NCBI GenBank assembly: GCA_963719945.1 | Contig: CAVRDX010000003.1 | Location: 294,173-358,172 of the forward strand | From: an uncultured Thermoplasmata archaeon | GTDB lineage: Archaea; Thermoplasmatota; Thermoplasmata; UBA10834 | DNA length: 64,000 nt | Direction of reading: 5' to 3' | Part shown: piece by piece, positions 1-64,000 of the stretch | Numbering within the stretch: the stretch's first letter is position 1 | Layout: each line of letters starts with the position of its first letter | The notes under the pieces: generated by a model | The model's input: the letters and a program-made list of their open reading frames with translations, nothing else | Database searches by the model: none | What the model was told of the DNA's origin: nothing | Program-made: the position numbers and the translations under genes

Positions 1-571
1 GGATCGCGAGGTCGTCGTCAAGCAGAGAGTGGTAAAGGGCTATAGACACCCCGTGATTGACAAGAACCTCCAGGCCGCACGGATCAAGAACGAGGCACGT
101 CTCATGCTCGAGGCCAGGAAAGGCGGCATCGCAGTCCCAATCATATACTCGATAGACCTGGCTGGCAATAGGATAATCATGGAGGAGATCAAAGGCGTCA
201 GGGTCAAGGACGCCCTTCAGGATTTGCCATATCCCCGTGCTCGTGAGATATGCGAGAAGATCGGCGAGATATCGGCCTTGCTTCATGCACATGATATCGT
301 ACACGGTGATCTGACGACCAGCAACATGCTTCTCGAAGGGGATAGGATAGTCGTGATCGATTTCTCACTTGGTTCCAAGACCTCGGAGATAGAGGATAAA
401 GGGGTGGACATGCACCTCCTCGAGGAAGCGTTCCATTCAGCACATCACTCTCGGGCCGAGCTATTCGATGTGGTCAAGGAGTCTTATATCCACCATTATA
501 AGCGGGGGGACGAAGTCCTCAAAAAGGTGAAGGAGATAGAGAGGCGGGGGCGGTACACACGAAAAGAATAG
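1..571 (+). CDS. bud32: KEOPS kinase Bud32 (possibly the C-terminal part of a Kae1-Bud32 fusion); 5'-truncated by window edge
   Basis: Frame open from base 2 (DREVVVKQRVVKGYRHP); motifs KGYRHP, EARLM, HGDLTTSN, IDFSLG, EDKGVDMHLL, C-terminal RRGRY. Confidence 0.92.
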   Translation, partial: DREVVVKQRVVKGYRHPVIDKNLQAARIKNEARLMLEARKGGIAVPIIYSIDLAGNRIIMEEIKGVRVKDALQDLPYPRAREICEKIGEISALLHAHDIVHGDLTTSNMLLEGDRIVVIDFSLGSKTSEIEDKGVDMHLLEEAFHSAHHSRAELFDVVKESYIHHYKRGDEVLKKVKEIERRGRYTRKE

Positions 572-1128
572 CGTTCGCAACCAGCAACAACGGCAAATTC
601 AGAGAGATATCCGCTCAGATGGCGTTGCACGGCTACGAGCTGGACCATCTCAAGACCCCGTATCCCGAGATCCAGGCAGAATCACTCGAGATAACCATAA
701 TCCCTGGGTTACAGTGGCTGATATCCAAGTTTGACCGACCCGTGATGATAGATGATTCCGGCCTGTTCGTGGATGCCCTCCGAGGCTTCCCCGGAGTGTA
801 TTCATCCTATGTCTTCAAGACCGTCGGCTGCAAAGGAATCTTGGACCTCATGAAAGACATGAGCGACAGGACTGCGAGGTTCGAGTGCTGTATCGGATAC
901 ATGGAGCCTGGCGGAGAGCCGTTGATAACCAAAGGAATCGCGACCGGGTCGATATCCGAGAAGATGGTTGGTACCGGTGGTTTCGGATATGACCCCATAT
1001 TCATCCATGAAGGCGACACCAGGACATACGCGGAGATAGACATCGCGGAGAAGAACACCATGTCCCATAGAGGCAGGGCTATGGTCAAGTTCCTAGAGGA
1101 GTTGCCGAAACTAATAGGCGACCCATGA
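559..1128 (+). CDS. rdgB: RdgB/HAM1 non-canonical purine NTP pyrophosphatase; true start uncertain
   Basis: Motifs FATSNNGKFRE (upstream of the ATG at 619), DDSGL, GFPGVYS, GFGYDPIF, KNTMSHRGRA. Confidence 0.9.
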   Translation, partial: TKRIAFATSNNGKFREISAQMALHGYELDHLKTPYPEIQAESLEITIIPGLQWLISKFDRPVMIDDSGLFVDALRGFPGVYSSYVFKTVGCKGILDLMKDMSDRTARFECCIGYMEPGGEPLITKGIATGSISEKMVGTGGFGYDPIFIHEGDTRTYAEIDIAEKNTMSHRGRAMVKFLEELPKLIGDP

Positions 1129-1182
1129 GAATCCTTTTATCCAGGTCTGCTATAATCGGGTAACGGCCATGCCGCCACGCAC

Positions 1183-1259
1183 GGGGTAGTGGTTTAGCTT
1201 GGTATGATTCGTGCTTTGGGAGCATGAGGTCGTCGGTTCAAATCCGACCTACCCCACCA
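1183..1259 (+). tRNA. tRNA-Pro(TGG)
   Basis: Acceptor stem GGGGTAG/CTACCCC plus encoded CCA; anticodon arm CGTGC-TT-TGG-GA-GCATG; T-loop GGTTCAAATCC. Confidence 0.95.
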
Positions 1260-1302
1260 ATTTCCCAACCTATTCCCGGATTCTACTAGCTGCGATTGCG
1301 TC

Positions 1303-3228
1303 TCAGTCGACGGCTGGCAACATGACGTTGAATACTGCGCCAGCCCTCTGGTTCCCCTTCTCCCTGTCCTCAACCCAGATGCGTCCTCCGAACTGCTCCG
1401 CAATGGATTTGACTATCGATAGTCCGAGTCCTATGCCCTTGCCGCCTGATACCCTCGGTGCGAACTTGCCGAATATGGCCAACTTCTTGTCGTCAGGCAC
1501 GCCGACACCGTGGTCCGCTATCGAGATCACCCACCAATGGCGGCTCTCCTCCTCGCGTCTAATGATTGAGATCTCTATCTCAACGATTTCTCTGGGATCA
1601 TACTTGATTGAATTGTTCAACAAGTTCTGGAACAGGTCGTGCAAGAGGTCGTTGCCTCTTATCAAGCACCTGCTGTCAGGCGCATCTATGCGAATGGACA
1701 CCGTCTTCTCCGTGCTTGATTCTCTGAAATCTTTTGCGAGCCCGTGCAGTATCGGGACGAGATCGATCGTGAGCATCTTCTCAGTCCCTTTCTCCTTGAC
1801 GAAGACAAGTTGCTTGATCCTTGAGATCAGATCATTGCTGAGCTCGATCTGTTTCCTGGCCTTACCGAGGGCCAAGTCCCTATGCTCGTCCTGCACATCC
1901 TTCTGTGTGGCCATGTCGATCAGGACGCCTATGCCCGTGTTGTAGTTGCTTATGTCGTGGAACAGTAGTCTGTTGAGCATCTCGATGTCCTGTTTGCTCG
2001 AAACGATCTCCTCTATCAGGTCGTTGTTGCGGAATGCGAGCGAGACGATCGATCCATAAACACTCATCATCTCGAGCAGGTCCTTCTCGAACATGCCATC
2101 ATCGGGTCGATCCATCGCATATATCACCGCGACGATATCGTTATAATGATCTCTGAGTGGGATCACGAAAAGGTCGTATCGGATATCGATTTCTCTACTA
2201 CCCGCATCAGCAGATTTCTGAATGGCCATTATCATCTTGGAATCGGTCGGCTTGATCGGCATCTGCGATAGCCGATGCTCGGTGAACTGCATCATGGGGA
2301 TCCAGAACAGATCCTCGGTGAATCGGTACGCCGAATCACAATCGAGGTGGACCATTTTCGCGAACATGGGTCTGGCATCTTCCGATGAATCGCCGTTAAT
2401 GAATCTGAAAAGCCCTTCTCTTTCATCAAGCAACGCAACCTGACAATTCCTGAATCCGAGGTGCGCGGAGAGAAAGTCCCTGGCCGCTACGAGCATCTCT
2501 GACCGGTCCATGGCCACGACAATCCTTGTGGCGAGGTTGAGCAAGCTCGAGAAGACCCTTGCACGCCACGCACTGGCGCCAAGCATTGATTCCTGTACGG
2601 TCCACATGCCGGATAATTCTATAGCGATAGATGCGACTGAAGCGAGTATCTCCAGCTGGAAGATGACATTCCTGGGTGGTTTTCTGTGGTTCACCGTCTC
2701 CATTATCTCTATGCATCCCAGCTGCTTCCCGTTCTTGTCGAAAAGAATCGTGTCGATGAAATCCATCGGATGCCATTCGTCAGGATCCTTCCTTGAGGGC
2801 AGACTTCTTGAAACACCGTCATAGAACGAACTGTCGAAATCCTCTATGAGAACATACTCTCCAGGTGCGAAGAATGTGAGCGCACCTATCTTGTCAGAAA
2901 TCTTGAGTGTATCCTTCCAACTTTCAGCGGAATATGAAACTCCCTTTATCTCCGCTGCCTGGTCCTCAGGGTACCCGACAAGATGCCGAACCCTCCACAC
3001 GCCAGTTTCTGGATCGGTCCTGTATATGACCAACTTCTTTATCGCGAACAGCTCGGTCGCTGCCTTGCCGATGATCTCGAGTATCTCAGACTCGTCCCTG
3101 TGGTGAAGGACTACGAGGGATATCTCCAGGATCTTCTTGGCGAGGTCGTCACTGACCTCGTGCTCAATCATATCCTTCTCGGGCCTTTCTCTGTATCCTC
3201 TGCCCGAGGAGGTCTCACCAGAGTCCAC
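1303..3228 (-). CDS. GAF-domain sensor histidine kinase
   Basis: Two GAF-like segments; H-box LFHDISN, N-box NLLNNSIKY, G1 DHGVGV, G2 GIGLGLSIV. Confidence 0.88.
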   Translation of the reverse strand: MDSGETSSGRGYRERPEKDMIEHEVSDDLAKKILEISLVVLHHRDESEILEIIGKAATELFAIKKLVIYRTDPETGVWRVRHLVGYPEDQAAEIKGVSYSAESWKDTLKISDKIGALTFFAPGEYVLIEDFDSSFYDGVSRSLPSRKDPDEWHPMDFIDTILFDKNGKQLGCIEIMETVNHRKPPRNVIFQLEILASVASIAIELSGMWTVQESMLGASAWRARVFSSLLNLATRIVVAMDRSEMLVAARDFLSAHLGFRNCQVALLDEREGLFRFINGDSSEDARPMFAKMVHLDCDSAYRFTEDLFWIPMMQFTEHRLSQMPIKPTDSKMIMAIQKSADAGSREIDIRYDLFVIPLRDHYNDIVAVIYAMDRPDDGMFEKDLLEMMSVYGSIVSLAFRNNDLIEEIVSSKQDIEMLNRLLFHDISNYNTGIGVLIDMATQKDVQDEHRDLALGKARKQIELSNDLISRIKQLVFVKEKGTEKMLTIDLVPILHGLAKDFRESSTEKTVSIRIDAPDSRCLIRGNDLLHDLFQNLLNNSIKYDPREIVEIEISIIRREEESRHWWVISIADHGVGVPDDKKLAIFGKFAPRVSGGKGIGLGLSIVKSIAEQFGGRIWVEDREKGNQRAGAVFNVMLPAVD

Positions 3229-3446
3229 ACTTATCAGTTGCCATTATGGTCGTTGACCGATATTAAAAGAGGGGGCAGATGCTAGGCTCGATTCGGGCCG
3301 GTTAGCGTATGGCTATGGATTGGAGATATCTGAGCTGTTGTGGCTTAGCCATGCGCTATTCTCCTTCTACACGTGAGAATTGCACTTACTCTAAATAGGG
3401 GAACGATATACCCTTTTTAGAAACAGGTCTTAGGAGGCCTCTGGCA

Positions 3447-4754
3447 ATGAGAAAATGGAAGGATATACCACTCTGGAAGGATGTAAGTCCCAAGCAGTGG
3501 ACTGATTGGAAGTGGCAAGTGAGGAACCGCATCACGGATGTCGACACACTTGCCCAAGTCATCAATCTCACCCCTGAGGAGAAGGAGGAGATTCGCAACT
3601 CGATGAAATATCTCCGGATGGCAATCACTCCATACTACGCTTCTTTGATGGACCCGGACGACCCGATGTGCCCGATCAGGCGACAGGCGGTTCCGACGTC
3701 CGCGGAACTTCATGTCGGCAAGGACGATCTGGAGGACACTGTCGGGGAGACGACCGACGCGCCCCATGAAGGGCTGACTCACAGATACCCCGATCGCGTC
3801 CTCCTGCTTCTTACTGACCAGTGCAGCATGTACTGCAGGCATTGCTGCAGGAGGAGGATTGTCGGCACGACCGACCACGCCCGCAGCTGGGATGAGATCA
3901 AGGCCGGCATCGATTACATCAGAGACACCCCGCAGGTGCGGGATGTTCTTCTCTCCGGAGGGGACGCGCTGCTGGTATCAGACGCGCTATTGGAGAGAGT
4001 TATCCGGGAGATCAGGAAGATCAAGCATGTCCAGATAATCAGGATCGGCTCTAGGACGCCAGTTGTCCTACCCTATAGGATAACTCCGTCCCTTGTGAAG
4101 ATGCTCCGGAAGTATCACCCTATCTGGCTCAACACCCATTTCAACCATCCGAACGAGATAACGCCAGAATCGAAGCGTGCGGTGGAGATGCTAGCCGATG
4201 CGGGCATACCCGTGGGCAACCAGACTGTCCTGCTGAAGACGGTCAACGACTGCCCGACCATCATGAAGAAGCTCTGTCAGGACCTGACATACATCAGGTG
4301 CAGACCCTATTACATCTACCAATGTGACATAGCCAAAGGTCTCGAGCACTTCCGCACGGCCATATCCAAAGGGATAGAGATCATCGAGAACCTCAGAGGG
4401 CACACTTCGGGCTACGCGGTCCCTCAGTTCGTGATAGATGCGCCGACTGGCGGCGGGAAGATACCAGTCGGTCCGACCTACCTGATATCGCAGTCTGACA
4501 AGCGTGTGATACTGAGGAACTACGAGGGCGGCATATTCCAGTTCCCGGAGGTCGAAGGTGACAGGATAAGCCGATGCCCACCGAACTGCAAGTTGTGCGA
4601 GACATACGAACATCTCGAATCCAAAGAGGGCGTTGCGTCGGTCTTGTCAGGGAGAAGGATGTGTCTCATCCCAGAAGGTACAGCAAGGGAAGAGCGCAGG
4701 AAAGGGTACGACAGGAAGCCGAAATCTAAGCCGCCAAAGTGCACGAGCTTCTGA
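3447..4754 (+). CDS. kamA: Lysine 2,3-aminomutase (radical SAM, PLP)
   Basis: HRYPDR, CSMYCRHC, LSGGD, YIYQCD, GHTSG, IDAPTGGGKIP; Shine-Dalgarno AGGAGG upstream. Confidence 0.92.
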   Translation: MRKWKDIPLWKDVSPKQWTDWKWQVRNRITDVDTLAQVINLTPEEKEEIRNSMKYLRMAITPYYASLMDPDDPMCPIRRQAVPTSAELHVGKDDLEDTVGETTDAPHEGLTHRYPDRVLLLLTDQCSMYCRHCCRRRIVGTTDHARSWDEIKAGIDYIRDTPQVRDVLLSGGDALLVSDALLERVIREIRKIKHVQIIRIGSRTPVVLPYRITPSLVKMLRKYHPIWLNTHFNHPNEITPESKRAVEMLADAGIPVGNQTVLLKTVNDCPTIMKKLCQDLTYIRCRPYYIYQCDIAKGLEHFRTAISKGIEIIENLRGHTSGYAVPQFVIDAPTGGGKIPVGPTYLISQSDKRVILRNYEGGIFQFPEVEGDRISRCPPNCKLCETYEHLESKEGVASVLSGRRMCLIPEGTAREERRKGYDRKPKSKPPKCTSF

Positions 4755-4781
4755 AACCCTCTTCGAAACCATTTCCCTTCT

Positions 4782-5453
4782 TCATTTATCCGTGAGCGAT
4801 GCCTTGATTATCCTGTATGTCCCAGAGTGCTGGGACCAATTGCACCCCGCCTCGTCTATGTGAATCCTCTTCCGGAAGTTGGGGCCGTTCGTCACGAATG
4901 TCTCTATCTCCCCTCCCTCCCCTGAGACGCTTATCCTGAACTTCTCCCTCAACTTCTCAAGGTCTTTGATCGTCTCGGAAGTTATCACCCTCCCGAGCCA
5001 TTCCTCGTCAAAGCCATGGGCGTACACTCCTATCACCATGAACTCGAACCCTGCATGGACCATATCCTCCAGCAAGGCTACCTGGTTCTTGCGCCAGAGG
5101 GGTGAGTACAGAGGTTTGCCTAGTTTGTGACATATCCCATTCAATCGGGTCCACTGATAGTCCGATGCTATGGCACCCGATAGGAACCCGTCCACATCCT
5201 CGTCTTCCATCAGTGTCTGGATGTCGTCCAGTTCCTTCTCCTTCTCTCCGGAGCTGGTCCTGTGTTTGATCGGTATCCCCATTGCCTCCGCTTGGAGTTC
5301 GGTCCATCGGATGTTCGGATAGTGGAACATGTACGAGTCTTCCCGTTCGGGTACGACCGTCAGGAGGCTGGTCACCTCCCATCCTTGCTGCTGGGATAGG
5401 TATATCGCGTAGGTCGAATCCTTCCCGCCCGAGAATAATGCAGAGACTCTCAT
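4782..5453 (-). CDS. dph6: Diphthine--ammonia ligase / PP-loop ATP pyrophosphatase
   Basis: SGGKDS PP-loop, SYMFH, GAIASDYQ, GEGGEIET. Confidence 0.85.
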   Translation of the reverse strand: MRVSALFSGGKDSTYAIYLSQQQGWEVTSLLTVVPEREDSYMFHYPNIRWTELQAEAMGIPIKHRTSSGEKEKELDDIQTLMEDEDVDGFLSGAIASDYQWTRLNGICHKLGKPLYSPLWRKNQVALLEDMVHAGFEFMVIGVYAHGFDEEWLGRVITSETIKDLEKLREKFRISVSGEGGEIETFVTNGPNFRKRIHIDEAGCNWSQHSGTYRIIKASLTDK

Positions 5454-5514
5454 GCTCTTCCCATGCGCATATGTTTGTAGATGGTAAATAAGGACTGCCG
5501 TTCCGGGAATCTGG

Positions 5515-5751
5515 TTGCGTTTATGTACCTGCAGTCCAATGCACTCGAACGTGTATTACTGCCCCAAGTGCGATAGGACCGTGTCGAGGGAGCGGCTCAT
5601 GGAGATCTGCGCGGAGCTCGAATCCAAGTTCGGAAAGAGCCCTGCGACCACGTTCTGCTGCCCAGTATGCGACACCGAATTCATCGACTTGGACAGAGTT
5701 TCACCCGGGGGTGAGAAGCATGTCGGCGACACGAGGAAGAGGACGGATTGA
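5515..5751 (+). CDS. Small zinc-finger protein (start may be 5539 or 5551)
   Basis: CPKC and CPVC pairs; overlaps the start of the creatininase-family gene. Confidence 0.6.
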   Translation: MRLCTCSPMHSNVYYCPKCDRTVSRERLMEICAELESKFGKSPATTFCCPVCDTEFIDLDRVSPGGEKHVGDTRKRTD

Positions 5752-6496
5752 TGCTAACGAGATTACCAGCCCCGCCTTCGCAGAGGCTGCGAAGGCTGGA
5801 ACAATAGCCATCCTGCCGATCGGTTCCATGGAGGAGCATGGCGCTCATCTTCCGCTGGGCACGGACTCTATGCAGGCCGAGGAGATCGCAGGTCGAATCG
5901 CCGATGAATTCAACGCGCTGCTACTTCCTCCGATCCGTTATGGCGAGTGCAGGTCGACCAGGAACTTCCCAGGGACGATCTCCCTTAGCTTCGAGACGGT
6001 TTGTGCTCTGACGATCGACATCGTGTCCGAGCTCTCAAGGAACGGCATAGACAAGATACTGGTCCTTACTGGACATGCAGGCTCTGGACACATGGCTGCG
6101 ATCCGGTTGGGCATCCAGAGGGTAGTTGAGGACGATCCAGAACTCAAGGTGATGGTGCTCTCCGACTATGATATAGCATACGAGCTGAGAGGAAAGGAAT
6201 TCCCTGGCGATGATGGTCATGCCGGGCTCATCGAGACCTCCAGGATACTCAACCTCAGGAAAGATCTCGTGGGCAAGCAGAGACCTGTTGGAAAGGGGAG
6301 ACCTCCAAAGTTCATGATCGTGAGCGATCCCGAACGCTATATCCCAACCGGGGTCATGGGCGATCCGAGGGGTGCGGACGCTGACCGAGGTAGAAGGATC
6401 GATGATTACGTTGTCGATGAGCTGTGCGCGCTCATCCGCAAGAACTTCGGGCTGGTGTCTCGCGGCAGGAAGCGAAGCGTGCGCAGAGGGGACTGA
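5720..6496 (+). CDS. Creatininase / creatinine amidohydrolase family protein
   Basis: PIGSMEEHGAHLPLGTD, FPGTIS, GHAG, DGHAGLIETS. Confidence 0.88.
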   Translation: MSATRGRGRIDANEITSPAFAEAAKAGTIAILPIGSMEEHGAHLPLGTDSMQAEEIAGRIADEFNALLLPPIRYGECRSTRNFPGTISLSFETVCALTIDIVSELSRNGIDKILVLTGHAGSGHMAAIRLGIQRVVEDDPELKVMVLSDYDIAYELRGKEFPGDDGHAGLIETSRILNLRKDLVGKQRPVGKGRPPKFMIVSDPERYIPTGVMGDPRGADADRGRRIDDYVVDELCALIRKNFGLVSRGRKRSVRRGD

Positions 6497-6500
6497 TTCA

Positions 6501-7184
6501 ATGGATCATAAGGAGATGGCTGCCAGAGAAGCTGTGAAGTACATCGAGGATGGAATGGTGGTTGGTCTTGGAAGCGGGTCCACTGCCAGCATTGCGATCA
6601 GGTTGATTGGTGAGAAGGTCAAGAGCGAGGGAATCGACATCATAGGTATACCGACGTCGAAAGCGTCCGATCTGCTCGGTCGTGCGGTCGGTATCAAGAT
6701 CGGAGAGCTCGACGATCATCCGCATGTCGACATCACCATCGACGGAGCGGACGAGGTCGGCCCGAGACTCAACCTCGTGAAAGGTCTCGGAGGCGCCCTC
6801 CTGCGCGAGAAGATCGTGGCCGCAGCCACTCAGCTCGAGCTAATAGTGGTTGATGAATCGAAGTTGGTCCAGTTCATCGGTCAGAAATCGCCGCTGCCAG
6901 TGGAGATCGCGAGGTTCTCACACAAGACGACCATGCTAAGACTCGCATCACTGGGCTGCACGCCAGTCCTTAGGATGGCGGGAGACGCACCTTATGTCAC
7001 GGACAACGGGAACTACATCGCCGACTGCAGATTCCTGAAGATATCTGATCCAGCCGCGATGGAGATCAAGATTGACCAGATCCCTGGAGTCGTCGAGTGC
7101 GGTCTATTCATCGGCCTCACGTCGAGGGTCATAGTCGGAAGCCCTGGCGGGACAAGGATACTTGAGAAACAGTGCATGCTCTGA
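6501..7184 (+). CDS. rpiA: Ribose-5-phosphate isomerase A
   Basis: GLGSGST, DGADEV, KGLGGALLREK, TDNGNYI, PGVVECGLF. Confidence 0.95.
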   Translation: MDHKEMAAREAVKYIEDGMVVGLGSGSTASIAIRLIGEKVKSEGIDIIGIPTSKASDLLGRAVGIKIGELDDHPHVDITIDGADEVGPRLNLVKGLGGALLREKIVAAATQLELIVVDESKLVQFIGQKSPLPVEIARFSHKTTMLRLASLGCTPVLRMAGDAPYVTDNGNYIADCRFLKISDPAAMEIKIDQIPGVVECGLFIGLTSRVIVGSPGGTRILEKQCML

Positions 7185-7198
7185 AGGACATCTGGCGG

Positions 7199-7564
7199 CT
7201 ACTTCGCCTGTTCCTTCAGCTGCTTGATGTTGATATCGATCATCTCGATTTTCTTCCTCTCCTCGGCCTCTATCATCTCGATGATCTTCTCGAACGGTAT
7301 CGCCAGCTTGTTGGAGTGCACGGGTCTGCCCTTGCCCTCCTTCTTTATGTCTCTCTTGGCGACCCACTTCCTTCTCCGCAGCTCCTGCATGGCGATTGAG
7401 ACCTCTGGCTGCCTGAGACTGGTCGCACTCTCTATCTCCACGGAAGTCGTCTCTTCCTTCTTACGGAGATAGACAAGAGTCTTAGCCATGTTCTTAGACA
7501 GACCTGTCCGCATAAGGAGTTCGACGAGCACTTCGTCCTTCTTTGTTAGCCCCTTGTCCGTCAT
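7199..7564 (-). CDS. Winged-helix transcriptional regulator (ArsR/TrmB-like)
   Basis: SVEIESATSLRQPEVSIAM helix-turn-helix; GKGRP wing. Confidence 0.8.
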   Translation of the reverse strand: MTDKGLTKKDEVLVELLMRTGLSKNMAKTLVYLRKKEETTSVEIESATSLRQPEVSIAMQELRRRKWVAKRDIKKEGKGRPVHSNKLAIPFEKIIEMIEAEERKKIEMIDINIKQLKEQAK

Positions 7565-7789
7565 ATTATCTGCCTGCCCATTTATTAATTACCAAATATT
7601 TATTGTTTCTCATTAGAATGCGACGATATTTACCAAGTCTGTTATCAGACACGCTAGGAAATGCGCATGCGCGCCCGTGCTATTATATGGGTCCAACCCC
7701 TGCTCTATTCGAAGCTCGGATGAACTCAACAATGCTTTTATATAGGTTCCCGCTTACTCGTTCAACGCCCCCAGGGGTCGCTGATTAGC

Positions 7790-8071
7790 ATGAAGATGCC
7801 AAGGGTTAGAAAGGAATATTGCCCGAAGTGCAAGAAGCATACGGAGCATGAAGTCGAGAGGGTCAAGACTAGACCTAGAAGCGAACTCAAGTGGGGTCAG
7901 AGAAGGTACAGGCGGGCCACATCTGGTTATGGTGGTTTCCCGAGGCCCAAGTATGGGGACCGCCAGAAGCCGACTGTGAAGGTCGCGCTCAGGTATAGGT
8001 GCAAGTCCTGCAAGAAGGCTCACCAGAGACCATGTTTCAGGGCGAAGACCTTCGAGCTTAAGGAGGTATGA
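7790..8071 (+). CDS. rpl44e: 50S ribosomal protein L44e
   Basis: YCPKCKKHTEH, GYGGFPRP, CKSCKKAH; canonical cluster position. Confidence 0.95.
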   Translation: MKMPRVRKEYCPKCKKHTEHEVERVKTRPRSELKWGQRRYRRATSGYGGFPRPKYGDRQKPTVKVALRYRCKSCKKAHQRPCFRAKTFELKEV

Positions 8072-8074
8072 TTC

Positions 8075-8260
8075 TTGAATGAGATTCCAGCTCCGACGAG
8101 CAAGTTCATCAATGTCAAGTGCCAGGATTGCGGCAACGAGCAGATCGCTTTCAACAAGCCCGCGACACATGTCAAGTGCAATGTGTGCGGTGCCACGCTG
8201 ATCAAGCCCACCGGAGGGAAAGGCCAGATCAGGGGGCAGCTGCTCGGAGAGGTCCATTAA
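8075..8260 (+). CDS. rps27e: 30S ribosomal protein S27e
   Basis: [25 protein letters not shown]. Confidence 0.95.
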
Positions 8261-9045
8261 TGCCACGAAAGGTAGAATTTCCAGAAGTGGGCGATCTAGT
8301 CATCTGCAGCGTGAAGAACGTCAAGAATTTCGGCGCTTTCGTCGACCTCGACGAGTTCGAGGGCAAAGAGGGTTTTATTCACGTCAGGGATGTGGCCACT
8401 GGCTGGGTCAAGTACATCAGAGACCACGTCAGAGAGGGCCAGAAGGTCGTATGCAAGGTTCTAGGTGTGGATCGGGAGCGCGGACACATAGACCTGTCAC
8501 TCAAGCAAGTCAACGATCACCAGCGCAGGGAGAAGATCCAGGAGCGCAAGAACGAGAATAAGGCCGAGAAACTCTTGGAGATCGCCGGCGCAAAACTCGG
8601 CAAGACGCTCGATCAAGCCTACGATGAGGTGGGTGAGACTCTGATATCTGAGTTCGGCACCGTGTACAGTTCGTTCGAGGCGGCCGCCGCAGACCCTTCA
8701 GTGCTGGAGGACATAGGTGTCGCCAAGGACTGGATCGCTGCCCTCGTCGAAATCTCAAATGAGAACATACAGTTACCCTCGGTCACAATCGATGGCACCC
8801 TCGAAATATCAACTCCGGCCTCAGACGGTGTCGATCACCTCAGGGCTGCGCTGATGTCCGGCCTGCACTTCGATGACGCCGAAATCGACATCCTGTATCT
8901 AGGCGCTCCGAAGTACAAGGTCACTGTCACCGCTGAGGATTACAAATTGGCCGAGAGTGCGTTGAAGCACTCGATCGACAGCATCTCGTCAGAGATTCAG
9001 AAATCTGGCGGGACCGCATCTTTCAAGAGGAAGGAAGAGCTGTGA
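8260..9045 (+). CDS. eif2a: Translation initiation factor 2 alpha subunit
   Basis: S1 domain (FPEVGDLV, EGFIH, GHIDLSLK), YLGAPKY; ATG overlaps rps27e stop (TAATG). Confidence 0.95.
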   Translation: MPRKVEFPEVGDLVICSVKNVKNFGAFVDLDEFEGKEGFIHVRDVATGWVKYIRDHVREGQKVVCKVLGVDRERGHIDLSLKQVNDHQRREKIQERKNENKAEKLLEIAGAKLGKTLDQAYDEVGETLISEFGTVYSSFEAAAADPSVLEDIGVAKDWIAALVEISNENIQLPSVTIDGTLEISTPASDGVDHLRAALMSGLHFDDAEIDILYLGAPKYKVTVTAEDYKLAESALKHSIDSISSEIQKSGGTASFKRKEEL

Positions 9046-9209
9046 AGACTCTGCTCATGAAATGCCCTTCGTGCAGGTCGTATACATTGCGCTCGACATG
9101 CCCGAAGTGCGGAGGGACAACATTCATGTCCATGCCTGCCAAGTACTCACCTGAGGATAGATATGGCGAGTACAGAAGACGACTCAAGAAGGAGCTGTCG
9201 GAGGGATGA
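9042..9209 (+). CDS. nop10: H/ACA RNP protein Nop10 (absent from the ORF track)
   Basis: GTG start; KCPSCRSYTL, CPKCG, PAKYSPEDRYGEYRR; conserved position after aIF2a. Confidence 0.92.
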   Translation: MKTLLMKCPSCRSYTLRSTCPKCGGTTFMSMPAKYSPEDRYGEYRRRLKKELSEG

Positions 9210-9212
9210 TAG

Positions 9213-9971
9213 ATGGACGATATCGTGATAGTCCAGAAGGAGAAGCCTCAACTGAACGACCCGATCTTGATCGAGGGCCTGCCTGGAGTAGGTAATGTAG
9301 GCAAGCTCGCAGCCGAACACTTGGTCGATCAGATGAAAGCTACCAAGTTCATAGAGATATTCTCGAAGTATTTCCCGCCGCAGATACTCGTCAACGATTC
9401 CGGTACCATCCGCCTCGTGAGCAACGAGATGTTCTATGTCAAGAGGCCGGATTCACCCAATGACATAGTCATCCTGGTCGGAGACTATCAGGGGCTCACC
9501 CCTGACGGCCAATACGAGCTTTCCGACAGGGTCTTGAAGATATCGAAGGAGCTCGGGATCAAGAAGATATTCACACTCGGCGGGTACGGGTTGGGAAGGA
9601 TGATCGAGACTCCACGTGTCCTGGGAGCTGCCACGGACGAAGCCTTTGTCGAGGAGATGAAGAGCAACGGAGTCACATTCGCCAAGGGCGAGCCGGGGAG
9701 CGGTATCGTCGGTGCCAGCGGCCTCCTGCTGGGTTTGGGTTTGTTGTATGACATCAGATGTGTTTGTCTCATGGGGGAGACATCCGGATACTTCGTAGAT
9801 CCAAAGGCTGCCCAGGCAGTCTTGGATGTTCTCTCGAAGACATTGGGCTTTGCGATCGACCTTTCTGCTCTCGAGGACAGGGCAAAGCAGATCGACCAGA
9901 TCACATCGAAGCTCCGCGAGGCTGAACCGACACCTGAGCCCAGAAAAGAAGATCTGGGCTATATCGGCTGA
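9213..9971 (+). CDS. Proteasome assembly chaperone (PAC2) family protein
   Basis: EGLPGVGNVGKLA, GIVGASGLLLG, MGETSGY, DPKAA; conserved synteny. Confidence 0.9.
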   Translation: MDDIVIVQKEKPQLNDPILIEGLPGVGNVGKLAAEHLVDQMKATKFIEIFSKYFPPQILVNDSGTIRLVSNEMFYVKRPDSPNDIVILVGDYQGLTPDGQYELSDRVLKISKELGIKKIFTLGGYGLGRMIETPRVLGAATDEAFVEEMKSNGVTFAKGEPGSGIVGASGLLLGLGLLYDIRCVCLMGETSGYFVDPKAAQAVLDVLSKTLGFAIDLSALEDRAKQIDQITSKLREAEPTPEPRKEDLGYIG

Positions 9972-10096
9972 TTCTACCCTGCCTATTCAAGTCAGCTTGC
10001 CAGCTGTTTGGCGAGATTAAAAAAATAGGGGGGAGGTAATCCTAATAGTGAGACTCTGAAAAAGGGTAGTTAGAGTGCATCCCATCCCGTTTCTGA

Positions 10097-10333
10097 CTAC
10101 TTCTTCAGATACTTTTCCTCGAATTGCCTCATTTCTGCGAGTGTTTGTTCCGCATGTTCCAGCTTCTTCATGCGGTCCATCACGAGCTCCATCCTGGCAT
10201 ATATGAGATCCCTGATGGCGACCCTTATCGCCTCGGACCTTGAGGGGAAATCGTCTATCCCAACGAGGAAGTCGAGAGCACGTAGATGGCGCTCTGGTAT
10301 GCGGATGGTGATCTTCTCAGTTTCAGGCTCCAT
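10097..10333 (-). CDS. Ribbon-helix-helix (CopG/CdrS-like) transcriptional regulator
   Basis: KITIRIP beta-ribbon, FPSRSEAIRVAIRDL. Confidence 0.85.
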   Translation of the reverse strand: MEPETEKITIRIPERHLRALDFLVGIDDFPSRSEAIRVAIRDLIYARMELVMDRMKKLEHAEQTLAEMRQFEEKYLKK

Positions 10334-10383
10334 AATGACCGCCCCGCTATTGTCTCCCTCGCGACGCTTTCTGTACCTCGTAT

Positions 10384-10401
10384 GCCTTACGAGCGTCGGA
10401 C
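10384..10401. promoter_or_regulatory. Candidate RHH operator just downstream of the RHH gene TATA-like box
   Basis: GCCTTAC-GAGC-GTCGGAC, similar to GTCTGAC-ATAT-GTCGGAC at 12773-12790. Confidence 0.45.
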
Positions 10402-10560
10402 AAATCCCTTATAAAGTTGTAAATATATAAAACTTAGTCTTTTGATATTGACGCATTAATTGATTGGTTTGATGATTGCTTTGAATTCGATTCTTCTGAA
10501 AAACACTTTATATAGAGTTCATAATAAGGTGCCCAAACGCGTCCCGCTGGACGTCAAGAA

Positions 10561-10673
10561 CCCGACTTAGCTCAGACTGGCTAGAGCGGCTGACTGTAGT
10601 AAGGATATCGGTACGACCGATTTCAGTCGCTGATATCAGCAGGTCCCCGGTTCAAATCCGGGAGTCGGGACCA
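10561..10673 (+). tRNA. tRNA-Tyr(GTA) with a 35-nt intron at 37/38 (10600-10634)
   Basis: Acceptor stem CCCGACT/AGTCGGG plus CCA; GCTGA-CT-GTA-G[intron]A-TCAGC; GGTTCAAATCC; TATA-like TTTATATA about 50 bp upstream. Confidence 0.92.
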
Positions 10674-10687
10674 CCCTCTCAAAATCC

Positions 10688-12028
10688 TCAGTCTGTGATC
10701 GCATCCAGGCCGTCATCTTCCGATGGCTTGACGACTTCTTTGTTCTTCTCGAGCAGCGCCAGTTCTCTTTCGGAGAAAGCTCTCGGGTCCACGGATATCA
10801 ATAGTCTAGATTCGCTCGTCATTGCGGTCTCCGTCCATCTGTCGACCGCCTTCAGCATTCGCGCGAAATCGTTGCTCGTGACTAGATATTCCACCCCGTC
10901 CAATAAGACGACCCCGTTCGATGATTTCTCCATGAAGTTGATGAGTAGGTCAGTCAGCAAGCTGATCTTTGCGGGGTCCATATTGTCCTTGCCAGCCACC
11001 GTCGAAAGCCAGATTATTGGCGTGGTCTGTATGAAGTAATTGGACCGCACATCGTTTGGGAATTGTCGGGTGACTATCAACCCTTGCGCCCTGTTCCTAT
11101 ACTTCGAACATCCTCTGCACGGGCAGGGCAGTCTGCATGTGCTACACTCTATGCTCTCGCACGGGAAGCTGTCGTCATTCTCGCAGTCGAAGCATCTGCG
11201 CTTCAGAATATCTGCGAACATCTTGAAAGTGAAATCAGGCTTCTCCTCCTCTATTAGGTAGACATGCCTGTGAAGCAGTTTGAACGATGCCTTGGAACTC
11301 GACACCATGACTTCCTGGACCGGAGATGCTCTCATCACCATCTGTCCCTTGGCGATCGAGAACGCAAAGATCAATCCCGACAGCGCCGTGCCTGCCACCA
11401 GGGTCGCTGGGGCGAGTGCGCTGTGCACGAAATCCATCGATGAATTGCTGAGGATGTCTATTGCGTAGGGGATTCCGCTGATTGCGAATATCCATAGTCC
11501 GAGCAGGTATCTTATGCCAGATTGCTGCTGCGATTCGCTTTCCTTGTCCCTGGAATGCAGGACGAGAGCCGTGGCGAGGATGACCATTGTTGCGGTGTAC
11601 GCCACCTTTACCCTCAGACCCGTCAGGTCCAAGGTCACTATGTCATCGTGGCTGTAGTCGACCGTCACCAATAGGCCCAGAACGATCGCGATGATTACGC
11701 CCACGATCATGACGATGCCTGGGGCATTGGGGGATTTGATGCGTATAGTCCTGTCGACAGGGAAGACGATTCCGATCTCCCAGAGGAATGTCTGTGCTAG
11801 TAGGAACGCAATCAATGATACCTTGGCAATCGAATCCGCAGTATCCTTCTGGTCGCTATCGATCAGGGTGAAGAGCGAGCTGGTCGTCATCGATATGAAA
11901 ACGCAGATCATTGCAAACATGAAAACAGTGGCTGCCCTCGACTGAGGGTTCTTCATCCACCCGAGCATTCCTGCCCCAAGGCATATCGCCCCTGCACCGA
12001 CCGAACCAATCCAGATAAGATCTACCAT
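10688..12028 (-). CDS. Multi-TM membrane protein with C-terminal DUF835 domain containing a Cys-rich insert
   Basis: About 7 hydrophobic segments; DUF835-like YLIEEEKP, GLIVTRQFP, IIWLS, LDGVEYL, ELALLE. Confidence 0.75.
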   Translation of the reverse strand: MVDLIWIGSVGAGAICLGAGMLGWMKNPQSRAATVFMFAMICVFISMTTSSLFTLIDSDQKDTADSIAKVSLIAFLLAQTFLWEIGIVFPVDRTIRIKSPNAPGIVMIVGVIIAIVLGLLVTVDYSHDDIVTLDLTGLRVKVAYTATMVILATALVLHSRDKESESQQQSGIRYLLGLWIFAISGIPYAIDILSNSSMDFVHSALAPATLVAGTALSGLIFAFSIAKGQMVMRASPVQEVMVSSSKASFKLLHRHVYLIEEEKPDFTFKMFADILKRRCFDCENDDSFPCESIECSTCRLPCPCRGCSKYRNRAQGLIVTRQFPNDVRSNYFIQTTPIIWLSTVAGKDNMDPAKISLLTDLLINFMEKSSNGVVLLDGVEYLVTSNDFARMLKAVDRWTETAMTSESRLLISVDPRAFSERELALLEKNKEVVKPSEDDGLDAITD

Positions 12029-12103
12029 CGGGGGATACCTCTTGCAGTCGCCTCAAACGACTTTGAATCCATGGCTTTCAGCAGGTGTTAGCGAACAATT
12101 ATA

Positions 12104-12466
12104 TCATGCCGTGGTTGCAGCACGAACAGCCTCAAGCAATCGTTCCACCTGGAATGGTTTCGCAACGAAGTCGACCGCACCCGCCCTCATAGCTTCCTTT
12201 CTCAAAGCCTCCTTGACCAGTGCGCTGACAACTATTATCCTCGCCTTCGCATCGAGTTCCATGATCTTCATGATTGCCGATAATCCATCCATGCCCGGCA
12301 TCAATATGTCCATGAGGACGACGTCCGGTTTAAGCGCCTTGAATTTCTCAATGGCCTCAAGACCATTTGCGGCTTCTCCCACAATCTCATGGTCGTGAGA
12401 TTCGAGAATATCGCGTATCATCTCCCTGATGAACGGTGCGTCCTCAACGATAAGAACTTTCGCCAT
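12104..12466 (-). CDS. Stand-alone CheY-like response regulator
   Basis: VLIVEDA, PDVVLMDILMPGMDG, GAVDFVAKPF. Confidence 0.92.
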   Translation of the reverse strand: MAKVLIVEDAPFIREMIRDILESHDHEIVGEAANGLEAIEKFKALKPDVVLMDILMPGMDGLSAIMKIMELDAKARIIVVSALVKEALRKEAMRAGAVDFVAKPFQVERLLEAVRAATTA

Positions 12467-12765
12467 CTCATGACCTGCCTTTACATCGCGGGCAAACAAG
12501 TTCTATCCTGTTCGCCTCATCAGTGAAAAAGAATCCGTGCATATATAAGTTGGCTATCTCTATTATCGGAATTGATAGCAAACGTGGTTTTGGATGAGTC
12601 AACGTGCGCGTGCGTACACTGGTGAGGTCGAGAATTCGATCGTTTCCAAACAACCGCAATCGCATGAGAGAATCCCTGTCAATGAATGCCTTTGGCATTC
12701 GTGTCTGACACTCGACTTGCTGATACCAGTCACCGAAAAGTAATAAATACGATAAGATACATATC

Positions 12766-14073
12766 ATGAATCGTCTGACATATGTCGGACTCGAAGGGAT
12801 GGGCATGGTATTTGGGATCGGCAAAAAGGATGCTCAAGATGTGCAAGGCTCGCCTCAGTCCGGAGGTGTTCCATACAGACTCGCATCTTACGATCACGAC
12901 CACGAAGGCAAGAAGTTCAGGTCCAGCAATGTTGTATACAGCTTCTGGAGCGCATCGAAGTACGTGCTGATACTATCGCTCATCCTGTGGTGGCTCCCTA
13001 TGTTCGGCCAGATGATCGCCGGATATGTCGGAGGCAGAAGAGCGGGTGGTCCTTGGAAAGGCGTCGCCGCGTCCATCTTGCCTGTCGTCTGTCTATATGT
13101 CGTCATGACTGGCTTCGACAGCGGCTTCTTCCCATCGCACTTCTTCGGAGTGGCGATCGCACCGGCCGCGATAGGCGCGTCTCTGAGCGAGAGCATTCCA
13201 TTCTTCTCACCGTATGTCCACTTCTCGTCTGAATACATCGGGGCTTTCGTTGATACTCTCTCGGGTGCGAGCTCATACGGTATCAACACATACATCCTGA
13301 CAGTCGCCTTCGCATATGTCGGCGGAATACTTGCGGAGCAGAACAGGAGAGAGATCGAGTTCAACTCCGGTTCGATGATGTCCAACACCACTGTCTTGGT
13401 TGCCGACAACGCCCAACAACAGCAGCAACTACCGTCCTATGCGACGCCGAACCACAGTCTGGCACACATGTTCAGCGCAATGTTCCCTTGGTCCAAGGAT
13501 CATCAGATGGCGCAACAGGGTCATCTCACAGCAGCTCATGCATCGCACTGGGATGGCGCAGTCCCGATGAGGTACGGCGAGGTCGACCATCATGGAAGAG
13601 CCGTTGCGGCGCCAATGCTTCCTGGTCATATGGATGTGCAGGATGAGCCTGCGACGTTCAGTCAAGCGACAGCGAAGAGGGCGAAGCACAGGACCGAGAG
13701 GAAGCCACATCAGCGCAAATCGGATCCATGGGTGAGGGCCCAGAGGCGCGCGAATCAGAGCTACTCATCTGCTCGAAGGTTCAGGATGCCGGAGCCAGAG
13801 GGCGAGGACGAGCCCGCTGTTCCTGCACAGAGGACACCGAGAAACGCCTCGCGCAATGTGCAAAGATACGTACCTGGGGACACACGGTCGATAAAGAAGG
13901 CTCGTAGGGTCATCGAGGCGGAATGGGGCAGAAGCTCTTCTCCACCGGTTCATCATAGATCGACTCGCTCATCGTCCAGACATCATGAACTGAGTGATTC
14001 GGAAGTCCCCGAACTCCCGCATCAGCAGCCGAAGGCACACAAACCGTCATCCAATCACTGGGACTCTATCTGA
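12766..14073 (+). CDS. Membrane protein with N-terminal TM domain and long low-complexity tail (start may be about 12799)
   Basis: WWLPMFGQMIAGYVGGRRAG TM motif; Q/H/R/S/P-rich C-terminal half ending HWDSI. Confidence 0.75.
   Translation: MNRLTYVGLEGMGMVFGIGKKDAQDVQGSPQSGGVPYRLASYDHDHEGKKFRSSNVVYSFWSASKYVLILSLILWWLPMFGQMIAGYVGGRRAGGPWKGVAASILPVVCLYVVMTGFDSGFFPSHFFGVAIAPAAIGASLSESIPFFSPYVHFSSEYIGAFVDTLSGASSYGINTYILTVAFAYVGGILAEQNRREIEFNSGSMMSNTTVLVADNAQQQQQLPSYATPNHSLAHMFSAMFPWSKDHQMAQQGHLTAAHASHWDGAVPMRYGEVDHHGRAVAAPMLPGHMDVQDEPATFSQATAKRAKHRTERKPHQRKSDPWVRAQRRANQSYSSARRFRMPEPEGEDEPAVPAQRTPRNASRNVQRYVPGDTRSIKKARRVIEAEWGRSSSPPVHHRSTRSSSRHHELSDSEVPELPHQQPKAHKPSSNHWDSI
12773..12790. promoter_or_regulatory. 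Tandem palindromic heptamers, candidate RHH operator
   Basis: GTCTGAC-ATAT-GTCGGAC downstream of BRE/TATA-like CGAAAAGTAATAAATA; another GTCTGAC at 12703-12709. Confidence 0.5.
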
Positions 14074-14093
14074 GCCCTGTTCAATCACAGGGC
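14074..14093 (+). terminator. Hairpin right after the stop codon, possible terminator
   Basis: GCCCTGT-TCAATC-ACAGGGC. Confidence 0.4.
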
Positions 14094-14098
14094 GTTCT

Positions 14099-14131
14099 GT
14101 CTCAAGAGGTTCTGTCAATAATCGGGTGGTG
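14099..14131. repeat. Target-site duplication plus terminal inverted repeat (downstream of tnpB)
   Basis: GTCTCAAGA then GGTTCTGTCAATAATCGGGTGGTG. Confidence 0.88.
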
Positions 14132-15449
14132 GTCATGATGACCACCCCACCGATTGACTCGTTCCATTCGGCTCCGACCGTGCGCCCATCTCTGGGTCGC
14201 AGAGGGTCATCACCACGTCATGTTGGAACGCATCCGGGAAGGCTGTATTCAGCAGGTTTATGCCAGCGTTGACATGCCTGTCGGCACGCCAACCGCACTC
14301 ACACTCGAACTCGGAGCCCATTCGGGAATGATTCAATCTCCCACATATCGGGCACCTCCTGCTGCTGTTGTATGGGTCGACCTTGATGATTGGCACGCCC
14401 ATCCAGGCCGCCTTGTACTCGATGATGTTGTGCAGTTTCCTCCGAGGCCATGAGCTCAACCGTCGGTTGAGCGATTTGCCGCGCTTCCGCGCCGTCATCC
14501 CACTCAGGTCCTCGAGCACAATCGTCGATTTATGCTCCTCCGCGAAGCCGAGGACCGCATTGGCCACTTGGTGCATGCGATACTCTATCCGATGATGCTC
14601 TCTCTTCCCCTCTCTGCGACACAACCGCCTCGATGTCCGCCGGTCGTGCGCCTTCCTCTTCTGAAGACGCTTACGTCGGTCGTGATGCCGTGCCTGGATG
14701 ATTGCGACATCGGTATATGCTGCTTGAACTGGCGCACTTTCCCCTTTGCTCAGGAGCACGCCGTCCAAGGATCGTTCATTGGTATCGAGAGACAGGGCCG
14801 TCTCTGGAATGTATGATTTAGGTGGACTCTTCCTGAAGACTATTATGACCCTGTCTGGAAGTAGGGTCAGTGAACCGAGGGAAAGGGATTTGTCGTTCAG
14901 AAACCCACGATGGTAATCGCTCAGGACGAGCCTCAGCTTCACATGACATCCAGCCCGTATCGGAAGGTCGACCACGCCTTCCTCCCGATCGAGCTTGTAT
15001 GCCTGGTTCTCCGCCTTCATCATCAGTCGCCGCACATATGGGAATGCGACGGACCGGCCCCTTTCCCCAACGCCTTCGCAGGTTCTTCAGCACCGAACCC
15101 GCGACCTCGAACGAGGATACCAGATGCTGGGCATAGATGTTCGGATGCTCCTTCCTGAAGTCTTTGTACGCCAGCTTCACCAGGGCATTTCTGGAGGTGA
15201 CCTTTGCCTGGAGGCCGGCCCTGATCGCGCAATTGGCCGCCAGGCGGAAATCCTCCATGAGCATCCTGGCCTCAAACGGGAGCTCCCCATGAATGTGGAA
15301 CACTACCGCTCTGTGGAGCATCTAATACGGTATCTGGCCAGGGACATATCCATCACCTGGCTACATGCATGCTACTCATGCGATCGATGAGATATTCATG
15401 TCATCGGGAAAGGCACCATCGACAACACCACCCGAAAATTGACAGAACC
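14108..15449 (-). mobile_element. Non-autonomous tnpB-only transposon with 24-bp TIRs and 9-bp TSD
   Basis: TIRs 14108-14131 and 15426-15449 (22/24 identical); flanking direct repeat GTCTCAAGA at 14099-14107 and 15450-15458; no transposase inside. Confidence 0.88.
14133..15321 (-). pseudogene. tnpB: TnpB-family RNA-guided endonuclease, split by one extra base near the GGG at 15040-15042 (395 aa if repaired)
   Basis: RuvC-I SLDTN, RuvC-II IVLEDL, IEYKAAWMG, VDPYNSSRRCPICG zinc finger, RuvC-III-like ADRHVNAGINL; removing one base gives ..RRIPYVRRLMMK.. Confidence 0.88.
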
Positions 15450-15458
15450 GTCTCAAGA
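15426..15458. repeat. Terminal inverted repeat plus target-site duplication (upstream of tnpB)
   Basis: CACCACCCGAAAATTGACAGAACC (reverse complement GGTTCTGTCAATTTTCGGGTGGTG) then GTCTCAAGA. Confidence 0.88.
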
Positions 15459-15531
15459 CAACTTTTTTATCCAAACACGACTTCAGTCATTTATAGTATG
15501 AAGCGTCCTCGGGATGCTTGGAGCGGATCTA

Positions 15532-15834
15532 ATGTTCTGCAAGAGTTGCAAAGCCCTTCTTTTTCCGAACAAGGATGGCAAGTTGGTCTGTAGGAAATGC
15601 GGGGCCGAGATGACGCCGACCGAGGAGCAGACGGTTATCACTCACAAATCCCGTGACAGGGAGGTAGCTGTCGTCGGCGAGATTTCAGGGACGCTACCGA
15701 CAACGGATATCGAATGCCCTGATTGCGGCAACAGGACCGCTTATTGGGTGCTCAGGCAGACCCGAGCAGCCGATGAACCGGCAACTAGGATATACAGATG
15801 CACGAAATGCTCTCACTCTTGGAGAGAGTATTAG
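15532..15834 (+). CDS. tfs: Transcription factor S (TFS/RpoM)
   Basis: MFCKSC, CRKCG, CPDCG, QTRAADEP acidic hairpin, CTKCSHSWREY. Confidence 0.95.
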   Translation: MFCKSCKALLFPNKDGKLVCRKCGAEMTPTEEQTVITHKSRDREVAVVGEISGTLPTTDIECPDCGNRTAYWVLRQTRAADEPATRIYRCTKCSHSWREY

Positions 15835-15899
15835 TCTGGATGTTGCGAAAAGCTTTTTAAAACGCTGAAGGGTTACAGGTAGGTACGGAAGGGGGGCCA

Positions 15900-16640
15900 A
15901 TGTTCCAGGCGAAAGCCAGAGCTGAAGTCTTGAAAGAAGTCGTAAATGTCGTTTCCAGTCTCGTGGATGAAGCTAAATTCAGTGTGAACGCTGATGGTCT
16001 TACACTCAGGGCCGTCGATCCTGCCCACATCGCAATGGTCGATCTTACACTTGGGAAGGACGCCTTTGAGGAGTTCAAGGCAGACGAGAACGAGATCGGA
16101 ATTGACATAGACAAGCTCGCCCAGTTCCTCAAGCTGGCGAAGTCCGATGACATTGTGGACTTGAAGCATGATGAGGACAAGCGCAGACTGAATATCGTGG
16201 TGGGCGACATCACCAGACGCATGAGCCTCATCGATACGACTGGCATGAGCGATCCCAAAGTGCCTAACCTCAAGCTCGATGCTGTGATAACTATCAAAGG
16301 CGAGGATCTGATCCACGGGATACGCGCTAGCGAGACGGTATCGGATCATATCGCTCTCATTGCAAATCCCGAAGGGTTCGAGATGAGCTGCGAAGGCGAT
16401 ATGGACCAGGTCCATTTCAGGAAGTCTAAGAAGGATCTGATATCCTTGGATGCACCTTCGAGCGTTCGGAGCCTATTCCCGCTGGAATATTTCTCCAACA
16501 TGCTGAAGGCCGTCTCTTCAGGAACCCACGTGGTACTGCACCTGGGCAACGATTTTCCTGTGAAGATGGAGTTCAAGATCGCTGGGGGAAAGGGTGAGGT
16601 CAGATACCTGCTCGCCCCAAGGATTGAAAGCGGTGACTGA
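15900..16640 (+). CDS. pcn: DNA polymerase sliding clamp PCNA
   Basis: AVDPAHIAMV, SLFPLEY, LGNDFPV, YLLAPRIE. Confidence 0.96.
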   Translation: MFQAKARAEVLKEVVNVVSSLVDEAKFSVNADGLTLRAVDPAHIAMVDLTLGKDAFEEFKADENEIGIDIDKLAQFLKLAKSDDIVDLKHDEDKRRLNIVVGDITRRMSLIDTTGMSDPKVPNLKLDAVITIKGEDLIHGIRASETVSDHIALIANPEGFEMSCEGDMDQVHFRKSKKDLISLDAPSSVRSLFPLEYFSNMLKAVSSGTHVVLHLGNDFPVKMEFKIAGGKGEVRYLLAPRIESGD

Positions 16641-16721
16641 TGGATATCGTTCGGGGATTGATCCATGAATGGTCCATGAGGGTTTGATGATGGACTTACC
16701 GCATATCGTTCTGTAGGTGAC

Positions 16722-17351
16722 ATGTTCATGAGAAGGCTCAGGATCGGTGTGCTCGCGTCTGGTGGAGGCACCAACCTCCAGGAGATAATAGATTCTTGCG
16801 AGAGCGGCGAGATAGACGGTGATGTCGTCGTTGTCATATCCAACAAGCCCGATGCTCTCGCCCTTGAACGGGCGAGGAAACACAGGATCGATGCATTCAG
16901 CTTCCCCAGCAAGGGTGTGCCGCGTGAGCAGCACGAGAATGACATCATCGAGTGTCTCGATAGGAACAAGGTCGATCTCGTGGTCCTGGCCGGATATCTA
17001 AGGGTGCTCACCCCGATCATGATCAACAAATACGCGGGCAGACTGATGAACACACATCCCGCACTCCTGCCCTCCTTTGGTGGAATGGGCATGCACGGGC
17101 TGAACGTGCACAAGGCCGTGCTGGATTATGGATGCAAACTCTCCGGATGCACGATACATTTCGTCAGTCAGGATGTCGATGGTGGCCCCATCATCTTCCA
17201 GAAGGCAGTGCCTGTCCTTGAGGATGATTCACCCGAGATGTTGCAGGAGCGAGTGCTCAAGGAAGAGCATAGGCTGTTGCCCAGGGCTATACAATTATTC
17301 GCTCAGGGAAAGCTGAGGCTTGAGGGACGGCGCGTCAGGATATTGTCCTGA
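16722..17351 (+). CDS. purN: Phosphoribosylglycinamide formyltransferase
   Basis: SGGGTNLQ, LAGYLR, NTHPALLPSFGG, GCTIHFV, DGGPII. Confidence 0.95.
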   Translation: MFMRRLRIGVLASGGGTNLQEIIDSCESGEIDGDVVVVISNKPDALALERARKHRIDAFSFPSKGVPREQHENDIIECLDRNKVDLVVLAGYLRVLTPIMINKYAGRLMNTHPALLPSFGGMGMHGLNVHKAVLDYGCKLSGCTIHFVSQDVDGGPIIFQKAVPVLEDDSPEMLQERVLKEEHRLLPRAIQLFAQGKLRLEGRRVRILS

Positions 17352-17401
17352 TGATTGCCACTTCACCCGAATAGTTTAAACTAGGACGACTGATATCCCG
17401 C

Positions 17402-18274
17402 ATGCGACTGGCGGAAGCTCTCCAGGAGGAGACTCGAGTGGAAGTCTACGACGGCGAATTCATTGCGGAACTCGAATCGATTGCGAAGAAGGTCAGATGG
17501 CATTCAATACGTATGATCTACGAGGCTGGTTCAGGGCACCCTGGTGGATCCCTGTCTGTCACGGATATCCTGGTCGCACTGTATTTCCATATCATGAAGC
17601 ACGATCCGAAGAACCCTGATTGGTCGGATAGGGACAGATTCGTGCTCAGCAAGGGTCATTCGGCACCCGCTCTGTATGCGGTTCTTGCCGAGGCTGGATA
17701 TTTCCCTGTCGACGAGCTCCTGACGCTCAGGAAGATGGGCAGCAGGTTGCAGGGCCATCCATGCATGCGAAAGACGCCAGGCATCGAGATGTCCACAGGC
17801 TCCCTCGGCCACGGTCTTGCAGCAGGGAACGGCATGGCCCTCGCAGCCAAGCTGGACCGCAAGCTCTACAGGATCTATGTGGCCCTGGGAGACGGCGAGA
17901 TGGATGTTGGAGAGAACTGGGAAGCCGCTATGCTGGCATCTCATTACAAGCTTGACAATGTCATAGCATATGTCGATCGGAACAAGCTCCAATTGGACGG
18001 ACCAACCGAGAAGATAATGTCGATCGAGCCGCTCGCAGACAAGTGGAAGGCATTCGGATGGCATGTGATCGAGATCAACGGTCACAACATGAAGGAGATC
18101 ATACAGGCGACGAACGAGGCGAAGAGTGTCAAGGGGAAGCCTTCGGTCATCATCTGTCACACGATCAAGGGCAAAGGGGTCAGCTTCATGGAGGGAGCGC
18201 TCCACTTCCATGGCAAAGCCCCTGACGAGAAGGAATTCAATCAGGCAATGAAGGAACTGGGGGCGGACGAATGA
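17402..18274 (+). CDS. Transketolase N-terminal subunit
   Basis: SGHPGGSLS, DRFVLSKGH, LQGHP, STGSLGHG, GDGE, TIKGKG. Confidence 0.95.
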   Translation: MRLAEALQEETRVEVYDGEFIAELESIAKKVRWHSIRMIYEAGSGHPGGSLSVTDILVALYFHIMKHDPKNPDWSDRDRFVLSKGHSAPALYAVLAEAGYFPVDELLTLRKMGSRLQGHPCMRKTPGIEMSTGSLGHGLAAGNGMALAAKLDRKLYRIYVALGDGEMDVGENWEAAMLASHYKLDNVIAYVDRNKLQLDGPTEKIMSIEPLADKWKAFGWHVIEINGHNMKEIIQATNEAKSVKGKPSVIICHTIKGKGVSFMEGALHFHGKAPDEKEFNQAMKELGADE

Positions 18275-19215
18275 CCTGGAAGGTGGAAAGCCAGAGGAAG
18301 CAGTATGGTCGGGCGCTCGTCGAGCTGGGCAAGGAGCGGAGCGACATCGTGGTGCTGGATGCAGACCTATCGAGCTCCACTAGGACCTCCGACTTCGCAG
18401 CGACATTCCCTGAGCGGTTCTTCAACGTAGGCATAGCCGAACAGAACATGATGGATACCGCAGCCGGTTTGGCAGCCTCCGGAAAGACCGTGTTCGCATC
18501 GACGTTCGCAGTGTTCGGCACCGGTCGATGCTACGACCAGATCAGACAATCCATCGCATATCCCCAGCTGAACATCAAGATCGTCGCATCACACGCTGGT
18601 ATCACAGTCGGCGGGGATGGAGCATCCCATCAGATAATCGAGGACATTGCCCTGATGAGAGTGCTACCGAACATGACTGTCATAGTTCCGGTCGATTCGA
18701 TGGAGACCTACAAGGTCATCAAGGCCATTGCGAAGACGAAGGGGCCTGTCTATGTCCGCATTGGCAGGGCCGACGTGCCAACACTCACAGACGAGGCGAC
18801 TCCTTTCGAGATGAACAACGCCTCAGTGATGCGTGACGGAGCGGATGTCACCCTCATCGGATGCGGGATCATGGTATCGAAATGCCTCGAAGCCGCCGAG
18901 GAGCTGGCCAAGCACGGGGTCGATGCCAGGGTGATAAACCTGCACACTATCAAACCCCTCGATGAGAAGACCATCGTCAAGGCCGCCAGGGAGACCGGTG
19001 GAGTGGTGACCGCTGAGGAGCATTCCGTCATGATGGGTATGGGTAGCGCGGTGGCGATGTGCCTCGTGGAGAACTTCCATGTGCCGATGAAGAGGGTCGG
19101 CATACCCGACACGTTCGGTGAATCGGGTGCATGTAACGAACTGATGGAGAAGTACGGCTTGACTGTGGAGCACATAGTCGAGGCGGCTCATGACGTTCTA
19201 AGGCGGAAGAAGTGA
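18271..19215 (+). CDS. Transketolase C-terminal subunit
   Basis: [36 protein letters not shown]. Confidence 0.95.
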
Positions 19216-19226
19216 GGTGTCCAGAA

Positions 19227-19874
19227 ATGAAGATATTCATAGATACGGCAAACCTTGAACACATCAAGGAAGTCAACAGCTGGGGGATACTGGACGGAGT
19301 GACGACCAACCCTTCCCTGATTGCGAAGGAGGGTTGTGACTTCAGGGAACGTGTCAATGCCATATGTGCCATAGTCGACGGTCCGATAAGCGCAGAAGCG
19401 ATCTCGATGGACGCATCGGGTATGATTGTCGAGGCAAGGGAACTCTCGAAGATACACAAGAACATCGTGGTGAAGATACCGATGACCTCCGAGGGCCTCA
19501 AGGCAGTCAAGGCGCTGTCGAAGGAAGGCATACGGACGAATGTCACACTGGTATTCTCTGCCAATCAGGCACTGCTCGCTTCGAAGGCGGGCGCGACCTA
19601 TGTCTCTCCTTTCGTCGGGCGCCTGGACGACATCAGCCACACCGGGATGGATCTGATCCGGGACATAGTCGAAATCTTCAGAATCTACGACTACGAGACA
19701 GAGGTCATTGCAGCCAGCATACGCCACCCGGTCCATGTGACGGAAGCCGCCCTGGCGGGTTGCGACATAGCCACAATCCCCTATGATGTCCTCAAGAAGA
19801 TGATCAAGCACAACCTGACCGACGAGGGTATCCAGAAGTTCCTCAAGGATTGGGAGACAGTTCCGAAGAAGTGA
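19227..19874 (+). CDS. tal: Transaldolase (TalC/Fsa type)
   Basis: [46 protein letters not shown]; follows the transketolase genes. Confidence 0.92.
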
Positions 19875-19889
19875 TCGAACACCCTCGGC

Positions 19890-20411
19890 TCATCCTATGT
19901 AGGGGTCGGTGCTAGACCGGTCGAAGCCATTTACCAGCTCGATCCGCGGCTCGACCTGAGGCTTCCACCCATAGACCGGATACACGAGTTTCGGTATGAA
20001 CTTCGAAAGGTCCGCTGCGAACTGCGTGACCGGATGCGTTGGCCCGAATGTCTTTTCGCTTATCTCATAGACCTTCGTCCTGGCCTCCATCTCGTCTATG
20101 ATCCCCAGTGTGTGCAGGTACTCGTGCAGCAAGATGTGGAACACATATGGTTTGTAGAGCGCAGGTTCCGTTTCCTCTATCCTTTTCAACGGTATGCTGT
20201 TCATCACGATTATGTTCGTAGCGACAGGATAGAACGCTCCGACGAACCCTTCGAGACCACCGCCTAGGTTCGCGAGGCCGAGCATCAACCCCCCTCGCTC
20301 CATGCCAGTGCTCCTTCTCACTACAGTCTTCACCAGTTCAAACAATTCTATGAGGTTGCGAGCCCCATCCAACTGCTCCCCGTACGAATAAGCCTTGTTC
20401 ACAATCATCAC
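19890..20411 (-). CDS. Hypothetical protein with HExxH (zincin-like) motif
   Basis: LLHEYLHTLG. Confidence 0.65.
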   Translation of the reverse strand: MMIVNKAYSYGEQLDGARNLIELFELVKTVVRRSTGMERGGLMLGLANLGGGLEGFVGAFYPVATNIIVMNSIPLKRIEETEPALYKPYVFHILLHEYLHTLGIIDEMEARTKVYEISEKTFGPTHPVTQFAADLSKFIPKLVYPVYGWKPQVEPRIELVNGFDRSSTDPYIG

Positions 20412-20501
20412 ATTGATTCATTTGAGGATATAATCCATGCGCCTTAAAAGCCTGAAACGAGTCGAAAATGCTGATATACATAGGATTGCTCTAGGCAATC
20501 T

Positions 20502-21662
20502 GTGCACTCTGAAGTGTTGATCATCGGTGCAGGCCCTACGGGTTCCACCGCAGCGGGATGCCTTGCGGGCCATCATGATGTGATGATATTCGAAGAGCAC
20601 GCCACACCAGGCCAGCCTGTCCAATGCGCTGGATTGATCACTCCCAGAGCGATGCCAGATTTCGCGAAGGCGTCTGTGATCAACAAGGTCCGGGGCGCCA
20701 AGATACATTCTCCTTTGGGGTTCACGCTCACCCTGGAGGCAAGGGACACAAAGGCGTTGGTCGTGGACAGGGCAAGGTTCGACGAGTGCCTCTTCCATAA
20801 TTCCATCGATCTTGGCGCGGAACCACTGACTGGCGCGAAGGTCCGGGCGGTCAAGGCGATGGATGGGCGCGTCCGCATCGAAGCCCTTGTCGAGAATGAT
20901 CGGCAGGAATTCGAGGGGAAGCTCCTGATCGGCTGTGACGGATACAGGTCCGTTGCGAGGTCTGCTGCCGGGCTTCCCGGGCCGAGGCACATGCTTTCAG
21001 GATTCCAAGTGGACCTCATCGGGGTGGAGCATGACCCTGATTTCGTCAACCTCTACCTAGGGAACAAGGTCGCACCGGGATTCTTCGCGTGGTCAATCCC
21101 TGCAGGGGACCGCGTAAGGGTAGGACTCTGTGTCTGGAAGAGTGATGATTCTCCCTCCGCCTATCTGAAGAAATTGCTATCAAGACCGGAATTCAAAGGG
21201 GGTAAGAAGGTATCGTCATCGGCGGGGAAGATACCTGTGGGGACAACCAAGACTGCTATGTCCGGGAACATATTATTGGCCGGGGATGCAGCATGCCATG
21301 CGAAGCCTCTATCCGGAGGCGGAGTCTTCACTGGAATCCGTGGCGCGCAGCTGGCGTCGGAATGCGCCAGCAGATACCTCGACACGATGGACGCGGGCGA
21401 GTTGTGGAAGTACGACCGCATGTGGAAGGATGATTTCGGGAAAGAACTTGCGAGGGCATTCCGGATCAGGAAGATCTTCGTATCTCTTACTGACAAGAAG
21501 ATGGACCGCGCGCTCAGGATGTTCGACGATCCGGAGATACTGTCTCTGATTAGGGACCGAGGGGACATCGACTATCCTGCGTCACTTACGCCCTATGTGC
21601 TTAAGCTTGCTCCCAAGCTCGCGCATTTTTCCCCTCAGCTTATAGAATCTCTTCTCAAGTGA
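20502..21662 (+). CDS. Geranylgeranyl reductase family flavoprotein
   Basis: GAGPTG, PVQCAGL, DRARFD, PGFFAWSIP, GDAA, PLSGGG. Confidence 0.9.
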   Translation: MHSEVLIIGAGPTGSTAAGCLAGHHDVMIFEEHATPGQPVQCAGLITPRAMPDFAKASVINKVRGAKIHSPLGFTLTLEARDTKALVVDRARFDECLFHNSIDLGAEPLTGAKVRAVKAMDGRVRIEALVENDRQEFEGKLLIGCDGYRSVARSAAGLPGPRHMLSGFQVDLIGVEHDPDFVNLYLGNKVAPGFFAWSIPAGDRVRVGLCVWKSDDSPSAYLKKLLSRPEFKGGKKVSSSAGKIPVGTTKTAMSGNILLAGDAACHAKPLSGGGVFTGIRGAQLASECASRYLDTMDAGELWKYDRMWKDDFGKELARAFRIRKIFVSLTDKKMDRALRMFDDPEILSLIRDRGDIDYPASLTPYVLKLAPKLAHFSPQLIESLLK

Positions 21663-22394
21663 CGGGTATTTGCCTGGGTTATCTAACACGAAATAGTATA
21701 GCGCCCCGAATCCGAGGACGCACGAAGCACCTATCAGCAAGACCAATGGCCATCTAGGGATAGGGATCTTGATTCCGAAGGAAGAGTCAGGTATGAGTCC
21801 ATCGATTCCCAGCGACTCCATGTAAGTCATGTTGACTATGCTTTCGCCGGGATCGAATGAGACGAGGTTGTCCCATTCCTCCTGCGAGAAGTAGCCTCTG
21901 GATTGAAGGATCACTGGGGTCGAGTTACCCTCAAAGAGGAATGATAGTTTCAGCCTGATGAAATATGTCGCCTGAGAGAAATATGAGCCATGAGGCGTGT
22001 TCTTTCCCACTGCTATATCGAGTTCTATCCTCTCGGTCTCGCCAATGCCCAATTCATCGATGATGACAGATGTTTCTATGTCCCCGTTCTCGAAGCAAGG
22101 AGGCGATTCGAAGTCCTCGTCGACGTCGACGACCTCCTCCTGGGTAGCATATCGGTAGATTCCGATGGTCAAATTGACCTGAGTCATGACTGCCACGACG
22201 TCATCGTAAGGATTTGTCAGATTGAATGAGAAGACAAACGTGTCTCCGGGAGCCACGGTCGGTGTGGAGAAACCCGAGAAGATGTTATTGGCATACTGCG
22301 GGCTACCTGGCCGGTCTATGTCCGCGGTTGTCATGCTGGGCAGGGCGATGATGAGTACCATGATGATGGATAACGCCCCGCAGATTACTCTCAT
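21582..22394 (-). CDS. Secreted, C-terminally anchored hypothetical surface protein
   Basis: Signal-like N-terminus, beta-rich middle, C-terminal TM helix and basic tail. Confidence 0.7.
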   Translation of the reverse strand: MRVICGALSIIMVLIIALPSMTTADIDRPGSPQYANNIFSGFSTPTVAPGDTFVFSFNLTNPYDDVVAVMTQVNLTIGIYRYATQEEVVDVDEDFESPPCFENGDIETSVIIDELGIGETERIELDIAVGKNTPHGSYFSQATYFIRLKLSFLFEGNSTPVILQSRGYFSQEEWDNLVSFDPGESIVNMTYMESLGIDGLIPDSSFGIKIPIPRWPLVLLIGASCVLGFGALYYFVLDNPGKYPSLEKRFYKLRGKMRELGSKLKHIGRK

Positions 22395-22490
22395 TTCAAG
22401 TTGGGAAGTCCGAATCCGACTATATCGTTTTCGGTCTTCCCATGGACCAGGGAAAGAGTAATTACCTGCTCCAATATTGACTCAGACGTG

Positions 22491-23516
22491 ATGGGCGTAA
22501 GAGTACCCAAGGGATCGGCAGAGGCTCTTCGACTAAAACTGACGCGCTCCGGCCTCGTGGACAAGCGTTCGCTCATAATCGAGAAGGACGATTTCGTGGT
22601 CATTCCCGTGCTGGCGGAGCCAGATGAAGAACTGCTTGCTCGCCATTGCGCACAGATGACTACGTCGGATTTTCCACCGGGGAAGAGTAGGGTGGATCCA
22701 ATCGAGACGATACGCAAGGAAGCCAAAGTCCCAGATGCACTCAGGGACCTGTTGCCAGATAAATGGGAGCAGTTTGGAGATATCGCCGTTATTCGGCTCC
22801 CGAAAGCCCTGGATGATCACGAATCATCGGTCGGTGACATATATGCGCGGGTCCTGGGCGTCAAGGCGGTGCTCAGAGACACTGGTGGGGTGACTGGCAT
22901 GTTCCGGATGCCTGTCGTGAAGACGATCCACGGATCGGATACGGTCACCATTCACAAGGAGAACGGTATACTCTACAAATTCGATGCTGCCAGGTTGATG
23001 TTCTCATCAGGCAACGTCGAAGAGCGGCTGAGGATGTCTGAGGTCTTGTGCGACGGCGAGACGATCGTGGACATGTTCGCAGGGATAGGATATTTCTCGC
23101 TGCCTTTGGCAGTCAATCAGCGGCCGAAGAAGATAATATCGTGCGAGTTGAACGAGATATCCCATTCTTATCTCCTGGAGAACATACGTTTGAACGATGT
23201 CGAGGGGATCATCGAGCCGATCCTCGGGGATAATAGAGAACTTCCTGGAGACGCCTTCGCAGACCGTGTGATCATGGGCTATGTCAAAACCACTCACGAA
23301 TTCCTTCCCACTGCGATGCGACTCGTCAAAGATGGTGGCATGATACATTACCACGAAACATGTCCGAACGAGCTTCTACCTGACAGACCTGTCCAGCGGC
23401 TGAGAAGTGCTGCCCGGAACCATAGGGTCGAGGTCCTCAGGTTCAAGGAAATAAAATCGTATTCTCCAGGCGTCAGTCATGTGGTAATCGATGCTCGGGT
23501 GGTCAAATCCTCTTGA
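22491..23516 (+). CDS. Trm5/Taw2 family SAM-dependent tRNA-modifying enzyme
   Basis: GDIAVI, HKENG, MFSSGNVEER, DMFAGIGYF, DRVIMGY (MGY suggests Taw2-like). Confidence 0.88.
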   Translation: MGVRVPKGSAEALRLKLTRSGLVDKRSLIIEKDDFVVIPVLAEPDEELLARHCAQMTTSDFPPGKSRVDPIETIRKEAKVPDALRDLLPDKWEQFGDIAVIRLPKALDDHESSVGDIYARVLGVKAVLRDTGGVTGMFRMPVVKTIHGSDTVTIHKENGILYKFDAARLMFSSGNVEERLRMSEVLCDGETIVDMFAGIGYFSLPLAVNQRPKKIISCELNEISHSYLLENIRLNDVEGIIEPILGDNRELPGDAFADRVIMGYVKTTHEFLPTAMRLVKDGGMIHYHETCPNELLPDRPVQRLRSAARNHRVEVLRFKEIKSYSPGVSHVVIDARVVKSS

Positions 23517-25074
23517 GCTCTTCCGTGCTTCCAGCTTCCTTCACGAATCTGGCGAATGCCTCATGATGTTCTTGGATGCCGTCGCTTCTCAAGAGTTTGT
23601 CTGCGAATCCGGATAGATGCTTGCCGAACTCAAGCTCCTCGTTTGTGAACTTCCATGATTTGGTCGATATGCCCATCGCAAGGTAGAATGCGTGTGCGAT
23701 TGAGCGCATGCGATGATCGTTAGAGGTGTCTGAGTCGAGGACCGCGTTCGCACCCGCGCCTCCCTTTGTCTTGTACGCTCTTGTGACATCATCCGTGAAT
23801 TTCGCGTATTGTGACAGCTTTTCATATGATGGTATCTGGGAATTGACCTCATCATGCTCGGCCTTCTTGATGGCCTGCCTGATGAGCTTCATCGGGGACG
23901 CCACCGTCTCATCGTCGTCCTTGTATAGCTTGTTCGCGATCTTATCTGGCACAACTGCCTTGAGTGCATTCAGACCGTGCTCTGACCAATATCTTGAAAG
24001 GAGGCTGTTGACGGTAGTGCCTGGAGCGACGATCACTGGATGGGCGATATCCTTCATCAAACCCTTGAGCGAATCCGCCTCGACGTCATCATCAGTCATC
24101 TCAGCAACAAATAGATCAACATCCTGCCCGAAGCATTTGGACCCGATGATGTACATCCTCTCGCTTCTCTTCTCGATGATATCACGGACATTGTCCATAT
24201 GACTCTCCAGGAACTCCTTGTCACCTATCTGCCCCGATGAGTATTTGTCGAGCAGGTCATTGTCGATCCCTTCGAACAACACGTCCTCGAGCCCTTCGTT
24301 TCCAGACAGTACCTTGACAGGCCGCCTTATCGTTATATCGAATTCGTGGAGTATGTTCGGTACGGCCATGCCCTCGGAGAGCACTTTCAGAGTGTTCTTG
24401 TTCTTCGCACCGCATTGAGCGCAGACCAAGACCTTTGACTTCGAGTTAATGAACCCGAACTCGATCCGATCGGTCTCGCTTGAGATGTGTGGACATAGAT
24501 ACGATTCAGCTTCCTGCTTGGTAGCACCGACAGCTCGTGCTGCGCCTTCTATGTACTCCTCTGGTGGGTTCGAATCCTTGCCTGTGCATATGAATTCATC
24601 ATCGTAAGAGTAGAAATGCAGCCCCTTCTTCTTCACGAGGTTGACCACTGAGAGGACACGCCACTTCGGCGAATCGTAGTTCTGCACCCCTATCAGCATC
24701 TCCTTGCTGGTGCGGCCTCTCAGGGCGAACATCACTGTTCCGGCGGGATACTTGGCGGATGCTAGGTACGGGGCCTTCTCCTCGTGGACAAGACCGATGG
24801 TCGCCGCACAGGCACGCGCCAGTCTATCGCCTTTCTTGGCCAATTTCGCTAGCTTGACGGGGTCGTCTTTGAACTTTGCGACTCGCTCGAGGTGAACCCT
24901 GGTCTTCTTGAACTGGCAGGAACCACATGGATGCGCGCATTCTGGCAGGATGACTTTCGGGTCATCCATGATGACCCTGGCCTTATCTATCAGATCCTTC
25001 TCTCTGACCTTGGAGGCTATTCGGGCGTTCACCCTCATGCGCATGTTCTTGTTTCGCTTCATTTGAGTGGACAT
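23503..25074 (-). CDS. Hypothetical protein with Cys clusters
   Basis: 523-aa ORF; CAHPCGSC, CPH and CAQC motifs. Confidence 0.75.
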   Translation of the reverse strand: MSTQMKRNKNMRMRVNARIASKVREKDLIDKARVIMDDPKVILPECAHPCGSCQFKKTRVHLERVAKFKDDPVKLAKLAKKGDRLARACAATIGLVHEEKAPYLASAKYPAGTVMFALRGRTSKEMLIGVQNYDSPKWRVLSVVNLVKKKGLHFYSYDDEFICTGKDSNPPEEYIEGAARAVGATKQEAESYLCPHISSETDRIEFGFINSKSKVLVCAQCGAKNKNTLKVLSEGMAVPNILHEFDITIRRPVKVLSGNEGLEDVLFEGIDNDLLDKYSSGQIGDKEFLESHMDNVRDIIEKRSERMYIIGSKCFGQDVDLFVAEMTDDDVEADSLKGLMKDIAHPVIVAPGTTVNSLLSRYWSEHGLNALKAVVPDKIANKLYKDDDETVASPMKLIRQAIKKAEHDEVNSQIPSYEKLSQYAKFTDDVTRAYKTKGGAGANAVLDSDTSNDHRMRSIAHAFYLAMGISTKSWKFTNEELEFGKHLSGFADKLLRSDGIQEHHEAFARFVKEAGSTEELKRI

Positions 25075-25193
25075 GATAACTACCTCTGGTACAAGGTTTT
25101 TGCCCTCGAATCCTTCTCACCAGCCAGTCGTCAAGAAAAGATTATTAGTTCACCCACCCCATAAGGACATCAGCCGGGATGTGGATGAACTAG

Positions 25194-25922
25194 ATGTCTC
25201 AAGAAGAGGATTATGCCCGAGGATTCCTCAAAGGGTTCGAGGAAGGCCTACGGGATGCATGGGAAGAGATCATCAAGCTCTCTACCAAAGGATATACATC
25301 CAGAGAACTCCAGATCATGGCAAAGACGAAGAAATCGATGATGTTCCAGAGAGTACAGCTGAAGAAGGATGAACTGGAACGCATCCTTGGCAAGACGTTG
25401 GATTTGCCAGATATACCGTCCGAGGCTGCTAGGAAAGACCGTGTGGAACTGATGCCTGGCTGGAGCTATGTGGTGAAAGAGGAACGACCCGACAAGAGCT
25501 TCGCGCTGTTCTCTTCCCTCGTATCCTCCGGTGCCAGAGGCCTCTGCATATCCAGAGCCCATCCTGACATGCTCAAGCAGAAGTACGGCTTCGATGCGAA
25601 CGTGATATGGCTCACAAAGACGGAGACCCCTCAAAAATCGTCCGACCCGAAGGGCGTCGAATTCGTCTCTCCCAACAACCTGGCACACCTGGCATCATCA
25701 ATACGGGAGTTCCTCTCCAAAGGTGAGAACGGTGCCGTCATAATCGAGGGCCTGGAATACCTCAACACCCAGAACGATTTCAAGAGCGTGCTCAAGTTCG
25801 TGCAACTGATCAATGAGCAGATCGTATTGGACAAAGGCTTCCTGTTCGTGCCCGTGGACCCGGCGACTATGGACCAGAAGGACTTCTCCCTCATCGAGCG
25901 TGAGATGAGTCAGGTCATCTGA
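25194..25922 (+). CDS. DUF835 domain protein
   Basis: GLCISRAHP, IWLT, IEGLEYL, NDFKSVLKF, SLIERE. Confidence 0.85.
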   Translation: MSQEEDYARGFLKGFEEGLRDAWEEIIKLSTKGYTSRELQIMAKTKKSMMFQRVQLKKDELERILGKTLDLPDIPSEAARKDRVELMPGWSYVVKEERPDKSFALFSSLVSSGARGLCISRAHPDMLKQKYGFDANVIWLTKTETPQKSSDPKGVEFVSPNNLAHLASSIREFLSKGENGAVIIEGLEYLNTQNDFKSVLKFVQLINEQIVLDKGFLFVPVDPATMDQKDFSLIEREMSQVI

Positions 25923-26062
25923 ATTCTCAACGACTCGATCGATGCCACCGTAACATATTCCACAACCTCTTCGTCATTCGTTGATTGCGTCGAAGTGATG
26001 ACCCGGATTTGGGGAAAACGATAATACGGTGACTGCGGATGGATGGGTCAGAGGATGATGGC

Positions 26063-26722
26063 ATGACTTGTCTTGATGAATCGACTAGAGGCATACCTCT
26101 GCTGGGCGAGATGTTTCCTGAGATGGAAGTGCAGACGACGCATGGCAAGATGACCCTTCCCAGAGCGTTCGCAGGGAAATGGTTCGTATTGTTCAGCCAC
26201 CCCGGTGATTTCACGCCCGTATGTACCACCGAGTTCGTCGCCTTCGCGAAGATGCACGAGGCGTTCAGGAAGGTGAATTGCGAACTGATAGGCCTTTCGA
26301 TAGACCAGGTGTTCTCGCACATAAAATGGGTAGAGTGGATAAAGGAGAAGCTGGGAGTGGAGGTCACGTTCCCTGTGATCGCTGACGGCGCAGCCAACGT
26401 CGCAAAGATGTTGGGCATGATCCATCCTGGCAAGGGCACGAACACTGTGAGGGCGGTGTTCTTCGTGGATCCTGACGGCAAGATACGGTTGATGATGTAC
26501 TACCCGCAGGAGATCGGCAGGAACATGGATGAGATACTCAGGGCCGTAACGGCCCTGAAGATGTCAGATGAGAACAAGGTCGCGATGCCTGCCAACTGGC
26601 CAAAGAACGATTTCCTGGGCGACAAGGTGATAATACCCCCCGCCACAGATGAGAAGACTGCAAAAGAGCGTCTGTCGAAGTTCGACTGCTATGATTGGTG
26701 GTTCTGCACCAAGAAACTGTGA
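26063..26722 (+). CDS. Peroxiredoxin (Prx6 type)
   Basis: [36 protein letters not shown]. Confidence 0.93.
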
Positions 26723-26790
26723 TGCTCTGTCCTTCAAACCCCTTGAGATTTCCTATTCTTGGAAAAGATGCTGCCGAGATTGATGGACCA

Positions 26791-26868
26791 TGGTGCTCCC
26801 GCCGGGATTTGAACCCGGGTGACCAGCTCGAAAGGCTGGGATGATTGACCGGACTACACCACGGGAGC
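26791..26868 (-). tRNA. tRNA-Glu(TTC)
   Basis: Reverse complement GCTCCCG..CCAGC-CT-TTC-GA-GCTGG..GGTTCAAATCC..CGGGAGC-A-CCA. Confidence 0.95.
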
Positions 26869-26996
26869 AGCTGTGTAGGCTCGTAGTCCGGGCCTATGGA
26901 CTGTCCATATTTAATGCTTGTCGGGATCAGGCTGACCCTGCCACAGGCCCGGCGCGAGATAAAGCTTAAGGCGACCTCTGCGGATTGCCCCCTCAG

Positions 26997-27689
26997 ATGG
27001 ACAAGTCTGGTAAAGACAAGATGAGTGTAGCGGAGGTTACCCGCAAGTACATCGACAGGCACCCGAGCATTAGGGACTGCATCAGCAAGGACCTGATCAA
27101 CTTCTCGTCCCTATCGAGGCTCATAATGAAAGATATGGGTGTGACCCACGAGGAGGCGGTCCTCGCAGCCAGCAGGCGCTATGCAGCCAAGCTGGCCAGG
27201 AGCGATTGCGAGGGCGACATCATGCGAGTGTTCGAGGAGAGCCGCCTGGAACTCAAGACCCGCATATGCATAGTCGTGGCGAAGAACGAGTGGATCGTTC
27301 TCAAGAATCTCGAGGAGATCGTGCGCAAGATCCTGTCGGACAAGAGCACCATGCAGGTCCTCCAGGGCACCAATGCGATAACCGTGATATCTGAGGACAA
27401 ATTCCTGCCGAGCATCGTGAGGGCGATTGGGGAGGACCATATCGTCACGATCAAACAGAATATCGCGGAGATCACCGTCAAGAGCCCAGCGAGGATCGAG
27501 GAGACGAAGGGTGCCTTCTCATACCTCGTCTCAATGCTATCTGAACAGGGGATCAATTTGTTCGAAGCGGTGAGCTGCTATACAGATACGATCTTCATCG
27601 TTAGCAGAGAGGACATGATGCTGGCGTTCGATGTGCTGTCAGCATGCATCGAGGACAGGATCGTGCCGGAGAACAATTCGCACAGATGA
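26997..27689 (+). CDS. ACT-domain-containing protein
   Basis: N-terminal HPSIRDC..INFSSLSR; C-terminal ACT-like LSEQGINL..SCYTDTIFIV. Confidence 0.82.
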   Translation: MDKSGKDKMSVAEVTRKYIDRHPSIRDCISKDLINFSSLSRLIMKDMGVTHEEAVLAASRRYAAKLARSDCEGDIMRVFEESRLELKTRICIVVAKNEWIVLKNLEEIVRKILSDKSTMQVLQGTNAITVISEDKFLPSIVRAIGEDHIVTIKQNIAEITVKSPARIEETKGAFSYLVSMLSEQGINLFEAVSCYTDTIFIVSREDMMLAFDVLSACIEDRIVPENNSHR

Positions 27690-29129
27690 TCAATTATCGA
27701 GAAGAGCGTTGACGGCTCCTATCTGCACAGTGAGCCTTTGTATGATCTTCCTGGTCGAGTTCAGACGTTTCTCTGCCATCTTCAATTGATTCCCTACCGC
27801 CCTGCTGCCGGTTCCGCCGCTGCATTCGCGTCTTGAGATCGATAGTTCAGGTTTGAGGAATGCCAGCTCCTTTGGCTTCAACCCTTTCACTATCTTTGGG
27901 AGCTTCTCCTCGGCCAATCTCAAGAACTCACCCATATCGCCTCTTGCCTCTGTCGCTATCTCGCGCACGATTCCATGTGCTTTCCTGAAAGGTATCCCTC
28001 TTGTTGTGAGGAAATCGGCGAGGTCGGTCGCGGTCATCAACCCGGCCTCTGCCGATTCCCTCATCCTCACCTGGTCAATTTCCATCTCTCCCAGGAAGGC
28101 TGTGAGGGCATGGAGCGAGGCCCCAACGGTGTCGAAAACATCGAAGAGGTTCTCCTTATCTTCCTGGAGGTCGCGGTTGTACGCGAGGGGAAGAGATTTG
28201 AGTACGGTGAGGATCGCGACGAGGTGACCGACGGTTCTGCCTGCCTTGCCTCTGATCAGTTCCGGTATGTCTGGGTTCAGTTTCTGAGGCATCATGCTCG
28301 AACCGCTCGCCAACTCTTTTGGCAGTCGTACGAAGGCAAACTCCTGCGATGACCATAGCACGAGCTCTTCGCACAAGGATGAGAGATGGATCATCAGCAT
28401 CGAAAGGGCGAACGCACTCTCCGCAACGAAATCCCTGTCCGATACGGCGTCTAGGGAGTTCTCGGTGATGCCGTCCATCATCAGCAATCGTGACGCGACC
28501 GTCCTATCTATCCCGAACGAGGTCCCCGCAAGAGCGCCAGACCCAAGAGGAGACACATTCGTCCTGTGATAGCAGTCGACGATCCTATCACAATCGCGTC
28601 CGAGTCGCCAGAAATGTGCCATGAAGTGATGCGCCAACAACACGGGTTGGGCATGCTGCATGTGAGTGTAACCAGGCATGATCGTGCCCTTGTTCTCTTG
28701 TGCTTTGAGGATCAAGACCTTCTGCAACGAGAGCACTTCGGAGAGCACTGCAACCATGGTCTCTCGGGCCATCAGCCTCGTATCGAGGGCCACCTGGTCG
28801 TTCCTGCTCCTGCCGGTATGAAGCTTCGCGCCTGCTTCCCCGATTCTCTCAGTCAGCAGATGCTCTATGTTCATATGGATGTCCTCGAGTCCGGGGTCGA
28901 ACGAGACCTTCCCGTTCCGGATATCCTTGGCCAGATTCTTCAGTGCGGAGATGATGCGGTCCCTCTCCTTCTTCGTCAGGACCGCGGCCTCGAAGAGGCC
29001 GTGGACGTGGGCGATGCTACCCGCTATGTCATATCTCCAGAGCCTTCCATCGTACCTGACAGAGGCTGTGAATTCTAGGAATTCATCACTTACACACGGG
29101 GATGCATTCCTGGTTGACCGCGCATTCAC
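27690..29129 (-). CDS. argH: Argininosuccinate lyase
   Basis: EDIHMNIE, HTGRSRNDQ, PGYTHMQHAQP, GSSMMPQK, YNRDLQEDK. Confidence 0.96.
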   Translation of the reverse strand: MNARSTRNASPCVSDEFLEFTASVRYDGRLWRYDIAGSIAHVHGLFEAAVLTKKERDRIISALKNLAKDIRNGKVSFDPGLEDIHMNIEHLLTERIGEAGAKLHTGRSRNDQVALDTRLMARETMVAVLSEVLSLQKVLILKAQENKGTIMPGYTHMQHAQPVLLAHHFMAHFWRLGRDCDRIVDCYHRTNVSPLGSGALAGTSFGIDRTVASRLLMMDGITENSLDAVSDRDFVAESAFALSMLMIHLSSLCEELVLWSSQEFAFVRLPKELASGSSMMPQKLNPDIPELIRGKAGRTVGHLVAILTVLKSLPLAYNRDLQEDKENLFDVFDTVGASLHALTAFLGEMEIDQVRMRESAEAGLMTATDLADFLTTRGIPFRKAHGIVREIATEARGDMGEFLRLAEEKLPKIVKGLKPKELAFLKPELSISRRECSGGTGSRAVGNQLKMAEKRLNSTRKIIQRLTVQIGAVNALLDN

Positions 29130-30369
29130 TCATCACACCGTTCCCGTTCATCTTGGCAGCCCTGGCAAGTGCCCCCACTTTCAGCGGCAGCCCCCAAACA
29201 TAGATGAAACCCTTCGCAGCGGAATGATCGAATTCATCACCCTTCTCATATGTCGACAACGCCGTGTTGTACAATGAGTTGGGGGATTCTCTTCCGACCA
29301 CCGTCGCATTTCCTTTGAATAACTTGACCCTGACAGTCCCTGTGACATTGCACTGGGTCTTCTCGATGAAGGCATCCAATGATTCTTTCAGAGGCGAGAA
29401 CCAAAGGCCGTTATAGACAAGGTCTGCATAGTGCTGCTCCACGACCTTCTTGTAATGATGCAAGTCCTTCGTCATTACCAGACTCTCCAGGTCCTGGTGA
29501 GCCTTGATGAGCACCGTGGCCGCAGGCGCTTCGTAGACCTCTCTCGACTTGATGCCGACGAGCCGGTTCTCGATGTGGTCTATCCTGCCGATACCGTGGT
29601 GACCAGCCAATTCATTGAGAGCGACTATCATGTCCAGCAGCTCCATCTGCGTGCCGTTCATGGTCACAGGCTTTCCCTCGATGAAGCCGATCTCGACATA
29701 TGCGGGCTGGTCCGGGGTCTTCTCTATACAATCTGTCCATCCGAAGATGGACTCCGGTGGCTCGACCCATGGGTCCTCCAGGATGCCGCATTCGATGGCT
29801 CTGCTCCACACGCTCTCGTCTATGCTGTACGGAGCATCCAATGTGACAGGTATGGGTATGTTGTTCTGCTTGGCGTAATCGATCTCCTCTTCCCTGGACA
29901 TCTTCCAGTCGCGAGTCGGGGCGAGTATCTTCATCTCAGGTGCGAGTCCCATTATTGAGACCTCGAATCTCACCTGGTCGTTACCCTTTCCAGTGCAACC
30001 GTGCGCAATGGTATCCGCGCCGAGCCGTTTCGCCATCTCGACGAGTTTGGCGACCATCAGAGGTCTCGCGATCGCGGTCCCGAGGGGATAATTCCCTTCA
30101 TAGAGTGAGTTGGCTTTCAGAGCAGGCAGCACGTAGTCATCCGCGAATTCCTTCTTCGCGTCGATTACCCAGGCCCGCGAAGCACCTATTTCTCTGGCCC
30201 TTCTCATCGCATCCTTGAGATCGTCAGATTGACCGACATCGACGGTCACGGCTACGATCTCGCAGCCGTACTTCTCTTTCAGCCAGTGGATTGCCACTGA
30301 CGTATCCAGGCCGCCCGAATATGCGAGCAGAATCTTCTGCGTTTCTTTCTTTTGACCAGAGCCTTCCAT
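29086..30369 (-). CDS. argG: Argininosuccinate synthase
   Basis: LAYSGGLDTS, HGCTGKGNDQVRF, ENRLVGIKSREVYE. Confidence 0.96.
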   Translation of the reverse strand: MEGSGQKKETQKILLAYSGGLDTSVAIHWLKEKYGCEIVAVTVDVGQSDDLKDAMRRAREIGASRAWVIDAKKEFADDYVLPALKANSLYEGNYPLGTAIARPLMVAKLVEMAKRLGADTIAHGCTGKGNDQVRFEVSIMGLAPEMKILAPTRDWKMSREEEIDYAKQNNIPIPVTLDAPYSIDESVWSRAIECGILEDPWVEPPESIFGWTDCIEKTPDQPAYVEIGFIEGKPVTMNGTQMELLDMIVALNELAGHHGIGRIDHIENRLVGIKSREVYEAPAATVLIKAHQDLESLVMTKDLHHYKKVVEQHYADLVYNGLWFSPLKESLDAFIEKTQCNVTGTVRVKLFKGNATVVGRESPNSLYNTALSTYEKGDEFDHSAAKGFIYVWGLPLKVGALARAAKMNGNGVMSECAVNQECIPVCK

Positions 30370-30585
30370 GGCACAGTCGCCTCTGAGTGTTCGATTGAAA
30401 GGCATGTATATGGGTGCTGTGACTTGCCGAGAACATAGTCATCCGATACCTGTCCAATTCTCGACAGTTGAGACTTCGCAAGATTTCAATTTATGGTTTT
30501 CTGACGGGGTCTGGCATGTTCCGGTCCAGTTCCAGCACCCTTTAAGTACACGCACAATATTACTTCCAGATACGGAAGGAGTTAT

Positions 30586-30936
30586 TTGGCACGCTATAGG
30601 CAGGAAGTCGAGGAGCCGGTCATTGGTGCAGATGGCCAACCAGAGTTTGTCCGGGTCCGGTTGCCGAGAAAGAAGGACAGAGAGATATTCGGCATAGCGG
30701 ATCAGCTCCTCGGTGCATCTCGAATCAAGATCATGTGCGCGGACGGCAAGGCCCGCATGGGTCGTATACCTGGCAAAATAAAGAAGCGCATGTGGATCAG
30801 GGAGGGCGACCTTGTCATCGTGCAACCCTGGGAGTTCCAGGATGAGAAGGCCAATATCATATACAGATACACCAAGACTCAGGCGATGTACCTGAGCAGG
30901 AAGAAGATGATACCGAAGTCCGTCGACATCTTCTGA
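30586..30936 (+). CDS. eif1a: Translation initiation factor eIF-1A
   Basis: RVRLP, CADGK, RIPGK, WIREGD, PWEFQ, RYTKTQ. Confidence 0.95.
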
Positions 30937-30959
30937 CCACAGCGGTCGGGTGAATTCTC

Positions 30960-31727
30960 TTGACTCGCGATGAGGACTATCACGCCTTTGAACGCGAGAT
31001 TGATGGCTGGCGGAAACGCCGCAACGATTCTGATGATAGGAAGTCGTATGATGAGGTATTCGACCACCAGAACCTGATGAGGATATACAAGCTGTTCACC
31101 ACCGGTGTCATAGAGAAGTTCGATTTTCCTATATCCACGGGCAAGGAAGGGAACGTGTTCCGAGCGACCACCAAGGGTGGGGAGTTGCGCGCCGTCAAGA
31201 TATACCGGACATCCACATCGACATTCAAGGACATGGCGAAGTATGTCCATGGTGACCCACGTTTCGGAAGGCTCATCTCGAACAGGAAGAAGCTCATTCT
31301 GGCATGGGCAGAGAAGGAGTTCCTCAACTTGCACGCTTTTGAAAGGGCTGGCGTCCGAGTCCCGAAGCCATACGTGCACAAGGACAACATCATCGTCATG
31401 GAATACATCGGGGACGACAATGAGCCTGCTCGTGAACTCCGGAATGTGCTTTTAGAGGATCCAGAGGCGATTGCCCGGAAGTTACTGGACTACGTCAGGC
31501 TCGCATACCAGAAGGCGAAGTTGGTACACGCCGACCTCAGCGAGTTCAACATACTGATGTTGAACGGCGAGCCCATCATCATAGATGTTGGTCAGGCGGT
31601 CATGCTCTCCCATTCCCAGTCCGGCGAATGGCTTGAGCGCGATGTCCGAAACGTGGCAAGGTATTTCAAAAAGTACGGCTTAGCGATCGATGTAGCTGCA
31701 GAACTCGAGGAGATACGAAGAGAATGA
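30960..31727 (+). CDS. rio1: RIO1 serine/threonine kinase
   Basis: STGKEGNVF, AVKIY, GDPRF, WAEKEF, HADLSEFN, IDVGQAV. Confidence 0.94.
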   Translation: MTRDEDYHAFEREIDGWRKRRNDSDDRKSYDEVFDHQNLMRIYKLFTTGVIEKFDFPISTGKEGNVFRATTKGGELRAVKIYRTSTSTFKDMAKYVHGDPRFGRLISNRKKLILAWAEKEFLNLHAFERAGVRVPKPYVHKDNIIVMEYIGDDNEPARELRNVLLEDPEAIARKLLDYVRLAYQKAKLVHADLSEFNILMLNGEPIIIDVGQAVMLSHSQSGEWLERDVRNVARYFKKYGLAIDVAAELEEIRRE

Positions 31728-32266
31728 TAATGTCCGTTAAGATTCCGGCTGAGAGGATCGGGGTTCTGATAGGCAAGAACGGTGCGGTCAAACGCAATAT
31801 CGAGAAGCTCACAGGCGTGAGGATTTCCGTGGATTCAGAGGAAGGGGACGTGCAGATGGACCACTCCCAGGCTCAGGATCCCGCCATGGCTTTGGCCGTG
31901 CAGGATGTCGTAGTCGCAGTTGGCCGCGGTTTCTCGGCGGAGAAGGCGCTGAAGTTGTTGAACGAGGACATATACCTCGAAGTGCTGGACATCAGGGACT
32001 ATGTCGGCAAGAAAGCCACCCATGTGGCCAGAATGAGGGCAAGGGTCATAGGCTCGCATGGCAAGACCCGTCAGATATTCGAGGAGCTCACGGGGATAGA
32101 CCTTTCCATCCAAGGGAACACAGTGGCCATCATTGGAGACCTTCTTCAGATCGATATTGCCCGAAGGGGTCTGGACATGCTCCTGAACGGGAGCGAACAC
32201 TCTGCCGTCTACAAGTTCCTCGAGGGAAGACGGATGGAGATCAAGGTCGATGGCATGGGTTTCTGA
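31724..32266 (+). CDS. KH-domain RNA-processing protein (Dim2/Pno1-like)
   Basis: RIGVLIGKNG, GRGFS, RVIGSHGKTR, GSEH; canonical eIF1A-rio1-KH synteny. Confidence 0.92.
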   Translation: MIMSVKIPAERIGVLIGKNGAVKRNIEKLTGVRISVDSEEGDVQMDHSQAQDPAMALAVQDVVVAVGRGFSAEKALKLLNEDIYLEVLDIRDYVGKKATHVARMRARVIGSHGKTRQIFEELTGIDLSIQGNTVAIIGDLLQIDIARRGLDMLLNGSEHSAVYKFLEGRRMEIKVDGMGF

Positions 32267-32318
32267 ATGCCGTTATCGGGACGATTGAAATACCATCAAT
32301 TCCATAAGTGTCGCTGAT

Positions 32319-32864
32319 ATGGTCGAAGAAATTGTGAGGGCGTTCGAGTCCGACCTCGAGTCGATACCTCTTAGCACTATAACGGGCGAGACCTACAATG
32401 AGCGTATCATGAAGTTATGCGCCCATATCATGCTCGGATTGTGGACGAGGATCGCTTTGGAGACCGGCCAGAAACTCACCATGACTCCGTTTCAGTATTC
32501 TCTGGGCATCTATCACGGTCAGATGAATTGGGTCCTCAACGAGGCACTCAACTACAAGGACCTCCCACAGATCGAGCTCTCCGGCACCTACGGCAAGAGG
32601 CATGCGCTGGTTGCGGAGAGCTACAACAATAAGGGGGGTGAGAGGATGAGGCTCGTGTTTGCCCTCGACGAGGAGGATGTGAAGGGGAAACCTCTGCCCG
32701 TGAACTATCTTCTCTACGACTCCCCGTTGACTGAGTTTGCCATAGGGCCAGTATTGGATGCGATAAAGAACTCGCTTCCGAAATGGGTGGAGACCATAAG
32801 GACCCGGAGCGAAGAGCCGCTATCGACATACTGCAAGGAAAGTCTAGAATGTGTGGGTGTCTAG
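32319..32864 (+). CDS. Hypothetical protein
   Basis: 181-aa ORF filling the gap between housekeeping genes. Confidence 0.65.
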   Translation: MVEEIVRAFESDLESIPLSTITGETYNERIMKLCAHIMLGLWTRIALETGQKLTMTPFQYSLGIYHGQMNWVLNEALNYKDLPQIELSGTYGKRHALVAESYNNKGGERMRLVFALDEEDVKGKPLPVNYLLYDSPLTEFAIGPVLDAIKNSLPKWVETIRTRSEEPLSTYCKESLECVGV

Positions 32865-32962
32865 GGTGAAGCGCTGGCGGTCAGAGCAGTGCACCGCACG
32901 AATCGCCCACCTGCGCCAGTTCACAATCAATATATACTCGTCATACGTCCCTAGGACTAACA

Positions 32963-34195
32963 ATGTCCGAACGGCTAAAAATCGCAAGTCAGGCGCTTCA
33001 GCGCCCCTTGTGTAACCATTGCCTGGGACGGCTTTTTGCGAAGGTTACATCTGGTCTGACCAACGAACAGAGAGGGCTTCTAGTCAGGATCAGCCTGACG
33101 GATGCAGCTCCGGAACCATCTGATTCGACCAAATGTCCGATATGCAAAGGCCTGTTCCTCGAGGTCGAGAAATTCGCAGATCTGTGCGTCCGGTCAGGCA
33201 AGGGCTACGAATTCACGACTTTCCTGCTCGGGACGAAGGTGGACGTCGATCTGCTTGAAGCTGAAGAGCAGCTCTGGGCAGATATCGGTGCGGAAGAGGT
33301 CGAATCGCTCAAATCGGAACTGAACAGGGAGATCGGGAAGATCGTGGAGAAGCGATTGGCGATCACCGCCGATTTCTCCAACCCGGAGATGGTGTTCCTG
33401 GTCGATACCCGGTTCGACAGGGTGGTCCCATCCGTCACGCCATTATTCGTATACGGTAGATATCGCAAATTCTCAAGGGAGATACCTCAGACCCGCTGGC
33501 CTTGCAGGGAGTGCAGGGGCAAAGGATGCCCTAGATGTGCTGGCAAGGGTAGGATGTACGAGACCAGCGTTCAAGATCAGATCGGACCGATCGTCATGAA
33601 GCATGCCGAGGGTGAGGAGGACTTCTTCCACGGTATGGGCAGGGAGGACATCGATGCATGCATGCTGGGGAACGGCCGCCCGTTCGTGGCCGAGGTCAGG
33701 AACCCCAAGAAGAGGACCATAGACCTGCCTGCAGTAGAATCGGAGATAAATTCGTCCTCGAAAGGCCTTATCGAGATCGAAGGGTTGAGGCCCAGCAGCC
33801 GTTCGGAGATGAGGGCCATCAAGGAGTCAGCGCACCCCAAAACATACAGGGTCAGGGTGCGCTTCCAGCACGTTTTCGAGGACAGAAAGCTTAAAGATAT
33901 AGTTCGTGTATTGGCCGAAAACCCTATAAGTCAGCAGACGCCCACCAGGGTGTCCCACAGACGTGCTGACCTCGAAAGGCTGAGGACGATCAGAAGGATC
34001 GAAATCGAGTCTGTCGAGGGCCAGGAGGTCGTGTTCGTCGTCGAGGCGGACAGCGGGACATACATCAAGGAACTGATGCACGGCGACCAGGGGAGAACGA
34101 ATCCCAATGTCGCCGATGTGGTCGGAATCCCCTGTGAGGTGCTTCAGCTGGACGTTATAAGGATCGGAGACAAAGGGGCGGAAGGACATGGTTAA
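32963..34195 (+). CDS. pus10: tRNA pseudouridine(54/55) synthase Pus10
   Basis: LCNHCLGR, GRYRKFSREIPQTRW, HGMGREDID, QQTPTRV, GTYIKEL, GRTNP. Confidence 0.95.
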   Translation: MSERLKIASQALQRPLCNHCLGRLFAKVTSGLTNEQRGLLVRISLTDAAPEPSDSTKCPICKGLFLEVEKFADLCVRSGKGYEFTTFLLGTKVDVDLLEAEEQLWADIGAEEVESLKSELNREIGKIVEKRLAITADFSNPEMVFLVDTRFDRVVPSVTPLFVYGRYRKFSREIPQTRWPCRECRGKGCPRCAGKGRMYETSVQDQIGPIVMKHAEGEEDFFHGMGREDIDACMLGNGRPFVAEVRNPKKRTIDLPAVESEINSSSKGLIEIEGLRPSSRSEMRAIKESAHPKTYRVRVRFQHVFEDRKLKDIVRVLAENPISQQTPTRVSHRRADLERLRTIRRIEIESVEGQEVVFVVEADSGTYIKELMHGDQGRTNPNVADVVGIPCEVLQLDVIRIGDKGAEGHG

Positions 34196-34481
34196 AGCTT
34201 CCAAGGGATACAGACGCAGAACTAGGTCCGTCATGCAGAAGCGTGCGAGAGACAGGGGTCTCTCTCCGATCACGAAGGAGTTCCAGACTTTTGACGTCGG
34301 GGAGCAAGCATCGGTTACCATCGACCCTAGCATACACAAGGGCCAGCCGCATGTGAGGTTCCAAGGAGAAACTGGAACCGTGGCGGGCAAGCGGGGAGAT
34401 GCCTATCTCATCGACATCAAGGATGGCAACAAGAGCAAGCAGCTGATTGTCAGGCCAGAGCACCTGAGGAAGGCTCATTAG
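34188..34481 (+). CDS. rpl21e: 50S ribosomal protein L21e
   Basis: SKGYRRRTR, IDPSIHKGQPH, RPEHL. Confidence 0.96.
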   Translation: MVKASKGYRRRTRSVMQKRARDRGLSPITKEFQTFDVGEQASVTIDPSIHKGQPHVRFQGETGTVAGKRGDAYLIDIKDGNKSKQLIVRPEHLRKAH

Positions 34482-34495
34482 TATAGCGCCGGACG

Positions 34496-34825
34496 GTGTT
34501 TTTCATGGAAGACAAGAAGATAGCGACTCTCACTGAGGTAAAGGACATTCTTCTCGAGCGCGAGAAGGATGGCGAGCTGACGGGCGAGCAGAGGCTGGCA
34601 ATGGAGCACAGTCAGAAGTTCGCCAAGATCGACTCGAAGAAGTCCAAGAAGCTCGTTAAGGAGCTTATGGAGCTCGGATTCGTCTCTGATCTTAACGCAG
34701 TCAAGATCGCTGACATTATGCCAGATCACCCTGATGACATAAGGGCGTTGTTCGCCAAAGAGCGGGCGAACCTGGATAAGAAGGACATCGAAAAGATTCT
34801 TAGCATAGTAGAGAAGTATCTCTGA
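34496..34825 (+). CDS. rpoF: RNA polymerase subunit F (Rpo4)
   Basis: EVKDIL, EQRLAMEH, KIADIMP, FAKER; synteny. Confidence 0.92.
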   Translation: MFFMEDKKIATLTEVKDILLEREKDGELTGEQRLAMEHSQKFAKIDSKKSKKLVKELMELGFVSDLNAVKIADIMPDHPDDIRALFAKERANLDKKDIEKILSIVEKYL

Positions 34826-34846
34826 CGAGCTTCGGGGGGATTTTCG

Positions 34847-35395
34847 TTGGAGGACTACGCAAGGATACTAGACTACTTACCACAGGGCCTTCCTGATGAG
34901 AGGAAGTTCAAGCGGGAGCAAGTAGCTTATGCAATGGGCGAGGACCAGTTCAAGCTCTTCGAGCTTGTCCCCAAGGAGGGGATCAACATGACGATCGGTG
35001 ACAGGGTCTACATAGGCAAGGACCTGGACCTTCGCCAGGAGATCCTGCATGTAAAACGGAGGATCAACTACTCCGAGCTGACCAATGCCGCTCAGAGCGA
35101 GCTGCCGTTCATCATCATGGATGTCATAAAGACCAACGAACCGAGGTTCGTCAGGTTCTTCAACGAATCGCAATCCATAACCACTAGGTTCCACATGCTC
35201 GAGCTGCTCCCAGGTTTGGGCAAGAAGACCATGTGGAGCATCCTCGAGGAAAGGAAGAAGGGTTTGTTCAAATCCCTGAAGGAACTCGAGGAGAGGGTCC
35301 CGATGGCGCACCAGCTGGACAAGTTGCTCGCAAAGAGGATTGAGGAGGAGCTCTCCAACCCTGGCGAGAAGTACCATCTGTTCGTCTCCAGGTGA
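34847..35395 (+). CDS. DUF655 putative RNA-binding protein
   Basis: ILDYLPQG, RVYIGK, FFNES, HMLELLPGLGKK; synteny. Confidence 0.92.
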   Translation: MEDYARILDYLPQGLPDERKFKREQVAYAMGEDQFKLFELVPKEGINMTIGDRVYIGKDLDLRQEILHVKRRINYSELTNAAQSELPFIIMDVIKTNEPRFVRFFNESQSITTRFHMLELLPGLGKKTMWSILEERKKGLFKSLKELEERVPMAHQLDKLLAKRIEEELSNPGEKYHLFVSR

Positions 35396-35414
35396 TCCCC
35401 GAGGATATGTTCTC

Positions 35415-36251
35415 ATGAGAGCCGAAGAGGTCAGGACGGTCCTGGATTCGATGGGCAAGCGCCCGACCAAACGGTTGGGTCAGAACTTCCTATTGGATGA
35501 TTCGATAATCCATAGACAGGTCGCCCTCGCGGGATTGAAAGCCGGGGAACGAGTTCTGGAGATCGGTCCGGGCATAGGGAACCTGACGGATGAGATACTC
35601 AAGTATGGCGTCTCTCTCGTGGCTGTCGAGCAGGACCGTGAGTTCTGCAAGTTCCTGAAGAAGCGATTCGGCGATAGGATAGAGTTGATCCAGGCGGATG
35701 CGGTCAAGGCGTTCCTGCCAGAGTTCTCGAAGGTCGTCTCGAACCTCCCATATCAGATATCGTCTCCTATCACGTTCAAATTGTTGGAGATCGGGTTCGA
35801 GGTTGCGATCCTGATGCTTCAGAAGGAGTTCGCCGAGAGGATGGTGGCCAAGCCAGGAACCTCGGACTACGGTCGTCTCTCCGTCGGGATATACTACCAT
35901 GCGGATTGTGAGATCGCCATAAAAGTCCCGAGACATGCGTTCTGGCCCCAGCCAAAAGTCGATTCGTGCGTGGTCAAGCTGACACCCAGGAAGCCGCCGT
36001 TCACAGTGCTCGACGAGAAGCTGTATTTCAATGTCGTGCGCGCGATATTCTCCCATAGACGCAAGAAGATATCGAATTCGCTTGAGGTGGATCCAGCGGT
36101 CAGAGGCGTCGTGAGATCTGACATGCGAGAATCTCTCAAGACGCTGCCATATGCTTCCGAGCGCGCAGAGAACCTGACGCCCGAGATGATGGGCGAGCTG
36201 TCGGATGCATTGTTCGAGCTGGCTAGGCCTTCTCAGGGAAGAACCTCTTGA
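35415..36251 (+). CDS. rsmA: 16S rRNA dimethyladenosine transferase KsgA/RsmA
   Basis: LGQNFL, LEIGPGIG, SNLPYQISS, QKEFAER, YGRLSV, PKVDS. Confidence 0.95.
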   Translation: MRAEEVRTVLDSMGKRPTKRLGQNFLLDDSIIHRQVALAGLKAGERVLEIGPGIGNLTDEILKYGVSLVAVEQDREFCKFLKKRFGDRIELIQADAVKAFLPEFSKVVSNLPYQISSPITFKLLEIGFEVAILMLQKEFAERMVAKPGTSDYGRLSVGIYYHADCEIAIKVPRHAFWPQPKVDSCVVKLTPRKPPFTVLDEKLYFNVVRAIFSHRRKKISNSLEVDPAVRGVVRSDMRESLKTLPYASERAENLTPEMMGELSDALFELARPSQGRTS

Positions 36252-37296
36252 TTATGGCGTCCGCGATCTTGCGGGGGCCGTCCACAAGCACATCGCAGAC
36301 AGGCACTCCATACTTCTTCTCGTACTCCGCCATCTTATCCTGGACCTCCTCTCTTGTGAGGTTCTCGTGGTTGAGCGTGATTCCTATGATGTCCGAGTGT
36401 GCGTAGACCCGTATGAGTTCCAGCTCACGGTCGATAGTGCCGTTCGGGATATGCAATTCGTCTGCATGGTAGCTCCTGTACTTCCTGCCTGGTGCGTGTT
36501 GGAGCACCACCGTGCTGGGCTTCGAGGCGCTGACTATGGCCCTGGATCCAGTCACGTATGCCGGATGGCTGAGCGCTCCCTGTCCCTCGACGATTATGAC
36601 CTGCGGTTTCTCGTTCTCGTATGCATTCCATATCGCATTCTCGAGCTCGCCGACGACATAGTCTCCGCGTATCGCATCGACTGGGACTCCATACTTCGAA
36701 CCTTGGAGCAGACCTGTCTGACCGGTCGCCACGAAAGTTGTTTTGATTCCTCGAGCGTTGAGCTCCTTGGTGAGGATGACCGCAGTGGTCCTCTTGCCGC
36801 TTGCAGCATCCGTCCCGAGTATCGGTATCCTGACCGCGTCAATCTTCTCCGCGAGACCCTTATAGTAATGCATCTCGCCCAGCGGAGGCTCCTTCCTTAT
36901 GTCCACTATCTTGACGCCATGCTTCTGCGCGAGCGGCCCGAACTCCTTGTCGTTCGCGAGCCATTCGTGCAGTCCGGAGAGTATGCTTATCCCATTGGAT
37001 ATCGCAATCTTCACGGGCTCTCTGAACTCAGGTGGCAGCATGCCTCCTATCGTCGCCACCCCGATGATCATCCATTGTGGCTTCTGATCCAGTGCCTTTA
37101 TCGATTCCTCGACTGACGCGAAGACCGGGATGCCGACCTTCTTTCCGTCGAGCACTTCTCCAGCATCCTTGCCAGCCTGCTTGCTATCGATCACTCCAAG
37201 GATTTGAAATCTCAGGGAATGCCTTATGAGACCTGCCGCGGTCTTCCCTCTTACTCTCCCAAAACCGTCTTCGCAGAGGATGATAGCAGTTTCCAT
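36223..37296 (-). CDS. DUF1611 domain protein
   Basis: GKTAAGLIR, SGLHE, GTDAASGKRTT, ATGQTG, VEGQGALSHP. Confidence 0.88.
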   Translation of the reverse strand: METAIILCEDGFGRVRGKTAAGLIRHSLRFQILGVIDSKQAGKDAGEVLDGKKVGIPVFASVEESIKALDQKPQWMIIGVATIGGMLPPEFREPVKIAISNGISILSGLHEWLANDKEFGPLAQKHGVKIVDIRKEPPLGEMHYYKGLAEKIDAVRIPILGTDAASGKRTTAVILTKELNARGIKTTFVATGQTGLLQGSKYGVPVDAIRGDYVVGELENAIWNAYENEKPQVIIVEGQGALSHPAYVTGSRAIVSASKPSTVVLQHAPGRKYRSYHADELHIPNGTIDRELELIRVYAHSDIIGITLNHENLTREEVQDKMAEYEKKYGVPVCDVLVDGPRKIADAIIKRFFPEKA

Positions 37297-37392
37297 GTTT
37301 GGCGGCACGGCATCAGCCGTATAAATGCCTTGAGATTTCCATCAGGAATCCCCTGCCAATGTTTTTATTTCCCTCGCTCACTCTTAGATTGG

Positions 37393-37902
37393 ATGATGAT
37401 CTGTCCAAAGTGCGAATCAGAGAACTCTGAAGGATCGGTCTTCTGCAACACGTGTGGGGTCAGATTCATGGTGTCGAGTTCTGACACAAACTATGGTGGA
37501 TACCCTTCGGTGTACGAGACGCCATATTTCGAGGCCGAAGGGTATGGGATGAGGGTCAGCATCTCAGAGAGCCGTTTCAATATGCATCTGGCTGCTGGTG
37601 TGGTGATATCCTTGTTATTTGGCACGATGTTCATCGTGTTGGGACTCACCAGATCCGTGGAACCTCTCATCTATATGGGGCTAATCTACTGGATCCTGGC
37701 CGCTCTGGTCATCCCGATGAATATGGCCTTCGTCCATCGTTATCGAAAGAAAGGTCGCCCGTTGGACTATGGTGGGAACCCGACTCAGCCGACGGCCGAA
37801 GAGGTCATGCGGGTCGAGGACGATATAGAAGATGAGCGAAGAGGGAAGAGGCCTACGGACGATGCACAGCTGGGCGATGATTTCATGATGCGGCGCATAT
37901 GA
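37393..37902 (+). CDS. Zinc-ribbon membrane protein
   Basis: CPKC..N..FCNTCG plus two TM helices. Confidence 0.72.
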   Translation: MMICPKCESENSEGSVFCNTCGVRFMVSSSDTNYGGYPSVYETPYFEAEGYGMRVSISESRFNMHLAAGVVISLLFGTMFIVLGLTRSVEPLIYMGLIYWILAALVIPMNMAFVHRYRKKGRPLDYGGNPTQPTAEEVMRVEDDIEDERRGKRPTDDAQLGDDFMMRRI

Positions 37903-37990
37903 GATGTCATGAGGCCGTGATCCGACATTGTTCAATCCGGCCACGAGCACCTTTTTCTATCTATACGGGTATTGAGCCCGGGGGAGCAAG

Positions 37991-39178
37991 ATGCTAGTCG
38001 GAATTGTCGGCAAGCCAAACGTAGGTAAATCAACTTTCTTCACCGCGCTCACATTGGCGACGGCTCAGATAGCGTCGTATCCTTTTACGACCATACAGCC
38101 GAACAAAGGCGTCGGATATGTCAGGAGTCCGTGCCCTCATGTCGATTTCGGAAAACCGTGCACGCCCAACAACTCCATATGCACTGACGGCACGAGGTTC
38201 GTACCGATCGAGGTGCTCGACGTCGCGGGCCTGGTCCCAGATGCCCATGCCGGCAGAGGTCTCGGCAATAAGTTCCTTGACGATCTGAGGCAGGCGGATG
38301 CGTTCATCCACGTAGTCGATGCGAGTGGAGGGACCGATTTCGAAGGAAACCCTGTCGGCGTCGGAACCCACGATCCCGTGCAGGACGTGAACTTCCTCGA
38401 GAGGGAACTCACCTATTGGATATTCGGCATACTCGAGAAGAATTTTGAGAAGATGGCAAAGCAGTCAAAGCTTGCAGGATCCAAGTTCGAGAAGATGCTG
38501 CACGAGAAATTGACTGGCCTGTCAATCTCCGAGACACAGGTCCTCGCTGCACTCAGACAGGCAGCACTGGATCCTGACCCTACACGGTGGAGCGATGCGG
38601 ACCTTCTGAAGTTCTGCTCGTTCCTTCAGAAGATCAGCAAACCGATGATCATCGCTGCCAACAAGGTGGATATCGCCCCTCCGGAGAATATCGCCCGCCT
38701 GAAAGCGACGGGACATCCATTGGTTCCAACAAGCGCCGAGTTCGAGCTCGCGCTCAGGAAGGCCGCGAAGGCCGGCATGGTGTCTTATGTTCCAGGTGAG
38801 GACAAGTTCGAGCTCCCTGACAAATCGAAGCTGAACGCGAACCAGATAGCCGCCCTCGACAAGATGGCTGCGTGGCTGAAGGCGAACAAGAGCACAGGCG
38901 TGCAGACGGTCCTGGAAGAGGTAGTGTTCAGAGTGCTCGACATGATGGTAGTTTATCCCGTGGAGGACGAGCACAAATGGTGCGATAAGCAGGGCCGCGT
39001 GCTGCCAGATGCTTACCTGATGCGCAGAGGCACCAACGCCAGGGATCTGGCGTTCAAGGTTCACACGGACCTGGGTGATAACTTTATTAGGGCGATCGAC
39101 GGAAAGACCCACATGGCGATAGGCCATGATCACGTGCTCAGGGAAGGCGATGTGATCAAGATAGTCGCGAAGGCTTGA
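37991..39178 (+). CDS. ychF: YchF/Obg-family ATPase
   Basis: GKPNVGKST, YPFTTI, DVAGLV, GLGNKFLDDL, NKVD, C-terminal TGS domain. Confidence 0.95.
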   Translation: MLVGIVGKPNVGKSTFFTALTLATAQIASYPFTTIQPNKGVGYVRSPCPHVDFGKPCTPNNSICTDGTRFVPIEVLDVAGLVPDAHAGRGLGNKFLDDLRQADAFIHVVDASGGTDFEGNPVGVGTHDPVQDVNFLERELTYWIFGILEKNFEKMAKQSKLAGSKFEKMLHEKLTGLSISETQVLAALRQAALDPDPTRWSDADLLKFCSFLQKISKPMIIAANKVDIAPPENIARLKATGHPLVPTSAEFELALRKAAKAGMVSYVPGEDKFELPDKSKLNANQIAALDKMAAWLKANKSTGVQTVLEEVVFRVLDMMVVYPVEDEHKWCDKQGRVLPDAYLMRRGTNARDLAFKVHTDLGDNFIRAIDGKTHMAIGHDHVLREGDVIKIVAKA

Positions 39179-39183
39179 TCTTG

Positions 39184-40920
39184 ATGGGACAGTGGGACGT
39201 TCGCTTGATCAGTGTATCCTATTCAGTTGTAGAGGAAGCGCTCACTCTGCACCTGTTTGGAAAGACGGATGACGGGAAATCGATAGCGATCACATACACT
39301 GGCTTCGAGCCGTATTTTTTTGTGCTGGACCCAGACGATGGTGTCATCGGCACTCTCGAGAACGATGATCGTGTGAAGCGCCTTGAGGACACGGAGCTAT
39401 ATCACAAAGCTGCGAAGAAACCCGCAAAGAAGGTCGTTGTCACCTATCCCTGGCTAGTGCCTGATATCCGCAGCCAGGTCATCAATAGGACGACCGTCCT
39501 TGCGGCAGACATACCATTCCATTTCAGGTTCATCTATGATCGAAATCTAGGATCATGCGTCCGCGTGATCGGCGAGGAGTACAAGGATGAGAAGTACAAG
39601 ACGGACCTGGTTGTGAAGGCGAGGGAATTCCAGGATATCAAGCCGTTCAGACCGAAGCTGAAGATTCTCAGCTTCGACATCGAAACGAGCCTCAGGGAAT
39701 CGAAGATATTCACCATCTGTTGCGTGGTCAAGACCGGCGACGAAATAGAATCACAGATGTTCGAGGGGGACGAGGGGAAGATGATCCAGGACTTCTCGAA
39801 CTACATTCTGAAGTCCGATCCAGACGTCATCACGGGATACAACATCGACGGGTTCGACATACCTCAGATAATGAAGCGCGTTCAGGAGTTGAAACTGCCA
39901 GAACCAGCGTGGGGCAGGTATCCAGGCGCGATAAAGCAGTACAACAAGCGGTTCTGGAGGTGCGAGGGCAGGGTCATCATCGATGCCTGGTGGGCGGTCA
40001 AGAAGACCTTGAAGCCCAAACAGGAGACTCTGAACGCTGTGTCCAAGCAGCTCCTGGGCGAGGAGAAGCACGATGTCGACCCAAAGAAGATGGATGCTGA
40101 ATGGGCGAACGACAAGGAGAGGGTGATGAAGTACTGCACGCACGACGCTCACTTGGCGCTCAGAGTTCTGGAGAAGGTCTCCATGCTCCCTCGAAGCATG
40201 GACCTCGCCGCGGTGTCCAAACTTCCGCTGGACGATGTCGTGAACGGCACCACCTCACAGCTGATCGACTCCATACTGATACGGTTGGCCGATGAGGGCA
40301 ACATCGCTGTGCCGATGACCTCTCGGAACTACGACGATGCGGAGATGATCGAAGGCGGATACGTGCACGATATCACCCCTGGATTGCATCACTGGGTGCT
40401 CACGCTCGATTTCAGGAGCATGTATCCGAGCACCATCATATCGAAGAACATCTGCTTCACGACGCTTCATCCGGATGGCACGATCGTGTCTCCTTCGGGC
40501 GCGAGGTTCCTCGACAAGAGCGAGAGGATCGGCCTGCTTCCCAGGATACTAGAGAGCCTGATGGCCGAGAGGGCCGCGACCAAGAAGGCTATGAAGGATG
40601 CCGAGACCGAGGACGAGAAGGATTATTACAACGGTCTCCAGGATGCCATCAAGATACTGATGAACTCATTCTATGGAGTGCTCGCCTCTTCGTTCTACAG
40701 GTTCACCGACCCGAGCATAGGAGCGAGCATAACCTCATTCGCGCGTGAGGCGACGAAGGAACTCATCAAGAAGCTGGAGTCCGAGAACCTGACGGTGATC
40801 TACTCCGACACGGATTCCGTCTTCTTCCTGTCCCCTCAGCAGAACCTGGAAGGGTCAGTCAAATTCGGCCAGCAGATAGCTGAACGGTTCTCCAAAGGCG
40901 GGATGGTGCTGGAGTTCGAC
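39184..40920 (+). CDS. polB: Family B DNA polymerase, 3'-truncated at the genome junction
   Basis: ExoI SFDIET, ExoII GYNIDGFD, motif A DFRSMYPS, motif B KILMNSFYG, motif C YSDTDS; similarity stops at LEF, no KKRY or thumb domain. Confidence 0.92.
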
Positions 40921-40930
40921 TGCCTGTTGA
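40910..40930. other. Archaeal-bacterial junction (probable chimera or concatenation)
   Basis: Two convergent genes both interrupted here; abrupt change in GC, taxonomic signal and frameshift rate. Confidence 0.85.
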
Positions 40931-41365
40931 CCTGCTTGAGCCTGGCTATCTCCTGCCGCAGCAACTCCTTCCCCTCGGAGATACTGGGCTCCGGACCCTG
41001 AAGTCCAGGTACTCCGCCATGCGATCGACCATCAGCCTGATCTCACCCGGGTCATCGGAGTCGAAGCCTTCGCTGATCTCCTTGCACTTCTGCAGTTCCT
41101 CTATGGCCGCCACCGCATGGTTCCGGAAGCGGATCATGCGTTTCTCCACTCTCTCGGTGTCCCCGGCCATGGTCAGGTGCATGATGATCCTCCCCGAGCG
41201 CTTGTCCGTCTCGCTCTTGAAGCCGCCGGCATCAAAGTCGAAGGCGTCCTGGACCACTCCCCTTAGCCCTCTCTTGCCGGCAGTCTCCATGAAGCCGCGC
41301 GCGCCGTCGAGCATGCCGCCGAACTGCTTGGTGATGTCGGTTATCGGCTTGAAGATCTTGAGCAT
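40920..41365 (-). CDS. Bacterial hypothetical protein, frameshifted and cut at the junction
   Basis: SD-like AAAGGGAAGG before ATG; continues in another frame (SISEGKELLRQEIARLKQVNRQ) into the junction. Confidence 0.55.
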
Positions 41366-41570
41366 CGTCCTTCCCTTTCTAAGCGCCTATTATTCAAACG
41401 GTTCTGCCATCTTTCTACAATCTTATTCCCTCGTCACCAGACCGGCAAACCGTGTCGCGGCGCGGGCAACTGCACGGCACTTATTCAAGGCCGGGCATTG
41501 AAGGTATAATGGGGTCCGTCAGGAAAGAAGCCCTGGGGTGCCAGGATTACCGGGAAGAGAGTGATCGAGT

Positions 41571-42245
41571 ATGGGTCATGTGGTGCTGCAGGTCCTGCCG
41601 TCGGCGCTGTTCCTGGCCTTCAGCCCGGTCATCATCGCCCTGGTGGTGCTGCTGCTGGCCTCCAGCAAGCCGCTCCGCAATTCGATGGCTTTCACCCTCC
41701 CCAGCATCGTCGGGAGCATGCTGGTGGGGATGGTGCTCATCGTCGCCTTCAACGGCAGGGACTTCACCCCCAAGAGCACCGCGTCCGACCTGACTTACTG
41801 GGCTCAGATCATCACCGGCGTGGTCTTCTTCGTCATCGGCTTCTTCTGCTGGTGGAAGCTGCCCAAGGGCAGCGACTCCATGAAGCTACCCAAGTGGGCT
41901 CAGTACATCGACACCCTCGAGCCGCGCAAGGCCCTGCTCTTCGGGGTCATCCTCTTCCTCAACAACGTCTTCTTCACCTTCACCGCGGTGGTGGACACCC
42001 TCGTCGCCCAGCCCAAGTTGAGCGTCGCCGATGGGTTCCTGGTGCTGCTCTTCTTCACCCTCATCAGCACCGTGGGCATGTGGACCCTCATCGTCTACAA
42101 GATCGCTGCGCCCGAAAGCTCTACCCCTAACTTCGAGCGGATGCGGACCTGGCTGATCAGGTACAACCGCATCATCCTCATCCTCGAGTTCGGCATCCTG
42201 GGAGTGCTGACGCTGCTCAAGGGGGTCATCGGGCTGATCCGATGA
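41571..42245 (+). CDS. GAP/Sap family (glycolipid-addressing-like) membrane protein
   Basis: LAFSP..VVLLL, about 6 TM, PKW, RMRTWL..N, C-terminal KG. Confidence 0.75.
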   Translation: MGHVVLQVLPSALFLAFSPVIIALVVLLLASSKPLRNSMAFTLPSIVGSMLVGMVLIVAFNGRDFTPKSTASDLTYWAQIITGVVFFVIGFFCWWKLPKGSDSMKLPKWAQYIDTLEPRKALLFGVILFLNNVFFTFTAVVDTLVAQPKLSVADGFLVLLFFTLISTVGMWTLIVYKIAAPESSTPNFERMRTWLIRYNRIILILEFGILGVLTLLKGVIGLIR

Positions 42246-42263
42246 GTCCCGGGCCGGGAGCGC

Positions 42264-42986
42264 CTAGCGGTCTATCTCGAAGACGCAGCAGGGGGCACCC
42301 GCGGCCGCGCATTCGACTTCCCGCGCCTCGACGGTCTCCCCCAGGATGGAGGAGGCATGCCCGGCGATGAAGCCCGTGAAGAACTGGCACACCGGCGCAT
42401 CCGAAGGGCCCAGGTAACGGGCCTCCTGGGAGTTGTACAGCCTCACCCTGATGGGACGCGACGCCAGCTCGAACTCGACGCGCCCCCAGCCGCCCTCGTT
42501 GAGGATGATGCGGGTCACCATGGCCTCGATGCGCAGGAAGAACCGGGCCGTCAGGGGGTCAGACCGCACGGTGTCGATGACCCGGCTGTTGTAGATCAGC
42601 GGGACCAGGGCACCAGGCGACCAGCGCCCCTTCTCCAGCGCCGCTCGAGCCTCGTAATAGCAGGCCTTGAAGCCGATGTCGTAGAGGATGCGCCGCTTCT
42701 CCTCCTCACCCACGATACCGTCGAAGGCCTCGTGCAGGATCTGGATGAACTCCGACCCGAAGAGCATCTCGTCCACCCCGCCGATGCCGATGCGCCCGCG
42801 GGCCACGTCCACGTCGTGCATCTCGAAGGCGGTGGCCCCCATGAAGGCCCGCATCATTATCTTGAGCCGTCCGGCCAGGAAGGGCGCGTTGGCGATGGGC
42901 CGCAGGAACAGCCTGGTGAAAAGCGGGTGCCGGTCCAGGGTCTCCATGCCGTAGAGCAGCACCTTCAATCGAGTCCTCTCGAACAT
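42264..42986 (-). CDS. V4R (4-vinyl reductase) domain protein
   Basis: GGWG, NSQEA, PVCQFFTGFIAG, EVECAAAGAPCCVFEI. Confidence 0.85.
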   Translation of the reverse strand: MFERTRLKVLLYGMETLDRHPLFTRLFLRPIANAPFLAGRLKIMMRAFMGATAFEMHDVDVARGRIGIGGVDEMLFGSEFIQILHEAFDGIVGEEEKRRILYDIGFKACYYEARAALEKGRWSPGALVPLIYNSRVIDTVRSDPLTARFFLRIEAMVTRIILNEGGWGRVEFELASRPIRVRLYNSQEARYLGPSDAPVCQFFTGFIAGHASSILGETVEAREVECAAAGAPCCVFEIDR

Positions 42987-43112
42987 GCGCGCCTCCTTTA
43001 TATCGAAGGTCATCGGACTCCGCGGTCCCAGCCGGAAGGATCAAGGGGAGCAGCCTGTTATTCTTCACAAGATCATTCTATTCTATAATCAAGGCAGAAA
43101 AAGGGGGAAGGC

Positions 43113-43939
43113 ATGAAGAAGGTCACAGGTTTCGACGGTAAGCTCGTTTTCATCACCGGGGGGTCGAGCGGCATCGGGTTGTCCGCCGCCGAGATCCTGG
43201 CGCGGGAAGGCGCGGACGTGGTGATCTTCGCTCGGGGGCGGGAACGCCTGGAGGAAGCGGCGCGACGGATGGAGGCGGCTAGAAAGCAGGAGGGGCAGCG
43301 CCTCGGCTTCCGGCAGATGGACGTCTCCGACCACGACGAGGTGACGCGGGTGCTGGCGGAGGCCGTCGCCGCCTTCGGCCCCCCCGACATCCTCATCAAC
43401 TCGGCCGGGCGCGCCTACCCCGACTACTTCTTAAACATCGGCTACCAGCAGTTCGACGAGACCATGAAGGTGCACATCTACGGCGTCTGGAATACCATCT
43501 CGGCCCTGGTGCCGCACATGAAACAGCGGGGCGGGTATATCGTCAACGTCACCTCGCTGCTGGGCTTCATGGGCGTGTTCGGGTACGCCGACTACTGCCC
43601 CTCCAAGTTCGCCATCATCGGCTTCTCCGAGGTGCTCAGGAGCGAGCTCGCGCGCTACGGTATCGGGGTGTCCGGTAGTATGTCCCCCCCGACACCGACA
43701 CTCCCGGCTTCGTCGTGGAGAACCGCACCAAGCCGCCGGAGACGGTGGCGGTGAGCGAGGGAGGCGGCCTGATGCAGCCGGAAGAGGTGGCGCGGGCGCT
43801 GATCAAGGGGGTGCGCAAGGGCCGAAGTTCTATATCTGCCGCGGGCTCGTCCCGCACGGTCTTCTACCTCAAGCGCTTCACCCCCTGGCTGTTGGACCTG
43901 GTGATGGACCGCCAGATCCGCAAGGCGCAGAAGGCCTAG
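43113..43939 (+). CDS. Short-chain dehydrogenase/reductase (KDSR-like), frameshift near 43680
   Basis: ITGGSSGIG, INSAG, YCPSK, then PPDTDTPGF..EN..KP in a shifted frame. Confidence 0.85.
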
Positions 43940-44658
43940 GTCTCCAGCTCGAAGACGCAGCGGGGCGCGCCCATGGCCGCGCACTCCACTTCCCGCGCCT
44001 GCAGCTCCACCCCGCTGATGGCGGCCGCGTAGCCGGCCACGATCCCGGCGTAGAGGTGGCAGACTGGCACGTCGGAAGGCCCCAGCCAGGCGGCCTCCTG
44101 GGAATTCGAAAGATAGACCCGCATGGGCCGGGACCCCACCTCGAATTCCAGGTGGCCCCAGCCGCCCTCGTCGGTGATGACGCGTGAGGTCATGTCCATC
44201 ACTTTCGTGAAGAAACGGGCCGTCAGGGGGTCGGACCGCACGTCGTCGAGGATGGTGCGGTTGACCATCAGGGGCAGCAGCACCTTCGGAGCCCAGCGGC
44301 CGCCGCCCAGGGCGGTGGACACCTCCCAGCGGCACAGGTTGTAGCCGAGCTCGTACAGGGCGGCGTCCTTCTCCTCCCCCGGCAGGCGCGCGGCCAGCAC
44401 CGCGTGCAGCTGCTCCACCACCTTGCAGCCGAACATGATCTCCTCCACCCCGCCTACGCCGATGCGCCCGCGTTCGAGGTCCACATCGTGCATCTCGAAG
44501 GCGGTGGCCCCCATGAAGCCGCGGAAGAGAATGCCCAGCCGGTCCTTGAGCCATGGGGCGTTGGCCGCGGGCCGCAGGAACAGGCGGGTGAGCCGCGGGT
44601 GCCTCTCCAGCGACTCCATACCGAACAAGAGCGCTTGCATCTGCAGCCTCTTGAACAC
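43936..44658 (-). CDS. V4R domain protein, paralog of 42264-42986
   Basis: Shared FMGATAFEMHDVD, RIGxGGV, VRSDPLTARFF, EGGWG, REVECAA. Confidence 0.85.
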   Translation of the reverse strand: MFKRLQMQALLFGMESLERHPRLTRLFLRPAANAPWLKDRLGILFRGFMGATAFEMHDVDLERGRIGVGGVEEIMFGCKVVEQLHAVLAARLPGEEKDAALYELGYNLCRWEVSTALGGGRWAPKVLLPLMVNRTILDDVRSDPLTARFFTKVMDMTSRVITDEGGWGHLEFEVGSRPMRVYLSNSQEAAWLGPSDVPVCHLYAGIVAGYAAAISGVELQAREVECAAMGAPRCVFELET

Positions 44659-44705
44659 GTCTACCTCCTTCCAGGGTTGCCGGGAACGCACTTCCATTAT
44701 ATACA

Positions 44706-44728
44706 GTAGCCCGGGGCGTGAGCCCCGG
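44706..44728 (+). repeat. GTAG-type REP element
   Basis: GTAG-CCCGGGG-CGTGAG-CCCCGG; same family as 52169-52321. Confidence 0.6.
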
Positions 44729-44837
44729 TAAGACCGGCGAGGTAAAGAATCGAGACCCGGCCCCGGGTAAAGGCCCGAGGCAGAAGAGGCGCCCGCCCGG
44801 GTGGGCGGAGCTGCCTCGAAGTCGGCCGTTCCCTCTC

Positions 44838-47800
44838 TCAGGGCGTAGTGGCCGAGGCCTCCGCGGAAGGAGCGGAATCGGCCTGGACCGTCGGGAAGCC
44901 GATGGCGGGAGCCGGATACGGCACCGGAGGCAGGTAACCGACCGCGTTGGTGGCTATCACCCGGTAGTAGTAAGTCGTCGCCCCTGCACCGTTGTGTCTA
45001 TGTATGCCTCCTGGGGAGGACTGGTCCCGGGCCGGTCGGCCGTCTGCACGTTCGCGATAGTCTCCCACGGGACGGTCATTGGATCCGTGGTCCGCTGGAC
45101 GATGAAGTACATCTCGTCGGTGGAATTATCGTTCCAGGTCAGCGAGATCTGGGGTCCCGCGGCGGCCACGGCGGCCAGGCCGTCTGGCGCGATTGGGACA
45201 GTCCGAGCCGGTGTGAAGCAGAGCGTATGCATCATGTCCATCTCCTCGTGTGAGAGGATGTGGCAGTGCATCATGTACTCCCAGCCGAAGTTGACCAGGA
45301 CGTTGTCGATAGTTACCGGTTCCCCGCCCGGCTCGAACCATTGGTTGACCGGTGGTGGCGTCATCAGTGGTACGCCGACCGGCATTGCCGGGTCTATGGG
45401 CCGGATGCTGTCCGGAACCTCGAATGGTACGTCGGGAGCATAAGGTCTTACGGCTATGATGGTATCCTCCAATGGGTTCACCCTGATCGTTTCCTTCCAG
45501 CCCAACTCGTTGGGGTCCGGGGGGATTACAGCGTTGTCCCAAGCCACCCGGTTGATCAACTGCACGTTGAACAGGTGGAAATGAAGGGGGTGCGTGTCCA
45601 CGCCATTGTGGGTTATCTTCCATATCTGGGTTCCATCACCGGGTAACGGTTCGGAGGGCGTGATGTTATCTATGGTGATATCGACGGGAGGAGAGCTGAA
45701 CGGGTACAGTATGAAGTTCTGGTTCTGGGCCCCGGTATTGGGCAGTTCAAGGCCCAGGAATCCGGACATCCGCCCGTATTCCGTATCGAAGGCCTCGCCC
45801 ATCTCGTCCTGGATGGCCTTGTTCTGGAAGGGAATGGTGACCATCGCGCCCGAGATGGTCTCGAAGGTCTTCTCGAACTCGAAGATCCTCACGTATGGAT
45901 CCGCCGGGAAATCCCCATCGTAAGCCGAGTTGTACGTGTCACTGGGCACGAGGATCGGGATCCTGCGTGGACGCGAAGACACCGGGGTTCGTGGCGGTCT
46001 GGGACCAGGCCGCCTCCAGCGCGGCTACGTCGTAAGGGGCAGCCGGCGTAGCGTCCGCCACCTTTATCTGCATGACGGTCCGGGTGTTGGGGCCGTAACC
46101 GGGGACCACCGTGGGGGCGCCTCCCGTTTCAGTAAGGTCGGGAGCGCCTGTGTAGTAATCGTAGCGCGGGTCGCGTGCCGGGAAGGGCGCCGGGGAGTCG
46201 TTGTAGAGGATGAGGGTCTTGCCGGCATAGGCCGAGAAGTCGACGATGACGTCGGCCCGCTCCGCCGGGCCCAGGAGGACCGTATGGCTGCTCACGTTGC
46301 CCACGTTGAACAGCGTGGGGTCGGCTATCCAGTCGATGGGCTGGTTGGGCATGACCGCGGGCGCGGGCAGGAAGCCGCCCTCGGTACCGATCTGTATCCA
46401 GTCGGGGCCGGCCGTCGCCGGATCCGGAACGCCGCCTTCCCTCCCGTCAACCGGCCAGGTCTCGGGATATCCCGCGGTCGCGTTGGCCGGAACCATCTTG
46501 ACCTCTGTGTTGGTCCTTCCATCCGGTGTGACTGCCGTCGGGTCGGCCTCGTAGAGCTGCAAGTTGAAGAAGCGGTCGTCCGCGATGCTCAAGACGCGGA
46601 ACCGGTAGGCCTTGGGATCCACGGTCATGGTGGGATAGGCGGTCCCGTTGACCACCGGCGTGTCCATGAAGGCCTCCATCACGCTGGAAACGTCGGGGAC
46701 TCCGGGATGGTCTCGTTCTCCCAGGGCGCGTTGACCGGGTCGTAGTACGGGTTCGGAACCGGCCCGTACATGACGTCGGTGGTCGGCGGCCAGAACCACG
46801 GCCCGTAGTGCCAGCGGGCGAAGGCATTGAAGCCGCTGGGGTCGGCCGGGTTCTGGTTGGGCATGTACACGTGGGGGAACCACAGGTTGCCCTTGCCGCC
46901 CCACAGGGCCGGATTCCAGGTCGGGTCCTGCCAGGCCAGCTGCGCGTCGTCAGGCACGAAGGTCTTGTCCTGGATGATCAGGGGATCTGTTCGGCGGGTA
47001 TGACCTGCGCCAGGCCGGGATTCGCACCGGAGACGTTGGTTCCGTCGATCAGGTCCTTCTCGACCGGGTCCTCGATAAGATAGGGAGCGGCCTGCCCGGC
47101 ATAGACGTTGAGCCGGGTGATGCCCCATGCGTGATCGTGGTAGAACTGCAGCCGGGCGCTTTGCTGGTTGGTGTAGAAGAAAGTCATCGAGCCGTCCCCG
47201 GGATCGGGCATGTCGGGTACGTTCTGTACGCTGACGCCCTCCGGATAATTGGTGTTCTCACCCGCCGGAGTTATCCACTGGTGGGGGGTGCCGTCGCTGA
47301 TCCAGGGGGTGAAGCCGCCGTGAAGGTGCACGGCCGCGCGGTTCTGCGTATATGCCTCGGCAACGTGGCCCAGGACCGTGGCGGGGCCGCCCGGGTCCTC
47401 GAGCAGCGTGACCCGGAAATGGGTCGCGTCCAGCCCCGCGGCGAGCACCGCGAACATCCCGTTGTAATCGTCGGGCTGAACCCGTGGAGCATGACCCTCA
47501 TCCCCGCCTGGAAGGTGTGGGGAGCCATGGTGGTGACCTCGATGTCGCCCCGGCCCCGCCCACGCGGTCCACCATCATGGGCATGGCCATGTTCGGCCCC
47601 ATTCCGGCCCCCATCATGGTGGTATCGACGGGGAGGAAGAGATCTCCCCCTTCGTCCGTCGGCAGGTTGTTGGTGAACTTGATCCGCACCGGGCGGTCTC
47701 TCTGCGATATGATCATGGGCCCCATGTAGTTGAACACGCCGACGGTGGGGTCGGCGCTGTTGGTCTGCCGGTATCCCTGCAGCCTGGTGGGTGGCAGGTC

Positions 47801-49611
47801 CGAGTGGAGCTGCTCGGTGTACTCTCCCAGTTCTATCTCGTAGTAGTCGGAGCCGGGATAGGTGGCCTGGTCCGGGACGGCTACGGGGATGTACTGGCCC
47901 AGGTCGTTGGCGTTGGCGGCCCCCAGGCCCGGCAGCTCATCCATGAACTTCCGCATGCCGGTGCCCGGCACAACGGCCAGGTTCGCCGCGAAGGAGAAAC
48001 CCACCACGTCGTGGCCGCCGGTCCACGCGCCGTTGTAGTTGAAATACATCGGGCGCTCGGCGATGATGCTCTGGCCGTTGGTGCACTCCACCACCGCGCT
48101 GAAGTCATGGGCGTCATCGTCACCCGTCCCCAGGACCGTGCGGGGCTGGACCGTCGCGCCGGGTGTTGGCCGGCAACGCTCAACGTCTCGGCGGCGGTGG
48201 TGCCGTCACCCTTCATGTAGGTGATGGTCACGGTCGCTGTGGTCGCTCCCGGGTTCTGAAGGCGAGATTAGGGGTCGAAGTCGGGGCGGCAGGTGCCCTC
48301 GGCGAAGTAGAAAGCGGAATCGGCGACCATCGCCCCGATGACGTCGTGCGCCGCCGGTCCATTCCCCCTTGTAGTTGAAGTACATCGGGCGCTCCGCCAG
48401 GATGGGCTGGTCGGACTGGATCTTCACCGAGACCTCCCTGTCCGTCCCCACCACTTCGTTGACGTTGACGGTGGCGCGGGAGGTCGGACCGACGTTCATG
48501 TCCTGGGTATAGAGTGTTGCCGTCGGTGAACATGTAGGTGAACGAAGATGGGCGTCGACGGATCCGGGGTTCTGGATGGTCAGCCACTCCTCGAAGACGT
48601 CCGCCCCGGTGTACCCTTCCGCGAAGTAGAAGGTGCCGCCGAGGTTCCTGGAGCCGATTACGTCGTGGCCGCCCGTCCACATGTCCTTGTAGTTGAAGTA
48701 GATGGGGCGCTCGGCCATGATGGGGTCGTCCGCCTCTATCTTCACCGAGACCTCCCTGTCCAGGCCTACGGCTTCGTTGACGAAGACGTTGAGGCGCGAA
48801 GTGGCGCCGATATCCACGTCCTGATTTGGGTACTGCCGTCGTAGAACATGTAGGTGATGTGGGCGTTGGTGGCGTGGCGGTCCCGGGTTGAGCATGGTCA
48901 GCCACTCCTCGAAGACGTCCGCCCCGGTGTACCCTTCCGCGAAGTAGAAGGTGTTCTCCAGGGAGGTGGCGCCCATCACGTCGTGGCCGCCCGTCCACAT
49001 GTCCTTGTAGTTGAAGTACGATGGGGCGCTCCACGAAGACCTGCTGGCCGTTGGTGCACTCCACCATGGTGCCGAAGTCATGGGCGGAGTCGTCTCCCAC
49101 GCCCAGGACCGACGAGGGCAGGACGGTCAGGCGGGTGTGCGTGGTCGACTCGTCACGTCCTGGGTGGCGGTGGTACCGTCCCCTTTCATGTAGGTGATGG
49201 TCACGTCGGCGACAGCCGCGCCAGGGTTCTGGATGCAGAGGTAGGGATCGAAGCCGGGGCGGGTGGTGCCCTCGGCGAAGTAGAAGGTGGTGAAGGTGGT
49301 GACCAGTTCGGGCAGGGGGCTGTTGGCGTAGTTGGGCATGCCGAAGTAATCTGGCGTATCGCCCGGACCGACGTAGTACTGCCTGTCCGTCGAAATGGAG
49401 ATCGGGACCGGTCTTGAGCCCCAGCAGCCTCCGCGTTGTCCGCCGCGGCCTGCCTCTCCTCCTGCGTGACGATCCTGTTCGGAGTCGAGTCCCGCCGTCC
49501 TGCCGGCCCCGAGCCACGTCCGCCGGCCCCTGCGCGTAGAGCGGGCCGGCGCGAACGGAGCATGGACACCAGCAGCATGCACATCATCATGGAGATTCTC
49601 CGTCTCTTCAT
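44838..49611 (-). CDS. Large secreted multicopper oxidase (OmpB/MofA-like) with four ~105-aa repeats and a C-terminal FN3 domain; many frameshifts
   Basis: Signal peptide; PDYFGMPNYANSP; copper motifs HLHGG, FYHDHA, HPLHFH, HCHILSHEEMDMM; FYFAEG..ERPxYFNY..GGHD repeats; LTWNDNSTDE. Confidence 0.85.
48000..49290 (-). repeat. Four intragenic ~320-bp domain repeats in A-B-B-A order
   Basis: 60-bp exact duplication 48576-48635 and 48894-48953; outer units share TITYMKGDGTT and VECTNGQ. Confidence 0.85.
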
Positions 49612-49854
49612 CCTATTCCCATCCTTTCCGACAGTCCCTCCAGGTTCGCCGTTTCCCGCTGGTCCGGACGATAGCCGTCGAGACCTTCCGATTACCTTCG
49701 AGAATTAAGCTCATATTTCTCTGAAGGATAATAATTGTTTATCGAGAGGTTCTGTTGACGGATTACCATCTCTCCGCCGGAATGCATCGGATGGAAGTCG
49801 AAGGACACGGCGGCGGACAGCCTGGCGTGCCGTTGTGCACGGCAGGTCGAAAGG

Positions 49855-51438
49855 CTATTTGAGGACGGTGCGCAGCACCCTCCACCACACGGCCGGGCTG
49901 TACACGCCGGAGTACACCGGCGGCACCTCCCGCCCCGGGTCCGCGCCCAGCAGCGAGTACACCGCCATCATGCCGCAGCGCACCGAGGACTCCACCAGCA
50001 TCACGCACTCCTCGCTCTCGGTGTACTGCCCCATGAAGGCCAGGTTGGTGGAGCCGTCCGGCACCACCCTGGGCCGGTCGCTCCGCTTGCGCGGCAGGAA
50101 GTGCGCCATCTCGTAGGGCATCACCTGCGGGATGCAGGTGGAGGTCTCCAGGATGTGCGGAAGCTCCCTGGTGAACCCGAAGTGGTTGCACACCTCGGTC
50201 AACAGCTCCTCGCCGCTGCACTCGTGCATCTGCTTCTTGACGAAGTCGCCCTGGTTGTAGGGGGTCAGCCCGCAGCCGCCCCACAGGTAGACGTCGTCCG
50301 GCTGGCCGATGAAGTGCGGGTGGTGCGGCACCAGGATGGACATGTGCCAGGCGGAGTCGCGGAAGGTGACCATGTCCGCCTGCCCCGGGGCGTTGCCGGA
50401 GAACCTCTCGTAGAGCGAGAAGAAGGTCGCGTCCGGCGTGGTGACCACGAAGGTCGGCCACATCGACTGGTCTATGCGTTCGCAGAAGACGGAGGGGTTG
50501 CCCAGTCCCGGCCGCTTCTTCGCGATGTTCTCCCACAGCGTCCAGGAGCCGTCCAGCTTCCCGGTCCGAAGCTCCGCCGGCGCGGTCATCGACCCGCGGG
50601 TGGAGTCGGCGGTCATCGACCCGTTGGTGACGAAGACGTATTCGCCCTCCCCGATGGCCAGTTCCTCCTCCTTCCCGTCGCGGGTGAGGTAGACCCGCTC
50701 CACCGTCAGCCGGTCCGGGGAAGGCGCGAAGTCGAGGTCGGTCACCTTGCACCCGGTCTGGAAGTCCACCCCCTGCTCGTTCAGCCAGGCGGTGATGGGC
50801 TTGATGATGGAATCGTTGTTGTGGTAGGGGGTGACCATCTCGCCGGTCCCCTTGACCATCTTGTCCAGGTCGTGCATGAAGCGGCGCAGGTAACGGCGCA
50901 TCTCCGCCAGGTCGTTCCATTGCTCGATGGCGAACATGGAGGAGTAGACCTTCCAGAAGTTGGTCTCGAAGAAGGAGGGTTTGAACCACGAGTCGATGCG
51001 GCGGTTCTCGATGAACCTCTCCGGGGTGAAGATCAGCTGTACCAGCCGGATCCGCTGCGGCCAGTCGAAGCCCATGGTGGTGACCTTGTCGACGTTGCGG
51101 TCCTTGTCGACCAGCCGTCCCTGCACGTCTTTCTTGTGGGCCTGGTTGTACTCGAAGATCTCCTGCCTCACCGTCTTGCCCGGCGCGGTGAGCGAGGGGA
51201 TGGCGGAGAGCACGTCCCACAGGCAGTTGAAGACCTCCCGGTTGACCTTGCGGTCGCCGCGGGTGACGTAGAACTCCTCGGGGGAACCCGAGCCGTCCAT
51301 GGCTCCCCCCAGCACGTCCAGGGTCTCGTAGACGTGGACGTCGGGCCCCGGCACCCCCGCGTCCCGGATGGCGAAGACGGCGGCGGACAGCCCGGCGATC
51401 CCGCCCCCGACGATGTGGACCTGCCTGTCTTCGGACAT
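49855..51438 (-). CDS. Oleate hydratase (MCRA family), divergent
   Basis: GGGIAGLSAA, GGAMDG, LWDVLSAIPSL, FFETNFW, FVTNGSM, NLAFMGQY. Confidence 0.9.
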   Translation of the reverse strand: MSEDRQVHIVGGGIAGLSAAVFAIRDAGVPGPDVHVYETLDVLGGAMDGSGSPEEFYVTRGDRKVNREVFNCLWDVLSAIPSLTAPGKTVRQEIFEYNQAHKKDVQGRLVDKDRNVDKVTTMGFDWPQRIRLVQLIFTPERFIENRRIDSWFKPSFFETNFWKVYSSMFAIEQWNDLAEMRRYLRRFMHDLDKMVKGTGEMVTPYHNNDSIIKPITAWLNEQGVDFQTGCKVTDLDFAPSPDRLTVERVYLTRDGKEEELAIGEGEYVFVTNGSMTADSTRGSMTAPAELRTGKLDGSWTLWENIAKKRPGLGNPSVFCERIDQSMWPTFVVTTPDATFFSLYERFSGNAPGQADMVTFRDSAWHMSILVPHHPHFIGQPDDVYLWGGCGLTPYNQGDFVKKQMHECSGEELLTEVCNHFGFTRELPHILETSTCIPQVMPYEMAHFLPRKRSDRPRVVPDGSTNLAFMGQYTESEECVMLVESSVRCGMMAVYSLLGADPGREVPPVYSGVYSPAVWWRVLRTVLK

Positions 51439-51495
51439 GTCTAAAGCCCCCTTAAGATACTTGAAGCGTGCCCTGTTGCCCTTGGAGTATAATTG

Positions 51496-51531
51496 TACTG
51501 AGGTCGCCGACTTTGGTATATAATATTATAT
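51496..51531. promoter_or_regulatory. Candidate TetR operator(s) in the divergent promoter
   Basis: Imperfect inverted repeat TACTGAGGTCG-C-CGACTTTGGTA and perfect palindrome ATATAATATTATAT (51518-51531). Confidence 0.5.
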
Positions 51532-51548
51532 GTACAACCGGAGGTGAC

Positions 51549-52154
51549 ATGCAAGAGGCGAAGGACGGCAGGCAGGAACGGGGGCAGGCAACCCGGCAGA
51601 AGCTGGTCGACGCGGCCATCGAGCTCTTCGAGAAGAAGGGGTACAACGGCGTGACCGTGGACGACATCTGCCGCAAGGCCGGGGTGTCCAAGGGGGCCTT
51701 CTACGGCCACTTCGAGTCCAAGGACCAGGCCCTGCTGGAGGAGTACCTCAAGGTGGACGAGTTCTACAGGGAGATGCTCCCCCGCGTGCTCGAGGAGAAG
51801 ACCTTCGTCGACAGGGGAACAGCCTACGTCCGGCTGGCCCTGCGCTACATCGCCGGGCAGGGGAAGATGGTCATCAAGGTGGCCTACTCGTCGCAGATCG
51901 CCCCGGGCAGGAAGGAGTCCCCCATCGCCTCGACGGACCGGGCTCTCTACACCATCGCCGAGGCCATGGCGCGGGAGGCGCTGGAGTCCGGGGAGCTCCG
52001 CCGGGACCTGGACCCGGGCGAGGTGGCGCGGATGATCATCCGCTCCGTCCGGGGCCTGGTATACGACTGGTGCCTGCAGGACGGCCGGTTCGACCTGGAG
52101 GAGGCCGGCGAGACGCTGGCCACGGTGCTGGCGGAGGGCCTGCGCCCCCGCTGA
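51549..52154 (+). CDS. TetR/AcrR family regulator
   Basis: TRQKLVDAAIELF, TVDDICRKAGVSKGAFYGHFESK; SD GGAGG. Confidence 0.93.
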   Translation: MQEAKDGRQERGQATRQKLVDAAIELFEKKGYNGVTVDDICRKAGVSKGAFYGHFESKDQALLEEYLKVDEFYREMLPRVLEEKTFVDRGTAYVRLALRYIAGQGKMVIKVAYSSQIAPGRKESPIASTDRALYTIAEAMAREALESGELRRDLDPGEVARMIIRSVRGLVYDWCLQDGRFDLEEAGETLATVLAEGLRPR

Positions 52155-52168
52155 ATAAAAGCGATTTC

Positions 52169-52321
52169 TTTGGCCGCGCGGTCCCGGGGTTCACACCCCG
52201 GATGTTGCTCGTCCGGGTACACCCCGGGCTACGTTGGTCTGGCACGCACGTTGCGGTCCCGGGGTTTACACCCCGGGCTACTGTTTGGCCGCGCGGTCCC
52301 GGGGTTTACACCCCGGGCTAC
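52169..52321 (-). repeat. Cluster of about four GTAG-type REP palindromes
   Basis: Unit (minus strand) GTAGCCCGGGGTGTAAACCCCGGGACCGC; two full copies and two degenerate ones between convergent genes. Confidence 0.8.
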
Positions 52322-52836
52322 AGGCCGAGGTCGCGCAGGGAGTGGAGCGCCTCCGCGCACCCTTCCTCCCTGAGCGGCGGGCAGTCCTCCGGGCGCGCCT
52401 TCCCCTTGGACAGGTCGGAGGCGAAGGCCATGCAGGCTGGCACCCCGCACTCCCCGCAGTTGGTGCGGGGCAGCAGCTTGAATATCTCCAGCACCTTGGG
52501 GCGCTCCCAGGTGGCGTAGCTGGGCTCCAGGGCGTCCCGGTTCTCCCAGATGCCGTTGATGCGCTCGACTATCTCGCGGGCTTCCCTTTCCGCCTCTTCC
52601 CTGTCGGCCAGGTTGCTGATGGAGATCTCGCGGGACCGCAGCGCGTACTTGCGGCCCCTCTCTCTCCACACCAGCACCGGCAGGTCGGGCAGGAACTCCC
52701 CCTTCTCGACGGTGGCGTTGACGTAGGGCAGCACCTCGCCGATGTCCGCGTCGAGGCTGAGCTTCGCCAGGTACAGCGGCGATGACAGGTCGCAGGCCGG
52801 CGTGGACAGGGCCATCTCGTAATCCTCTATCAACAT
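52318..52836 (-). CDS. Fe-S cluster domain protein
   Basis: LLPRTNCGECGVPACMAFA..CP motif; LPYVNA. Confidence 0.85.
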   Translation of the reverse strand: MLIEDYEMALSTPACDLSSPLYLAKLSLDADIGEVLPYVNATVEKGEFLPDLPVLVWRERGRKYALRSREISISNLADREEAEREAREIVERINGIWENRDALEPSYATWERPKVLEIFKLLPRTNCGECGVPACMAFASDLSKGKARPEDCPPLREEGCAEALHSLRDLGL

Positions 52837-52922
52837 ATGCTGTCTCTCCTTGAATTGCGCTATTATACTTAGTATAGCAACCGGCAGGATCCGTTACACG
52901 CTGACCGCAGGGGGGAAACGGG

Positions 52923-54014
52923 ATGAACGAGATCGACAGGTGCGAGGGATGCGGCGTGCCCGCCGCCATCGGCACCGGCTTTCGCTGGGAGAACAACGGG
53001 GTCATCTCCATCGCCCCCTTCCGGGGCAACCGGGTCGTCTTCTACGAATCGGAGACCATCGACCATCTCTTCCTGGGCATCCAGGAACTCATCGGCCTGC
53101 CCATCGAGCACGTCGTCATCGAGAGCAAGCGCCGGGAGACCCGGGGCTACGTGGAGAAGCTCTTACCTACGGGCGACCGGGACGAGATGCTCTCCATCGA
53201 CGGCGGCATGGAGGAGTTCCTCGAGCGGGTCAGGCAGTTCAACGCGCAGATGGAACTGACAGGCCGTATCTACGGGTACGGGGACGTCGACATGACCGAC
53301 ACCTGGGACGCCGCCGAGGCCTACCCCTGGCGCGTCCAGAGGGTCCGCCACCCCTACTCGGTCTCCTTCAATACCGCCGACACCCTGGCGACGGTGGAGG
53401 CCCTGGAGGGGAGGGACCTGTGGGTGGACCGCCGCGACCTCGGCGGCGGCGGCTACGAGGTCCGGGTGGAGGAGGGCGCCCACCCCGTCGAGCTGAAGGA
53501 GCGGCTGCAGCACAAGCGCTACGGGTTCAAGCCGGGCATCGTCACCTTCGAGCGCTGCCCCTCCTGCGGCGTCCCCGCGGACGTGGGGCGCTGCCATTGG
53601 GACCTGGAGGCCGGTACCATCATCGACCCGGTGACAGGCCGCCGGATGGCCTTCTTCGGGTCCGGGGCCATGGACGCGGTCCTCGAGGACCTGGCCGCCG
53701 AGCTGGGGGACGAGCTGCCGCACCTGGCCGTGGAGGCGCAGCGCCGCTTCGTCAGGTCCTACATGGGCGCGGAGGACTGGAAACGCTCAGGCTTCGAATT
53801 CAAGCACATGGTGGCCCTGCGCGGCCTGGGTGACATGACCAGGTTCAAGGCGAAAGGCCGCAGCACCCTCCTGACCATCAACAATTCATGCCTGCACCTT
53901 CCCATGGTGGGCTTCGTCCAGGCCCTGGTGGAAACAGCCGTGGGCGTCGACGGGTCCGAGGTCGAGTGGGACATCGACGCCGAGGGCGTCCTCGCCGTGG
54001 AGATCAGGGTGTGA
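52923..54014 (+). CDS. Hypothetical protein with two CxxCGVP zinc-knuckle / V4R-like halves
   Basis: RCEGCGVP..W..G and RCPSCGVP..W..G; GYG and RGLG motifs. Confidence 0.75.
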   Translation: MNEIDRCEGCGVPAAIGTGFRWENNGVISIAPFRGNRVVFYESETIDHLFLGIQELIGLPIEHVVIESKRRETRGYVEKLLPTGDRDEMLSIDGGMEEFLERVRQFNAQMELTGRIYGYGDVDMTDTWDAAEAYPWRVQRVRHPYSVSFNTADTLATVEALEGRDLWVDRRDLGGGGYEVRVEEGAHPVELKERLQHKRYGFKPGIVTFERCPSCGVPADVGRCHWDLEAGTIIDPVTGRRMAFFGSGAMDAVLEDLAAELGDELPHLAVEAQRRFVRSYMGAEDWKRSGFEFKHMVALRGLGDMTRFKAKGRSTLLTINNSCLHLPMVGFVQALVETAVGVDGSEVEWDIDAEGVLAVEIRV

Positions 54015-54744
54015 CTTCCTCCGGGGCCCCCTCCCCCTCGCGGCCCTGGTTCCACAGGTAGAGGAAGTAGGCGCTGGCCACGCCGGTCCACACCACCCAG
54101 GAAGCCGCCACCGCGTGTATCCCTATCCAGCCGTTGCCGACGTTGAGCGGCCCGGTGAGGGAGAACGCCCCCAGGATGGGAGTGAGCGAGCCCACCGCGC
54201 AGACCACCGTGAACCAGGTCAGCCAGGGGGGCAGGAACCTGGTGCGGAACCCCAGGATGGCCACGGGCACCAGGAAGAGCGGCCCGAATACGGCGGTGGT
54301 CACCCCGGTCAGCAGCGAGGCTGTATGCATCAGGTAGATGGTGTTGGGGTCGATGCCCTTTTCGATGAGCATGGCCGGCGCCAGCACGAAGGCCAGCCCG
54401 GCCGAGAAGACCGTGGTGAAGGCGATGCCGCCGATGAGGCTGATGTAGGTGAGGTGGCCCGGGCCCTCCGCCGCGCGCATGCGGGCGCACAGCACGCCCA
54501 GGAACCAGAAGGCGAAGAAGAACCCCAGGGTCACCAGGACGCATCCCACTCCCGCGTCCACCGCGCCACGGCTCTGGTAGAAGCGGTAGACCTCGTCGGC
54601 CGAGCCCAGGCCGGGGAAGCCCTGCATCCCGAAGATGTATCCGGTGGCCATGAGCAGCAGCAGTATCAACCCGCTGCCGGCGTCGAACCAGTTCATGCAG
54701 GGATAGCGGATCGATGAAGCGTCTTCCATGCGCGTGCCTCCCAT
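54004..54744 (-). CDS. Multi-pass membrane protein
   Basis: About 6 TM; FFAFWFLGVL, LPPWLTW. Confidence 0.7.
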   Translation of the reverse strand: MGGTRMEDASSIRYPCMNWFDAGSGLILLLLMATGYIFGMQGFPGLGSADEVYRFYQSRGAVDAGVGCVLVTLGFFFAFWFLGVLCARMRAAEGPGHLTYISLIGGIAFTTVFSAGLAFVLAPAMLIEKGIDPNTIYLMHTASLLTGVTTAVFGPLFLVPVAILGFRTRFLPPWLTWFTVVCAVGSLTPILGAFSLTGPLNVGNGWIGIHAVAASWVVWTGVASAYFLYLWNQGREGEGAPEEVTP

Positions 54745-54848
54745 CAGTTTCGGGAACTCTCCCTCCAGGCTCTTATTCGCAGGCCCCGGGCCTCATCCCT
54801 TCAAAGCTAAGTTAATCATTCCTGGTTGTCGATAACTTAAATGAGGGA

Positions 54849-56030
54849 ATGGACAAAAGAGAGGTGGTTGCCGTGAAGAAGGCAGGAGCTGTTCTGACGG
54901 GTTTGGGTATTGTCGTACTGGCGGCCACCGTCCTCTGGATGACCGTCGGGCTGAATTGGGCCATGAAGATCCCCGACGGGCTGGACGAGACCCAGGAGTA
55001 CACCGGGGATATAGTCTTCTACGTCGACCTTGCGACCGGGGTGACCTATCCGGCGGGCCAGGAGGTCAAGGAGCCTTTCGAGGTCACCCGCAGGATCTAT
55101 ACGCTGGATGAGGAGACCACCGGTAACTCCGTCGCCTTCCAGGAGGATATAACCAAGACGTTCGGCGCAGTCGAGAGCGCGACGTCATCTGTCTACGTGC
55201 TCGACCGGAGCAACGCGCTCAACCTGGCCGACGAAATGGCTTACGACTGGCAGGAGGCCAACGTGGTCGACAGGTCCGGGACCTACTTCCCCCTGTTCCC
55301 CAGTTCGGTGGATAAGAACGTCACCTACCCCGTCTGGAAGACCGAGTTGGGCAGGGCCGGCGACGCCGTCTTCGTCGAGGAGGAGACGGTGGAGGGCGTG
55401 AAGCTCTACGCCTTCAAGGGAACCATGGAGAACGAGCCGGTGGTGGCGAACTACGCCGCGATGAACGGCTTCCCCGAGAGTATCCCCTACTCGGCCATCG
55501 CCGGGAAGTTAGTGGCGGCGGGCTTTGACAACGACACCTTCACCGCCCTGGCGATGACCAGGCTGAGCCCGGAAGACCAGCAGGAACTGGTCCGGGTCAC
55601 CCAGCAGCCCATCCCCCTCGACTACTTCTGGGGTGGGGTGATGATCGTCGGCATCGAGCCATTGACGGGTTTCCCCATGTACGTCAAGGAGACGACCGAG
55701 GAGTTGAGCATGAACGCCAACCTCTCCGGGCTGGTCCCGCTGTTCAACACCCTGATGAAGTACCGGGAAGACGAGGTCCTGGGGCCTTACATCAAGCAAC
55801 TCGCCACCATCCAGGTCCAGCTGGCCGCGGCCGAGCCGCAGAAGATATTCTCCTACTCCTACCGGCAGACCGATGAGTCCATAGCCAGGGAAGCCGAGAC
55901 GGCCAGGAGCAACCTGGACAAGATCAAGCTGGCCAAGACCTACATGCCCATCGCCGGGTTCACGCTGGGCGGGCTGCTGCTGGCCGCCGGCATGGTCATG
56001 CTCGCGCGGAAGAAGAAGCCCGCCGCCTGA
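54849..56030 (+). CDS. DUF3068/PorA-like membrane-anchored protein
   Basis: N- and C-terminal TM helices; YVLDRS, FP, Y..W, GVKLYAF, IEPLTG. Confidence 0.7.
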   Translation: MDKREVVAVKKAGAVLTGLGIVVLAATVLWMTVGLNWAMKIPDGLDETQEYTGDIVFYVDLATGVTYPAGQEVKEPFEVTRRIYTLDEETTGNSVAFQEDITKTFGAVESATSSVYVLDRSNALNLADEMAYDWQEANVVDRSGTYFPLFPSSVDKNVTYPVWKTELGRAGDAVFVEEETVEGVKLYAFKGTMENEPVVANYAAMNGFPESIPYSAIAGKLVAAGFDNDTFTALAMTRLSPEDQQELVRVTQQPIPLDYFWGGVMIVGIEPLTGFPMYVKETTEELSMNANLSGLVPLFNTLMKYREDEVLGPYIKQLATIQVQLAAAEPQKIFSYSYRQTDESIAREAETARSNLDKIKLAKTYMPIAGFTLGGLLLAAGMVMLARKKKPAA

Positions 56031-56034
56031 CGGG

Positions 56035-57279
56035 TCAGTCCTCGAACAGCGCCGCGAGGTCCACGGGGGTCCACTCCTGGAAGCCGGGGACGCGCACCCA
56101 CATCTCGAAGGTGGAAGGGACCACCACCACCTGGTAGCAGGTGACGAAGCGCGAGCCCCCCAGCAGCGGGCCGCCCTGGTCCAGCGGGGTGGCCATCATC
56201 TCCATCATCACCTCGGGGGTGACGGACCCCTTGTTCTTATCCGCCAGCGCCAGCAGGTTGGCGCGGCGCTCCAGGGTGTAGCCGTAGCGCGGGCCCTCGC
56301 CCACCGGCTGTATCCCGGCCACGCCCTCCCAGGCCGGGTCGACGAAGTTGTTGGTGGCCACCAGCAGGCCGTCGGCGTCCGGCCCGCGGCGCTTGACGCC
56401 GAAGTTGGGCCACTCGTAGGAAGCGGCGTCGTTGCCGCAGGCCGCGTTGACGATGAAGGCCATGTCGGTGTTGGTGCTCTCGAAAGCGTAGTCGAGGGCG
56501 GAAAGGGAGGTCCGCTGGTCGATCATGGAGAAGGTGGACGAGCACCCGAACTCGCGCGAGGGGTCCTCGGTATCGCCGCCCGAGAACTCGCCGTTGTTCA
56601 CCTCAAGGAAGAGGCCCTCGCTGTTCAGGGCGGTGGTGGCGTTGAAGATGCCCGCGTAGGCGGCGCAGGCGAAGTCGAAGTCCGACCCCGCCGGCTCGTA
56701 GACCGTCACCACCATGGTGTCGGCGAACTTCGGCGCGTAGTCGTAGTTGCGGCCGAACACCAGCGGCTGCCCCGAGGTGTAGGGCCCCCAGGCGGCGCAG
56801 CCCGAGCAGCCGGAGGCGTACGCGGTGGCCGGGGTGTAGAACTCGACGGCGTTGAGCATCATCTGTTTCTCCAGGCCCAGCCCGGAAGTCTCGGCCGCCC
56901 CGGCGATGAGGTCCTGCAGGTCGCGCGGGGAACTGTCGTACATCCACTTGCCTATCTGGAGCATGCCCTCGTAGGAGACCCCGGGCAGCTTGCCGAAGTC
57001 CGCGCTCATCTCGCCGTACATCTGGTTGAGCTCGTCGGCCAGCAGGCCGCCGTATTCCATGCCCATCTGCCGGAAGGTGCCGGCCAGGTGCAGAACCGGC
57101 ACCTTGCCGGCCAGGTACAGCGTGCCCTCCGCCTCCGGCCGGGTCCCGTCCGCCGGCGCCGCGTACGACTTCTGGAACGCCAGGCCGGCGGGGCTCGCCT
57201 TCTCCCCTGACCCGCAGCCGGCCAGCGAGCCCGCCAGGACGAGTGTCGCCAGGAGCAAGCTGACGGTGGTCTTCTTCAT
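56035..57279 (-). CDS. C45-family Ntn-hydrolase / acyltransferase lipoprotein
   Basis: Lipobox LAGC; QMGMEYG; GCSG nucleophile; FGRNYDY; ATNNF. Confidence 0.8.
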   Translation of the reverse strand: MKKTTVSLLLATLVLAGSLAGCGSGEKASPAGLAFQKSYAAPADGTRPEAEGTLYLAGKVPVLHLAGTFRQMGMEYGGLLADELNQMYGEMSADFGKLPGVSYEGMLQIGKWMYDSSPRDLQDLIAGAAETSGLGLEKQMMLNAVEFYTPATAYASGCSGCAAWGPYTSGQPLVFGRNYDYAPKFADTMVVTVYEPAGSDFDFACAAYAGIFNATTALNSEGLFLEVNNGEFSGGDTEDPSREFGCSSTFSMIDQRTSLSALDYAFESTNTDMAFIVNAACGNDAASYEWPNFGVKRRGPDADGLLVATNNFVDPAWEGVAGIQPVGEGPRYGYTLERRANLLALADKNKGSVTPEVMMEMMATPLDQGGPLLGGSRFVTCYQVVVVPSTFEMWVRVPGFQEWTPVDLAALFED

Positions 57280-57363
57280 CTATCCTCCACTCCTTCCAGT
57301 GACGTTCTAACGGTCATCAATGCTAGAATATCATAGGAAATCGGAAGAAAGGCCGCGGATGCC

Positions 57364-59068
57364 ATGAACGCGCTCAAGAAATACCTGCCCATCACCGGAT
57401 GGATCCCCTCCTACCAGCTCGGCTGGCTGCGCTTCGACATCATCGCCGGGCTGACCCTGTGGGGCATCCTGGTGCCCGAGGCCATCGCCTACGCCGGGAT
57501 GGCGGGGGCGCCGGCCCAGGCCGGGCTGTACGCGCTGATCTTCTCCCTGCCCCTCTTCGCCATCTTCGGCACCAGCCGCCAGCTGGCGGTGGCCGCCACC
57601 TCCTCCACCTCCATCATGATCGCCGCGGTCATCGCGCCGGTCATGGGGGACAACCCCGACCAGTATCCCGCCATGCTGGCCGCGCTGGTCGTCTCGGTGG
57701 GGGCCATCTTCCTCCTGGCGGGGTTGCTGCGGCTGGGGTTCATCTCGTCCTTCCTGTCCGAGCCGGTGATGACCGGGTTCGTCTTCGGGCTGGCCATCTA
57801 CATCGCCGTCCACCAGCTGCCCAAGCTCTTCGGCGTCTCCAAGGGCGAGGGCGACACCCTGCAGCAGCTCTGGCACATCGTCACCGAGCTGGGCAACGCC
57901 AACTGGTACGCCTTCGCCGTCGGCGGCGGGCGCCATAGTGCTGCTGTTCCTGCTGCACCGCTTCGCGCCGCGCGTCCCCGGCGCCCTGGTGGCGCTGGTG
58001 CTGGGCATCCTGGCCGTCACCATCTTCGACCTCGCCACCAACCACAGCGTGGCCATCGTGGGCAAGGTCGACGGGGGGCTGCCCTCCTTCGTCGTCCCGG
58101 ACGTCAGCTGGCAGCAGTTCATGGAGCTGCTGTCGGGGGCCTTCGGCATCGCCCTGGTGGCCCTGGCGGAATCGCTGGGGGCGGCCCGCACCTTCGCCGA
58201 CAAGTACGGCTACGAGCATCGACGTCAACCAGGAGATGATCGCCATCGGGGCCGGGCAACGTCGCTTCCGGGTTCTTCGGCGGCCTGGTGGTGGGAGGGA
58301 GCATGTCCTCCAGCACCGTCAACGACCAGGCCGGCGCCAGGACCCAGGCCTCCTCCCTGGTGGCCGCGGCCATGGGGCTGGTCACCCTGCTGGTGCTGAT
58401 GCCCCTCTTCAAGAACCTGCCCGAGGCGGTGCTGGGCGCCATCGTCATCCACGCCGTCATGCACCTGATGAAGGTGAAGGAGCTGCGGCGCATCTACCGG
58501 CTTCGGCGCTTCGAGTTCGCCCTGGCCATGGTGGCCCTGGTCGGGGTGGTGGCCCTGGAGATCCTGCCGGGGCTGCTGCTCGCGGTGGTGCTCTCACTGG
58601 TGCTGCTGATCTGGAAGGCCAGCCTCCCCGTCGGAACGGCCCTGGGCCGGGTGCCCGGCGAACCCGGCGCCTACTCGAGCATCGAGAGGCACCCCGGCAA
58701 CCAGCCGGTGGAGGGCCTGACCATCTTCCGCTTCGACGTCCCCCTCTTCTTCGCCAACGCGTCCCAGCTGCACGACCGGCTGGGCGAGTTGATGAAGGCC
58801 GACCCGCCGCCGCAGGCGCTCCTCATCGACCTGCAGTCCTCCACCCTGCTCGACGTGTCCTCGACGGACATGCTCTCCAAGCTGGTCACCGAGGCCCAGG
58901 CCAGGAACGTCACCATCATGTTCTGCGAGGTCATCGAGGCGGTGCGGCAGAGCTTCGAGAAGGCGGGGATTGCGGAGAAGCTGGGCGAGGGCCGCATCTT
59001 CCGCACCGTCGACGAAGGCGTCCAGGCCTACCTGGAGGCGAAGGGCAAGCCGGGAGCGGAAGGCCTAG
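57364..59068 (+). CDS. SulP family anion transporter with STAS domain; several frameshifts (last frame as sequenced runs to 59229)
   Basis: DIIAGLT, PEAIAYA, GLYA, FGTSRQL, RLGFI, FLSEPV, QLPKLFG; STAS FRFDVPLFFAN. Confidence 0.88.
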
Positions 59069-59783
59069 GCTGCAGCTTCGGGCTGCGCCGGCTGCTCCGG
59101 CTGCTTGCGGAAGGTAGCCACCAGCATGAACACGGAGAGCAACAGCACCCAGGCGGGGAAGAGCAGGCTCGCCCATTCCAGCAGGCTGGTCAGGAAGAGC
59201 AGCACCAGCGCCACGGCGATAACCGATGAACGGGATGAAGCGCGGCATGACCCTGGTCTTCAGGAAGATGGTGGAGGAGGAGATGGTGAAGACCGCCCCC
59301 ATCTTCATGCCGTACACGGTTATCAGGCCCATGGCGGCGTCGCGCCCCAGGTTCCAGGTGTTGAGGTTGGCGGAGGCCTCGGCGGCGCTTCTGAAGCTGT
59401 TGAGCATGCCGATGCCGATGGCCCCGGAAGCGAAGAGCATGGCCACGTAGATCAGCCCGCTGCCCAGGAAGACCGTGGCCAGGAAGCGGTCCTCCAGCTC
59501 CCCGATGCGGTCGCGGATGACCCCGATCAGCCACAGGAAGGCGATGCCGGCGAAGGGGACCAGGTTGAGGGCGAAGACTATCCACCCCCTGGTGCTGCTC
59601 TCGTCCAGCCAGCGGCCCGCGTCGGCGGGGTCGGTGGGCATGGAGAGCTTGATGATGATGGTGGTCACGATTATCAGGACCGCGTAGATGATCCCGGCGA
59701 TGGCGGCCGCGCGCGGCGTCTTCAGGCCGCCGGGCGTCACCTCCTTCTTCCTTCCTTCCCTTCTCTGTTCGCAAAGCCGCCAT
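59065..59783 (-). CDS. Membrane protein, frameshifted (near 59220; start uncertain)
   Basis: TPRAAAIAG, LVPFAGIAFLWLIGVIRDRIG, EDRFLATVFLGSGL. Confidence 0.75.
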
Positions 59784-59830
59784 TTCTTACCTCCTTTCGT
59801 CATAGCATCATTCAAGGCGCATGCGGCCGA

Positions 59831-59950
59831 CTCCTTTGGGGTCAGGTCTCTAATCTTGAATTTCCATCCAGATATTGGTAACCGCCGGACGCTCCCCTGT
59901 TTCCAGATACTGGGTTAAAATTCAAGATTAGAGATCTGACCCAGAAGGAG
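59831..59950. repeat. About 120-bp inverted-repeat element (REP/MITE-like)
   Basis: GGGTCAGGTCTCTAATCTTGAATTT versus AAATTCAAGATTAGAGATCTGACCC (24/25 complementary), extended by CTCCTT/AAGGAG. Confidence 0.8.
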
Positions 59951-59956
59951 GAGCTG

Positions 59957-60800
59957 ATGCCGGAAGTCACGTTACCAGGACATCGGTGACGCGGAGATAC
60001 AGTACCTGGACTACGCGGGCGGCGGGCCGGCGGTGGTGATGCTCCACGCCACCGGCTTCCAGCCCTGGCTGTGGCACCCCATCGCCCGGGAGCTGGCGGA
60101 GGACTTCCACGTCGTCGCCCCCTACTTCTGCGACCACCGGACCTCCGACCCCCGGGAAGGCGGACTGAGCTGGCTCACCCTCTCCGCCGACCTGGCCGCC
60201 CTGGTCGAGCGCCTGGGCATCCCCGGCGCCATGCTGGTGGGCCACTCCATGGGCGCCACCGTCTCGTCCATGGCCGAGGCCCTGCACGGCCCCATCGCCT
60301 CGCGCATGGTCCTCATCGAGCCCATCTACCTGCCCTCCCCCTTCTACGAGATGGACATCTCCGTGGAACAGCACCCCATGGCCTCCCGGGCCATCCGCCG
60401 CCGCCGCGAGTGGAGCGGAGAGGCCGAGGCCCGCGAGTACCTGGACGAGAAAGCGCTCTTCGCCAACTGGGACCCCGAGATGCTGGAGCTCTACCTGGAG
60501 CACGGCATGACCGAAGCGGACAACGGGGCGCTGGAGCTGGCCTGTCATCCCGAGAAGGAAGCGGCGCTGTTCATGGGGGGCCAGGCGCAGGACCCCTGGG
60601 AGCTGCTGGACCGGGTCACCTGCCCGGTGCTGCTGCTGGAGGGAGAGACCAGCGAGAACCGGGGCATCGTCGACCTGGGGCGCGCGGCGTCGATCATGCC
60701 GCGGGCCGAGCTGAAGGTGGTGGAGGGGGCGGGGCACCTGGTCCCCATGGAGAAGCCCCGCGAGACCCTGGCCGTCATCCGCGATTTCTTCACGGCCTGA
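59957..60800 (+). CDS. Alpha/beta hydrolase (frameshift just after the ATG)
   Basis: LHATGF, GHSMG nucleophile elbow, GAGHLVPME; SD AAGGAGG. Confidence 0.88.
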
Positions 60801-60809
60801 CCGCAGTCG

Positions 60810-61240
60810 TAGAAACTATCCCGGTGAAGAAGGGACGGAGCCCAACCTGATCCCATCCACGAAAGGTCCCAGCTATAGGAACTGACGGGCTTCAACGGGA
60901 CCCCACCGATATTGACGGCGATGGGCATGGCGAGGTCGATGCCCTTGGGCACGCCCGGCGGCCGGCCGACCTCAAGGCCGCCTTCAAAACCAAGCCGGTT
61001 CTCGGGGCCTGGCGAGACCTGATTCCCGTCAGCATCAACCAGCTTCAGCTCCCAGTTGAACTTCCTGTTGGCCAGATTCCATGGGACCTCGACGATCATC
61101 GCGACCCCCATCATGGCCGGGCTGCAGTGTCCCATCCGCTCCGAGGATGAAAGCTTGCCGGAGACTTGTGCCGCGTCCGCACCGAGGATGCATGCACCTT
61201 CGTCTCGGGCGGGATAGCCGCATCCTCTCGACAGGATCAC
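60810..61240 (-). CDS. Hypothetical protein (DUF6941-like), frameshifted; boundaries approximate
   Basis: ADAAQV..GKL, VEVPW..AN, LVDADG, EVGRPPG. Confidence 0.5.
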
Positions 61241-61508
61241 CGGCCGACCGTCGCTACATCTTCACTGTCTCAACTCCAGCCCCGGTCTTCAGCTTGGCAG
61301 ACGATTCATCTCCAGCTTGAGCATGAGGACCACGCTGAGTCCCTATCTTATCACCTTCTGATGTACCAGCCTCGGCGTCCCGAGCCATACGCCGGCCTGT
61401 GACATGACGCGCTATTCCTGGGACCGGATCGAGGTCAGGAGAGAGATCGAGGCTGAAGATCGCAGGCTGGAATAGAATAGGAGCGCAAGAAGACGGGAGG
61501 GGAGTAGA

Positions 61509-64000
61509 GTGTCGTTCTTCGCCAGGTTGTGCCGGGACCACGCCCGGGCCGTAGTCATCATATGCGTCCTGCTCACCGTGCCGGTGGCGGTGGGCATGTC
61601 CTTCCTCGAGATCAGGGCGGGGCAGAAGGACCTCATCCCCTCGAAGTTCGAGACCTCCCGCACCCTGGAGCAGGTAGACCAGCTCTTCGGCGGCACCACC
61701 AACGAGTACCCCATGGTGGAGAGCGACGCCCTGCTCACCTACCCCATGATCAAGAAGTTCCTCCTCTTCGACGCGGCCATGGCCGAGGCCCTGGGCGAGG
61801 ACGGCTACGTCTACATCCAGCACTACCTGAGCGCCTACGGGCAGAACGTGGTCGAGCAGGCGCGGCAGGCGGCGGTGGCCCAGGGCCTGTCGCCGGAGCA
61901 GGCCGCGCAGGTCCTCACGGACGTGGCCATGGTCCTCGATTTCGGGGAGGGCACCGTGCAGCCCGACCCCGCCGACCCGACCCGGACCGTCCCCTTCGAG
62001 CAGGTCATCGAGGACGGGGTGGAGCTGTACCTCGCCAACCCGGTGGCCGACAAGTGGACGGTGGACAAGGAGGGGTCGTCGCTGCTCTCCGGCGACCACC
62101 GCTACGCCAAGCTCCTCATCAAGGTCAACCCCGACCTGGACTCCCCCCAGCGCAAGGACTTCGCGGAGCGCGCCGAGGAGTTCTTCCACTCCTACTTCGA
62201 GGGAGGGGAGGTGCCGGCCGCGGTGTACGTGTCGGGCGACCCCTCCATCGACAAGGACCTGGAGGACTACGTGGTCTCCAGCTCCGTCCTCATGGCGGTG
62301 CTGGCCATGGCCCTGCTGATGTTCCTGCTCTACCTGACCTTCCGCAGGCTCACCGACGTGCTGCTGCCGCTCTCGGTGATCGTGCTCTGACCCTGGTCTG
62401 GATCTACGGCCTGATGGGCTGGTTCGGCATGCCCTTCACGGTGGTCTCGGCCATCATCGGCCCCCTGGTCCTCGGCATCTGCCTGGGCAACCTGGTGCAC
62501 ATGATGGGCCGTTTCTACGAGGAGACCGGGTCGGGCCGGGAGCCCAACCAGGCGGCCTACAAGGCCGTGCTGACCGTGGGGGTGGCCATCTTCCTGGCCT
62601 GCATCACCACCGTCTTCGGGTTCGCCTCCTTCGGCTTCTCCGACCTGGACGTGCTGCAGGACTTCGGGTACATGGCGGCCGCCGGCATCGGCCTGTGCTT
62701 CGTCTTCAGCGTCACCTTCCTGCCGGCCCTGATGAGCCGGCGCGAGGAGCGCCGTCTGCGCCGGGGCACCAGCCGCCCGCCGCGGGGGATGGACATATTC
62801 TCCGGGGAGAGCGACCACCGCGTCGACCGCCTGCTGGTGAGGGTCGCGGGCATCTCCCAGAAGAACCCGCGCGCGGTGGTGGTGATCTACGCCGTCCTGG
62901 TCTGCGCCTGCCTCCTGGGGACCTTCCGGCTGACCACCACTCCCGACCTGCGGGCCCTGGCGCCCCAGGACATCCCCTCGCTGCAGGCCCAGTACAAGGA
63001 GGAGGCGATCTTCGGCGGCCAGCAGCAGGACGTGGTCCTGCTCACCGGGGACGTGCTCGACCCCGAAGGCCCTGGCGGCCATGCACGCCTTCCAGGAGGA
63101 CCTGGCGCAGACCCCCTACTTCGGCGAGAACGGCAGCTCCAGCATCGCCGAGCTCATCCACGACTACCGGGTGCAGACCGGGAAGGCCCCGGAGGGCGGC
63201 CTGTTCGAGGACGGCCTCCCGGCCAGCCAGGCCGAGGCGGAGAGCGACCTTGCGGCCATCGCGGCGCTCTTCGGCTCGCAGGAGGGGAAGCTCATCTCCC
63301 AGGACCACCAGGCCGCGCTCATCTCCATCTTCAGCGAGGGCGCCTCCAGCAACGCCGGGCTGGAGGAGAAGAACCGCGTCCTCAACGCGGCCGCCGCGGC
63401 CACTTTCGGGGAGGCGGGCGTCCCCTACCAGGTGGGGGGGATAACCCCGCTCACCACCGAGATGCTGGGCAACCTGGTCCCCACCCAGGTCGAGACCTCC
63501 ATCCTGGCGCTGTTACTCTCGGGGCTGGTGCTGGTGCTCATCTTCCGCTCCCTCAAGTACGGCCTGGCCACGCTGTCCGTGCTGGTGGCGGGCATCTCGG
63601 TGGAGCTGGGCTTCCTCTCCCTGATGAATTGGACCCTGGACATGATGACCGTGCTCATCGTCTCCATGATCATCGGCATGGGCATCGACTACGGCATCCA
63701 CGTCACCCACCGCTTCCTGGAGGAGTACGGGTCGGGGGAGGCGAGCGTGGCCGAGGCGCTGAACGTCACCATCACCCGCATCGGCAAGACCCTGGTGGCC
63801 AGCACCATGTCCACCGCGGGGGCCTTCCTGGTCATAGCCTTCTCCAAGATGCAGCCCATCCGGCGCTTCGGGTTCATCACCGCCATCTCCCTGACGGTTT
63901 CCCTGCTGGCCAGCCTGCTGGTGCTGCCGTCCATCATCACCCTGATGGAGCGCCGCAGCGTGGCCAGGAAGGCGAAGAAGCCAGCGCCGGCGGAGAGGCT
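61509..64000 (+). CDS. MMPL/RND family transporter; frameshifts near 62387 and 63068; runs off the window
   Basis: FGGT, TFRR..DVLLPL, MGWFG, TTVFGF, GMGIDYGIH, IRRFG; duplicated RND architecture. Confidence 0.88.

Follow-up and report, generated by a model that had tools for sequence, protein, structure and literature searches.

A decayed tnpB-carrying element with IS6-type ends in a Thermoplasmata archaeon, and the offset TT motif beside its relatives

The window analysed here, a stretch of 64,000 nucleotides (G000:C3:294173-358172) from a 1.78 Mb genome of an uncultured Thermoplasmata archaeon (4 contigs, 87% complete), harbours a unit that is probably a decayed, non-autonomous transposon in which the ends are those of the IS6 family of DDE elements and the place of the transposase gene has been taken by tnpB and a guide-RNA scaffold. 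TnpB is the ancestor of Cas12 and is thought to persist by restoring IS605 and IS607 elements after their scarless excision. In the present element the same module is part of a transposon with another chemistry, one that duplicates the target site and, by what is known of the IS6 family, is not excised. The point of greatest interest is a TT motif that lies outside one end of the elements, separated from it by the target duplication, and the bearing of this motif on the role of TnpB in a transposon that does not excise.

The unit spans positions 14108-15449 of the window and is bounded by inverted ends, with a 9-bp repeat outside each. The end on the 3' side of tnpB (RE, 14108-14131, plus strand) reads GGTTCTGTCAATAATCGGGTGGTG and its inverted partner on the 5' side of tnpB (LE, 15426-15449, minus strand) reads GGTTCTGTCAATTTTCGGGTGGTG. 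These 24-bp ends match at 22 of 24 positions when one is inverted, and an imperfect complementarity reaches 33 nt at 82%. The end pattern occurred twice in the window, both times as the ends of the element, vs never in 100 shuffles. Two copies of GTCTCAAGA, at 14099-14107 on the RE side and at 15450-15458 on the LE side, are in direct contact with the repeats; a re-reading of the sequence found ends and 9-mers exactly where the initial annotation, made from the letters of the window, had placed them. It had also proposed a search for empty alleles with a single 9-mer, and two congeners (G036 and G037) proved to have them: the orthologous intergenic site upstream of tfs is uninterrupted in both and contains one 9-mer each, GTTTCAAGG or GTTTCAAGA. 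The empty sites prove that the GTCTCAAGA repeat is a true target-site duplication, and the element was inserted with a 9-bp staggered cut.

The element sits, as first described, between a hairpin and the T-run and TATA-like stretch that precede tfs. The hairpin (CCCTGT/ACAGGG, 14075-14092, plus strand, read from the sequence) lies 3' of the upstream gene (12766-14073), and in the alignment with the empty sites it is followed by the T-run that is now at 15463-15468. The element has accordingly split a terminator-like hairpin/T-run unit. On the far side of the LE, the duplication is abutted by TTG on the minus strand (15459-15461), which predates the insertion, being present in the empty allele, and which is a candidate either for the recognition motif (TAM) of TnpB or for a target motif of the transposase. 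Next to it comes the A/T-rich, TATA-like stretch CTTTTTTATC (15462-15471, plus strand, by its sequence) before tfs, the start of which is at 15514 or 15532; this stretch fits a TATAAR-like enrichment that is seen family-wide 15-20 nt outside the LE.

The sole gene inside the element is tnpB on the minus strand, identified by a match to PF07282; the initial annotation had recognized it as such, and it turned out to be frameshifted. Compared with the sibling copies, the run at 15040-15042 is longer by one G, and this has divided the pseudogene (14133-15321) into two overlapping frames, 14133-15035 and 14818-15321, of 300 and 167 aa, while intact sibling TnpBs measure 404-428 aa. An untranslated region (15322-15425, minus strand), delimited by comparison with the siblings, connects the LE repeat to the tnpB start. 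The sibling alignment also revealed a 33-nt deletion at about 14230, by which one covarying hairpin of the candidate RNA scaffold is taken out. The window copy is thus decayed in both its parts, in having a frameshifted tnpB and an RNA short of one covarying hairpin.

The TnpB C-terminal RuvC/zinc-ribbon region is present, with 68 bits for PF07282 (cut-off 26) and 64 bits for TIGR01766 (cut-off 32), and the score for NF040570, 97.5 bits, is slightly below the cut-off of 100. The top match in the PDB is itself a TnpB, 9nzp. Sibling TnpB proteins evolve under purifying selection, with a dN/dS of 0.10-0.18 across codons 1-330. The RuvC-III motif reads DRHVNA in the window copy and DRH(I/V)NA in siblings, where it is kept in 10 of 12, i.e. 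those matched by the motif search, and its His occupies, in alignments with the solved TnpB and Cas12f sequences 9nzp and 9nzq, the column of the catalytic Asp. The Glu of RuvC-II is matched (LEDL), and the RuvC-I Asp (LDTN) is read from the sequence only. The D-E-D triad of RuvC therefore appears incomplete, with His in the place of Asp in RuvC-III, and the nuclease activity of this TnpB is only putative.

A structured scaffold of the guide-RNA type is predicted to overlap the 3' end of tnpB and to stop at the element boundary. This candidate omega-RNA scaffold extends on the minus strand over 14108-14276 (the 5' limit is approximate), thereby taking in the RE repeat and the 3' end of tnpB, with a terminal hairpin at 14128-14146. 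RNAalifold found 40 pairs in the scaffold alignment, 16 of them with compensatory changes. In the tail of tnpB that overlaps the RNA the synonymous rate is reduced 3- to 6-fold, and the last ~200 nt show nucleotide-level conservation between subfamilies. Conservation ends exactly at ...CAGAACC, with unrelated flanks beyond, so that the tip of the repeat would mark the end of the scaffold, and the duplicated 9-mer the beginning of the guide; duplication copy 1 (14099-14107), read on the minus strand, would supply the first 9 nt of the guide. An Rfam search with two intact elements gave no known RNA family for the scaffold, and the only match, a weak one to HgcG, fell outside the element.

The genome of the window harbours four copies of the element, the window copy included. 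Three are complete, each with a different 9-bp duplication, and thus stem from three insertion events: besides the window copy these are C1:22251-23303 (1,053 bp, with an internal deletion), flanked by GGCGAATGT, and C1:372213-373586 (1,374 bp, encoding an intact 409-aa TnpB), flanked by CCACTCAGA. The fourth ends at C1:173317 and has had its 5' end replaced. Further copies with these ends and different 9-bp duplications, which the initial annotation had suggested looking for, were found in many more places. GGTTCTGT and TCGGGTGGT are the conserved blocks of the terminal repeat, which has a variable spacer between them, and the same ends occur in 25 of the 46 genomes of the GTDB family (uncultured Thermoplasmata MAGs). 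At the loci examined, they enclose either tnpB-only elements (1.31-1.51 kb) or short elements (165-460 bp), or else persist as isolated and truncated remnants, IS6-type transposase remnants among them. The same architecture is found in MAGs of the Nitrososphaerota (L131-L133), with TnpBs that are 32-35% identical. In all likelihood the window element, now decayed, belongs to a widespread archaeal family of non-autonomous transposons that combine IS6-type ends with tnpB, and this family has transposed many times within the archaeal family, spawning short deletion derivatives.

A length of 9 bp is common to the duplications of the window copy, of its siblings and of the family at large. At least 7 of the 9 positions are kept in 24 of 47 de-duplicated insertions, and in about half no duplication can be recognised. 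Copies without one are compatible with recombination between copies of the element, but are not diagnostic.

Short elements with the same repeats are present in many genomes, as would be expected if an independent MITE had been entered once by an ordinary tnpB element of the IS200/IS605 type (IS1341 group), the alternative that the initial annotation had set against its own reading. The short elements, however, align to the tnpB 5' leader, of which they retain about 160 nt from the LE, and to some 190 nt of the 3' side, where remnants of tnpB coding sequence, DRHINA codons included, are found; they have thus arisen from the tnpB element by deletion and did not precede it. The tnpB stop codon is located 25-34 nt from the element tip in 12/12 elements, one for each subfamily compared, the proteins of which differ by up to ~40%, and this leaves no space for IS605 ends. 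Moreover, the terminal repeat is itself part of the RNA scaffold, the architecture recurs with the divergent TnpBs of the Nitrososphaerota, and Y1 TnpA (PF01797) was found in 0/12 genomes of the genus, the 87% complete genome of the window included. A tnpB insertion into a MITE is accordingly a most improbable origin.

The ends are IS6-type and are found beside IS6-family transposase genes of the same lineage. The repeats have GG tips and the cTGTt core, with GGTTCTGT... at both ends, and the repeats of IS257 and IS1216 likewise begin with GGTTCTGTTGCA.... GG tips and cTGTt together are the signature of IS6 (PMC7986276), which was among the four DDE families listed by the initial annotation. 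A search of the archaeal family for the IS6 DDE domain (PF13610) recovered a transposase remnant in two genomes (G040 and G045), the 3' end of which adjoins GGTTCTGTCTAGCCATCGGGTG. A full-length metagenomic relative, P0004, is 87% identical, scores 137 bits on the NCBIfam model NF033587 'IS6 family transposase' (cut-off 125), and is also above the cut-off for PF13610. The P0004 stop codon is followed by GGTTCTGGTGCATTAGCGGGTG, which matches the RE of one tnpB element (L121) at 21/22 positions, and about 20 further metagenomic transposase copies carry the same RE, in at least three unrelated flanks. In two loci of 362-364 bp (L070 in G002, and L240) both repeats surround transposase-coding fragments, and the LE and RE variants of these loci are those of the tnpB elements L098 and L063. 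The shared ends and these remnants indicate that tnpB stands where the transposase gene would be, and reads in the same direction as it. The tnpB genes are thus found inside inverted repeats that also bound DDE transposase genes or their remnants, as in the DDE-associated TnpBs, while the repeats of the window element itself enclose tnpB only, where an IS6 element proper would have a DDE transposase.

The initial annotation had taken the unit for a non-autonomous DDE-type element, carrying tnpB and moved in trans. The IS6-type ends, the duplications and the empty sites support this reading, with movement in trans as the inferred part. As for the DDE transposase with matching ends for which it had proposed a search, genes and remnants of the IS6 family were found, and no gene was recovered that had two intact repeats together with a 9-bp duplication; close full-length metagenomic copies show the RE repeat only. 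Full-length transposases at 50-59% identity from other Thermoplasmata had no convincing repeat pair, and a 2,204-bp unit (L161/L222) had a 16/22 repeat pair and no duplication. Within the order every transposase copy is a fragment of 198 aa or less, and those inspected are situated upstream of an ftsZ paralogue and represent one old insertion. A tblastn search of the window's own genome (87% complete) with both transposase types gave no match, and self-comparison of this genome revealed no other IS-like repeat. The copies in this genome are probably stranded, since no IS6-type transposase was detected there at 87% completeness.

A duplicated segment of 2.2 kb in the same genome encodes, by the look of the translations, nucleotidyltransferase-like and HTH-like proteins, and was on that account rejected as a carrier of the transposase. 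Viral contigs contained no relative of the IS6-like transposase, and six isolated matches to the end pattern on such contigs were judged compatible with chance. When applied to all species genomes, a loose version of the end pattern matched unrelated bacteria and was too unspecific for mapping the distribution.

Canonical IS6 duplications are 8 bp (PMC7986276) and those observed here are 9 bp, which runs counter to the explanation that we prefer. A 9-bp duplication is typical of IS1 or IS903, and P0004 has a weak match to an IS1/IS1595-type N-terminal zinc-binding domain as well as a sub-threshold match to IS1, so a mover from another DDE family (IS1, IS1595 or IS256), with ends that resemble IS6 by convergence, was considered. 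The sole transposase genes found joined to these repeats nevertheless pass the IS6 equivalog model and PF13610, in a search of these genomes for the IS6 DDE domain, and remnants of the IS6-type gene sit between both repeats; another DDE family is therefore very unlikely as the source of the mover. A further alternative is an autonomous element in which TnpB, with its RNase-H fold and altered RuvC-III, itself catalyses transposition. The conserved His substitution would agree with this, and so would the loci examined across the 46 family genomes, where, decayed transposase remnants aside, the repeats bound only tnpB elements and their derivatives. The same repeats nonetheless terminate IS6-family transposase genes, and short derivatives without tnpB have moved too, so that a transposase role for TnpB is scarcely credible and an IS6-family transposase acting in trans is the reading retained below.

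The 47 de-duplicated insertions were oriented by tnpB and positions were counted from the LE. In 40 of them TT is found at -12/-11, 10 nt from the LE, with a single base between it and the 9-bp duplication (TT background 5%; binomial p ~1e-45). The motif is confined to the tnpB 5' side, and the RE side of the 47 insertions shows no mirror image of it. At -10 stands G, T or C, A is almost never seen at -13, and positions -20 to -15 are TATAAR-like. TT is present at all three complete copies in the window's own genome and at short derivatives. An empty allele thus reads TTB, the 9-mer and the flank, and would offer a candidate TAM together with a full match to the guide, while the occupied allele matches over 9 nt only. 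By its position the TT is a candidate TAM, located where a recognition motif of TnpB would let the guide match the empty site.

The same TT could instead be a transposase target, or a site tolerated just upstream of the BRE/TATA of an outward-reading host gene, and not a motif of TnpB at all; we regard this as a serious possibility, if the less probable one. The TATAAR-like positions are 3 nt away from TT, and the other strand resembles AA(BRE)-N3-TTATA. In a crude analysis of open frames, the longest frame beside the LE was outward-directed in 31 of 40 cases, and candidate start codons cluster 30-90 nt outside the LE. TT also flanks two 165-bp derivatives that are without most of the RNA scaffold, and in L070, an element with transposase remnants, the corresponding position is taken by TTC, both of which agree with a promoter or transposase origin. 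Against the promoter, TT is ~90% constant and the TATA-like positions are ~55% constant, the reverse of usual archaeal promoter logos, and TT stays in place where the TATA-like stretch is weak (L084, L093 and L077). Tolerance alone would leave the single-base phasing and the fixed orientation unexplained. Co-evolution of the TAM with the target of the transposase, for which IS605 is the precedent, would reconcile the two readings of TT, and a transposase preference and selection by TnpB may both be behind the motif. TnpB-less IS6-like relatives from the Dehalococcoidia were considered as a control for the TT bias, and no GG-tipped repeats were definable in them.

In the mechanism that we propose for the IS6-ended element, an IS6-family transposase encoded elsewhere would bind the 24-bp repeats and move the element in trans. 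This transposase would be of about 387-390 aa, with extra N-terminal zinc fingers. The scaffold would be transcribed out of the RE, and the guide would consist of the 9-bp duplication followed by the flank. TnpB would then cleave alleles that lack the element, which would spread or be kept when the break is repaired from a chromosome copy that has it. Since IS6 moves replicatively, by way of cointegrates, and without excision, the usual rationale for TnpB, repair of the donor site, is not directly applicable. The geometry of motif, 9-bp duplication and element, with a guide taken from the second copy of the duplication, suggests how recognition of the empty allele could persist, and the homing logic of IS605 would be kept in a transposon that duplicates its target.

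Target choice by the transposase and recognition by TnpB may go further and be coupled, either because TnpB and its RNA, or transcription factors bound to the promoter, steer insertion, with its orientation fixed, to the position one base downstream of TTB and just upstream of host core promoters, or because the TAM has co-evolved with the transposase target. Such coupling is speculative and, in our estimate, rather unlikely. If true, a non-excising, target-duplicating transposon would yield a guide that cuts only the empty allele, with gene-drive-like homing in polyploid archaea. The elements provide a testable model for RNA-guided nucleases riding on DDE transposons, a question that applies to the eukaryotic Fanzors too.

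The initial annotation knew of no standard class for such an element. This has been overtaken by the literature, in that six DDE-associated branches of TnpB (DDE-1 to DDE-6), all with inverted terminal repeats, are reported by Altae-Tran et al. 2023 (PNAS), together with solo TnpBs that have the same ends and were inferred to be mobilised in trans (PMC10691335). The present element resembles these in having inverted repeats common to DDE-transposase elements and the tnpB 3' end less than 250 bp from the tip (PMC10691335). Their main text names IS630 alone as a partner (PMC10691335), and a 2026 review lists ISL2, IS630 and IS1031 (PMC13565253). Our searches of the literature turned up no paper that connects TnpB with IS6; an IS6-like branch may nevertheless be among DDE-1 to DDE-5. 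None of ISL2, IS630 and IS1031 is known to make duplications of 8-9 bp. The partners named do not include IS6, the probable partner here, and an offset TT outside the duplication is absent from the description in that main text. The pairing of TnpB with DDE transposons, published in 2023, is probably extended by this element to a new partner family, IS6.

Members of the IS6 family (IS26, IS257 and archaeal clades; Varani et al. 2021) are 0.7-0.9 kb in length, make 8-bp duplications and encode their own transposase (PMC7986276). One passenger-carrying member is known from that review, in which TnpB is not mentioned (PMC7986276). The present elements share with IS6 the GG-tipped repeats with a cTGTt core, a PF13610/NF033587 transposase with the same ends, and short deletion derivatives, but differ in the 9-bp duplication, in the cargo of tnpB and RNA, and in a partner transposase of ~390 aa with added zinc fingers. 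With the IS1341 group of IS200/IS605 they have in common a lone tnpB, a scaffold over its 3' end, a guide from the flank and a short T-rich motif on the LE side. Elements of the IS1341 group, in contrast, have no inverted repeats and no target duplication, depend on Y1 TnpA, have subterminal hairpins and insert directly 3' of a 4-5-nt motif, whereas the present elements have inverted repeats and a duplication, the 9 bp of which separate the motif from the LE, in a genus where Y1 TnpA was found in 0/12 genomes.

The Fanzors of eukaryotic DDE transposons (Bao and Jurka 2013, PMC3627910) likewise combine a cargo of the TnpB family with inverted repeats and target duplications. They are eukaryotic or viral, unlike the present TnpB, and have other partner superfamilies; the likeness is one of analogy and not of shown descent. 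A conserved Asp-to-His change is also known from the RuvC-III-rearranged (RIIIr) TnpB branches of Altae-Tran et al. 2023 (PMC10691335). As in these, the catalytic Asp of RuvC-III appears as a His that is conserved in the clade, here as judged from the sequence; the present TnpB has kept its zinc finger and is transposon-borne. The elements also offer compact archaeal TnpBs with a conserved Asp-to-His variant of the active site and a well-defined boundary between scaffold and guide.

The partner transposase, the IS6-like DDE enzyme whose genes and remnants carry the same end repeats as the tnpB elements, is a protein of about 387-390 aa (loci L213, L217, L218, L194 and L195; L161/L222:601-2804) in which the IS6 DDE core is preceded, towards the N-terminus, by a SWIM-like CxC...CxH finger and by a second zinc ribbon. 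The neighbouring gene, small and divergently transcribed, is of zinc-ribbon or AbrB-like type, and the spacer between the two genes holds many TAGGTA/TACCTA palindromes. Throughout the genus and family the gene for the IS6-like transposase, or what remains of it, occupies a single conserved position next to an ftsZ paralogue, immediately upstream of the paralogue's TATA box. This arrangement is seen in relatives at L137, L139, L165-L167, L171, L189, L209, L233, L234, L240 and L241; some metagenomic contigs carry a full-length gene, and the MAGs carry decayed versions of 100-198 aa. These copies look like one ancient insertion, which may have been a resident transposase source.

A further IS240-type protein was found in G037, a genome of the same genus as the source, as an intact 436-aa open frame (L138:736-2046; G037:C12, ~178 kb) with a zinc ribbon, an HTH and an IS240-type DDE region. 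It shares just 32% identity with the partner transposase, no repeats of the tnpB-element family were found around it, and a decayed gene of the partner type is present about 4 kb away. Repeats of this family bound a 2-kb unit in genome G003 (L067:194-2210; G003:C15:140393-142409), which contains an open frame of 380 aa whose N-terminus resembles a signal peptide, together with the 3' fragment of the IS6-like transposase gene, and which directly abuts the RE repeat belonging to a different transposase remnant. Possible explanations of this unit are a pseudo-compound transposon in the style of IS6 or a cargo swap.

At L213:2559-2588 the repeat of a second element, GGTTCTGTCACTTTTCGGGTC, begins 9 nt past the RE of a transposase-bearing copy, and members of this element family can therefore insert side by side. 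The copies are also mosaics: that in the window is 99% identical to the copy at C1:22251-23303 of the source genome (G000) over the 5' 300 nt but only 87% identical over the 3' parts, a pattern that points to recombination or gene conversion among them. A separate 2.2-kb direct repeat in the same genome, with copies at C1:142210-144448 and C1:155626-157864 that are 98.7% identical and 13 kb apart, involves no transposase; judged by eye from the translations, it would encode a 286-aa nucleotidyltransferase-like and a 314-aa HTH-like protein.

Within the candidate scaffold RNA the stretch GCAUGACGUGAUGAUGA is invariant (window 14160-14200, minus strand; columns 170-190 of the nucleotide alignment of element 3' regions) and includes a box-C/K-turn-like RUGAUGA motif, which suggests that the scaffold may be bound by L7Ae, as are many archaeal RNAs. 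The H/ACA guide RNA family HgcG gives a match below threshold (34 bits against a gathering score of 77) at L092:3637-3904, minus strand, which overlaps a tnpB element by the first 10 nt of its LE.

Next to the element in the window, the tfs open frame is listed at 15514-15834 with its ATG at 15514; the ATG that matches the conserved start of TFS-type proteins (MFCKSC...) is at 15532. The sequence TTTATAG at 15490-15496 forms a second TATA-like box.
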